A model generated the notes under the pieces. It made no database searches. It saw nothing but the letters and a program-made list of their open reading frames with translations, and was not told where the DNA came from. Source: Eledone cirrhosa (taxonomy: Eukaryota). Taken from it: DNA of 64,000 bases. Position 1 is the first letter of the stretch, and every line of letters begins with the position of its first letter. Position numbers and translations under genes: made by a program. The stretch is from NCBI GenBank assembly GCA_964016885.1, contig OZ024743.1:225246001-225310000 (forward strand), in the 5' to 3' direction. Positions 1 through 64,000 of this stretch are shown piece after piece.

Positions 1-203
1 CAGGTGCCACGGTAAAAAAGCACCCTGCACTCACTGTAAATGAGGTTGGTGTTAGGAAGGGCATCCAGCTGTATAAATCAAGCCAAAACTAGTTCCTGTA
101 TGAGCAGGACATGGTCACCTGACCTGGCATTGCCCACAACAGGACAACCCATGCTAGCGTGGAAGAATGGACATAAAACGGTGATGAGGATGATGATGAT
201 GAT
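1..203 (+). mobile_element. 3' tail of RTE LINE / RTE-tailed SINE ending in (GAT)n
   Basis: GGTTGGTGTTAGGAAGGGCATCCAGC motif and (GAT)n tail, the same motifs as the 3' end of the RTE at ~23260-23400. Confidence 0.75.
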
Positions 204-470
204 ACATACATATATATATATGAGTGAAGAATAACATGGATTGGCTATACAGTAGGGTTTATTCCAAGTATTAACAAATGTTTCACTGGTCCAGTGTGTC
301 TAAAAACTGCCTGCCGCATTGTGTCGCGGCACCTGATTTTAATTAAAGTTTACACCTTGTTGAATCAAACAACACCGAAGGTTAGATCCTTGATACAGAA
401 TACTCATAACCTCTACTTGGATTGCTTTAAATGATACCTCGTTAACCTAAATATATATATATATATATAT

Positions 471-658
471 AATTGTTTCTACTTTAGGCACAAGGCCAGC
501 AATTACCCAGTGCATTACTGGTACTTTATTTTATCGACCCCGTAAGGATGAAAGGCAAAGTCAACCTCGGCGGGATTTGAACTCAGATCGTAAAGGGACG
601 TAACTATGCTGGAAAGCATGGCGTCCGACCCTCTACCGATACTGCCAATCCACCGCCC
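471..658 (-). mobile_element. tRNA-derived SINE (family 1)
   Basis: Minus strand: GGCGGTGGATTGGCAGTATCGGTAGAG (A-box-like) ... GAGTTCAAATCCC (B box) ... GGTCGATAAAATAAAGTACCAG; near-identical copies at ~6694, 6947, 11417, 16490. Confidence 0.8.
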
Positions 659-946
659 TATATATATATATAATGAATAGATAAGACTGTTGGAGTTTGA
701 AGCAATACAGAATTTAAAATGAGTGATTTAGAAAGGAACAACATTGGATTTCAGAAAAGATTAAATACGAATTTGAACAAGACTAAATTTTTACCTTAAA
801 GCATTAAATAATCCTGATATGTTTTACTGAAATATGTTGTGGATTACACAATGTTTCAAGGTAGAAGTTTAGTTTTTTTTCCTTTTATGATATATAATCT
901 ATTCCTAACTGCATTTCATGCTGCTTTTCAAATTACTGTGTATATG

Positions 947-2556
<1,610 letters not shown>

Positions 2557-2925
2557 ATATATATATATATATACATAAACACACATATATATATATTTAT
2601 ACACACACGCATCTCTCTCTCTCATATATATCATCATCGTTTAACATCTATCTTCCACGCTAGCATGGGTTTAGAATATATATATATATATATATATATA
2701 TACTGTGATAATTATTGCTATTTTGCTGAACTCCTTTGTAGAGTTTTTTTTCAGAATGTATTTGACTGCTATTTCTTGTAAATAAACATTCACTTCCATC
2801 CTGACGTCACTAGCCCCATTTTTTCCTCATGTGCTTTTTCATAAATACACATGAAGGCGAACTAGCCAGTTTTAGAATTCCCTTTTTCGGACTATATTAC
2901 TGTGAGAGCCCTGGTTTTCTGTTGA

Positions 2926-3007
2926 GCTCTGCTGATGAATGATATTCCAACCGTGACCATCTCCACTGAAAGTTTTCATGAAATAGTCTTTTAAGACTAT
3001 ACAGAGC
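2926..3007 (+). ncRNA. Type I hammerhead ribozyme
   Basis: GCTCTG-CTGATGA-ATGA..TCAT-GAAA-TAGTCTT/AAGACTA-TA-CAGAGC: helices I, II, III and an intact core; AUA cleavage triplet. Confidence 0.8.
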
Positions 3008-3556
3008 ATTTGATGTTATTCCAAATTGAAGGATAAGTGTTTCAAACTTTGTTTTATCATGAGTTAAAGGTCTATAGATTTTTCCCTGGATTTTACTAAA
3101 TTCTGTGGATGAATTTGTATCCTGATTCTCTTTTGAGATGAGTTTGAGTTATTTTTCCTAAATCTTTATTTAACTACTTTTCCCATCTTGATGTTATAGT
3201 CGCATATATGTTATAGAATGCCGTTAGCTTCTTGCTAAAACAATCTCTATACCTCTCATTTATATTTATACTCGGATTCTTTTCCTAGAGTGCTTAAACT
3301 ATCTGTGACTAATCCCGGTTTTTTTCATAAAAACTGTGATAATTATTGCTATTTTGCTGAACTCCTTTGTAGAGTTTTTTTTCAGAATGTATTTGACTGC
3401 TATTTCTTGTAAATAAACATTCACTTCCATCCTGACGTCACTAGCCCCGTTTTTTCCTCATGTGCTTTTTCATAAATATACATGAAGGCGAACTAGCCAG
3501 TTTTAGAATTCCCTTTTTCGGACTATATTACTGTGAGAGCCCTGGTTTTCTGTTGA

Positions 3557-3638
3557 GCTCTGCTGATGAATGATATTCCAACCGTGACCATCTCCACTGA
3601 AAGTTTTCATGAAATAGTCTTTTAAGACTATACAGAGC
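3557..3638 (+). ncRNA. Type I hammerhead ribozyme (second copy)
   Basis: Same motif, offset by +631. Confidence 0.8.
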
Positions 3639-3907
3639 ATTTGATGTTATTCCAAATTGAAGGATAAGTGTTTCAAACTTTGTTTTATCATGAGTTAAAG
3701 GTCTATAGATTTTTCCCTGGATTTTACTAAATTCTGTGGATGAATTTGTATCCTGATTCTCTTTTGAGATGAGTTTGAGTTATTTTTCCTAAATCTTTCG
3801 TTAACTACTTTTCCCATCTTGACGTTATAGTCGCATATATGTTATAGAATGCCGTTAGCTTCTTGCTAAAACAATCTCTATACCTCTCATTTATATATAT
3901 ATATATT

Positions 3908-4660
3908 TTGAGGCAAGAGTGATTGTCTTGCTCGCATAGGACTGTCTGGCAGGTTTTCTACAGTTGGATGCCCTTCCTAACACCAACCACATTTACAGTG
4001 TGGGTCTGGGAGGTTTTTACCGTGTTGCCTACACGGCCACATTACAGCGTGGACTGTGTGTTTTTTTGTCGTGACACCTACACGATCTCATTTGTTTCGG
4101 CCTGGATGGTGTGGTACCAACATAACTTTACATAGAAGGGGGTGGTGTGGATGGGGTGGGGGTAGTTGGACGGGGTGTATTTTGTTAGAGATGCCTACTG
4201 GCTGTAGTAGGTTTTACTATGTATTTAGGTAAGGCGTGTCTTCTCTATTACTGAGTACCGCCAAAGGTCTCGGTCCAGTGACATTGTCTTGGAGAGGTGT
4301 AAGTGTGTGAGGTCGGAGTTTATCAGCTCGTCCCAGGTTTTTCTAGGTCTGCCTATTCCGTGGCTACCGTCTATCTTTATTGCCCTGCACTTTGTTATAC
4401 AGCTATCGACTTTCATGCGCATCACGTGTCCATACCAACGCAGCCTTCGCTCGAGTAAACAACATCTGATCCCTCTTATTTCTAATTTTTTCCTTAGTTC
4501 GTTTATGCTTTGCCGTTCACGTATATTACTATTACACATCCAGCGGAGCATGCAAGCTTCGTTCCTCTCTAGTCTGCGTATATCCTCTGCACACAATGCC
4601 CAGGTCTCACTGCCATGCAACATTGCTGTTCGTATGCAGGCATCATACAACCTGCCTTTC
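3908..4660 (-). mobile_element. 5'-truncated RTE LINE 3' fragment
   Basis: ORF 4225..4662 (MKGRLYDACIRTAMLHGSETW...[11 protein letters not shown]...GRPRKTW) plus 3' UTR matching 23025-23340. Confidence 0.9.
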
Positions 4661-4674
4661 AATATATATATATA

Positions 4675-4732
<58 letters not shown>

Positions 4733-4859
4733 AAAGTTTTATTTAAGATTGTTGGGTTAGAAATATATATAACGTTAGAAATATATATAACGAAATAAAT
4801 ATGGTTTTATAAATATAGTTTCCATTTGTTTAATATCGTATATATATATATATATATAT

Positions 4860-4992
4860 ATTATAGTACAGATTAAAGTTTAAGCAAATAATTTCTGCTT
4901 TCACCATATACAGGATCTTCTGAAGCTCTTCAGAAGATCCCCTATAGCGTAAAAGCAGAAATTCTTTGATAAACATTTATCTGCACTAATAA
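4860..4992. repeat. Decayed fold-back palindrome (pLTR-like)
   Basis: Arms centred on GGATCTTCTGAAG-CT-CTTCAGAAGATCC; left arm also seen at ~59220. Confidence 0.65.
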
Positions 4993-5119
4993 TGAATATT
5001 TGCTCTCCGGGTTTATATATACATAATCCTTATTGAGCCCTCTTCAGACTTTGATCTTTGTATTTATTAAAATAATTCTTATCATTATCACAGAGGCTGC
5101 AGGCAAAACAAAACAAAAC

Positions 5120-5510
5120 AAAATTCATGCACCTCAATGCAATGTCATGGACACTGACAAATAAGATTAATGGCACATTTACCCAGATGCTGAGAAAGGT
5201 CCAGAACATATCCTGGAGAGAAATTGGTATCACAAAGAAATCAGTTTATGGTTTTCACCTTCATCTTTCTGACATCATAAGGTATAGGAGACTCGCATTA
5301 GCTTACATGTAAAATGTCACAATGAACCTACTAGCAGTGTTCTTTAGTTCTTTTCTGGAAACCCTATGTGTTCAGATGAATTGGGAAACCAACCACAACA
5401 CTGAAGGATGTTCTTGAAGATGACACCAGGTTGAAGGCAGGGGAACTTCAGACAGCAATGCTAGACAGGGTGAGGTGGAGGAGGATCTTCATCATGGGAC
5501 TGGTATTGGT
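5120..5510 (+). mobile_element. Old degenerate non-LTR (RTE-like) 3' remnant
   Basis: WTLT...MLRKVQNISW...RRL and AMLDRVRWR fragments. Confidence 0.45.
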
Positions 5511-6693
5511 TGTCAGAAGATATATATATATATATACATATATGTACATACACACATACATTTATACATATATTTATATATATATATATATATATAATGG
5601 CCAACACAGACGACCCATCTGACCTATGCAAGCAAGGAAAATGACCGTTAAACCGGTGATGATATATATATCTATATTTATACATTTATATACGTATATA
5701 TATATACATACATACACCCCACCACAGACACTCCTATATATAAGGCAGCTGTATTCTGTTATAATACAAATATAATAGAAATTATTCCATGTGAAATATT
5801 TAAGCTACCAAGAGTTTACTTAAAAAATACATAATCTATTTTTCCATACATTAGGTATAGAATTGATTCATTTTGTAAGAACTTTTCAGAATACATTGAA
5901 AGCATAGAAGCTTTGTTCAGTTGCAACTCTGAAGTTAAGGAGAGCCTGTAGTGTATAAGTTGTTTAATCTTGTTAAAAGTGAGCATTAATAATTTTAATA
6001 TATTTGTAAATGACATGAATAATTTATTTATAGCTATAATACTTGTTCTTATCAGATGAAATTATTTGGTTTAGTAGTTAGAGTGCTGGGCTCACATTCA
6101 TAAGATTGTGAATCTGATTCCTGGACCAGGTAACGTGTTTTGTTCTTGAGTAAGACCCCTAATGTCATGTAGCTTAAGTCTGTTCAGCTAGAAAAAAGTG
6201 CCAAGTCGGATTAGCCTTTGCCTGTTCCTTGGGTAACATCAGTGTTGTGGATAGGGGAGATTTGCATGCAGGGGGGGGGGGACCAGTCTTCCACAAAACA
6301 CACTGCCCAGACATGTGCCTCAGATGAGTAAATTAAGGGTCTAGCCTTGTTATATTGTAGGTCCTGCTTGAGAATTATCGTATTTTTCAGATAAGATGCA
6401 CCCTTACTTTGAAAAAAAATATATTTGAGGAAAAAGTTAATATACATAGCTTGTGTGCACATAGAACTTTTATCATCATATTCGTACTTTCAGTATGTAG
6501 GTCATGAACAGGTTTTGACCAAAAATTTGGGGTAAAAAAATGTGACTTTACATGAAAAATTATGGTATATTAAGGGTACATATGACTGTGGGATATTCAT
6601 CTGTTAGTACATTAATTAATAAGTTGGATATTCACTTATGGCAATGAATTGGGAATCCCTCACATACCAACATTATTTCCTATAATAAAAAGT

Positions 6694-7250
6694 GTGGTGG
6701 ATTGGCAGTATCGGTAGAGGGTCGGACATGCTTTCCAGCATAGTTACGTCCCTTTACGATCTGAGTTCTAATCCCGCCAAGGTTAACTTTGCCTTTCATC
6801 TTTACGGGGTCGATAAAATAAAGTACCAGTAATGCACTGGGTAATTGCTGGCCTTGTGCCTAAAGTAGAAACAATTATTTCCTATAATCAGGGCAAATAG
6901 TACTGGGAATTCCTCACATACCAACATTATTTCCTATAATCAGGGCAGTGGATTGGCAGTATCGGTAGAGGGTTGGACGCCATGCTTTCCAGCATAGTTA
7001 CATCCCTTTACGATCTGAGTTCAAATCCTGCCGAGGTTGACTTTGCCTTTCATCCTTACGGGGTCGATAAAATAAAGTACCAGTAATGCACTGGGTAATT
7101 GCTGGCCTTGTGCCTAAAGTAGAAACAATTATTTCCTATAATCAGGGCAAATAGTACTGGGAATTCCTCACATACAAACATTATTTCTCATAATTGCTGG
7201 CCTTGTGCCAAAAGTAGAAACAATTATTTCTCATAATCAGGGCAAATAGT
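6694..7250 (+). mobile_element. Tandem duplicated SINE family 1 copies with duplicated flanks
   Basis: Full copies at ~6694-6878 and ~6947-7130, a partial copy at 7191-7225, and a repeated flank (TTCCTATAATCAGGGCAAATAGTACTGGGAATTCCTCACATAC). Confidence 0.8.
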
Positions 7251-7949
7251 AATGTTCATGTAAACAAGAACATGTGCTTTTTTGTTTTGTTATTTTGCCA
7301 AAGGAACTCAAGCTCAACAAAGAATGATAAATATGTATAATAGGTTTTCCAATAAAGAGAAAAGCAGTAAAAATAAATCAATAAATAAATAAGTAAATAA
7401 ATAAAAAATAAACTTAATGGGAGATTTTATGATAGAATAGTTATGTCCTTTGTGTAATTAGGTCAGTAATTACATTTCTTTTTAATAGTTGTAACTGGAT
7501 ACATAGATAGACAGTTGTCTTGTTACATGGGGAATAGTAGAGGGTAGACAGCAAAGATAAAAACAGGAGAATTATTGAAATAGATTTTATTATTCTACAT
7601 AATATTTACTTTCATTTTTTCATATTTGTTGAGTTTTAGTAAGCTTAGTTTTAGTCTTGTTTCTCCCCAGTTCAGCCCTGATGATCAGGAGCATTCCTGT
7701 CATGACCACCCCGAGTTTTGTATACTGTCACTTTTCCAACATGATGGTTTTGTAAGCAGTAAGCTTCCATATTTGCTGCCAACTTTGCATCTAACTCTAT
7801 ACTTCATGTACTAAGTCAATCTCCTTTCATTGCAGTCATTGAACTGCAGTAATGCTAGGGCACTGTCTTGCAGTAAAATAAAGTCACAGTGGATTTTAAT
7901 CTTGTCTCTACTCATTTTTATCAGGGTATACATTCTTCAAGAGTGTATT

Positions 7950-8385
7950 GTTAAGATAAATGTGTGGGAAGTGCTATGATTTATGGAAATGAGATATGGG
8001 TGATGAACGTGGAGCAGTTGAAAAGGCTAAAAAGAATGGAAATAGGACTAGTTCAGTGGATGAGCAGAACATTGCTCAGAGAGAGGAAGACAAACAATGA
8101 ATTGCAGAGGATGATGGGAATAGAGCAATTTCGGGGAGAGAAATGGAATGAAATTCTGATTCATGTATTGAGGAAGGCTTAAAGTGACTGGATGAGAAGA
8201 TGGAGATGATTATGGAAGGAACTAGAGGAAGGGGGAGACCAAGAAAGATGTAGCTAAAGATGATAGAGGAGGAAATAAATGTGAGGGGGCTTTGAGGCAG
8301 GGATGCAGTCAATATGGCAAAACAAAGAAACTTGCATGTAACCCAGAAGGTTAATCCCTGCTTTAGCAAGTAAAATGGACTTTAA
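7950..8385 (+). mobile_element. Degenerate RTE 3' fragment
   Basis: AMIYGNEIW...LKRME...WM; GGGAGACCAAGAAAG (GRPRK) remnant. Confidence 0.6.
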
Positions 8386-8530
8386 ATGCATGTTGTCATA
8401 TTGTTGTTGCATAAAATTAGTCAAGATATAGCAATAATAACATCTTATATACAGCTATTTAGTATAAATAGCTGTGCATCTTATGTCTTCAATAAGGTTT
8501 ACAGAGGGCAGATATGTATGCATTATATAT

Positions 8531-8828
8531 CAGTGACCTCCAACCTTTTTTATACCATGGACTGGCTTCATGCTGGACAATCTTTCCGTGGACTGGTATT
8601 TATACATATGTGTTAATTAAGTGCATTTCGATAAAGAGAACAATAATAAAAAGAGCAATTTATTAAAGTAGATGAATATTGAATACAAAACAAATCTTTT
8701 AAAATTAAAGTCCAATATTCAATTTATCTATTATATGATTTTAAACAAGTTAATTATTTCTTTGTGGCCTGGTAGGAAATGATCCATTGACCGGTACCGG
8801 TACGCAGCCTGGTGGTCGGGGACCTCTG
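8531..8828. mobile_element. hAT-type MITE
   Basis: Imperfect TIRs CAGTGACCTCCAACC / GGTCGGGGACCTCTG with an exact 8-bp TSD TTATATAT (8523-8530 and 8829-8836). Confidence 0.75.
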
Positions 8829-9478
8829 TTATATATCACAATCTGTGAACTATAAGTTTCCAATAGACCAAAACTAGTCCATTGCATTGCTGATAGCAAG
8901 AGTCACAAGGGAGTACCTGTAACTCAATGTAGAACAAACATCACAAAGAATATATTCTTAAATCTGTTTTTTTTTTGCAGTTTTTGCACCAATAGTTTAC
9001 ATCCTTTGTTGATATACATCGATCAAAAATATGTTCACACACATATATACACATATGACAGCCTTCTAAACATTTTCCTGGCCCAAAATTCAAATTCCAC
9101 TCATAAAGTATTGGTGAGTCAGTTGGCCAAGGTTTCAGGAAGTAGGACTGAATCTAAAAGCACATGGTTGCAAATATAGTTCTTAACCACATAGCCATGA
9201 CTGCAGCCATTAAATAGTATGTTTTCATTCTTATTTAAGAGCAAAAAAACTTTTACATTCACCTTGTTTATTTCTTAATAGAGTGTAAAAAAACACATAC
9301 ATATATATGTATGTGTGCACGCACAAATATTATGCATGTACTTACAAGTATATATGAATTTACCTAGTTGATGTTGTCTAATTTTTAATGAAAATGTCTT
9401 GTTTCTATGTTAGAAACTGACTCTCTCTATATTGGTGAAAATTTATAAAATAATAAAACCAGAAGAACATACAAATGA

Positions 9479-9543
<65 letters not shown>

Positions 9544-11416
9544 ATATACACACACATATAAAATCAAATTTGGAAAGCTAATATTTCAAAAATATTGCAA
9601 ATAAATTTCATTAACAATGAATGACACCTTATTTTGTTTAGCTAAACACAGAAAGTAAATATAGAATGTGGAGCAACAATTGTGCATTGAGAAGCTATTG
9701 ATATATTTAATAAAATATCTTTACCTGGTTAGAAAACAACAATAAGAAATATATTGATTTTTTTGACCATTTAACAAGAAAAACAAGAAGAGAAACTGCA
9801 AAAGCAATCATCATAGTCTGAGAAAAACAGAACCCAAAGACTGAGTTATAAATTCTATCTTGTATATAAATGGATTAGTTTAGTCAATAAAAGAATATGA
9901 AAATTAAAAAGCACTTGGTTATATAAAGTTGGACAAAACAGTAATGAAAGCATTTCCTGCATGAGTATCTGGAAAATATATTAATTAGAGTGTGTGTAAT
10001 CTAGAAGAAAGCAGCGTGGAAATGAAATCTTCTGATCAGACTAACACAGTGAGATCAATATTCCAGTTTATAGCAGGATAAAGAATAAATGAAAGAACCA
10101 TATGTAGCAGCCGCAGAAGCAGAATATCAACAATAGACTGGAGAAGAAGCTTTAGACAAGAATTATCTCAGCAATAGGTATATATTTGAATATGTGATAT
10201 AGAATATAACTAAATCCTATTTTCTGGGTGGCCCTGACATTCTTCTATTTACTAACAAGATCGTTCTAAATTTTCTCTCTATCAATTGTATTCAGAAATT
10301 TGGGACAATCAAATTGGTCTCTGCTTAGCTATTTTTTTTTAGACTAGGAAATAATTTCAATCATCTACATAAAATGTCTATTGGATAACATTAATAGAAG
10401 ATGCCCTTTATTTGGTCCTTTTCATTGACCTTGCTGTCAATAGTTTGATATAAGTGTTATAACTTTAATAGCTATCATTCTTTGCATATATATCTTATCA
10501 CAAGAATGAAACATACATTTTAGTTTTCTATCTTTTCTTTTCTTTGTTTCTTACTAAGTGATTGTTAATCTTTGTTCTAATACTTTTTTCTCTTCAAAAT
10601 CCCAATATCCTGAGAATGGTGACATTAGACAGCTTTATATTACATATATCTGAGACCATACTACCAATTACAATAAGCACATATATATCATTCTTATCAA
10701 GATTTTTCAGCTAAAATGTAGAGGGTGATTTTATTTTTGCTTTACACTTTTTCCATCATTCTATCAGTTTATGTTCAGTCATAGAGACAGTGCCAAACAA
10801 AAGGTTTAATCTCTCTAGAGCTGGCATCCTGATAAAATCCATCCAGTACACTCTGTAAAATGGTTAGTATTAGGAAGAGCATCCAGTTATAGAAACCTTA
10901 CTATAATTGGAACATATATGAAAAATAATCCTGGCTGTACTGGCTTAGTCCATGATGACCCATCCTATCCATGCCAGCATATAAAAAAAAACAGATGCTA
11001 AATCATTGTCATCATTGTCTTTGTCGCCATCATCATCATCATCAACAAACCCCCACTGTATGTATCTACTTCACTGAGAAAATTTAATTAGATTACAAAT
11101 TCAGTCCTTATTGTCTAAATTTTAAAAGAAAAATGTTAATAGAAATGATAAACTAAAATCTTTTAGATATATACCTAATTAAAATTAATGCAACTCCCTG
11201 AAACTGTTTGACAACATCAAATGCTCAACTTGTGATCAATATAAAAGCTTTCTGAAAGGTATGATATATGGAAAGAGAAATTGAGGACACTCCAATGATA
11301 GATTGAGGGATCAGATCATAAAATGGTCCCAATGTTAAACATGGACAGAACTCACAGTAATTACAATGCATAGGAAATATATTCATGATGTTTTGTACTT
11401 TGCTGTAAACAAAAAT

Positions 11417-11590
11417 AATTGTTTCTACTTTAGGCACAAGGCCAGCAATTACCCAGTACATTACTGGTACTTTATTTTATCGACCCCATAAGGATGAAAG
11501 GCAAAGTTAGCGAGATTTGAACTCAGACTGTAAAGGGACGTAACTATGCTAGAAAGCATAGCGTCCAACCCTCTACCGATACTGCCAATG
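11417..11590 (-). mobile_element. SINE family 1
   Basis: Matches 471-650. Confidence 0.8.
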
Positions 11591-12027
11591 CAAAAATAAT
11601 GATTGAAAAGAAAAACGTTGCTATTTTCAGTGAAAGTGTGGAAATGGGAAGGTTTGGTTGCTATTTTTATACCTGTGAAATGGGAAGGTTTGGTTGCTAT
11701 TTTTATAACTGTGCAGAGGTTCATAATTTTCTACCTTCTTTAAATAACATTGAGCTTAAGAGCATATTTACATTGGAATTTTAAAACAAAGCCTGCAATT
11801 GTGTTAATATTATTATGAATGGATTCTTTTTCTGAAATATATTGCTCAATCATGATAAAAATACAGATGTAATAATTAGCCAAAACTAAAGCAAGTATAT
11901 AATTATTCATTAAACCAGTACAAAATATGAAGCTTGTGATAATGTTTGAAGACATGATCTTTTGTTTATCATGTTAGTCCAGTGAATAAATAAATGAATA
12001 TAGGAGTATTATATATATATATATATA

Positions 12028-12349
12028 ATGTAGGAGGTGAGTTTTATTGTAGCACAATAAAGCAATGCAAATATCGGATAAGTAGCACTCTACAGTTTGT
12101 AGGACTGGAGTATAAATAATATAAGATCAAAAGATGGTTAAAAGAGTTCCAAGTATTTCATTATGCGCATTTCAAAAACAAATATCATCATGTTGATTTA
12201 AAACTTCACTACTCACAAGTGTTTTTTAAGCTTCATATCATGTCTCCCTATTTTATCTGATGAGAACGCAGATATCATCCCATGATGATATTTGTTTTTG
12301 AAATGCGCATAATAAAATACTTGGAACTCTTTTAACCATCTTTTGATCT

Positions 12350-12357
<8 letters not shown>
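12028..12357. mobile_element. Solo Penelope pLTR (family A) in inverted/fold-back arrangement
   Basis: 12028-12192 is the reverse complement of the pLTR end (cf. 26150-26315); 12190-12357 is forward pLTR matching 43225-43392; flanked by (TA)n. Confidence 0.8.
12249..12319 (+). ncRNA. Type I hammerhead, PLE family A pLTR
   Basis: TATTTTAT-CTGATGA-long helix II-GAAA-TGCGCA-TA-ATAAAATA; palindromic minimal helix III. Confidence 0.8.
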
Positions 12358-12391
<34 letters not shown>

Positions 12392-13240
12392 TTTAGATAT
12401 CTTGTCATGTTACATAATCAATTATAATCAGACTCTTTTAAGCAACAGCTGAATCTGTTATGTTATATGGCTGTGGGGCATGGACATTCACACAGATGCT
12501 AGAACATCAGCTAGAGGGAATGTACTCCAGCATATTACAGAGGGATTTTTAACATTTTTAGAAGAGCCAAACCGCTAATACAGAATATTATGATGGTCTG
12601 GCAAAGTTAACTGAAAAATATAGCCCAGTAAAGATTGCAATTGGCAGATTACTGTGTGAAACAACTTGAAGAAATAACCTAAAATCTAGTGTGATGACAG
12701 CTAATAGATGAACAGATAAACTGTACTGACACTGTATTGAAGACTGGTCGAATAAGATCTAGCATGGGTATGTTTCCTTGGTTTGATCGGAAGATTGGTT
12801 CAGATGAGAGACAAGATTATTTTTAGAGAGGAACCAAGAATATAAATTAAATATACTTACTATTATCACACCAAGTTTCTCTTGCTCTCCAGAACCCAGT
12901 ATAGGTAAACACACAACCACTGCAATATCAAAACAAAAAAATATTTAATCAGCAACAATGATTATTATGTTTTTTACGATACAAAATATAAATTACAACT
13001 GTTGATGTATTATTAACCCTTTCATTACCATATTTCTAATTAAAGCACTGCCTATGATTTTCAAATAATTTTGAGGGATTTAGTCATATAACTAACTTTC
13101 TTAATACAAAACTGGTGTTTGGGTGAAAACTTAAACATTCTTACATAAAATTATGATGGAAGGGCTTTAGACATATATAAACACTTTAAAACATTGGGGA
13201 AATATTGATGTTATACTGCAATATATTAACAGTGACTTAA

Positions 13241-13458
13241 CCCTTTAGCGTTCAAACCGGCCAAAACCGGCCAGAATTCTCTACCTCTTTCTGTTGAAAC
13301 AGGCTGTAACTGGTCGCTCAAACTGATGTTAAGGTATTGTTCTCAAAATAAATACTTTCAAAATCTCAGATTCGATATTATGTGAGATAATTATGTGAGG
13401 TAAAGCCTTTACCATGAAAATATAATAGTATATATAAAATAATGTGAATGCTAAAGGA
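13241..13458. mobile_element. piggyBac-like MITE
   Basis: TTAA flanks (13237-40, 13459-62); TIRs CCCTTTAGCGTTCA / TGAATGCTAAAGGA. Confidence 0.65.
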
Positions 13459-14039
13459 TTAACCTATTAAGAAAGGTAAAAATGAAGAAAGGAAGAAAAG
13501 GGGAATGGAATGCAAATAAGCAAATTCTACATCCTTGGCTGGACTGTATACTTCAGTTTCTATGCTCTATGGACAAGATAGTGAAAGTATTGCCATGAAG
13601 AACAGTCAGTGATACCCACTGTATCAGGCATAATGATGTAAATGAGGCCTAGATATTAAGAATATGGGACAATCAGTAATGAAGTTATCATTGTAGTAAA
13701 ACCTGTTTCATTATCTAGAGTACACCACAAGGGATCATGCACAATTAAATGGCTTCAAAAATAGATAGCATTGATTGAGAGAAAGTGTTAGAGTGTTAGA
13801 GTGAAATCAAGAAATTAAATAACGTAAGAATGTTAAAAGTTAACTAACCTAATTAGAAAGAGAGATGTTATTGATTATGTACAGTAATTATGAATACACA
13901 TAGACATAAATGTTTGGGTGTATTCTTTATATTAGTTATAAAGATGTACACAATGTTGTTGGACGTCCATCTGTTCCAACAGTGAGTGTTCCAGTTGTTT
14001 AAATAATGGAACAGCATACTTGTAAAATTAAAGTACAAG

Positions 14040-14275
14040 TAACTAAACATTCTACAGACATGAGCACCTCTAACATAGTTCTCAGGGAGATTCAGCATCA
14101 CACGTGTGACAAGGCTGACTCCTTGAATTTATAGGTACATCTCACTTTTGCCAGATGAGTGAACTGGAGCAATGTAAAAATAAAGTGTCTTGCTCAAAGA
14201 TACAACATATTGCCTGGAAATTAACTCACAGCCTAACAACCATGAACTAAATACCCCAACCACTAAGCCATGCAC
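14040..14275 (-). mobile_element. Degenerate SINE (family 2-like head)
   Basis: Minus strand CATGGCTTAGTGGTT...CTTTGAGCAAGACACTTTATTTT...TTGCTCCAGTTCACTCA, similar to 2260-2380. Confidence 0.6.
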
Positions 14276-15849
14276 ATTCACAGTCATAGATATATGCATG
14301 CACACACACACACACATACACACAGTTAAATTAAAAGAAAGATTCTCACACCACTAGAAAACTGTATAGTCTAGTCCTAGAAATGGGTATCAGATTCCAA
14401 GACTTTCAAGCTGTATAGAAGAGGTGCAATGACACATCTGTATATACATGTTAAACACTGTTCTGTCTATTTACTTTTGTTTCATTCCATTAGTTTGCAT
14501 TGATGAGTCTGCATATTGGCAATACCAAGACCTCTAAATAAACTTCAAAAATATCAGCTTGTGAAATGATTATTAGTTGAAAATAGAGAGAGCTGTGATG
14601 CAGAAAACACATTACTATTTTTAGCTACAGTTTCAAGCTATTTTATGTTTTCATTTCTTATTTAGTCAGTTATTTAGTCAGTTACTATGAATGTATTTTT
14701 AAAGTATCCCATCTTCACTGTTATAGATGTGTACATGCTGTATTTGTATGTACTGCTGCAAGCATGTTGAGTAGATAAACAATATTTTATCTTCATGTGT
14801 ATTATGTGCTGTATAGTAAATGATTTCTTGCTTTTGTTGTCCATAGTCCCTAATTCTTTTCTTCATTGGATGCAAATATAGCTAACTAATTAAGAAGTTT
14901 GCTTTGCAATCATGTGATCTTGAGTTTGATCCCATTTCACTTCATTTATTATAATCTCAGGTCAACCCAAGCCTTGTGAGTGAAATTGGATAAATAAAAA
15001 CTCTGTGGTAATTCCATTAGACAAAGTGTGTGTATCTATAATTCAAAGAGTCAGCCCTGTCCCATATTTTGTCAAGTTAATTCAATCCAAGAATTACCTT
15101 GAGGATAGCCGCTTAGATGGTAATTTAACAAGGAGGTCGTTCAGTTGATCAAACAACTTGAATGCTCATTATTGAAACCAACAGAGGATCTATTGACATC
15201 ATTCTTTTCTTCAAGCAAACACAGGGTAAAGAAACTCTATTTTCCTGTCACAGACAGCATTTCTAGTGTCATGATGTAAAGTGGTTGATGGTAAGAAGGC
15301 CACACAACTGTAAAACTATGCTCAAAGCAAACATAGCAATATTCTATTTTGCTGTACATATTATATGAGAAGATGGTTGCTAATATAGCTGATTGGTGAA
15401 AATTTTTGCTTTGCAATCATATGGTATGGGGTTTAATCCCACTGCATGACATCTTAGGTAAGAGTCCATACCATAACCTTGGGTCGACCTAATTGTTGTG
15501 AGTGAAACTGGGTGGATGGAAATGATGTGGAAGTTCATCAGATGAATTGTAGTTGTAAGTAGTAGGTAAATGATATAATTTACCCAGAACATTTTGCAAA
15601 GTGGTAGTGCTGGTGTCATGATAAAATGTTCCCAGTACATTCAATGAAGTGGTTGAGGTTAGAAAGGGCATCAAGCCATAGAGAATGCCAAAATTGAATT
15701 TATTAGTTTTAGATTATACATGGGCAACTATTTTCATCATAAGGCAGGTCATATTACTAAAAAAAATTAAGGTAATTTTGAAATTACATATGGCATTCAG
15801 AAAGCCTAATGGGCTGTATGTGGACAACAAGCAGGAGTTTGCCCATGGT

Positions 15850-16010
15850 TGCTTTAGGTCATCCATAAAAAGTAGATGGCTCGTTTCTCTCCTATTCTTT
15901 GCTAGAGATTATGAGAAAGAATGAGATGTTATGAGATTATAGCTATTAAGAACAAGATAGAAGAGAGGCTTTCTCCATGAAAAATTCCTCTTCTAATCTG
16001 TATAATTGCA
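15850..16010 (-). pseudogene. Reverse transcriptase remnant, R4/Dong-like non-LTR element
   Basis: Hand translation of the minus strand gives IQIRRGIFHGESLSSILF (QGDSLSP-like motif) and SHLLFMDDLK (catalytic YxDD-type motif at 15852-15878); absent from the ORF track. Confidence 0.65.
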
Positions 16011-16489
16011 AAATTTTATCTTCCTGATGATAAAACTACTTATCTAAAGTTGCATTGTATTTTCTAGAGGTGTTTAGCTTTTAATAAGATCTTGAACAGT
16101 TCTAGAGAAGGCTTGATTAATTATTGTAATTGTATGTATAAGGGGTGATTTGTGTAATTGCTGTATTTAAGAGCTAAATCAACAAAATCATTACTATTAT
16201 AATTATTGTTGGCATTGTGATTGTTTTTATTATTACTGTTAAATCTGTGGGGAGCCAAAAAAAAAAGTAGAAAATAAAATAAGAATAAAATTAAATATAC
16301 AGTTTACACCTATGCCTGTTTAGCTGCAGGCTTTTCAAGGATTTTTATGAGAGGATGTCTAGCTTTATCATGAAAAGCAATCTGATTGAAGCATCCAGCT
16401 CAGGAATTGAAGCTATGATCTTATGATCGTTAGTCCAATACCCTAAACATTAGGCCATGTAATTATAGCTATATAAACAAAATTATCAT

Positions 16490-16900
16490 TGGTGGATTGG
16501 CAGTATCAGTAGAGGGTCGGACACCATGCTTTGACGCATTGAGTTACAGCCCTTGCCATTCTGAGTTCAAACCCCGCCGAGGTTAATTTTGCCTTTCATC
16601 CTTACAGGGTCGATAAAATAAAGTACCAGTAATGCACTGGGTAATTGCTGGCCTTGTGCCAAAAGTAGAAACATTTATTTATGAAGTGGCAGAATCAGTA
16701 GAGCATTGGACCAAATGCTTCATGGCATAGAGTTATGTCTCTTTACTTTCTGATTTCAAATCCCGTCGAGATTAGCTTTGCCTTTCATCCTTTTGAGGGT
16801 TGATAAAATAAAGTACCAGTAACACACTGGGGTTGATTTAATCAACTTTCCCCTCTCCCCTTCAAATTGCTCGCCTTCTGCTTAAAGTAGAAACAATTAT
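16490..16900 (+). mobile_element. Two adjacent SINE family 1 copies
   Basis: GGTGGATTGGCAGTATC...GAGTTCAAACCCC...GATAAAATAAAGTACCAG...AAAGTAGAAAC; a second, more diverged copy follows. Confidence 0.75.
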
Positions 16901-17778
16901 TTGTGTTTTTCCTCTTCGTTCAGTTTTGTTTCTATAATTTGCCGAGTGTCTTCAAAACATAAGGCAGAGAAACTCAACACATACATTGATAAGCTACAAA
17001 AATAAACACACCAGAATTTTCACATCATGCACTTTACACAGTTACAAGTATATCATTTGTTTTATACATATGCACATTATCTTTTAAAAATCATATTTAC
17101 CACAGAATGATAATTAACCATATGCGAGTGCTTGATTCTTTACAACTTACATAATTATGGAACATAATCAAATAAAGTATATATATATATTGAAAATTGA
17201 ATTGAATTAGTTTTTTCCACTGTTTTTCAATTCGAGAAGCTCATATGCTGTTATTATTAGTAAAAAATACAGCAAAATTTACTAATTCAATCCAACTTTC
17301 AAATTCCACTGCCATCTTCTAAACATGTGATGTTTACATATATATTGCTGTTAAATTATAGCATCTAAATTTAGCAGAGAAAAATGGATGGGAAATTTAG
17401 TGTAATCGGCTAGCACACTTATGTTGAAAATATGTGTGGCTTTGATTCCCATGTATGCTGATGCCCATTTTTTGTCTCCTGTTATTATTAGTAGTCAAAA
17501 ATATGGCAAAATACAATTCAATTTTCAAATTCCACCGCCATATTCTAAAGGCGTGATTATATATATATATATACACATATATATATCATTGTTTAATGTG
17601 CATTTTCCATGCCAGCATGGGTCAGACATGCTGTCACATTGTGAGACAGCCAGGTCGGAGGACCGTATTTTGCTCACACAGAACTGATTTTGGCTTGGTT
17701 TCTATGACTGGATGCCCTTCCTAATGCCAACAACATTTACAGTGTGTACTGGGTGCTTTACACACACATATATATATA

Positions 17779-17957
17779 TCATGTTTAATATAGAAATGGC
17801 TTCTACAAGACTAGTAGAATTATTTCATTCAAAAGATGATTTCTTATGAATGAAACAGTTCTAGTCGTGTAGAAACCATTCCTATATTAAACATGATGTT
17901 TACACTCTACTAATGTATTGAGTACCTCACTAACTGTGGTTACCCCGATTGAACCCG
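17779..17957. repeat. Fold-back pLTR-like fragment with truncated hammerhead
   Basis: Inverted arms 17779-17830 / 17848-17896; GATGATTTC...GAATGAAACAGTTCTAGTC..GTAG; homologous to 59318-59500. Confidence 0.65.
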
Positions 17958-18409
17958 CATCAAATGGAACAAAACTGTCTAACCCATGCTGGCGTGGAAG
18001 ATGGACGTTAAACGATGACCCAACGTTGCTCAGGAAAAAGATAACTCAATCAGCAGACAATATCTTGGAAAATAATAATTGCAAATCTGCATAAATATAT
18101 AAAATGAAACACTTATATTATCTGTGTGTGTATACATGCGTGTATGCATGAGTGCATGTATGTGTTTTCTTGCTTTTGTCTCACAACTTAATAATTCAGC
18201 AAATAGATATCAATAAGTAATGGACTGAAATAAGCACTAGCATCAAGATTGACGAAACTCTTTAAGAGGTTTCCCTATATAGTCACAGTCCTGTTGAAAG
18301 ACTGAAATGAAATCAATGAAAGATCTGATTTATTTTTATTGTTAATGTTCATTTGATTTGTTGGTTGTATGTGTGTAGAACTAAAAGATTACTGCACCGC
18401 ACAGACATC

Positions 18410-18783
18410 CAATCCACACTGTAAAGTGCTTGTGTAGGTGACACGACAAAAAGCACCCAGTCCACACTGTAAAGTGGACATATAAGAGACACGGTAAAAA
18501 GGCTCCCAGTCCACACTGTAAAATGGTTGTGTAGATGTCACGACAAAAAGCATCCAGTTCACACTGTAAAGTGGTCATGTAGGAGACATGGTAAAAAGAC
18601 TCCCAGTCCACACTGTAAATGTAGTTGGCGTTAGGAAGGACATCCAGCCATAGAAAACCTACCAGAAACAGTTCTATATGAGTGAGACACAGTCACCCGA
18701 CCAATCTTGCCTCAAGTGGGACAAACCTGTCCAACCCATGCTAGCATGGAAGATGGATGTTAAACGATGATGATGATGATGAC
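18410..18783 (+). mobile_element. RTE 3' UTR with ~39-bp tandem subrepeats and (GAT)n tail
   Basis: Repeated CCAGTCCACACTGTAAA units followed by the RTE tail. Confidence 0.75.
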
Positions 18784-19199
18784 AAACACACTCCAGCCTC
18801 TATTCCTACCGATACTGTAATGGTATCTACTCTTCAGAGCTTGCTGACCTCATTTCCTCTCAACATATATATTGTGTCGAACTCCCGAAATGCAGCATTA
18901 ACCACTATTTACAGTCCTTCCTTTCAAAACTTCATCCAGCCCTCTGGAAGTCTTTTCTTGTATGTCTTTCATGCAGGAATTGACTCACAACAATTTAAAC
19001 TAAACATTAACAATTGCAAACTCGTAAATCTCAGAACACATACAAAAGTTGTATGAACAGATCCTTCCTCTGGCCCTAGCAAATAATATTAAAAAAATAC
19101 ATAACACACTACTACCCACTATCATATCAATACATAAGGAAACACATGCCATTACCACAATTACCACACCATACAACCACTCAATATATAATGTGTGTG

Positions 19200-22100
19200 T
19201 GTGTAAAATAACCTTCTCGCTCGTTTAATTATGGTCGAAATTCTAGGATTTTATAAAATAACCTTCCTGATTCTTCACCCGCCCCCTATACATTGTATAC
19301 ACGCCTGCTGGCTCTCTCTCTCAATCCCATCCCCTCTCTCTTCAAATATAAAATAAACTTGTTGCGGGGTACGAAACTCAGAATTTGTCGACCCCTTATT
19401 CTTGGCTACATCGCTCGCTCGCTCTTCTGTGTAATGTAATGTACAAATCCTATTTTTCTAGTCCCTCCATGTTCCCTGGTCCATTCATCTATCTGTATCA
19501 TATTGTCCAGAATCCAATCTTTTCTTTTTCAATGCTATTCGATAATTCTGTCTGATCATTCAAAATAATTTTCTTGTATTTTAAAATCCCATAATTCTTC
19601 TCTTATTACAGTTATATGCTCCTGCGATTATGACCAAAATTTGTGGATTTTATTTTATAACCTTCTCGCTAACTACCCCAGATCCCTCCGCCCCCACTCT
19701 CCACCATTATTATTTGGACCAATCATAATCTAGCAGCCTGTGTTATCACTTCTTAAGTTTAGAGCTGGTTGCCTTTCGATATGATGGATGGACTACGGAA
19801 TTCTGGAGAGTCTGAAAAATCTGGACACTCAGTGACAATGCCAAAGATAAAGACAAATTCACCTCATGCTGCCAAACGAGAATGCAAGGACTCCTCCTCT
19901 TTATTTCGGCCGCGGATGGCTAACATAGCCCCATCTCCCTCACCCCTCCCTGCGCCCCATCCTTCCCACCCACCAAACGCAATCCAAAACTTCAGAGTTG
20001 GCACCATGAATGTAGGCACCTTAAAAGGTCACTCTAACGGGCTTGTAGAGATGCTTGAACGTAAGGAGGTTGATGTTTGCTGTATTCAAAAGACCAGGTG
20101 GAGGGGTGGGTCTGCTAGATTCATTGTGGGTAAAAAACGATGTTATAAGCTTTTCTGGGTGGGAAATGACAATGGGCTGGGTGGAGTAGGATTCATGCTA
20201 GCAGAAAAATGGGTAGATAAGATAATAGATGTAAATAGAGTGAACGACAGATTAATTAAAATAAGACTTGTCCTCAATAGAACTACTGTGACAATAATAT
20301 CTGCATATACACCCGAATCTGGACTGTCTGGCGTTACAAAAGACAGATTCTATGAGTTGTTAATGCTCACTACCTCCCAAATAACCGACAGTGACTATAT
20401 AATTATTGCTGGCGACCTAAATGGACACGTTGGACAACACTGTGACGGCTATGATGGAATCCATGGAGGCTATGGGTTTGGTACTAGAAATTAGGAAGGC
20501 GCCAGAATCCTGGAATTCTGTGACGCAAATAACCTAACTATCTGTAACACAAACTTCAAAAAACGAGACAATCACTTGATTACCTATAGATCAGGGGAAC
20601 ATGCCAGTCAGATACATTATATCCTTACCAGAAGACATGACAGAGTGTCTGTTGTAAACACTAAATCCCTCCCCCAAAAAGAATGCACCTCCCAACATAG
20701 CCTCATAGTTAGCGACCTCATAGTCAGGACGAGACGTACTCGACAACAGAGGAGGACTATCCTTAGGAGAAAAATATGGAAGTTAAAGGACCCCACAGCC
20801 AGTAATAAATTTAAAAGCATATTACTTGATGCTTTTGACAGTAAGGAAGAGCAATTAGTGTTGTACAATATAGAGGAACAGTGGGAATTCCTGAAAGCTA
20901 ACCTGCTCAAGGCGACAGATGAAATCTGTTGCTGGAGCAGACCTATAGGCAGGAGGAGAGTAACTTGGTGGTAGAACAGTAAGATGGAGGAGTCGATCAA
21001 GGCCAAAAGCAGGCTTGGAAAGTATGACGGGATGGGGAAAGTAGAGAAGACTATCAAGTGGCCAGGAGGGAAGCTAGGAGACAAGTGTACTTCGCAAGAA
21101 GGGAAGCAGAGGAAAAAAAGTTCAAGCATGTTCTACAACGAGAGGACCAAAAACGTGAGGTGTTCAGGATTGCTAGACAATGTGTCAAGGAAAACCGTGA
21201 TATTGTCGGGGAGAAGTGTGTCCATAATGATGATGGTGTACTTGCCATCACTGACGCTGATAAGAAGGTAGCTTTGAAGTGTCACTACGAAAGGCTACTA
21301 AATGAGGAGAATAATAGGGGAAAGACAGTCTCCCCCACATCGATCCAATAGAGGGACCAGCAGTGCAAGTTGAAGGTAGTATAATAAGTAAGGCAATCAA
21401 AGATATGAAGATGGGCAAGGCGGCTGGGCCTTCGGAAATAGTTGCTGAAATGCTGAAAGCATCTGGAATGGTGGGACACACTATGGTCACCCGGATAGTA
21501 AACCAAGTCATACAGAATGGGGTCATTCCGAAGGACTGGCGTAGCAGCATCATCATTAACTGCTACAAGGGTAAAGGAGATGCCCTAGATAGGGGAAACT
21601 ATAGAGGCATTAAATTAATTGACCAGGTCATGAAGGGCACAGAAAAAGTAATAGCGCAACTAATCAGAGAGCGAATTGATCTAGATGAAATGCAGTTCGG
21701 GTTTGTGCCCGGTAAAAGTACCACAGACGCTCTTTTCATTGTACGACAACTACAGGAGAAGTACCTAGCTAAAAGTAAACCCCTATACTTAGCTTTCGTT
21801 GACACGGCAAAAGCTTTTGACAGAGTCCCACACCCCATTATCTGGTGTGCTCTCAGAAAAGTAGGTGTTGATGAATGGCTTGTGAGAGCTATACAAGCCA
21901 TGTATAAAGAAACAGTCAGCAAGGTTAGAATTAACAACGAATATAGTGAAGAGTTTAGCGTATAAGTTGGTGTTCATCAGGGCTCCGTCCTTAGCCCCCT
22001 CCTAATTATTATCGGCCTCCAGGCTATAACAGAGGAGTTCAAGACCAGCTGCCCATGGGAACTTCTATAAGCAGATGATCTAACACTCATAGCCGAATCA

Positions 22101-23401
22101 ATGGCTGAACTAGAGAAGAAATTCCAAACATGGAAGCATGGCCTAGAATCAAAAGGCCTAAAAATTAACTTGTCTAAGACTAAAGTTCTAATATGTAGGA
22201 AGGAAAATAGGGCACTGATCCCATCTGGGAAATGGCCATGCTCATTGTGTAGGAAAGGAGTAGGCAGAAACTCCATTTTATGTCCCAAATGCAAAGTATG
22301 GGTGCATAAAAGATGTAGTGGGATCACAGGTAAGCTAACTAAGAAGATAGATTTTATATGTGGCCGGTGCTCTGGTGCAATAAGTAGCAGCAAATGCCCA
22401 CAGAATACTAGCTCATTCCATTGCCCAGATGGTTCTACAGAAATAGTGGACACCTTCCGTTACCTGGGTGACAAAATCAGCAGTGGTAGAGAGTGCTCCG
22501 AAAGTACTGTAGCTAGAGTCAGAACGGGATGGAAAAAGTTCAGAGAGCTTATACCACTATTGGCCGCTAAAGGGTTCTCTCTAAAAATGAAAGGCAGGCT
22601 GTATGATGCCTTCATACAAACAGCGATGTTACATGGCAGTGAGACATGGGCCTTGTGTGCAGAGGATCTACGCAGACTGGAGAGGAACGAAGCTTGCAAT
22701 TCTCCGTTGGATGTGTAATAGTAATATACGCGAACGGCAAAGCATAAATGAACTAAGTGAGAAATTAGGAATAAGAGGGATCAGATGCTGTTTACTCGAG
22801 AGAAGACTACGTTGGTATGGTCATGTGATGCGCATGAAAGACGACAGCTGTACAAAAAGGTGCAGGACGATCAAGATAGACGGTATTACGGAGTAGGCAG
22901 ACCCAGAAAAACCTGGGACGACTTGATAAATTCCAACCTCACACACTTAGATCTCTCCAAGACAATGTCACCGGACCGAGATCTTTGGCGCTATGCAGTA
23001 ATACAGAAGATCCGCCTTGCCTAAGTACAAAGCGAAACCTAGTCAGTAGGTACCTCTTAACTAAATTACACCCCCATCCCACTACCCCTACCCCCACCCA
23101 CACCACCCCTTTGATGTAAAGTTATGTTGGTACCACAACATCCAGTCATAAATAAATGAGGTTGTGTAGGTGTCACGACAAAAAAAACACACAGTCCACT
23201 GTGTAATGTGGCCGTGTAGGTAACACGGTAAAAACCTCCCAGTTCACACTGTAAACGAGGTTGGTGTTAGGAAGGGCATCCAGCCGTAGAAAACCCGCCA
23301 GACAGTCCTGAGCAAGACAACCAATCTTGCCTCAAGTGGGACAATTCCCGTCCAGATCCATACTAGCGTAGAAGACGTTAAATGATGATGATGATGATGA
23401 T
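19200..23401 (+). mobile_element. Near full-length RTE-clade LINE (5' boundary approximate)
   Basis: APE endonuclease, RT, Cys-rich insert, 3' UTR and (GAT)n tail in collinear order. Confidence 0.9.
19769..23024 (+). pseudogene. RTE EN-RT ORF, inactivated by stops and frameshifts
   Basis: GTMNVGTL, GDLNGHVG, SQH (APE); NYRGIKL, QFGF, KAFD, GVHQGSVLSP (RT); catalytic YADD is *ADD (TAA at 22068-22070); CSLC..CPKC..H..C..CGRC Zn-finger-like insert. Confidence 0.9.
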
Positions 23402-23419
23402 ATATATATATATATATAT

Positions 23420-23925
23420 ACTGTAAATGTGGTTGGTGTTAGGAAGGGCTTCCAGCTGTAGAAAACCCGCCAGACAGTCCTATGCGAGCAAGACAACCAC
23501 TCTTGCCTCAAGTGGGAAAACTCCCGTCCAAAACCATGCAAGCGGGGAACATGGACGTTAAACGATGATGATGATGATGATATATATTGTGGAGGCACGT
23601 GGCTTAGTGGTTAGAGCATTGGCCTTGCAATCGAAAGGTTGTGAGTTCAATTCTCAGACAGGGTGTTGTGTTGTTTCCTTTCTTTATTTGACATTGCTCC
23701 AGTTTACTCAGCTGTAGAAATGAGATGATAAGGACTGGGGTCCATATCATACCACTGCAAAGTGGTCGTGGAGGTGCCACGGCAAAAAAGCACCCAGCAC
23801 TCACTGTAAATGAGGGTGGTGTTAGGAAGGGCATCCAGCTGTAGAAATCAAGCCAGCATCAGTTCCCATCCCACCCTTGCAAGCAGGGAAAAAGCGGACG
23901 TAAAATGAAATGATGATGATGATGA
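23420..23925 (+). mobile_element. Extra RTE tail copy (23420-23581) followed by SINE family 2 (23590-23925)
   Basis: Duplicate RTE tail with (GAT)n; GGAGGCACGTGGCTTAGTGGTTAGAGC head; RTE-like tail. Confidence 0.75.
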
Positions 23926-24218
23926 TATCTGTGTGTGTGTGTATATATATGTATATACATATATATGTGTGTGTGTGTATTATATATATATATGTATAGT
24001 GGAAAATGAAGGAAATTCCTTGGTACAGTAAAATATATTTGAAAAACAGAAGAATAACTTCCCTGGTGGTTGATGTTCTTTAATAATTCAAGTCATTATT
24101 GAAATTAGTACTTGTTAACTAATATCAATAACGACTTACTTTAAAATTTGAATTATTAAAGAGCACCAACCACAAGTGAAGTCATTCATCTCATTTTTCA
24201 AATATATAATATATATAT

Positions 24219-24420
24219 TTAGTTATGTGATAAACAACATAAGATAATTAATTCATTTACGAGTGGTTTCTTGAAGACAGATATTTATATTATAGTCGTC
24301 AGAAAGAATAACATAGATTCCATGTTATTCTTTCTGACGACTGAAGACATATAAATATCTGTCTTCAAGAAACCACTGGTAAATGAATTAATTATCTCAT
24401 GTTGTTTATTACATAACTAA
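24219..24420. repeat. Fold-back pLTR fragment
   Basis: TTAGTTATGTGATAAACAACAT... / ...ATGTTGTTTATTACATAACTAA arms; inner hairpin 24295-24341. Confidence 0.75.
24327..24388 (+). ncRNA. Type I hammerhead
   Basis: ATTCTTT-CTGACGA-cTGAAGACA..TGTCTTCAa-GAAA-CCACTGG-TA-AATGAAT. Confidence 0.65.
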
Positions 24421-24529
24421 AAAGCTCTGTAGCCTACATAGAACACTCTCTTTTCCTTTACCTTTTCTACGGAAATACTTCATATATATAAATATATATA
24501 TACTATACATACATTTATGTATACATCGT

Positions 24530-24840
24530 TATTTCAGAGCATCAATACTAATACCTTATTTTTGCTGGACCGGAAATCGCTCTGTGTAATCAGCTCCTGA
24601 TTATTACTGGAATTCTATAAGAATCCAGCAACTATAATTTCTGGCAAAGGCAGGTGAGTGCATGGCTTTGATAAACACCAAGCAGCGAGAAACAGCTGTC
24701 AGCCACTCTCCCAGCCTTTGCCGAAAATATAAGTAAGTGACATAGTCACTACTTTAAAACTGATAGCAAATGGTCTTCTAAATGTTTTTAATTAAACATA
24801 TATTCATGTATTCATCACTATTTCAGAGCACCAATACTAA
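24530..24840 (+). repeat. Diverged ~290-bp retrozyme-like unit related to the 310-bp repeat at 55431
   Basis: Terminal redundancy ATTTCAGAGCA.CAATACTAAT at 24531 and 24820; shares GGACCGG.AA.CGCTCT, TTCTATAAG and GGTCTTC.AAATGTTT...AAACATA with the 310-bp unit. Confidence 0.7.
24663..24705 (+). ncRNA. Hammerhead with U3-A8 variant core
   Basis: TGGCT-TTGATAA-..-GAAAC-AGCT-GTC-AGCCA; outer helix GGCAAAGGC/GCCTTTGCC; helix II degenerate. Confidence 0.6.
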
Positions 24841-25264
24841 TATATATATATAAATAATATATCATACATCGTAGGACACCTTTGATCATGAATGATCATG
24901 GTTTTACACGTAGAAAGTTTCCCTACAAGACACAAGCCTGTTTATGGAAGACCAGCAGTCGTCCATGCATGCCAGTTTCCCCTCTCCACATCACTGATGT
25001 TGTTCAAATGAAAGGCAATGACCAATACAGCTTGGCATCAGTGATATCACAACTCATTTTTACAGCTGGATGAGATGCAGTTTGGATTTGTGCTGGCAAA
25101 AAGCACCACTGAGGTCCACGGAGTGAAAACTTTAATTCTATTTTTAGGCCGAGCCGGCTGACAGCTCCATATGCAAATGGGGCTAATCAGCCCATATACA
25201 TATGTGTCAAAACTATATATTTTTGCCTATATTATTTTCCAGCAGAGAACAGGGTAGGGGAAGC

Positions 25265-25308
25265 ACTACTTTGATAATGGCCATCAGCCAGAAACAATTA
25301 TCAGTAGT
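25265..25308 (+). ncRNA. Hammerhead with U3-A8 variant core
   Basis: ACTACT-TTGATAA-TGGC-catca-GCCA-GAAAC-AATT-ATC-AGTAGT; outer helix TTCCAGCAGA/TCTGCTGGAA. Confidence 0.65.
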
Positions 25309-25571
25309 TACCTTCTCCTGCTTCTGCTGGAATTTGCTAGATGGCGCTAGCCATCAGTTTCTAAGCTTCTAAAATTCATAGCAAAAGGCTTTCAAATGTT
25401 TATTCGTAAACATACTGTATATCATTAGAGCTACAAAATACATGTACTTATATGTATACAGCTATGTTGGAGCAAACACTTTAATAAATATATATATACA
25501 AACATACATATACACATATATATATATATATACATATATATAGATAGATATCTTGTGTATAACGTGGTTAT

Positions 25572-25602
<31 letters not shown>

Positions 25603-25610
25603 GAGAGAGA

Positions 25611-26315
25611 ATTGAAATTAGATATAATGGTAAATTTCTCGCCTAGGCAGAGATTACATGTTCTGGATAGGTAAGAATTCAAGTAGCGAAAGGCAGAACA
25701 AACCTTCCTCCAAGAGATGTTATAGTTAATATTTTTGTCTTTCAAGGACCATATGAGTTCCGAGAGTGCCGTGTTAGTTCTTTTAAGTTGGTATCTAAAA
25801 GACGAATTGTGATTATAAAATCTAGCTTTGAAGGAGGCGGAGGTGGAACCGAAATAGGTAAAGGAATTGGTATCAGTTATAACCTTACATTCATAGACTA
25901 AGTTTTTATCAAGACAATGGTTATTAAGAGGACATTTAGTTCTAACAGGGCAATTACAATTACGATTAGAGAAATTAACAGAGTTATTAACAAGTGACCT
26001 AGTGTTATTTATAGGAGGAATTGGATTGGAGAAGTTATTTACGATAGGAATAATAGTTTCTTGATTTAGATTTATTTTTCATATGTTGATATGTTTTTTA
26101 AGCTTCATATCATGTCTCCCTATTTTATCTGATGAGAACGCAGATATCATCCCATGATGATATTTGTTTTTGAAATGCGCATAATAAAATACTTGGAACT
26201 CTTTTAACCATCTTTTGATCTTATATTATTTATACTCCAGTCCTACAAACTGTACAGTGCTACTTATCCGATATTTGCATTGCTTTACTGTGCTACAATA
26301 AAACTCACCTCCTAC
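25611..26315. mobile_element. PLE family A remnant: GIY-YIG fragment (-, 25611-26072) joined to inverted pLTR (+, ~26075-26315)
   Basis: Minus strand matches 41785-42240 (CNCP..CPLNNHC..VYECKV..YFG..CNLC); plus part matches 43218-43392 and 58283-58545. Confidence 0.85.
26121..26191 (+). ncRNA. Type I hammerhead, PLE family A pLTR
   Basis: Identical motif to 12249-12319. Confidence 0.8.
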
Positions 26316-26319
26316 ACAC

Positions 26320-26384
<65 letters not shown>

Positions 26385-26742
26385 CAAGACAAGGAAAGAT
26401 AAAGAGGTGAGAGAGCTGTAGATGTTAATTATATGGCTATTTTGGATATTTGGTTGATAATTAGTTTAATATTAAACCAAGTTAAAATAAGATTAAAAGC
26501 TGAATGTTATTAGAAAGTCCACATGTTAATGAGGATTTCTGATTAGCAATTAACCTTATTAGTTTCAGAAAACTCTCTATAATTGGGACACATTGAGTGG
26601 GGGGTTGGGATGTATAGTTAATAATCAGGCATAAGTGTTGGATAAGAAACTCCACCCAACACCCTGGAACTCGCGAGAAGGTCATTTCCTGTTAGCTTTG
26701 AATAACATCTTGATAAAGTGCATAATGACAATGAAAGAACTA

Positions 26743-26830
<88 letters not shown>
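26743..26830. repeat. (GAAA)n microsatellite
   Basis: Seen directly in the sequence. Confidence 0.95.
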
Positions 26831-27549
26831 AAAAAGAAAAGACATGAGACCAATTATGAATAATTAATGGTTTAAATAACAGCAAAGAAAGAAGAAAGAG
26901 AGAAAAAGATATTAGGGAAAGTTTAAAAAGAAAAGAATAGAGAATGGATTGTAGTAGAGAGAAATGTAATCATATATAATTAATGCAACAGTGTTCTTCA
27001 GTGCAATGGTGAAACTGACATACAAACAGACAGACAAATTCATCATTAAGTAATAGATTTCATGTTGTTAGGTCAAATATTGGTGATGTAGCCCTCACCT
27101 TCTTGAAATTTATGATTTGGCAGGCAGTAGTATGAACAGATATTAAAAGGGAGCATTAAAAAGAAAAGGTTACATGATAAGTAGAAATGCTTGATCTCCA
27201 TTGTAGTTTGGCAGGGTTTACATAAGGAGAAAATGGAACAAAGTTATAGTTCAGAAAATGTTGAAAGAAAGTTGAAAGTTTAAAATTAGGAGCTGATTGT
27301 CAGATTGGGCCAAGGAAACTATATTTCCATTGATCTTTCTCTTGCTGATACTATCTTCCAATCAGAACTCCTGGAAGAAGAAAAAGATGGAATTTGAAAT
27401 CAGAACTGAGAATGCACAGGGCTGAATTAGATACCTCAAAGGATAGGATCCTATTTTAATCTTTAACAACTCTGCCAACCTACAGCCCCAGAACTGCATG
27501 AAACATAAATATAAAATGATGATGATGGGAATATATAATCTGAGATCAA

Positions 27550-28050
27550 AATTTAAACCTATCTTTAATTGGGTATTCATGCCAACCCTTACCTATGGTT
27601 ATGAATCTTGGCTAATGCTGAAAGAATACAATTGTGAATACAAGCAGCCGAAATGGGGTTCCTCCAAAAGGTCTTTGGGATAACATTACTTGATGGAGTG
27701 CATAGCGAGGACATCAGAGAGTTGCTCCACATAGAACTATTATTTCTCCGATTTGAGAGATCATGGCTCCAATACTATGGCATGTGGTTAGAATGTCACC
27801 AGAAAGAATCTCTGGATAGATTTTACAAGGAAAACCAAATGGCAGGAGACCCAAGGGTAGACTCCAAGCAACATGGTTGGATAACATCTGTGAGCTCAGC
27901 TGGTTTAGCTCAGGGATCCTGCTGAATCAATTAGAGATGGTTGCTTATGACAAGACCCATTGGAAGGAGTGTTTGAGGACTCTTCCCTCATGACCCTTCC
28001 AAGAAGAAGAAGCTAGCAGGTTAAACAGACGATAAATGATGATGATGATG
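27550..28050 (+). mobile_element. Degenerate RTE 3' fragment (different subfamily)
   Basis: PTLTYGYESW, EMGFLQKVFG..., ERSWLQYYG, GRRPKGR-like remnants; (GAT)n tail. Confidence 0.65.
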
Positions 28051-28063
28051 GCATTATATATGC

Positions 28064-28086
<23 letters not shown>

Positions 28087-28098
<12 letters not shown>

Positions 28099-28358
28099 TA
28101 TGCATATTGTTATGCTTTGGGAGGGTCATGTTGCCAATAAGAAACACACGCACCAGTTGCTTTCAGTCCAATTTATTATAAATTAAATTTATAAATTTAA
28201 GAATTTATAAATTTCTGGTTGGTTGGTTCCACAACCGGACGGTTGTTCATATATTGTTAAAGATCTGTCGGCACACATTCTGTGACCTCTTCAGTGACTG
28301 GGGATTCTTTTCTTCGTTTCTCTCCTTTGTTCTGTCCTACGTCATCTTGTTTTTGTGT
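28087..28358 (-). mobile_element. Solo 3' end/pLTR of the Neptune-like PLE, with mutated HHR (28256-28298)
   Basis: Matches 60918-61190; minus strand GTCA-CTGAAGA-gGTCAC..GTGCC-GACA-GATC-TT-TAAC; another partial copy at 30660-30803. Confidence 0.75.
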
Positions 28359-28536
28359 GTATATATATATATATGCATATATATATATATGGATATATAT
28401 ATATATATGGATATATATATATATATATGGATATATATATATATATATATATTCATATATATATATATGCATATGTATATATATATATCCATATATATAT
28501 ATATATCCATATATATATATATATATATATATATCC

Positions 28537-28567
<31 letters not shown>

Positions 28568-28839
28568 TATATATATATATGGATATATATATATATATAT
28601 GCATATATATGCATATATATATATATGGATATATATATATATATGCATATATATGCATATATATATATATGGATATATATATATATATATATGCATATAT
28701 ATATATATATGCATATATATATATATATATATATGCATATATATATATATATATGCATATATATATATATATATGCATATATATATATATGCATATATAT
28801 ATATATGCATATATATATATATGCATATATATATATATA

Positions 28840-28875
<36 letters not shown>

Positions 28876-28903
28876 TATATATATAAATGCATATATATAT
28901 AAA

Positions 28904-28951
<48 letters not shown>

Positions 28952-29303
28952 TATATATATATAGAAAGCGCAGCCATATATCGCCAAGTTTAATCTCAAC
29001 TAATTGGGAGATTATTATTATGGATATATATATATATATATAAATGCATATATATATATATGCATATATATATATATATATATGGATATATATATATATA
29101 TATCCATAATAATAATCTCCCAATTGGTTGAGATTAAATTTGGCGATATATGGCTGCGCTTTCTAGCAGCAAGCCTACCCGCCGTAAGCAACCAATCACA
29201 CGCTTTCTCACTGGCTGGCACACAGCTACATAGCGATTTTAGCCATTTTTTAATCTAAATTTGGCGCGGCTGGTTAGAAATACTAAATGTCTGATTTTGA
29301 GTT

Positions 29304-29381
29304 TATCTCCTGATGATCCTAACTCTGGATAATTCATATTATTTGGATGTCCTAAATAAGGAAGAAACCATGGTAGAGATA
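29304..29381 (+). ncRNA. Type I hammerhead (branched helix II, palindromic helix III)
   Basis: TATCTC-CTGATGA-TCCT...AGGA-a-GAAA-CCATGG-TA-GAGATA. Confidence 0.7.
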
Positions 29382-29973
29382 TAATTACGGTATGTGCGCA
29401 TTTCTTCTAAGTTTAATTTTACTACTAATTGTGTGTGGTTGATGGTATATTTGATCGAATTCTGCATGCTGCCGAAATGTTGGATAAATAATGGAACGGG
29501 GCTGCCGCGAAGAGGCTACAATCGATTGTTTGTCAGAGATTTCCCCATAAGAAAATTTATTCTTAAAGCTTGCTAGATTTGATTTTGTATATGGTTAATT
29601 ACGCTAATTAGAAGAAGAAATAGTATATATTTTAATATCTGATAATTCTATAGACATGTTTTATGATATAATGCTCTGATTTTTTGATTTTAATTTATTA
29701 ATTCTTCATTGAGCTTAAAATTGAACGGTTGCAACATATATATATCTTTAATTTTATGTATATGATAACCTTTATATTTAATAATCTCCCAATTGGTTGA
29801 GATTAAATTTGGCGATATATGGCTGCGCTTTCTAGCAGCCAGCCTACCCGCCGTAAGCAACCAATCACACGCTTTCTCTCTGGCTGGTACACAGCTACAT
29901 AGCGATTTTAGCCATTTTTGAATCTAAAATTTGGCGCGGTCGGTTACAAAAACTAAATGTCTGATTTTGAGTT

Positions 29974-30051
29974 TATCTCCTGATGATCCTAACTCTGGAT
30001 AATTCATATTATTCGGATGTCCTAAATAAGGAAGAAACCATGGTAGAGATA
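29974..30051 (+). ncRNA. Type I hammerhead (second copy)
   Basis: Same motif, offset by +670. Confidence 0.7.
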
Positions 30052-30224
30052 TAATTACGGTATGTGCGCATTTCTTCTAAGTTTAATTTTACTACTAATT
30101 GTGTGTGGTTGATGGTATATTTGATCGGATTCTGCATGCTGCAGAATATATATATGCATATATATATATATATATGCTTATATATATATATATATACATA
30201 TATGCATATATATATATATATATA

Positions 30225-30280
<56 letters not shown>

Positions 30281-30285
30281 TATAT

Positions 30286-30364
<79 letters not shown>

Positions 30365-30480
30365 TATATATATATATATATATGCATATACATATATATA
30401 TATATATATGCATATATATATATATATGCATATATATATATATGCATATATATATATATGCATATATATATATATATATA

Positions 30481-30572
<92 letters not shown>

Positions 30573-30871
30573 TATATATATATATATATATGCATATATA
30601 TATATATATATATATATATGCATATATATATATATATATGCATATATATATATATATATATTGTTATACTTTGGGAGGGTCATGTTGCCAATAAGAAACA
30701 CACGCACCAGTTGCTTTCACTTCAATTTATTATTAATTTATTATATATTTATAAATTTATAAATTTACAAATCTATAAATTTCTGGTTGGTTGGTTGGTT
30801 CCAAAGTATAACAATATCGGTTTCAACACACGATTTCAGATAAAGAATCTTGCTAAACAAATTCAGAAACG

Positions 30872-30922
<51 letters not shown>

Positions 30923-31068
30923 TATATATATGCATATATATATGCATATATATATGCATATATATATATATATATTTATATATGCATATATATATGCATA
31001 TATATATATATATATATGCATATATATATATATGCATATATATATATATATGCATATATATATATATA

Positions 31069-31137
<69 letters not shown>

Positions 31138-31336
31138 GCATATATATATATATATGCATATATATATATATATATGCATATATATATATATATATGCATA
31201 TATATATATATATATATGCATATATATATATGCATATATATATATATATGCATATATATATATGCATATACATATATATATATATATGCATATATATATA
31301 TATATATAAGCATATATATATATATATATATATGCA

Positions 31337-31645
31337 TAAGGAGCAGGTATTGCAATAGCCTGGGATTCAAGGGCCCTCAACTCTTCAACAGGCTGCCGAG
31401 GCATCTGCGAGACTTGCATGACGTGGAGGTGGATGTCTTTAAGAAACATCTCGACACCTTGTTATCCAAGATCCCGGATGAGCCCACAGCAAGACACGAG
31501 GGAAACCTAAGGGCAGCAGCAACAAACTCACTCCTACACCAGTGGCCAACCTATACAGGCTGGAGATAAAATGTGTAGCAACAAGGGCGGTGCCCCAGCA
31601 TGGCCTCAGCCGGATGGCTGAAACAGGTAAAAGAGTAAAAGAGAA
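31337..31645 (+). mobile_element. 3' end fragment of a CR1/L2-like LINE plus SINE-like tail
   Basis: [19 protein letters not shown]...[16 protein letters not shown]...NSL C-terminal motif; tail GGTGCCCCAGCATGGCC...TAAAAGAGTAAAAGA. Confidence 0.6.
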
Positions 31646-31721
31646 TATATATGCATATATATATATATGCATATATATATATATGCCTATATATATATAT
31701 ATATATATATATACGCATATA

Positions 31722-31763
<42 letters not shown>

Positions 31764-31849
31764 TATATATATATATATATATATATGCATATATATATAT
31801 ATGCATATATATATATATATATATATGCATATATATATATATATATATA

Positions 31850-31889
<40 letters not shown>

Positions 31890-31916
31890 TATATATATAT
31901 GCATATATATATATGC

Positions 31917-31958
<42 letters not shown>

Positions 31959-31968
31959 GCATATATGC

Positions 31969-32001
<33 letters not shown>

Positions 32002-32006
32002 ATATA

Positions 32007-32062
<56 letters not shown>

Positions 32063-32089
32063 TATATATATATGCATATATATATATGC

Positions 32090-32123
<34 letters not shown>

Positions 32124-32377
32124 GCATATATATATATATATATGCATATATATATATATATATGCATATATATATATATATATGCATATATATATATATA
32201 TATATATGCATATATATATATATATGCATATATATATATATATGCATTTATATATATATATATGCATATATATATATATATATGCATATATATATATATA
32301 TATGCATATATATATATATATGCATATATATATGCATATATATATATATATATGCATATATATATATATATATATGC

Positions 32378-32409
<32 letters not shown>

Positions 32410-32411
32410 GC

Positions 32412-32506
<95 letters not shown>

Positions 32507-32687
32507 TATATATATATGCATATATATATATATTGAAATTTCAGTTTGAAACAGAAAAGGTCATAGAAATGAAGAGTGCTCTTTCTATTTCATTTCTATT
32601 TTTATATATTTCAATTTCTATTTCATTTATCTATATATTTTTTTTGATTTTCTTGAAGTGTTTTTCTAAGTATTTGCCCATGTTTTA

Positions 32688-32767
32688 TATTGCCTCGTCT
32701 GACGAACGAATGAAGTCGTTTATTTCGTATTCGCCTCATTCGGGAAACCTCTGGTAATGAGGTAATA
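32688..32767 (+). ncRNA. Type I hammerhead in an orphan pLTR-like island (32533-32790)
   Basis: TATTGCCTCGT-CTGACGA-aCGAATGA..TCATTCGg-GAAA-CCTCTGG-TA-ATGAGGTAATA; 11-bp helix I. Confidence 0.75.
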
Positions 32768-32907
32768 ATATTGTATTGATTTTATACATTATATATATAT
32801 ATATGCATATATATATATATGCATATATATATATATGCATATATATATATATATGCATATATATATATATATGCATATATATATATATGCATATATATAT
32901 ATATATA

Positions 32908-33015
<108 letters not shown>

Positions 33016-33044
33016 TATATATATATATGCATATATATATATAT

Positions 33045-34040
33045 CATAAAACATGTCTATAGAATTATCAGATATTAAAATGTATACTATTTCTTCTTCT
33101 AATTAGCGTAATTAACCATATACAAAATCAAATCTAGCAAGCTTTCAGAATAAATTTTCTTATGGGGAAATCTCTGACAAACAATCGATCGTAGCCTCTT
33201 CGCGGCAGCCCCGTTCCATTATTTATCCAACATTTCGGCAGCATGCAGAATCCGATCAAATATACCATCAACCACACACAATTAGTAGTAAAATTAAACT
33301 TAAAAGAAATGCGCACATACCGTAATTATATCTCTACCATGGTTTCTTCCTTATTTAGGATATCCAAATAATATGAATTATCCAGAGTTATGATCATCAG
33401 GAGATAAACTCAAAATCAGACATTTAGTATTTCTAACCGACCGCGCCAAATTTAGATTCAAAAATGGCTAAAATCGCTATGTAGCTGTGTACCAGCCAGA
33501 GAGAAAGCGTGTGATTGGTTGCTTACGGCAGGTAGGCTTGCTGCTAGAAAGCGCAGCCATATATCGCCAAATTTAATCTCAACCAATTGGGAGATTATTA
33601 AATATAAAGGTTATCATATACATAAAATTAAAGATATATATATGTTGCAACTGTTCACTTTTAAGCTCAATGAAGAATTAATAAATTAAACTAAAAAAAT
33701 CAGAGCATTATATGTCTATAGAATTATCAGATATTAAAATATATACTATTTCTTCTTCTAATTAGCGTAATTAACCATATACAAAATCAAATCTAGCAAG
33801 CTTTAAGAATAAATTTTCTTATGGGGAAATCTCTGACAAACAATCGATCGTAGCCTCTTCGCGGCAGCCCCGTTCCATTATTTATCCAACATTTCGGCAG
33901 CATGCAAAATCCGATCAAATATACCATCAACCACACACAATTAGTAGTAAAATTAAACTTAGAAGAAATGCGCACATACCGTAATTATATCTCTACCATG
34001 GTTTCTTCCTTATTTAGGACATCCAAATAATATGAATTAT
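33045..34040 (-). repeat. ~1.5 tandem copies of the same unit (659-bp period), inverted; HHR at 33329-33406 (-)
   Basis: Reverse complement of 29110-30143; the spurious 60-aa ORFs repeat at 33134 and 33793. Confidence 0.9.
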
Positions 34041-34352
34041 GCATATATATATATATGTATATATATATATGCATATATATATATATATATGCATATATAT
34101 ATATATGCATATATATATATATATATATGCATGTATATATATATATATATGCATATATATATATATATGCATATATATAGATATATATGCATATATATAT
34201 ATATATATATATATGCATATATATATATATATATGCATATATATATATATATATATATATGCATATATATATGCATATATATATATATATATATATATAT
34301 TCATATATATATATATGCATATATATATATATATATGCATATATATATATAT

Positions 34353-34536
34353 AACGAAGGAAATGTGGTAAGGAACCAGGTGGACCATAACGCACCAAAG
34401 TACTCAATACTTGAGGTAGTAGAGTGGATAATAGGAACCAGTAAGACCCCGACAGCTGAGCTCAAGCCGTTTCGACGGCTAATTCTGAATTAGCCGTCGA
34501 AACGGCTTGAGTTCAGCTGTCGGGGTCTTACTGGTT

Positions 34537-34541
<5 letters not shown>
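34353..34541. repeat. Inverted copy of the PLE family C terminal segment, ending in a near-perfect fold-back
   Basis: 34353-34490 is the reverse complement of ~38168-38301; palindrome 34431-34541 centred on AATTCTGAATT. Confidence 0.8.
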
Positions 34542-34598
<57 letters not shown>

Positions 34599-34648
34599 TA
34601 TAGATATATATGCATATATATATATATATATATGCATATATATATATA

Positions 34649-34686
<38 letters not shown>

Positions 34687-35202
34687 TATATATATATATA
34701 TATGCATATATATATATGCGTCCGTTTCGTCCTTTGTACCTTTACCCTTTCTAGTTCTTTGTACCTTTTACCCTTTCTAGCAGTCTCTCTCTCTGTTAGC
34801 CTCTTCCTCAACTTTCACTCACTCATTCTCTGTCACTACCTCTCCTCCTCCTCTTTCCTTCTCCGCCTTCAAGTTTGACCTGTGCGTAATTCTTTTCTCG
34901 CGCGTCCTGGTCAAGCTGGTATCAAATTTTTTTTCTCTCTCTCTTTCGTCTGCGACTTCACAAAACTTATGTTTACCGAATTCGTAGACCAGACCCCTTC
35001 TTCTTCTTCTTCCCCCCCCCCCGTTAGACTTGTGCGAAATTCCTTCCTTGCTCACATTTCAACCAGGTTTGATGGTCTTTTGTCTCTTGTTCACGATTTC
35101 ACCGAGTTTATATTCATAGAGATCTGGGACTTGTCTATTTCTTCTCACCTTCCGTTGCTTAAACCATTTTGTTTGTTACCCTAACGTCCCCTTTATTTAC
35201 GT

Positions 35203-35304
35203 GTCCCAACGACTTTTTTTAGCCGTTGTTCGCACCAACCTGAGGCATATGGCCCTTAAAGCGATGAAATGCCTGGGACGGTTGGAGGGTCACTGATGAA
35301 GGAC
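35203..35304 (+). ncRNA. Non-circularly permuted (pseudoknotted) hammerhead candidate, copy 1
   Basis: AGGCA-T-A|TGGCCCT...GAAA-TGCCT...AGGGTCA-CTGATGA-aGGAC; helices III and I are interleaved. Confidence 0.7.
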
Positions 35305-35358
35305 TCACTTTTTCATATGCACCACCATTTGCAACGCGCAGCCATCATTATTATCATA

Positions 35359-36351
<993 letters not shown>

Positions 36352-36403
36352 ATATAATAATAATGATGGCTGCGCGTTGCAAATGGTGGTGCATATGAAA
36401 AAG

Positions 36404-37339
36404 TTGCCCCCTCGACAACAGATGCAGAGACCGTAATGTGATCTACCAGTGCAACGTGAGCACGGACACCTCCAACAAAGCTTATATAGGATTGACCGCA
36501 TGCGACTTCAAGACCCGGCTATACCAACACAGACATACCTTCCGAAACCCGGCCCGGCGTCACGCCACCTCACTTTCGGGCCACATATGGGACCTCAAGG
36601 ACAACAACATCAACTATGATCTCACTTGGAAATTACTGTCCAGAGCCAACTCCTACACGGGAGGACGCCGTCCGTGCAATTTATGCTCGGAGGAAACATT
36701 ACAAATGCTGTTTTCGACGGACCAACTCCTTAACAAGAAAGATGAACTGGTTACTGCATGTAAACACCGATTACGTAGGACTTACCTCGCCCTCAAACCC
36801 CATAATGACCCGGGGGGGGGGGGGGGGGGGGTAGCCTATAACACCCCACTTGCCTATTTTGTAATGGGTAACCCCTGCTTGCCTATGGAGACGTAAGATC
36901 TTCCTTTACACCTTTTTTTTATCGATCCAGTATCTCTTTCTTTTTCCCTTTTTCCCTTTTCTCTCTTTTTCCTGTATTAATTTTCCGTTCTTTATTTTTA
37001 ATTCGTACGACTTTTCTTGTAGCTTGTATAAGACTTTTTGTTTCGTGGCGGTACCCTTAGAGTTAGCACCAGTATTTTTTTGCGGGACCCTGAATTACAT
37101 TCTCGTACTAGTCTACTTTCTTGCACTGGGTGGTTGCTGGCCCGGTGTTTGGGGTAGAAACCGTTATTTATTTATTTTTTTCTTGGTGGTCTCTGTAGTA
37201 CTCCGACCCCCCCCCCCTCTGTTGACCCGTCACCGTACGATACACGCACTTATACCCCGCATAAGGGTCCCCTTTTCTCCGTCACACCTAGGTTTTTTTT
37301 CTACCATTATCATTTGTTTTCTTATTCTTTTTATTCTAC

Positions 37340-37394
<55 letters not shown>

Positions 37395-38301
37395 ATCTAT
37401 CTAACCATCCTTTTACTCACTTATTTGTTTATTTACTCACTTATGTATTTCTTGTGGAATATTATTTACGTATTTCTTATTTACTTATGTGGAATATTAC
37501 TTATGTATTTCTTATTTACTTATGTGGAATATTTTCTTATTTACTTATGTGGAATATTATTTACATATTTCTTATTTACTTATGTGGAATATTACTTATC
37601 TATTTCTTATTTACTTATGTGGAATATTATTCATGTATTTCTTATTTACTTATGTGGAATATTCTTTATGTATTTCTTATTTACTTAAGTGGGATATTAT
37701 TTTTTGTATTTCTTATTTACTTAAGTGGGATATTATTTTTTGTATTTCTTATTTACTTATGTGGAATATTATTTATGTATTTCTTATTTACTTATTTATG
37801 TATTTCTTCAGCCTATTTCTTAGTTACCAGATTCCGCTTATATTTCTTTTCTCTCCCAGTACCTTTTACTGTTTTACATTTTCATCGTTCTACTTACCGT
37901 ATTGACCTCCTCCCCCTCCCCTGCCTCCTCTTTGACCTCACACCCAGCTGTAGCTGGCACCACCAACGCATGAATGGGTCTACTCCGCCCCCTCTCCCCT
38001 TTTCTCCTACTGGCAGGTTTGGCTACCTCCCCCACCAACTTGCCATCGCTGAATTACTACTACCTTGTGGGATGACCTATCCTGGTGATTATCTCTTTGA
38101 CCATATATGGAATTGCCCCTTGACAAGTTCGGCTATTTAAATACCAGAACTGATTTTTCATTCAGTACAGAATTAGCCGTCGAAACGGCTTGAGCTCAGC
38201 CGTCGGGGTCTTACTTACTCCTATTTCCCACTCTACTACCCTAGGTATTGAGTACTTTGGTGCGTTATGGTCCACCTGGTTCCTTACCACTTTTCCCTCG
38301 C
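36404..38301 (+). mobile_element. 5'-truncated Penelope-like element family C (GIY-YIG C-terminus and long 3' UTR)
   Basis: [39 protein letters not shown] in and just upstream of ORF 36438..36896. Confidence 0.85.
37425..37810 (+). repeat. 35-bp minisatellite (~10 copies)
   Basis: Unit ~GTGGAATATTATTTATGTATTTCTTATTTACTTAT (GTGGAAT at 37454, 37489, ...). Confidence 0.9.
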
Positions 38302-40122
<1,821 letters not shown>

Positions 40123-40188
40123 TAGTTATATAATTTCCTCGATCATCTATTTAATTCTAGAAGAAATCCTCCTACCAACAAAAATCCA

Positions 40189-42322
40189 GTGCAATTCGAG
40201 GAGGAGTTAACTAACATTATAAAAAATCTTAAATTCAAGAGAAACCCTTACAGAGGACAAGAGCACCTTGTAAATCTCAAGAACAAAATTTCAAACCTAA
40301 ATTCCTCAAAAAATGTTTTAGTCCACTCTCACAAAACCAATAATTTATGTGGTATTTCCAAGGATAACTATAACAACCTTATCCTAAAGGAACTTAGGAA
40401 AAAATATCGTAAAACCAACCATGATAATTTAGAATCCATAAATTTTGAAGTTTCTGAGATTATGTCAAAACTTGGCATCGGAAAAAAGACCGAACCATTC
40501 CTCCCAAGAACTCCGAGGATAAATTTCAAGGATCACAAAAACAATTTTCGTACTGAACTACCTGTTAGATTAATCGCGCCCTCTAAATCAGATTTGGGGG
40601 TTGTTAGCAAAGCCATCTTGGATAGAATTATCCCACAGGTTCGTTCTAATTGCTCTTCTTTGAACTTAAATTTATGGTTTGGTACTTCTGAAGTGATTGG
40701 CTGGTTCAACAAATTGAATAATAAAAACAAACAAAAATTTATTCAATTTGATATTGCCAGCTACTATTCTTCTATTTCGCCCTCACTTCTCAACAATGCT
40801 CTATCTTTCGCTTACAAATATTCAGACATCACCACAGATGAACTTCACATCATTCTCACCGCACGTAAAACCATCCTAGAGTTCAACAATGAATATTGGA
40901 CCAGAGCTGATACCTCTAACAACTTTGACATCACAATGGGAGCATCCGATTCATCACAATTGACAGATTTAATTGGTATCTTTATATTGAACTTTTTGAG
41001 TCGGAAAATTCCTCAACTTCGTTAACCTTAATATTATTAAGAACAATATACGTAATCTCTTTAACCAACATAACTTAAAAATTGAATTTGATAACAGCAT
41101 CAAACTAGCTAATTTCTTGGATGTATCTCTTAATCTTGACACTGACCTATATTACCCTTACCATAAAAACAATGAGAACCTAAATTATGTTAATTTTAAA
41201 TCTAACCACCCCACTAATAGTAAGAATGCTATAGTTAGTAATATTGGAAAAAGAATATCTAACCTATCTTCTAATAAAAACATCTTTGATGCTAACGCCA
41301 ATTACTATAATAACGCGCTTTCTAAAGCCGGTTATCCTGATAAAATCAAATATAGTAAAGAAACAAATTCTAGAAGATCTTACAGTAGAATAATTAATCA
41401 TGATCATTCCAATGACTTTAATAAAAGACCTAGATACAAAAACATAATCTGGTATAATGCTCCTTTCTCCATCTCTATTACTAATAATAATATTCCTAAA
41501 TTATTCTTTAGTGCCTTAAATAAATGCTTCCCTCCCTCACATATCTATAGTAAAATATTTAACAAACACACTATAAAATGTTCCTATTCGACCTCCTCCA
41601 ACATCTCCAACATTATCTCTAAACACAACAATAAAATACTAAATATTAAATCTCTTCCTTCCAACATTGAATATCATAATAATAATAATAGTACTCCCGA
41701 CGTCATTGTAAACTCTAAGCTAATTTCTGCAAACCCAAATACAACGTCAAACGCAACTTTGTTAAATGTTCTTAATTCCATTCTAAATCAAGAAACTAGT
41801 ATTCCTATCGTAAATAACTTCTCAAATCTAATTCCTTCTATAGATAACACTAGGTTACTTGTTAATAACTCTGCTAATCTCTCTAATCGCAATTGCAATT
41901 GCCCTGTTAAAAATAAATGTCCTCTCAACAACCATTGTCTTGAAAAAAACTTAATCTACGAATGTAAAGTTATAACTGACACCAATTCCTTCACCTATTT
42001 TGGCTCCACTTCCACCTCCTTTAAAGCTCGTCTTTATAATCATCATTCGTCTTTTAAATACCAACTTAAAAGAACCAACACGGTACTCTCAGAACTCATA
42101 TGGTCCTTGAAAGACAAAAATATTAACTATAACATCTCTTGGAAAAAGGTTTCTTCTGCTTCTCCATACTTGAACAGTTCTCTATCCAAGACATGCAATC
42201 TCTGTTTAAGTGAAAAATTTACCATTATATCTAATTTAGATTCTATAATAAATAGACGCACTGACTTGTTTTCTCTCTGCTTGCATAAATTCCACAGAAC
42301 ATTCCATAAAGTATACAGCTAA
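40189..42322 (+). pseudogene. PLE RT-GIY-YIG ORF broken by deletion of the YRDD motif
   Basis: ORFs 40189..41025 and 41117..42322; comparison with 57960-58030 shows 53 bp missing at ~41021. Confidence 0.85.
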
Positions 42323-43283
42323 TATCTAATACTTTATCAATTTAAAATCCTTTTCTCAAAGGCACATATATATATATACATATATATTTCTTTAAAAATA
42401 TACCCATCTTTCTACCTTATTTCAAAGTTATTTATTATACATTATATAATACTAGTTACTCATTCTATATCACTCCTATTTATCATTTCCCTTTATTTCT
42501 CTTTTCCTTTTCTTTTCTTTTCTTTCTTTCTTTTACTTTTAATTTCTAATCCCTAATCTGTACCTTTTCCGCCTTGATACTTCTCAATTATCATTGTGCC
42601 TAACGTAGAAACAATTATTACACAGCACAATATATTCTTACTTTATATCACCTCGAAAAAATCCTTCGTAAACAAACATTTTTTTGACGTTAGATTATTC
42701 ATCCTCAATTCATTATTTTTTTCTTCCTTTCATGCTCATCTAACTTATTCATCCAATCTTCTAGTTCTTTCACAATATATCCTTACTTACATTACTATTG
42801 CTATATTTTTATATTTTTTAAATAATACACATCAACAATTTCTTTACATCGCACATATTATTAATCCATTAAATATTATTCTTAATACCTATCACAATTT
42901 CTTTTCATTGCACATATTATTAAACCCTTCAATATACAAACCTTAACTTAACATTATTTTTCTCTTCGTTAATTTTCAAATTCTTTTAATTTATATATTA
43001 TCTTCCAACGGTTTTTCAACCTCTCTATGTAAAACAATATATTTTTTCTCAGTTATAAAAGCTATCTCTCTCTCGCTCTATCACCCATCTCTCCTCCTAT
43101 CTCATTATACTCCTCCCCCTCCACTTTTTACTCTCATCTCCTCCTCTTTTTCATCCTTTCCACCCCCCACCCCCTCAACATTTTTTTCCCCAATATCACA
43201 CATCAATCTAAAACTACTTTTCATATGTTGATTTAAAACTGCACTATTCACAAGTGTGTTTTAACCTTCATATCATATCTCCC

Positions 43284-43354
43284 TATTTTATCTGACGAAA
43301 ACGCAAATGTTATTGCATGATGATATTTGTTTTTGAAATGCGCATAATAAAATA
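43284..43354 (+). ncRNA. Type I hammerhead, PLE family A pLTR
   Basis: TATTTTAT-CTGACGA-helix II-GAAA-TGCGCA-TA-ATAAAATA. Confidence 0.8.
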
Positions 43355-43384
43355 CATGGAACTCTTTTAACCATCTTTTGATCT

Positions 43385-43419
<35 letters not shown>

Positions 43420-43435
43420 CATATATATATATATA

Positions 43436-43489
<54 letters not shown>

Positions 43490-43584
43490 TATATGTACAT
43501 ATGCACATGTATATATATATGGGTCCCACCCTTGCAAGCAGGGAAAAGCGGACGTAAAATGATGATGAAGATGATATATATATA

Positions 43585-43617
<33 letters not shown>

Positions 43618-43623
<6 letters not shown>

Positions 43624-43915
43624 AAAAAGAGATGAAATCGAAAATGCAACTGGAGTCTTATTTTAAAAAATATATATATATATTTATTTTGTTCCTTTAC
43701 CGGTTTCACAGTTCTTCTGCTTTTCAAAAGTAGAGTTGAGATGGAGGTTCTGTGGTTTTTCTCAGATGTGAGAAAAACCACAGACCCTCCATCTCAACTC
43801 TACTTTTGAAAAGCAGAAGAACTGTGAAATTGGTAAAGGAACCAAATAAATATATATATATATTTTTAAAAATAAGACTCCAGTTGCATTTTCGATTTCA
43901 TCTCTTTTTCTTTAT
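43618..43915. repeat. ~300-bp near-perfect fold-back palindrome with the 3' half of an HHR
   Basis: Arms centred near 43765; GTGAAA-CCGG-TA-AAGGAAC on the minus strand of the left arm. Confidence 0.85.
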
Positions 43916-44054
43916 ACTTTCACTCGTGTAGGACACCTCGGTTATTTATCAATTTGTAAAAAAAACCTCACTTTCTAATATATATATATATATAAATTAT
44001 TAAAAAAATAATGAATAAACAAAGAAACAGTTCCTTATATTAAACAAAAAAAGT

Positions 44055-44195
44055 TCATTATTTTACGATCGTTTCTAGGACATATATGTGTTAGAATTGG
44101 TATGCATATTCAAAAGATCTATGTACAAAATTATACAAACTATCAAAGAGAATATACATACCTTCACATATATATGCTATCTTCAGAAATAATGA
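44055..44195 (-). ncRNA. Type I hammerhead with very long helix II domain (family B pLTR)
   Basis: TCATTATTT-CTGAAGA-~100 nt-GAAA-CGATCG-TA-AAATAATGA. Confidence 0.75.
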
Positions 44196-44441
44196 TGCAT
44201 ATTTATTGATAATAACAACAATTCAAAATTACAGGTCTGTTTGGGAACAGATTTTAAATAGACCAATGAAATACATAAAAATCCATCAAGAAAATACAGT
44301 TAGGTGTGTGTATATATGTATGTAAATCCGTTCACAGATGTGCACAAAAGTGTATGTTCATATGTATACGTATGTTGAAAAAGTGTATGTAAATATAAAA
44401 ATTTAGGGCTAATGTATCTGTATGTCTACAATCTACAGACA

Positions 44442-44510
<69 letters not shown>

Positions 44511-45136
44511 CACACACATACATATATACATATATATACATATATATACACACACATATACACATACATACACATACATACACACACACATACATATATA
44601 TTATTATTATAAATATATGGATATTGAGGCGCTCACATAAACACGCCCACACACTTACATTTAGATGCAGAAGTAAAGGAGGTAAGGGAGTAAGTAATTA
44701 AAGGAAAGTGTCAATCTCGACATACTTATAAAAATGTATCCATAAAATTAGAAATAAAAAAATTTTTTTATAGAAGGAAAAAACTCAAAAAAAGGGGAAC
44801 AAAAAAATATAGGGGGAGGGGGGGTACGTACATACACAGACGCGAATGTCTCACAAAAGAAATATAAAAAAAACATAAAAAAACATAAAAGAGACATAAA
44901 ATATACATGCTTATATACATACGCACATTTACACATCCATACGTTCGATACATACATACGTACACACACACACATACACATACTTAACCTCACGCATATT
45001 GACCTGTTTGTATGCATACACATAAAAATAAGTAAAACATATACCCATACATATAAATACACACCGATATATATATATATACATATACACACACACACAT
45101 ATACATATATATATATACACATATATATATATATAC

Positions 45137-45215
<79 letters not shown>

Positions 45216-45228
45216 CATATATATATAC

Positions 45229-45311
<83 letters not shown>

Positions 45312-45392
45312 AATACACAGTCAGACACATATGCACATATATACACATACATACACACATCTCTACAAATACATATACATACACACATACAC

Positions 45393-45428
<36 letters not shown>

Positions 45429-48400
45429 ACTCATACACACACATTTACATGCGCACATATGTATTTTTATACTCACATACAAACACACAAACATACATAC
45501 ACACTTACATACACATACATACATCCACGCTTACAAATACAAATAATTATTGGGGGGGGGATTAAAATTATTAGTGGGAAATAGTAAATATATAGGTTTC
45601 AAGGAACATAGAATATTAATCTGCAGTTAAATCATTATATGTGTTTACATAGTACACACACATATACATGCGCACATATTATTTTTATACACATACAAAC
45701 ACACAAACATACATACACACATACATACACATCCATACATCCACGCTTACAAATACAAACAATGATTGGGGGGGGGGGGATTAAAATTATTAGTGGGAAA
45801 TAGTAAATATATAGGTTTCAAGGAACATAGAATATTAATCTGCAGTTAAATCATTATATGTGTTTACATAGTTGTATCAGTTTTAGGAAATGGTATTTGT
45901 AAGAAAGAAGGCTAAATTATGTATTTTAATATAAGTAGAATATTAATTATAGGTTAACTAAAATAAAAATAGTTAATATATTAATTTCTAAGGTGTATAC
46001 TACTTAGGTTTATAATATTTAAAGCGGAATTTTGAAGTTAAACAGTAGTAGAGTATTAATTATAGCATAACTAAATTAAAAATAATTACATATATTAACA
46101 TGATGGTATCAATTTTAGGAAATGAATTTTGTAATAGGGAAAGCCAAATTAAGTATTTCATCGGTAGTAGAATATTAATTATAGGTTAACTAAATTAAAA
46201 ATCATATATTAATTTCTATAGTATATGTTAATTAGGTTTATAATAATTAAAGCAAAATTTTGTATTTTATCTATAGTAGAATTTTAATTATAGGTTAACT
46301 AAATTAAAATTAATCTATATATTAATTTGTAAAGTGTATATTAATTAGGTATATATTTAAAAGTTTTTCTCAGTTTATGATTACACGATATTCTGCAATC
46401 CATCTGTATTAGAATTTTAATTATAAGCTAACTAAATTAAAATTATAGGTTAACTAAATTAAAATTAATTTATATATTAATTTCTAAATTGTATATTAAT
46501 TAGGTTTATAATATTAAAAAGTATTTCTCCGTTATTAATTACACGATATTTTGTTGTATTTCATCTGTAAAAGAATTTTAATAATAGGTTAAATAAACTA
46601 AAATTAATCTATATATTAATTTCCAAAGTATATATTAATTATGTTAATAATATTTAAATGTTTTTCACAGTTTATGATTATACGATATTTTTTAATTTCA
46701 TCTGTAGTAGAATTTTAATTAAATTAAAATTATAGGTTAACTACATTAAAATTAATTTATATATTAATTTCTAAAATATATATTATTAATTAGGTTTATA
46801 ATATTTAAATGTTTTTCTCAGTTTATGATTACACGATATAATTAATTCCTGTCGCTTATTTAATAGGATATCCTTAGATTTCATTATTTCAAATAGTTCT
46901 TGGGAACACAATCTACATTCATTTCTATTATTTTGATAAGGGGTGGCTCTTTTGAGCACACTCCAGGTCATATCATATTCTATATTCTTATTTCTATAAC
47001 TATTAATTTTTTCTGCTAGAGATGTTGTATTAGCCAGTGCGGCATTTTTAAAACTATGTTTGTGGGTATTAAACCTTACCTTAAAATTGTTAGAAGTAGC
47101 TCCTATATATGAGCAAATAGAATCCTTAGTTTTAACTTTACATTTATAAACTATGTTGTTAACAAGACAATTTCCTTTTAATGGGCAGTTTGCCTTGTTT
47201 CTACAGTTACAACCTTTCGTTAATTCTGTATTTGAGGAGATATGGTTAATTTGATGTATTGGTGGTATACTTATGGTTTTTTTACATTTATATGCATTAT
47301 AGGCACTTATATTTTGTTTTATGTTTTTGGTTGTTGAGTATGAGAATTTAACTGTTGATCTATTTAAGATTTGATGGTATTTGTGGTTTGGCGGGAAGTT
47401 TTTCTCTAGGATATTAAACAATTTTTTAGGTATATTATCCTTAATTTGTAAATTAAATGGAGCATTATACCAAGTAACTCGTCTATTACGGTTTCTATGT
47501 TGTTTATTGTTTTTATAGGATGCATCCTGATGTTTACTAGGAGGATTAATGTTAATGACCTCACCACGCACATTTTTAGTTAGATTTATTGATTTAGGTG
47601 TTTTAGCTTGTTTATTAGGAGTTTTATTATTAACATTTATTAGAGTTGTATGATGAGTAGTTTTTTGAGAGTTACTATACTTTATATTAGAGGAGTTAGA
47701 GAAATTTGGTTTTATGTTGGTATTTTGGGGTATAGTGTGAGTGGCATTTAGGTGTGTACTTTTCATTTGGTGTTTGTTGGTAATATTAGGTTGTATGTTT
47801 ATAGTGTTATTAGTAGAAGGTATATACTCCAATCTATTTTTGTGGCCACTTCTATCTAGAGCTTCGTTATAGAAGGTCGCATTTTTATCAAATACATCTT
47901 GGTTAGACGAAAGGTTAGAAATTCTAAGTGATATATTATATGCAAGGTTTTTAAGGATAGATTTAGGGTGATTAGATTGTGAGTGTATGTAGTGTAAGTT
48001 TTGGTTGGGTTTATGGTAAGGTTAGTAGATACCCGTAGACAAGTCTAAAGTTATATCTAGGAAATTAACTACTTTACTTGTGTTTTCAAAAGTAATATCA
48101 AGACTATAATAGTCTTTAAGGAAAGTTCTAATAAGCTTTTTGTTTTTTTCTATTCCTGAGAGGCTAAGGTTGTTGGAAAGAAGAAGACAGTCATCACGAT
48201 ATAAACCACCTTTAAGGTGGGGAAAGGAAGCATTTATGTTAAAAAGAAGAAAGAGGCCCACAAGATCAGTAATTTGGGCAGAATCGCTTGAACCCATAGT
48301 AATATCAAATAGATTACTATATGTGTTTCTGGTCCAGTATTCATTCTGAAATTCAATAAGTGTTAGTCTAGCATGTGTAATAATATTAATGTCATCCAAA

Positions 48401-48534
48401 GTTAAGTTAGATCTATTTTTAGCAAATATCCATATATTTATAATAATAATATATATGTATGTGTGTGTGTATGTATGTGTATATGTGTGTGTATATATAT
48501 GTATATATATGTATATATGTATGTGTGTGTATGC

Positions 48535-48606
<72 letters not shown>

Positions 48607-48852
48607 TGTCTGTAGATTGTAGACATACAGATACATTAGCCCTAAATTTTTATATTTACATACACCATTTCAACATACGTATACATATGAACATACACTT
48701 TTGTACACATCTGTGAACGGATTTACATACATATATACACACACCTAACTGTATTTTCTTGATGGATTTTTATGTATTTCATTGGTCTATTTAAAATCTG
48801 TTCCCAAACAGACCTGTAATTTTGAATTGTTGTTATTATCAATAAATATGCA

Positions 48853-48993
48853 TCATTATTTCTGAAGATAGCATATATATGTGAAGGTATGTATATTCTC
48901 TTTGATAGTTTGTATAATTTTGTACATAGATCTTTTGAATATGCATACCAATTCTAACACATATATGTCCTAGAAACGATCGTAAAATAATGA
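48853..48993 (+). ncRNA. Same hammerhead in the inverted pLTR
   Basis: 9-bp helix I, CTGAAGA at 48862-68, GAAA at 48973-76, palindromic ACGATCGT. Confidence 0.75.
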
Positions 48994-49189
48994 ACTTTTT
49001 TTGTTTAATATAAGGAACTGTTTCTTTGTTTATTCATTATTTTTTTAATAATTTATCTTGACTCTGTATTCCGTTTATCTTTCACCGAAAGTGATTTTTG
49101 AATGCATCTCTTCTTTTCATGATATCCGGATTACATTGAGTTCTTCATACGGATTGGACACTACCGTAAACTTTTGGTAGATTTATCTA

Positions 49190-51126
<1,937 letters not shown>

Positions 51127-51212
51127 GAAAAATTGAACAGGGACAGAACAGAGAGGCAGTACGATAAATGTTTATTAAATTCACGCTCAGGAGAGTGGGG
51201 GGTAGGTGGAGG

Positions 51213-51245
51213 ACGACGTTTCGGGCATAAGCCCTTCTTTAGGTG
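51213..51245 (-). ncRNA. Minimal PLE-type hammerhead with G5A core mutation, in orphan pLTR 51124-51437
   Basis: AC-CTAAAGA-aGGGC-ttat-GCCC-GAAAC-GTC-GT. Confidence 0.55.
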
Positions 51246-51435
51246 AGAGTACAAAAGGTGTGTAGGGGAGTGGTGGAGAGACATATAGCGAAAGGAAACG
51301 GTGCGAATGAAAAATTAACAAATAAAGACAAAAATATAATAAATAATAAATAAAAATTAAGCATGATCAAAATACAAGGAATGAGAAAATTTAAAAATAA
51401 AGGCATGATCAAAATAAACTGAAATAAAAGGGGGG

Positions 51436-51468
<33 letters not shown>

Positions 51469-51472
<4 letters not shown>

Positions 51473-52358
51473 GTGCAGACGATATTTATTCGTAATTTTC
51501 AACTGCTAATTTTATGCAAATTTTTTTTACTTCTGTTGTCAATCTTGTCTTCATAAAAACAGTGACTATATTTCCATTATTTATTTTCAGAATAATTGAT
51601 TATGAATAATTTTGAACCTTCAAATTTGTGGAAGAGACACGGAGTTCTTCTTGGAATCTGCGTCGGGAGGACAAATAAGGAAATTTCAAAACTTTCTCAG
51701 CATCAGCAGGAGAATGGTGGAAAAGGTCAGCAAGGAATTGGAAGATTCAGGATTCGACTACGAAGCAAAATCAGAGAGGAAAACACATGATCGACGATAT
51801 GATGTCTTCAGAACGCCCGAGTTCTTCCCTGAGGGCCTCAAGCTGAACACCGATGGTTACATCCGCGCTCTGAGCGAGGTAGTAAATCCCTGGATCGACC
51901 AGGTAGCTGCAAGTAGGCCGTACGTGTGGCAGCAAGACTCAGCGCCCTGCCATACCAGCCGAAAGACCCAAGCCTGGCTGTCAGAGAACTTCGTTGACCA
52001 CACTTCACCTGCCATCTGGCCTCTCAGCTCGCCTGACTGCAACCCCCTCAACTTCTTTGTGTGGGGCGCAGTGGAACGAGACACCAACAGATCTAGCTGC
52101 AATACGAAAGCCGATCTGAAGGCCAGGATCACAAGTGCCTTTAGGGGCCTAAGTCGGGGGACAGTGACGAAGGTCTGTAGCCGGTCCGAGGCCGCCTTGA
52201 GGCCGTCATCAAAGCTAATGGCAGGTTTATCGAGTGAGATTGAAAGAATAAGTCATGAAGACAAACTGACCCAATTTTGATGAATAAATCTTAAAAAATA
52301 AAACTACTGTGTTATTTTTTCCTAGACAGTAATGTTGTGAACAAATATCGTCCGCACC

Positions 52359-52361
<3 letters not shown>
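51469..52361 (+). mobile_element. Internally deleted Tc1/mariner (DD37D/maT-like) DNA transposon
   Basis: TIRs CAGAGTGCAGACGATATTT.TTC / GAACAAATATCGTCCGCACCCTG, TA flanks; QQDSAPCH..WPLSSPDCNPL(N) with 37 residues between the second and third acidic positions (third is N). Confidence 0.85.
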
Positions 52362-52394
<33 letters not shown>

Positions 52395-52904
52395 TACAAG
52401 CTATGTATAATGAAACAGTCAGTAAGGTTAGAATTAACAATGAATATTGTGAAGAATTTATATATATATGTATATATGGTGGCTGCCAACTCGTTTTCGA
52501 GTACGGCCACTACTTTATATCCATGTAGGAGAACCCCCACCGATGCGCTGAACGAGTCTGACTTTTTAGTCCAGCCAGCGACTTGAAAACTCTGGTACAA
52601 ACACTACACTTGTGACAATTATTGACACATAGTGCTGGGTGCATGGTACCATGTAACGACAAGTGCAGAGAGATCTCCAGATATAAAGCAATGCCTGTGC
52701 CGTGAAGCTTTTATAGTGAGCAAAGGCACTGCACAAAGCCAGTCCCATTCTCTTAACCAAGATGATATTTACCAAAAAAGAACAAGTCAACATCATTGGA
52801 TACCATCAGGGTTGCAGGTGTTATATATATGCATATATATGTATATATATATGCATATATATATATGCATATATATGTATATATATATATGCATATATAT
52901 ATAT

Positions 52905-54079
52905 GTGACAGTAATATCTGCATACGCGCCCCATCCGGACTGCCTGGCGTAATAAAAGACAGATTCTATGAGACACTGATGCTCACTACCTCCCAAATAA
53001 CCGACAGTGACTATATAATTATTGCTGGCTACCTAAATGGCCACGTTGGACAACATTGTGACGGCTATGACGGAATCCACGGAGGCTATGGGTTTGGTAC
53101 TAGAAACGAGGAAGGCTTCAGAATCCTGGAATTCTGTGATGCAAACAACCTAACTATCTGTAACACTAACTTCAAAAAACGAGACAATCACTTGATCACC
53201 TACAGATCAGGTGAACATACCAGCCAGGTAGATTATATCCTTACCAGAAGACGTGACAGAGTGTCTGTTGTAAACACGAAATCCCTCCCCCATGAAGAAT
53301 GCACCTCCCAACATAGACTGATAATTAGCGACCTCATAGTCAGGACGAGACGTACTAGACAGCAGAAGAGGACTATCCTCAGGAGAAAAATATGGAAGCT
53401 AAAGGATCCCACAGCCAGAAATAAATTTCAAAGCATATTACTTGATGCTTTCGAAAGTAAGGAAGAGCAATTAGAGTCGTACAAGGTAGAGGAACAGTGG
53501 GAATTCCTGAAAGCAAACCTGCTGATGGCGGCAGACGAACTCTGTGGCTAGAGCAGGCCTGTAGGCAGGAGGAGAGTAACATGGTGGTGGAACAGTAAGG
53601 TGGAGGGGTCAATCAAGGCCAAAAAGCAGGCTTGGAAAGCATGGCGGGATGGGGGAAGTAGAGAAGACTATCAAGTGGCCAGGAGGAAAGCTAGGAGACA
53701 AGTGTACTTCGCAAGAAGGGAAGCAGAGGAAAGAAAGTTCAAGCATGTTCTACAACGCGAGGACCAAAAATGTGAGGTGTTCAGGAATGCTAGGCAATGT
53801 TTCAAGGAAAACCGTGATATTGTCGGGGAGAAGTGTGTACTTAACGATGATGGCGTACTTGCCATCACTGACGCTGATAAGAAGGTAGCTTGGAAGTGTC
53901 ACTACGAAAGGCTACTAAATGAGGAGAATAAATGGGAGAAAGACAGTCTCCCCCACATCGACCCAATAGAGGGACCAGCAGTGTTAGTCGAAGGTAGTAT
54001 AATAAGTAAGGCAATCAAAGATATGAAGACGGGTAAGACGGCTGGGCCTTCGGAAATAGTTGCTGAGATGCTGAAAGCA
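52905..54079 (+). mobile_element. Internal RTE LINE fragment (APE C-half and linker)
   Basis: Collinear with 20288-21460 (ISAYAP, GYLNGHVG, QVDYIL, SQHR, GPSEIVAEMLK); small RT piece at 52393-52460. Confidence 0.9.
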
Positions 54080-55430
54080 TTGTTATTTTAAAAAAAATAT
54101 GATTGTATCATTAAATGCCTCATTATATGTTCTATCAGTAGTTAAATTTTCATTACCCTAACTTTATTAAAAATACCTAAAACCGCATTTTTCCTAATGT
54201 GTTGTAAACTTTTGCGGGGCACTGTATATATATATATATGCATATATATATATGCATATATATATATATGCATATATAGATATATATATATGCATATATA
54301 TATATGCATATATATATATATAAATATATATATATATATGCATATAGATATATATATGCATATATATAAATATATATATATAATATATAAGAACAAAAGA
54401 TGGTTAAAAGTGATCCATGTATTTTATTATGCGCATTTCAAAAACAAATATCATCATGCAATAATATTTGTGTTTTCATCAGATAAAACAGGAAGACATG
54501 ATATGAAGGTTAAAAAACACTTGTGGATAGTGCAGTTTTAAATCAACATATGAAAAGTAGTTTTAGATTGATGTGTGATATTGGGAAAAATATTTATTTT
54601 GAGGGGGGGGGGGTGAAAAAGAGGAGGAGATGAGAGTAAAAAGTGGAGAGGGAGGAGTATAATGAGGAAGGATGAGATAGGAGGAGAGATGGGTGATAGA
54701 GAGAGAGAGATTGCTTTTATAACTGAGAAAGATATATTGTTTTACATAGAGAGGTTGAAAACCGTTGGAAGATAATGTATAAATTAAAAGAATTTGAAAA
54801 TTAACTAAGAGAAAAATAATGTAAAGTTAAGGTTTGTATATTGAGGGGTTTAATAATATGTGCGATGAAAAGAAAATGTTAATATGTATTAAGAATAATA
54901 TTTAAGGGTTTAATAACATGTGCGATGAAAAGAAAATGTTAATATGTATTAAGAATGATATTAAGGGTTTAATAATATGTACGATGGAAAGAAAATGTTG
55001 ATATGTATTATTAAAAAGAATAACAGGTAATTTAAGTAAGGATATATTGTGAGATGAGCATGAATGAGTTAGATGAAAGGGAGAAAAAAATAATGAATTG
55101 AGGATGAATAATCTAACTTCAAAAAAATGTTTGTTTACAAAGGATTTTTACAAGGTGATATAAAGTAAGAATGTATTGTATTATGTAATAATTGATTCTA
55201 TGTTAGGCAACAGTGAGAAAAGGTACAGATTAGGGGTTAGACATTAAAAGAAAAAGAGAAGAAAGGAAAGTGATAAATAGGAGCGATATATAGAATGAGT
55301 AACAAGTATTATAGAATGTATAATAACCTTTGAAATAAGGTAGAAAGATGGGTATATTTTTAAAGAAGTGTATATATATATATGTGCCTTTGAGAAAAAG
55401 ATTCTAAATTGATAAAGAATATTAGCTGTA

Positions 55431-56670
55431 TTCACATATATATCGCTATTTCAGAGCATTTATTCCAATTTCTAATTTCTGCCGGACCGGCAACCGCTCT
55501 TTCAAACCAGTTCCTGTACACAGCTAAGTATTCTATAAGTCTCTAGCTGTGTCATTCTCGATAAAAGCACTGGATATGTAGTCCTGATGATTTCTAACAA
55601 GAATGAAACGCGTAGATTACTTCCCTTGCTTTTATCGAGAATCTAATTGTAATACGTGACGTATTCTATTCTATAGCGATTAGGTCTTCAAAATGTTTAT
55701 TATAAACATACAGAATATTTTCGAATATTCTATGTCTATATTCACATATATATCGCTATTTCAGAGCATTTATTCCAATTTCTAATTTCTGCCGGACCGG
55801 CAACCGCTCTTTCAAACCAGTTCCTGTACACAGCTAAGTATTCTATAAGTCTCTAGCTGTGTCATTCTCGATAAAAGCACTGGATATGTAGTCCTGATGA
55901 TTTCTAACAAGAATGAAACGCGTAGATTACTTCCCTTGCTTTTATCGAGAATCTAATTGTAATACGTGACGTATTCTATTCTATAGCGATTAGGTCTTCA
56001 AAATGTTTATTATAAACATACAGAATATTTTCGAATATTCTATGTCTATATTCACATATATATCGCTATTTCAGAGCATTTATTCCAATTTCTAATTTCT
56101 GCCGGACCGGCAACCGCTCTTTCAAACCAGTTCCTGTACACAGCTAAGTATTCTATAAGTCTCTAGCTGTGTCATTCTCGATAAAAGCACTGGATATGTA
56201 GTCCTGATGATTTCTAACAAGAATGAAACGCGTAGATTACTTCCCTTGCTTTTATCGAGAATCTAATTGTAATACGTGACGTATTCTATTCTATAGCGAT
56301 TAGGTCTTCAAAATGTTTATTATAAACATACAGAATATTTTCGAATATTCTATGTCTATATTCACATATATATCGCTATTTCAGAGCATTTATTCCAATT
56401 TCTAATTTCTGCCGGACCGGCAACCGCTCTTTCAAACCAGTTCCTGTACACAGCTAAGTATTCTATAAGTCTCTAGCTGTGTCATTCTCGATAAAAGCAC
56501 TGGATATGTAGTCCTGATGATTTCTAACAAGAATGAAACGCGTAGATTACTTCCCTTGCTTTTATCGAGAATCTAATTGTAATACGTGACGTATTCTATT
56601 CTATAGCGATTAGGTCTTCAAAATGTTTATTATAAACATACAGAATATTTTCGAATATTCTATGTCTATA
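55431..56670 (+). repeat. 4 tandem copies of a 310-bp hammerhead-containing unit (non-LTR retrozyme)
   Basis: TTCACATATATATCGC at 55431, 55741, 56051, 56361; TSD ATATTAGCTGTAT at 55419-55431 and 56668-56680. Confidence 0.9.
55578..55620 (+). ncRNA. Minimal type I hammerhead (repeated at 55888, 56198, 56508)
   Basis: GTAGTC-CTGATGA-tTTCT-aaca-AGAAt-GAAA-CGCG-TA-GATTAC; 16-bp outer helix 55554-55569 / 55627-55642. Confidence 0.85.
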
Positions 56671-58543
56671 TTAGCTGTATACTTTGTGGAATGTTTTGTG
56701 GAATTTATGCAAGCAGATAGAAAACAAGTCAGTGCGTCTATTTATTATAGAATCTAAATTAGATATAATGGTAAATTTTTCATTTAGACAGAGATTGCAA
56801 ATTTTGGATAGAGAACTGTTCAAGTATGGAGACGCAGCAGAAACCTTCTTCCAAAAGATGCTATATTTAATATTTTTTGTATTTCAAGGACCATATGAGC
56901 TCTTAGAGAGCCGTGTTGGTTCTTTTAAGTTTGTATTTAAAAGACGAATGATGGTTATAAAGACGAGCTTTAAAAGAGGTGGAAGTGGAGCCAAAATAGG
57001 TGAAGGAATTGGTGTCAGTTATAACTTTACATTCGTAAATTAAGTTTTTATCAAGACAATGGTTGTTGAGAGGACATTTATTTTTAACAGGGCAATTGCA
57101 ATTGTGATTAGAGAGATTATTAACGAGTGACCTAGTGTTATCTATAGAAGGAATTGGATTGGAGAAGTTATTTGCGATAGGAATAATAGTTTCTTGATTT
57201 AGAATGGGATTAAGAACATTTAGCGAAGTTGTGTTTGACGTTGTATTTGGGTTTGCAGAAATTAGCCTAGGGTTTACAATGACGTCGGGAGTACTATTAC
57301 TATTATTATGATATTCAGTGTTGGAAGGAAGAGATTTAGTATTTAGTATTTTATTGTTGTGTTTAGAGATAATGTTGGAAATGTTGGAGGATGTAGAATA
57401 GGAACATTTTATAGTGTGTTTGTTAAATATTTTACTATAGATATGTGAGGGAGGGAAGCATTTATTTAAGGCACTAAAGAATAATTTAGGAATATTGTTA
57501 TTAATAGAGATGGAGAAAGGAGCATTATACCAGATTATGTTTTTGTATCTAGGTCTTTTATTAAAGTTATTGGAATGATCATGATTAATTATTCTACTGT
57601 AAGATCTTCTAGAATTTGTTTCTTTACTATATTTGATTTTATCAGGATAGCCGGCTTTAGAAAGCGCGTTATTATAGTAATTGGCGTTAGCATCAAAGAT
57701 GTTTTTATTAGAAGATAGGTTAGATATTCTTTTTCCAATATTACTAACTATAGCATTCTTGATATTAGTAGGATGGTTAGATTTAAAGTAAACATAATTT
57801 AGGTTCTCATTGTTTTTATGGTAAGGGTAATATAGGCCAGTGTCAAGATTAAGAGATACATCCAAGAAATTAGCTAGTTTGATGCTGTTATCAACTTCAA
57901 TTTTTAGGTTATGTTGGTTAAAGAGATTACGTATATTGTTCTTAATAATATTAAGGTTAACTATGTTGCAATTTAAGATAGTAAAGAGTCCATCGTCACG
58001 ATAAATTCCACCGCGAAGTTGAGGAATTTTTTCTCTTCGTTAATTTTCAAATTCTTTTAATTTATACATAATCTTCCAACGGTTTTCAACCTCTCTATGT
58101 AAAACAATATATCTTTATCAGTTATAAAAGCTATCTCTCTCTCTCTATCACCCATCTCTCCTCCTATCTCATCCTTTCTCATTATACTCCTCCCTCTCCA
58201 CTTTTTACTCTCATCTCCTCCTCTTTTTCACCCCCCCTCAAATTAAATATTTTTCCCAATATCACACATCAATCTAAAACTACTTTTCATATGTTGATTT
58301 AAAACTGCACTATCGACAAGTGTTTTTTAACCTTCATATCATGTCTTCCTGTTTTATCGCATGAAAACACAAATATTATTGCATGATGATATTTGTTTTT
58401 GAAATGCGCATAATAAAATACATGGAACTCTTTTAACCATCTTTTGTTCTTATATATTATGTATACTCCAGTCCTACAAACTGTAGAGTGCTTCTTATCC
58501 TATATCTGCATTGCTTTATTGTACTACAATAAAACTCACCTCC

Positions 58544-58589
<46 letters not shown>

Positions 58590-58615
58590 TATATATATAT
58601 ATATATATATATGCA

Positions 58616-59175
58616 TATTACATGTTATCCATGTGCAACCAGCAGTATTCTTCTCCCCATTTTTTCACATATATTTACCTAAACTGCGATTCTGTTTTTT
58701 TCTCTCTCTCTCTTACTGCTCCCTCTCTCTCTGTTTCTCCTACTTTCTTTCGCCCCCTCTGTCATGTCAGTTAACTCTTCCTCACAATTCCACTCACTCA
58801 ATCACTGTTTCTCCTCTTCTCACTTCACCCCGTTCGCGACGAAATCATTTTCTCTCTTTCTCACATTTGAATTCGCTCCTGAAAGGTCTTTTTTCTAAGC
58901 GCTCATATATTCACCTAGCTTATGCTAACAGAATAACTATGAAGCTTGTTCCCTTCCTTCTACGGTTAGCTATCCTTTTTGTTGTTATCTTGTTTCACTC
59001 GCTTTACGCGTTTTAATTGTCCTAATAACTTAATTTAGTTATTATTGCACCGACGTGAGGTATATGATTTTTAATGCAATGAAATATCTATGATCGTTGG
59101 CAAATCACTGATGAGGGACTTATTTTATTACATGTTATCCATGTGCAACCAGCATTATTCTTGTCCCCATTTCTT

Positions 59176-59180
<5 letters not shown>
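58616..59180 (+). repeat. 510-bp unit with ~55-bp terminal direct redundancy, containing a permuted HHR
   Basis: TATTACATGTTATCCATGTGCAACCAGCA at 58616 and 59126. Confidence 0.75.
59019..59119 (+). ncRNA. Non-circularly permuted (pseudoknotted) hammerhead candidate, copy 2
   Basis: AGGTA-T-A|TGATTT...GAAA-TATCT...AAATCA-CTGATGA-gGGAC; covaries with copy 1. Confidence 0.7.
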
Positions 59181-59217
<37 letters not shown>

Positions 59218-59278
59218 TAACAGATTAAAGTTTAAGCAAAGAATCGCTTTGGATTTTAGTCTTCAAATTTATTATTAT

Positions 59279-59323
<45 letters not shown>

Positions 59324-59327
59324 TGAG

Positions 59328-59374
59328 ATTCTACAGGACTAGAACTGTTTCATTCTTTAGAAATCATCAGGAAT
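59328..59374 (-). ncRNA. Type I hammerhead in fold-back pLTR (59318-59500)
   Basis: Minus strand ATTC-CTGATGA-tTTCT-aa-AGAAt-GAAA-CAG..CTG-TA-GAAT; the plus arm restarts at TGATGA (59375). Confidence 0.7.
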
Positions 59375-59547
59375 TGATGATTTCTAAAGAATGAAACAGT
59401 TCTAGTCCTGTAGAATCTCATCTATATTAAAACTTTTATGCTCTGCAATGTATTGAGTACCTTACTTACTGTGGTTACCTCCGATTCAACCCGGAATAAC
59501 GTATATATATATATATATATATATATGGATATATATATATATATATA

Positions 59548-59781
<234 letters not shown>

Positions 59782-59895
59782 TATATATATATATATGCAT
59801 ATATATATATATATATATGCATATATATATATATATATGCATATATATATATATATGCATATATATATATATATATATATATGCATATATATATA

Positions 59896-59933
<38 letters not shown>

Positions 59934-59943
59934 TATATATATA

Positions 59944-59981
<38 letters not shown>

Positions 59982-60000
59982 TATATATATATGCATATAT

Positions 60001-60657
60001 AAAAATTAGAAATAAGAGGGATCAGATGTTGTTTACTCTAGAGAAGACTACGTTGGTATGGTCACTTGATGCGCATGAAAGACGACAGCTGTATAAAAAA
60101 AAGTGCAGGGCAATAAAAATAGACGGTAGCCACGGAATAGGCAGATCCAGAAAAACCTGGAACGACTTGATAAATTCCGACCTCACACACTTACACCTCT
60201 CCAAGACAATGTCACTGGACCGAAATCTTTGGCGCTACATAGTAATAGAGAAGACCCGCCTTACCTAAGTACAAAGTGAAACCTACTATAGTCAGTAGGC
60301 ACCTCTAACAAAATACACCCCCGTCCCACTACCCCCACCCCATCCACACCACCCCTTTCAATGTAAAGTTATGTTGGTACCACAACATCCAGCCCGAAAC
60401 AAATGAGGTCGTGTAGGTGTCAAAAAAACACACAGTCCACGCTGTAATGTGGCCGTGTAGGTAACATGGTAAAAACCTCCCATTTCCACACTGTAAATGT
60501 GGTTGGTGTTAGGAAGGGCATCCAGCCGTAGAAAACCCGCCAGACAGTCCTATGCGAGCAAGACAACCACTCTTGCCTCAAGTGGGAAAACTGCTGTCCA
60601 AACCCATGCAAGCGTGGAATATGGACGTTAAACGATGATGATGATGATGATGATGAT
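60001..60657 (+). mobile_element. 5'-truncated RTE 3' fragment with (GAT)n tail
   Basis: Collinear with 22762-23400. Confidence 0.9.
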
Positions 60658-60702
60658 ATATATATATATATATATATGCATATATATATATATATATATA
60701 TA

Positions 60703-60830
<128 letters not shown>

Positions 60831-60844
60831 TATACATATATATA

Positions 60845-60917
<73 letters not shown>

Positions 60918-60923
<6 letters not shown>

Positions 60924-63900
60924 ATGCTTTGGGAGGGTCATGTTGCCAATAAGAAACACACGCACCAGTTGCTTTCACTTCAATTTATTATAAATTCAAT
61001 TTAAAAATTTAGGAATTCATAAATTTTCAGTTGGTTGGTTGGTTCCACAACCAGACGGTTGTTCATATATTGTCAAAGTTCTTTCGTCACACATTTTGTG
61101 ACCTCTTCAGTAACTGGGAATTCTTTTCTTTTCTTTGTTTTTGTGCCTCTCCTTTGTTCTGTCCTACGGCATCTTGTTTTTGTGTGTGTTGTGTGCTTAG
61201 TTGGCGCATGTGTTACATCCGGGTGTATGTGTGTGTTTATATTTGTTTATTTATTTGTTTATTTACATGTTACTGGTTGGTTGTTTGTTCTATGTGTGTG
61301 TGTGTTTTCATTTTGTCCTTAATTGTAAGTTGTAATGTTGCTATTCCATTCATGTTTTCTATTTAATTTTGGTTGGAGTTCATTTATGTTTATTGCCTCT
61401 GTGATTTGTCTAAACATTGCGTCTTTTCTGTGTGCAGATTCTATTTTTATTTCTATGTTCTCTAATTTACCCTTATGTTCTATTTTAGCATGTTAGTGGA
61501 GTACAGATGATTCTTTACTATCTTGAGGCTCTCGCCAGTGTTCATTTATCCTTTCTCCTATACTACGAGCTGTCTCACCTATGTACACTATATTCTTATC
61601 TCTACATTGTCCTTCAGTACATCTTATGCTATATACTACATTTCTAGTTTTACAGTTAATATGGGGGCTTAGTTTACAGAATATACATTTCTTATCCATA
61701 CAGGGAGGTCTTTGAAAAGGGTATGTATTGCTAATAAGTGTTTTTATGGAGGTACCTGGTCTTTCTACTATCTTAATATTGAGTTTATGTTTATCTAGGG
61801 CCCTTCTAAATTTGTAAGGTAATTCACCTCTATGGCTTGTATTGATGAACATTACACTCTGGTATTTATTGCTATCATACCATGAGTTTATTCTATTAAC
61901 CTTATTCCTAGTTCTTTCTATTCTATTCCAAAATTTGCTCCTATACAAGGGGCAGGTCCCATTTGTATCATTATTTACCATTTTTTCCCATTTGGTTCTG
62001 GCTCCTCTATATACTCTGATTTTATCACTCTGATTGTAACCAGAGGACTGCATACGGTGGATGAAGTGTTGTATGTGTATCTCTAGTTCTTTGGGGTTGC
62101 ACATGCAGGACACGTTTCTCATCACCCATACCAAATCTGCAATCAGTATGTTGATTTTGGTGTGGTCCAAAACAGCTGAGTTTCGGTGGATCAGATATTT
62201 GGTAGTCATGGGTTTGGCATAATGGGAATGGAGGATTTGTTTTTTGTTATTAATGGTATCTAACCAGAGCTCTGTATGTAGTACAGGTAATCAATAGTTG
62301 GGGTGTTTGTTTGGGTAGTCTATAGTAACTCTAATGCTCTGGTGGATGGAGTTAGCTATTTGCTGGATGCTTTCCATTGTGTTTTTCTCTAATTCCTGAC
62401 TGTTCTCTAGTGGGGGTGTTTTTACTACGATGTTTATATCATCAACGTAGCGGGAGTACATTATCAGGGTTAAGAGGTTGCTGTCATCTAATTGTTCTTT
62501 AAGTTTAACTTTAAGTCTATTGTCCCACCATACCATGAATAGGTTAGCTATGTCACCTGCAATGCTAACACCAATGGCTGCTCCCTCCTCTTGGGCATGT
62601 TTTTCCATTAAATTTGAACATATGTTCCTTAAGGGTTAATTTTATACTAGCCCCACTGCATATGCAATCATTTTATTTAGTTCATCGTGGTTTTCGGGGG
62701 TCCGTATGGCTCTGGTCCACCCGTTCCATCTATCTGTGTGGGTTTTATTGGCCATTGAGGTAATGGTTGGTGGTCTGCCTCTTGCTGGTCTTGTAGGGCA
62801 CAGGCTGCTAAGGTCATATGTATCTAGATAATCATTACTATAGGTAAGTTTAAGTAGGAGTCCCAGCTCACTGGTATCAATCCCACGGATCTCAACATTG
62901 CTCTCACTGATCATTTCTACGCATTTCTCAACAGCAAAATCCACGTCAATAGATGGATATAGGGACACAACATCCATACTGCGTATTATGCAGTTTGTTA
63001 GGTCCCTAGATCGGTTACTTTCGTTGATTCTGCTGAGGAGGTCCTCCGTGCTATCACATATATCTGGGGACATTTCAATGATGGGGCGTATGATCAGGGA
63101 GAAGAAGTAGGAAAGTCTGTAGTTACTAGCAATGTTAGCTCCACAGACTGGCCGAGTTGGTGGTCCTGTGACAGGGTCACTGCTCATTTTATGGTCTTTT
63201 TGAAGCTTATACAACGCTGGCACGTCATTGTTTCAGGCCTGGAAGTTGTTGGCAGTCCTTTTGTTGGGCTGCATTATGTTTGTCCATATCATCTTATGGG
63301 CATTGAGGGTTTTTTCCCTATCCTCATGCTCTTGTGGTGTTACTTCTCTTGTGTTAGTGATGTGGGGTTGCATTGCCGGGATGTAGTTTGGCAGACTGTC
63401 AACCGACATTCTGCCAGACTTGTCTGTTGGAAAGCATGCAATCTCTCCATTATGTGAGCGCTGCATGAGCTTATGCAAGCCATTTGCAGATTTTTCTCCC
63501 AGTTGCTGGGCCTCCATTCTATTTTGGATTCTATTTTTATTTCCATGTTCTCTAATCTACCCCTGTGTTCTATCTTAGCATGTTGGTAGAGCACAGATGA
63601 TTCTTTATTATCTTGGAGGTCTCGCCAGTGTTCATTTATTCGTTCCCCTATACTACGAGCTGTCTCACCTATGTACACTATATTTTTGTTTCTACATTGT
63701 CCTTCTGTACATCTTATGCTATACACTACATTTCTAGTTTTACAGTTAATATGGGGGCTTATCATCTGTGCTCTACCAACATGCTAAGATAGAACACAGG
63801 GGTAGATTAGAGAACATAGAAATAAAAATAGAATCCACACACAGAAAAGACGCAATGTTTAGGCAAATTACAGAGGCAGTAAGCATAAAAGAATTAAAAC

Positions 63901-64000
63901 CAAAATTAAATAGAAAATATGAGTGGAACAGCAACATCACAACTTACAATTAAGGACAAAATGAAAACACACACAGGACAAAATGAAAACACACACACAC
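60918..64000 (-). mobile_element. Neptune-like Penelope element (RT + GIY-YIG), frameshifted, with duplicated and inverted 3' segments
   Basis: TDKSGR, LYKLQKDHK..RPV, SMDVVSLYPSI, GAAIG, RYVDD; CMDKKCIFC linker; VVYSIRC..YIGETAR..RINEH; degenerate HHR at 61072-61114 (-); EN segment repeated at 63525-63745 (-) and inverted at 63746-64000 (+). Confidence 0.88.

Follow-up and report, generated by a model that had tools for sequence, protein, structure and literature searches.

The window, by which we mean the whole stretch of 64,000 nucleotides of Eledone cirrhosa DNA that was analysed, contains a tandem array of a 310-bp unit that interrupts a Penelope-like element (PLE), and the coordinates of both, together with those of their associated features, are collected in Table 1. 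The array was recognised by TRF with a period of 310, 4.0 copies and 100% matches, and a letter-for-letter comparison of the four units reveals that they are identical over its whole length. The unit has a G+C content of 34% as judged from base counts, and no open reading frame (ORF) of at least 150 amino acids was found across the array. The 13-bp sequence ATATTAGCTGTAT is present at both edges of the array, at 55419 and at 56668, and once more, reverse-complemented, at an empty site in another copy of the host family; it spans, on the minus strand, the last two codons (Tyr-Ser) and the stop of the reading frame of the host. As the bases ATATT at the right edge and TAT at the left edge also match the unit, the inserted part amounts to 1,236-1,244 bp. 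Unit positions are numbered from the predicted hammerhead cleavage site, and in this numbering the array, which has a single arm, has its 5' end at 125-128 and its 3' end at 123-128. The filled left junction has one match in the genome and the target-site motif has 1,453, and this uniqueness of the left junction among the target-motif matches indicates that the array is an insertion and not a component of the host family. Four identical units, a 13-bp duplication over the host stop codon and a repeat that is not fixed in all copies of the host family had been put forward in the original prediction, and all three were confirmed.

Each unit contains a predicted type I hammerhead, the cores of which lie on the plus strand at 55584, 55894, 56204 and 56514, with the host ORF on the minus strand. 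Helix I comprises 6 bp, helix II comprises 4 bp with a basal U-U pair, and helix III is palindromic (55608-13 in unit 1, with cleavage predicted after 55614). The hammerhead is surrounded by a 16-bp outer helix (z -4.65), which was equalled in 0 of 200 shuffles. Searches of the array against Rfam gave no match at the gathering score, and below threshold a weak match to HH9 was obtained (19 bits vs 52, E 0.05). The hammerhead of PLEs is described as a minimal form with a helix II of 7-8 bp, a helix I of 4-5 bp and no helix III (PMC4209133), from which the canonical metazoan form is distinguished (PMC4209133, PMC7229834). In the PLE sense, the word 'minimal' of the earlier claim is ruled out by the lengths of helices I and II and the palindromic helix III, and by the definitions of PMC4209133 the hammerhead of the unit is of the canonical metazoan form; the type I fold, the palindrome and the outer helix of the earlier claim were all recovered. 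A fold of two copies is predicted at -68.9 kcal/mol vs 2 x -31.4 kcal/mol for two monomers, an advantage of 6 kcal/mol in which the helix III palindromes are paired, and a dimer-type hammerhead, also foreseen, holds as a prediction. For the unit as a circle, folding is predicted with a z of -5.0, and with -4.5 for the antisense strand.

Table 1. Features of the locus, in positions of the window
Feature	Position	Strand	Remarks
Empty target site	42313-42325	-	In second copy of host family A
Host PLE of family A, matching the Hydra clade, 5'-truncated	54383-58027	-	Hammerhead of its own at 54482; short-site end in (TA)n
Left 13-bp target-site duplication copy	55419-55431	+	Last 3 bases (TAT) are microhomology with the unit, at the 5' junction
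Retrozyme array	55429-56672	+	3 complete cleavage-to-cleavage monomers within 4.0 units
16-bp outer helix round hammerhead	55554-55642	+	55554-69 pairs with 55627-42
Type I hammerhead, unit 1 (predicted)	55578-55620	+	Helix I 55578-83/55615-20; core 55584-90 and 55605-08; repeated at +310, +620, +930
'Tail' between the family end sites, internal unit	55738-55779	+	Unit 124-165; S 123-139, L 163-167
8-bp tetraloop hairpin immediately 5' of S site	56642-56661	+	Kept in older related retrozyme families with paired bases changed (10 rows, few independent)
Right 13-bp target-site duplication copy	56668-56680	+	First 5 bases (ATATT) match unit 124-128, the short (S) start site
Inverted host pLTR	58028-58546	+	Terminates at long site about 90 bases past short site

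The host element, referred to as family A, has an in-frame stop and a frameshift close to the 3' end of its frame, and its sister copies L152 and L157 possess open frames of 821 residues with the motifs DKT and RW (as RWT in place of RWK), a CxCX5C linker, and CxxC and CxH in the endonuclease. A hammerhead, (TA)n targets and an ORF of under 3 kb, further features of the Hydra clade, are likewise present. Judged by the motif set and the (TA)n targets that PMC8557442 describes for this clade, the motifs of the host family match a Hydra-clade PLE.

The unit belongs to a large dispersed family. The exact 37-mer of the hammerhead gave 4,494 matches in the genome and a degenerate version gave 17,812, and dividing the latter by the 8.7 units found per sampled insertion suggests about 2,000 insertions; the family is young and comprises about 18,000 hammerhead copies. 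Insertions were sampled from 10 regions of a first list and 20 later regions, from the first 60 of 93 unfetched places listed for the long-end pattern (1,109 matches) and from 30 loci obtained with the short-end pattern (98 matches). The final tally of 97 insertions omits the duplicates L100 and L120, hits below 88% identity or shorter than 32 bases, and 20 of 30 three-kb loci, in which one end lay beyond the locus or which were covered by a longer locus, and the rearranged L071 was counted as one insertion. Array sizes range from 1 to 49 units across the sample.

Head-to-head double arrays account for 83 of the 97 insertions, a share that is biased by the selection of most loci through end patterns, and every one of them has one short (S) and one long (L) end, with no S+S or L+L insertion among the 97. 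The other 14 are one-armed and 2 of these abut assembly gaps. Among the first 17 arrays, selected by the hammerhead only, 13 were two-armed, 3 were one-armed and 1 was at a gap. The S site lies at unit 123-139 (classed 120-149) and the L site mostly at 163-167 (classed 158-175), which leaves a tail of 26-42 nt in the family. Targets are mostly (TA)n, and duplications of 12-15 bp can be read at the interrupted targets of L032, L034, L064, L093, L113 and L129 and, by eye, at L251 and L257, most of the remaining rows being uninformative on this point; on the S side the duplication is in register with unit 124-143. The S site has an alternating AT sequence and S junctions share 5-10 bases between target and template, with mismatches resolved either way, while L junctions share 1-3. 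The insertion in the window, with its 13-bp duplication and its 3' end at 123-128, fits this pattern, and its near-whole copy number is unremarkable, as 1 of 12 readable 5' ends of one-armed insertions falls in 123-139 with a chance of 0.49. The window target is not a microsatellite, and for this reason both the duplication and the register at S can be read exactly.

An inverted 5'-truncated arm and a tail of 30-40 bp at a single end form the signature described for Penelope elements (PMC8557442, PMC3846280), and PLE ends have been explained by two internal start sites with both strands being cut and extended (PMC11167929). The anatomy of the retrozyme insertions corresponds to this signature, and we therefore consider mobilisation of the family by a Penelope-type enzyme to be very likely. 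Penelope-like integration, which had been anticipated, is borne out by the two fixed ends, and the proposed survey of other copies has yielded the duplications and targets described above. We found no published description of two-armed, tailed retrozyme insertions in the literature covered; the supplements of PMC7229834 (Fig. S9) and of a 2026 preprint (10.64898/2026.07.22.740005) are outside this coverage and may bear on the matter.

The nature of the RNA template can be approached through the central junctions. In 64 of these, the 128 5' ends are scattered round the unit, with 0 at position 1 and one at position 2, and the joins show an overlap of 0-5 bases in 41 cases, occur via the outer helix in 3 and contain extra bases in 20. 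Six arms that appeared to have their 5' ends at the cleavage site reflected BLAST clipping, an artefact that was gone on exact mapping. Arm lengths are exponentially distributed with means of 1.2 and 1.6 kb (KS p 0.62 and 0.46, n 62). From the scatter of the 5' ends it is evident that copying crosses the cleavage site freely, and the template would thus be a circle or an uncut multimer. The arrays are mostly clonal: when 77 insertions of at least 3 units were compared, 31 haplotypes were distinguished, 23 of which were seen once, with both arms alike, and at 13 loci private variants had become fixed throughout the array. Where the arms overlap, over 217 unit-lengths in all, 80 changes were confined to one arm and in-register sharing was detected at 3 loci, whereas about 19-37 in-register events are expected if donors had half to all of the 0.17 changes per unit seen in the sample, an expectation that presumes donors as mutated as the present copies and that is weakened if the 80 changes are later mutations or reverse transcription errors. 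An additional internal inversion was present in L071 only, indicating that arms seldom read through the junction of their donor. Two helix variants, A20G and A276G, have each reached fixation on about six backgrounds, which points to repeated bottlenecks of one unit whether the variants arose by editing or by recombination. We conclude that a monomer circle is probably the main template.

A linear multimer, uncleaved or partly cleaved, that derives from long master arrays and is integrated by a Penelope enzyme at two sites would make the circle unnecessary. At L118 the haplotype changes at the same unit in both arms and at L098 one variant occupies the same unit in both arms, and these unit-specific patterns, which are in register across the arms, require a template of several units and suggest that a single RNA served for both arms; the frequency of such templates is that seen in the sampled insertions. 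A mosaic was found in one arm of L089 and a variant alternates in L265. Long arrays exist in the genome, and for the Penelope-like PAc studied in vitro the main substrate was unprocessed linear RNA, the hammerhead being dispensable (PMC11167929). Nevertheless, the many clonal haplotypes and private fixed variants demand a bottleneck of one unit, the 80 unshared changes stand against 3 loci with sharing, 5' ends do not accumulate at the cleavage site, read-through of a donor junction is seen in at most one insertion, and A20G and A276G have each become fixed on about six backgrounds, so that a purely linear template is unlikely. The claim of a rolling-circle insertion is probably correct as regards the template, with L118 and L098 and their multi-unit template speaking against it.

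Which PLE provides the enzyme is a separate question, and an affirmative answer for family A would be compatible with a circular template. The family A element would then be the specific helper and the retrozyme would be aimed, antisense, at its stop codon. This family is abundant, has near-identical open frames of 800 amino acids, inserts into (TA)n and shares the two-ended layout of the retrozyme family, a layout also seen in a second Hydra family, D, and in vitro PAc cleaved the junction between its own ORF and pLTR (PMC11167929). However, alignment of the unit with the pLTR of family A gave scores of 19-20 compared with shuffle means of 21-22, that is, no similarity, and family A is consequently not established as the helper. 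For families B and C, comparison at the 3' ends likewise gave nothing beyond shuffles, and no PLE carrying the sequence of the unit body emerged from about 60 PLE loci and 55 loci of related repeats, the search covering families A, B and C and 30 GIY-YIG loci. Family D, with its pLTR lying ahead of a Hydra-type frame in L197, has 26 of 28 hammerhead bases in common with the unit (score 45, 0 of 200 shuffles), and its S site shares TCTATATT with the unit. As 83 of 97 insertions hold both orientations, the antisense position in the window is uninformative: the hammerheads do lie on the plus strand and the host ORF on the minus strand, as had been noted. The site at the stop codon is one of many A+T-rich targets. 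With one filled site among 1,453 and targets that are mostly (TA)n, insertion of a parasite into its own helper is not upheld, and a specific role of family A appears doubtful. The helper is likely to be a Hydra-clade element, this class remaining the best candidate. Tail length, read by eye as about 90 for family A and about 67 for family D, was considered as a marker of the helper and failed, as it differs among Hydra families. By eye, a common arrangement was also noticed in the unit, in older related retrozymes and in families A and D: L is followed within a few bases by a small hairpin, around which a further helix is formed with the tail.

Insertions of one or two units by a Penelope-type enzyme might alternatively have grown into satellites at their site through unequal exchange, a route proposed in the 2026 preprint. 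Variants repeat at intervals in the longest arms (L102 with about 46 units, L080 with about 28, L036 and L037), and local expansion also occurs there; a 272-bp piece captured in L037 had no match in Rfam. As a general explanation this route is improbable, because young insertions are multimeric in both arms, with exponential lengths and random 5' ends, because arrays of 10-24 units occur without duplicated variants, and because a cut linear monomer limits arms to at most 165 bases.

An assembly artefact or incorrect copy number, which the identical units and the absence of an array-spanning read among the matches listed might suggest, is very improbable given a clean unique junction, a duplication that fits the family size and the S register, the occurrence of the 310-bp unit in raw-data contigs and 96 further insertions that obey the same rules. 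Among the raw-data matches listed, no piece bridged the window junction or spanned the array, and no run with the unit was recorded as RNA; the copy number of the window array could be off. The array is a real and very recent insertion, and the view of it as a non-LTR retrozyme of this age is sustained by the identical units, the unique filled junction and the family data. That runs carrying the labels of other organisms also contain the unit is no evidence of horizontal transfer: one of these, X5, also contains the host PLE at a depth ratio near that of the best holders, and the joint presence of both fits trace DNA or a close relative. For runs X4 and X9 the depth is too low for a judgement. 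The family data support the insertion, integration, dimer-type and circle readings far better than the window locus does.

Variants within the hammerhead domain show selection on its fold. Core and helices are intact in all 11 array-wide types of variant and in 7 of the 28 sporadic types (Fisher p 2e-5), and the counts refer to types, which are not independent events; two changes that BLAST had clipped, an insertion of one base and one substitution in helix I, were judged compatible by eye. The array-wide variants affect a free core position or loops or form G-U or restored pairs, and 21 of the 28 sporadic changes break the fold. A-to-G changes tend to be more frequent among fixed than among sporadic changes (8:3 vs 9:14, p 0.07), which is suggestive only. 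The preservation of the ribozyme fold indicates that it matters for spreading, which suits a cycle with cleavage. For comparison, 8 of 9 dimers of Xenopus retrozymes are reported to show no cleavage in the 2026 preprint.

In the reading that we favour, with a probability of roughly two in three, the array in the window is a very recent insertion with one arm, from a young retrozyme family with PLE-like ends, targets and duplications, for which a Hydra-type Penelope enzyme would have copied a self-cleaved, circularised 310-nt RNA for four rounds. Dimeric hammerheads, as predicted from their fold, would cleave the tandem transcripts, and monomers would be closed by a host ligase by analogy with known retrozymes. 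The endonuclease would cut both strands of A+T-rich DNA about 12-15 bases apart, as the duplications suggest. By the priming described in PMC11167929, one 3' end would prime at S, aided by pairing with unit 124-139, and the other at L around position 165. Copying would circle the RNA and stop at random, and the two cDNAs would usually be joined head to head via microhomology. In the window, the S arm alone would have been formed and the other target end would have been joined to the cDNA through a microhomology of 3 bases, a manner of joining that would yield both the duplication and the near-whole number of units. More tentatively, and at somewhat less than even odds, the family may be a genomic record of rolling-circle reverse transcription in animals, in which a dimer of the Hydra-clade Penelope enzyme would start from the two ends of a single staggered cut, prime at two fixed positions of one 310-nt circle, which would sometimes be A-to-I edited, and copy it repeatedly, and only circles with a working dimeric hammerhead would propagate. 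If this is true, the family would offer a direct view of how ribozyme circles come to be written into DNA, and it would supply a short circular template for site-primed insertion in multiple copies.

By its sequence, the element shows all examined hallmarks of the metazoan non-LTR retrozymes described in PMC7229834, ribozyme activity being predicted: tandem non-coding units of low G+C content without LTR, PBS or PPT, an intact type I hammerhead in every unit, and dispersed copies (17,812 matches) with duplications of more than 4 bp, here 12-15 bp. Like the HHR_Amex2 repeats of the axolotl and other metazoan retrozymes in that account, the family has A+T-rich units within 150-450 bp with one type I hammerhead each, a basal U-U pair in helix II, a palindromic helix III, duplications of more than 4 bp and thousands of copies in a genome in which PLEs coexist. 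Expression, cleavage and circles have been shown for those retrozymes, the helper and the circular template being hypotheses (PMC7229834). Unlike them as described there, the family studied here has fixed ends, head-to-head arms and a tail, with its cleavage and circular RNA as predictions.

With EN+ PLEs (PMC8557442, PMC3846280, PMC11167929) the insertions share an inverted 5'-truncated arm, a tail at one end, two start sites, the cutting and extension of both strands and, for the Hydra clade, (TA)n targets, with duplications of 8-10 bp being given for PLEs. The retrozyme differs from EN+ PLEs in having no ORF and in that each of its two arms is a multimer of a single 310-bp unit. Starts at S pair target and template over 5-10 bases, whereas initiation by PAc in vitro is described as not homologous to the cut DNA, and the hammerhead fold is under selection here whereas it was dispensable for PAc in vitro (PMC11167929). 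Vertebrate retrozymes have been regarded as non-autonomous PLE derivatives through a link between retrozyme and PLE pLTRs (Li, Clavereau and Pollet 2026), a likeness to the family described here. In what that preprint sets out, the argument is based on co-occurrence and pLTR phylogeny and suggests local satellite amplification; here it is based on the anatomy of the junctions, and the loci compared contained no pLTR with homology to the unit body.

For the entry of animal retrozymes into DNA, these papers, in the parts available, propose a circular template and a Penelope helper and show neither. The youth of the present family lets its junctions reveal individual steps, namely the start sites, the stagger, the pairing at S, random stops, clonal arrays and selection on the fold. 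The kind of element is already known, and its family provides good genomic evidence on the mechanism. The insertion in the window is an ordinary one for the family and its value lies in the exact reading of its junctions. With a named template of 310 nt, exact start sites and Hydra candidates with open frames, the in vitro assay of PMC11167929 is directly applicable to this system.

The retrozyme of the window, a 310-bp tandem repeat with a type I hammerhead, has older relatives with unit lengths of ~290–320 bp, for which a motif search returned 5,575 matches. Because positions 59–235 of the unit, counted from the cleavage site, and both registers of its end sites (short, S, and long, L) are common to these families and the 310-bp retrozyme, whereas their hammerhead regions differ, sequence comparison suggests that the ribozyme cassette was exchanged among related retrozyme families.

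Coordinates of related families, inter-arm pieces and other elements (L-numbers, other loci of the same genome)
Feature	Location	Remark
Older related retrozyme families	window 24230-24845; L076, L104, L127, L142, L162, L216-L245	
G+C-rich foreign piece, 272 bp	L037 2999-3270	between two retrozyme arms
Foreign piece, 54 bp	L129 5872-5925	between two retrozyme arms
Family B type A+T-rich 3' region	L152 reverse strand 1-330; window 45430-46786	
Further mobile elements, listed jointly	window 19763-22718, 52766-54091, 61493-63232, 46786-48669	
Hammerhead-like cores, other repeat families	window 24302 (-), 24334 (+), 32699 (+), 4933 (-)	
Head-to-head tiny element	window 59317-59501	in (TA)n

The longest retrozyme arms comprise ~46 units (L102+L248), ~28 units (L080+L246) and ~20 units (L036), and in all three variants recur at intervals, with a period of 7 units in L036; such repetition would reflect either local expansion or larger circles. 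The foreign pieces lying between arms were probably acquired via template switching, and an Rfam search with the 272-bp piece gave no match.

In three runs labelled as other organisms (X4, X5 and X9), the 310-bp unit was present as one closed 340-base contig. As X5 also contains the host Penelope-like element (PLE), these occurrences are likely due to trace DNA or to a close relative.

The jointly listed mobile elements are two copies, 92% alike, of an endonuclease-RT LINE that carries a PHD finger, together with family C, a GIY-YIG PLE, and family B, the second PLE of Hydra type. At L152, the A+T-rich region directly adjoins the 5' end of the frame of the host family A, and this junction reads as a Hydra element that is chimeric or nested.

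The tiny element is made of two truncated pLTR ends derived from Hydra family D, and in many of its copies the joint runs through helix I, immediately 5' of the core. The family D hammerhead, with 10,296 matches in a pattern search of the genome, is identical to that of the retrozyme at 26 of 28 positions.
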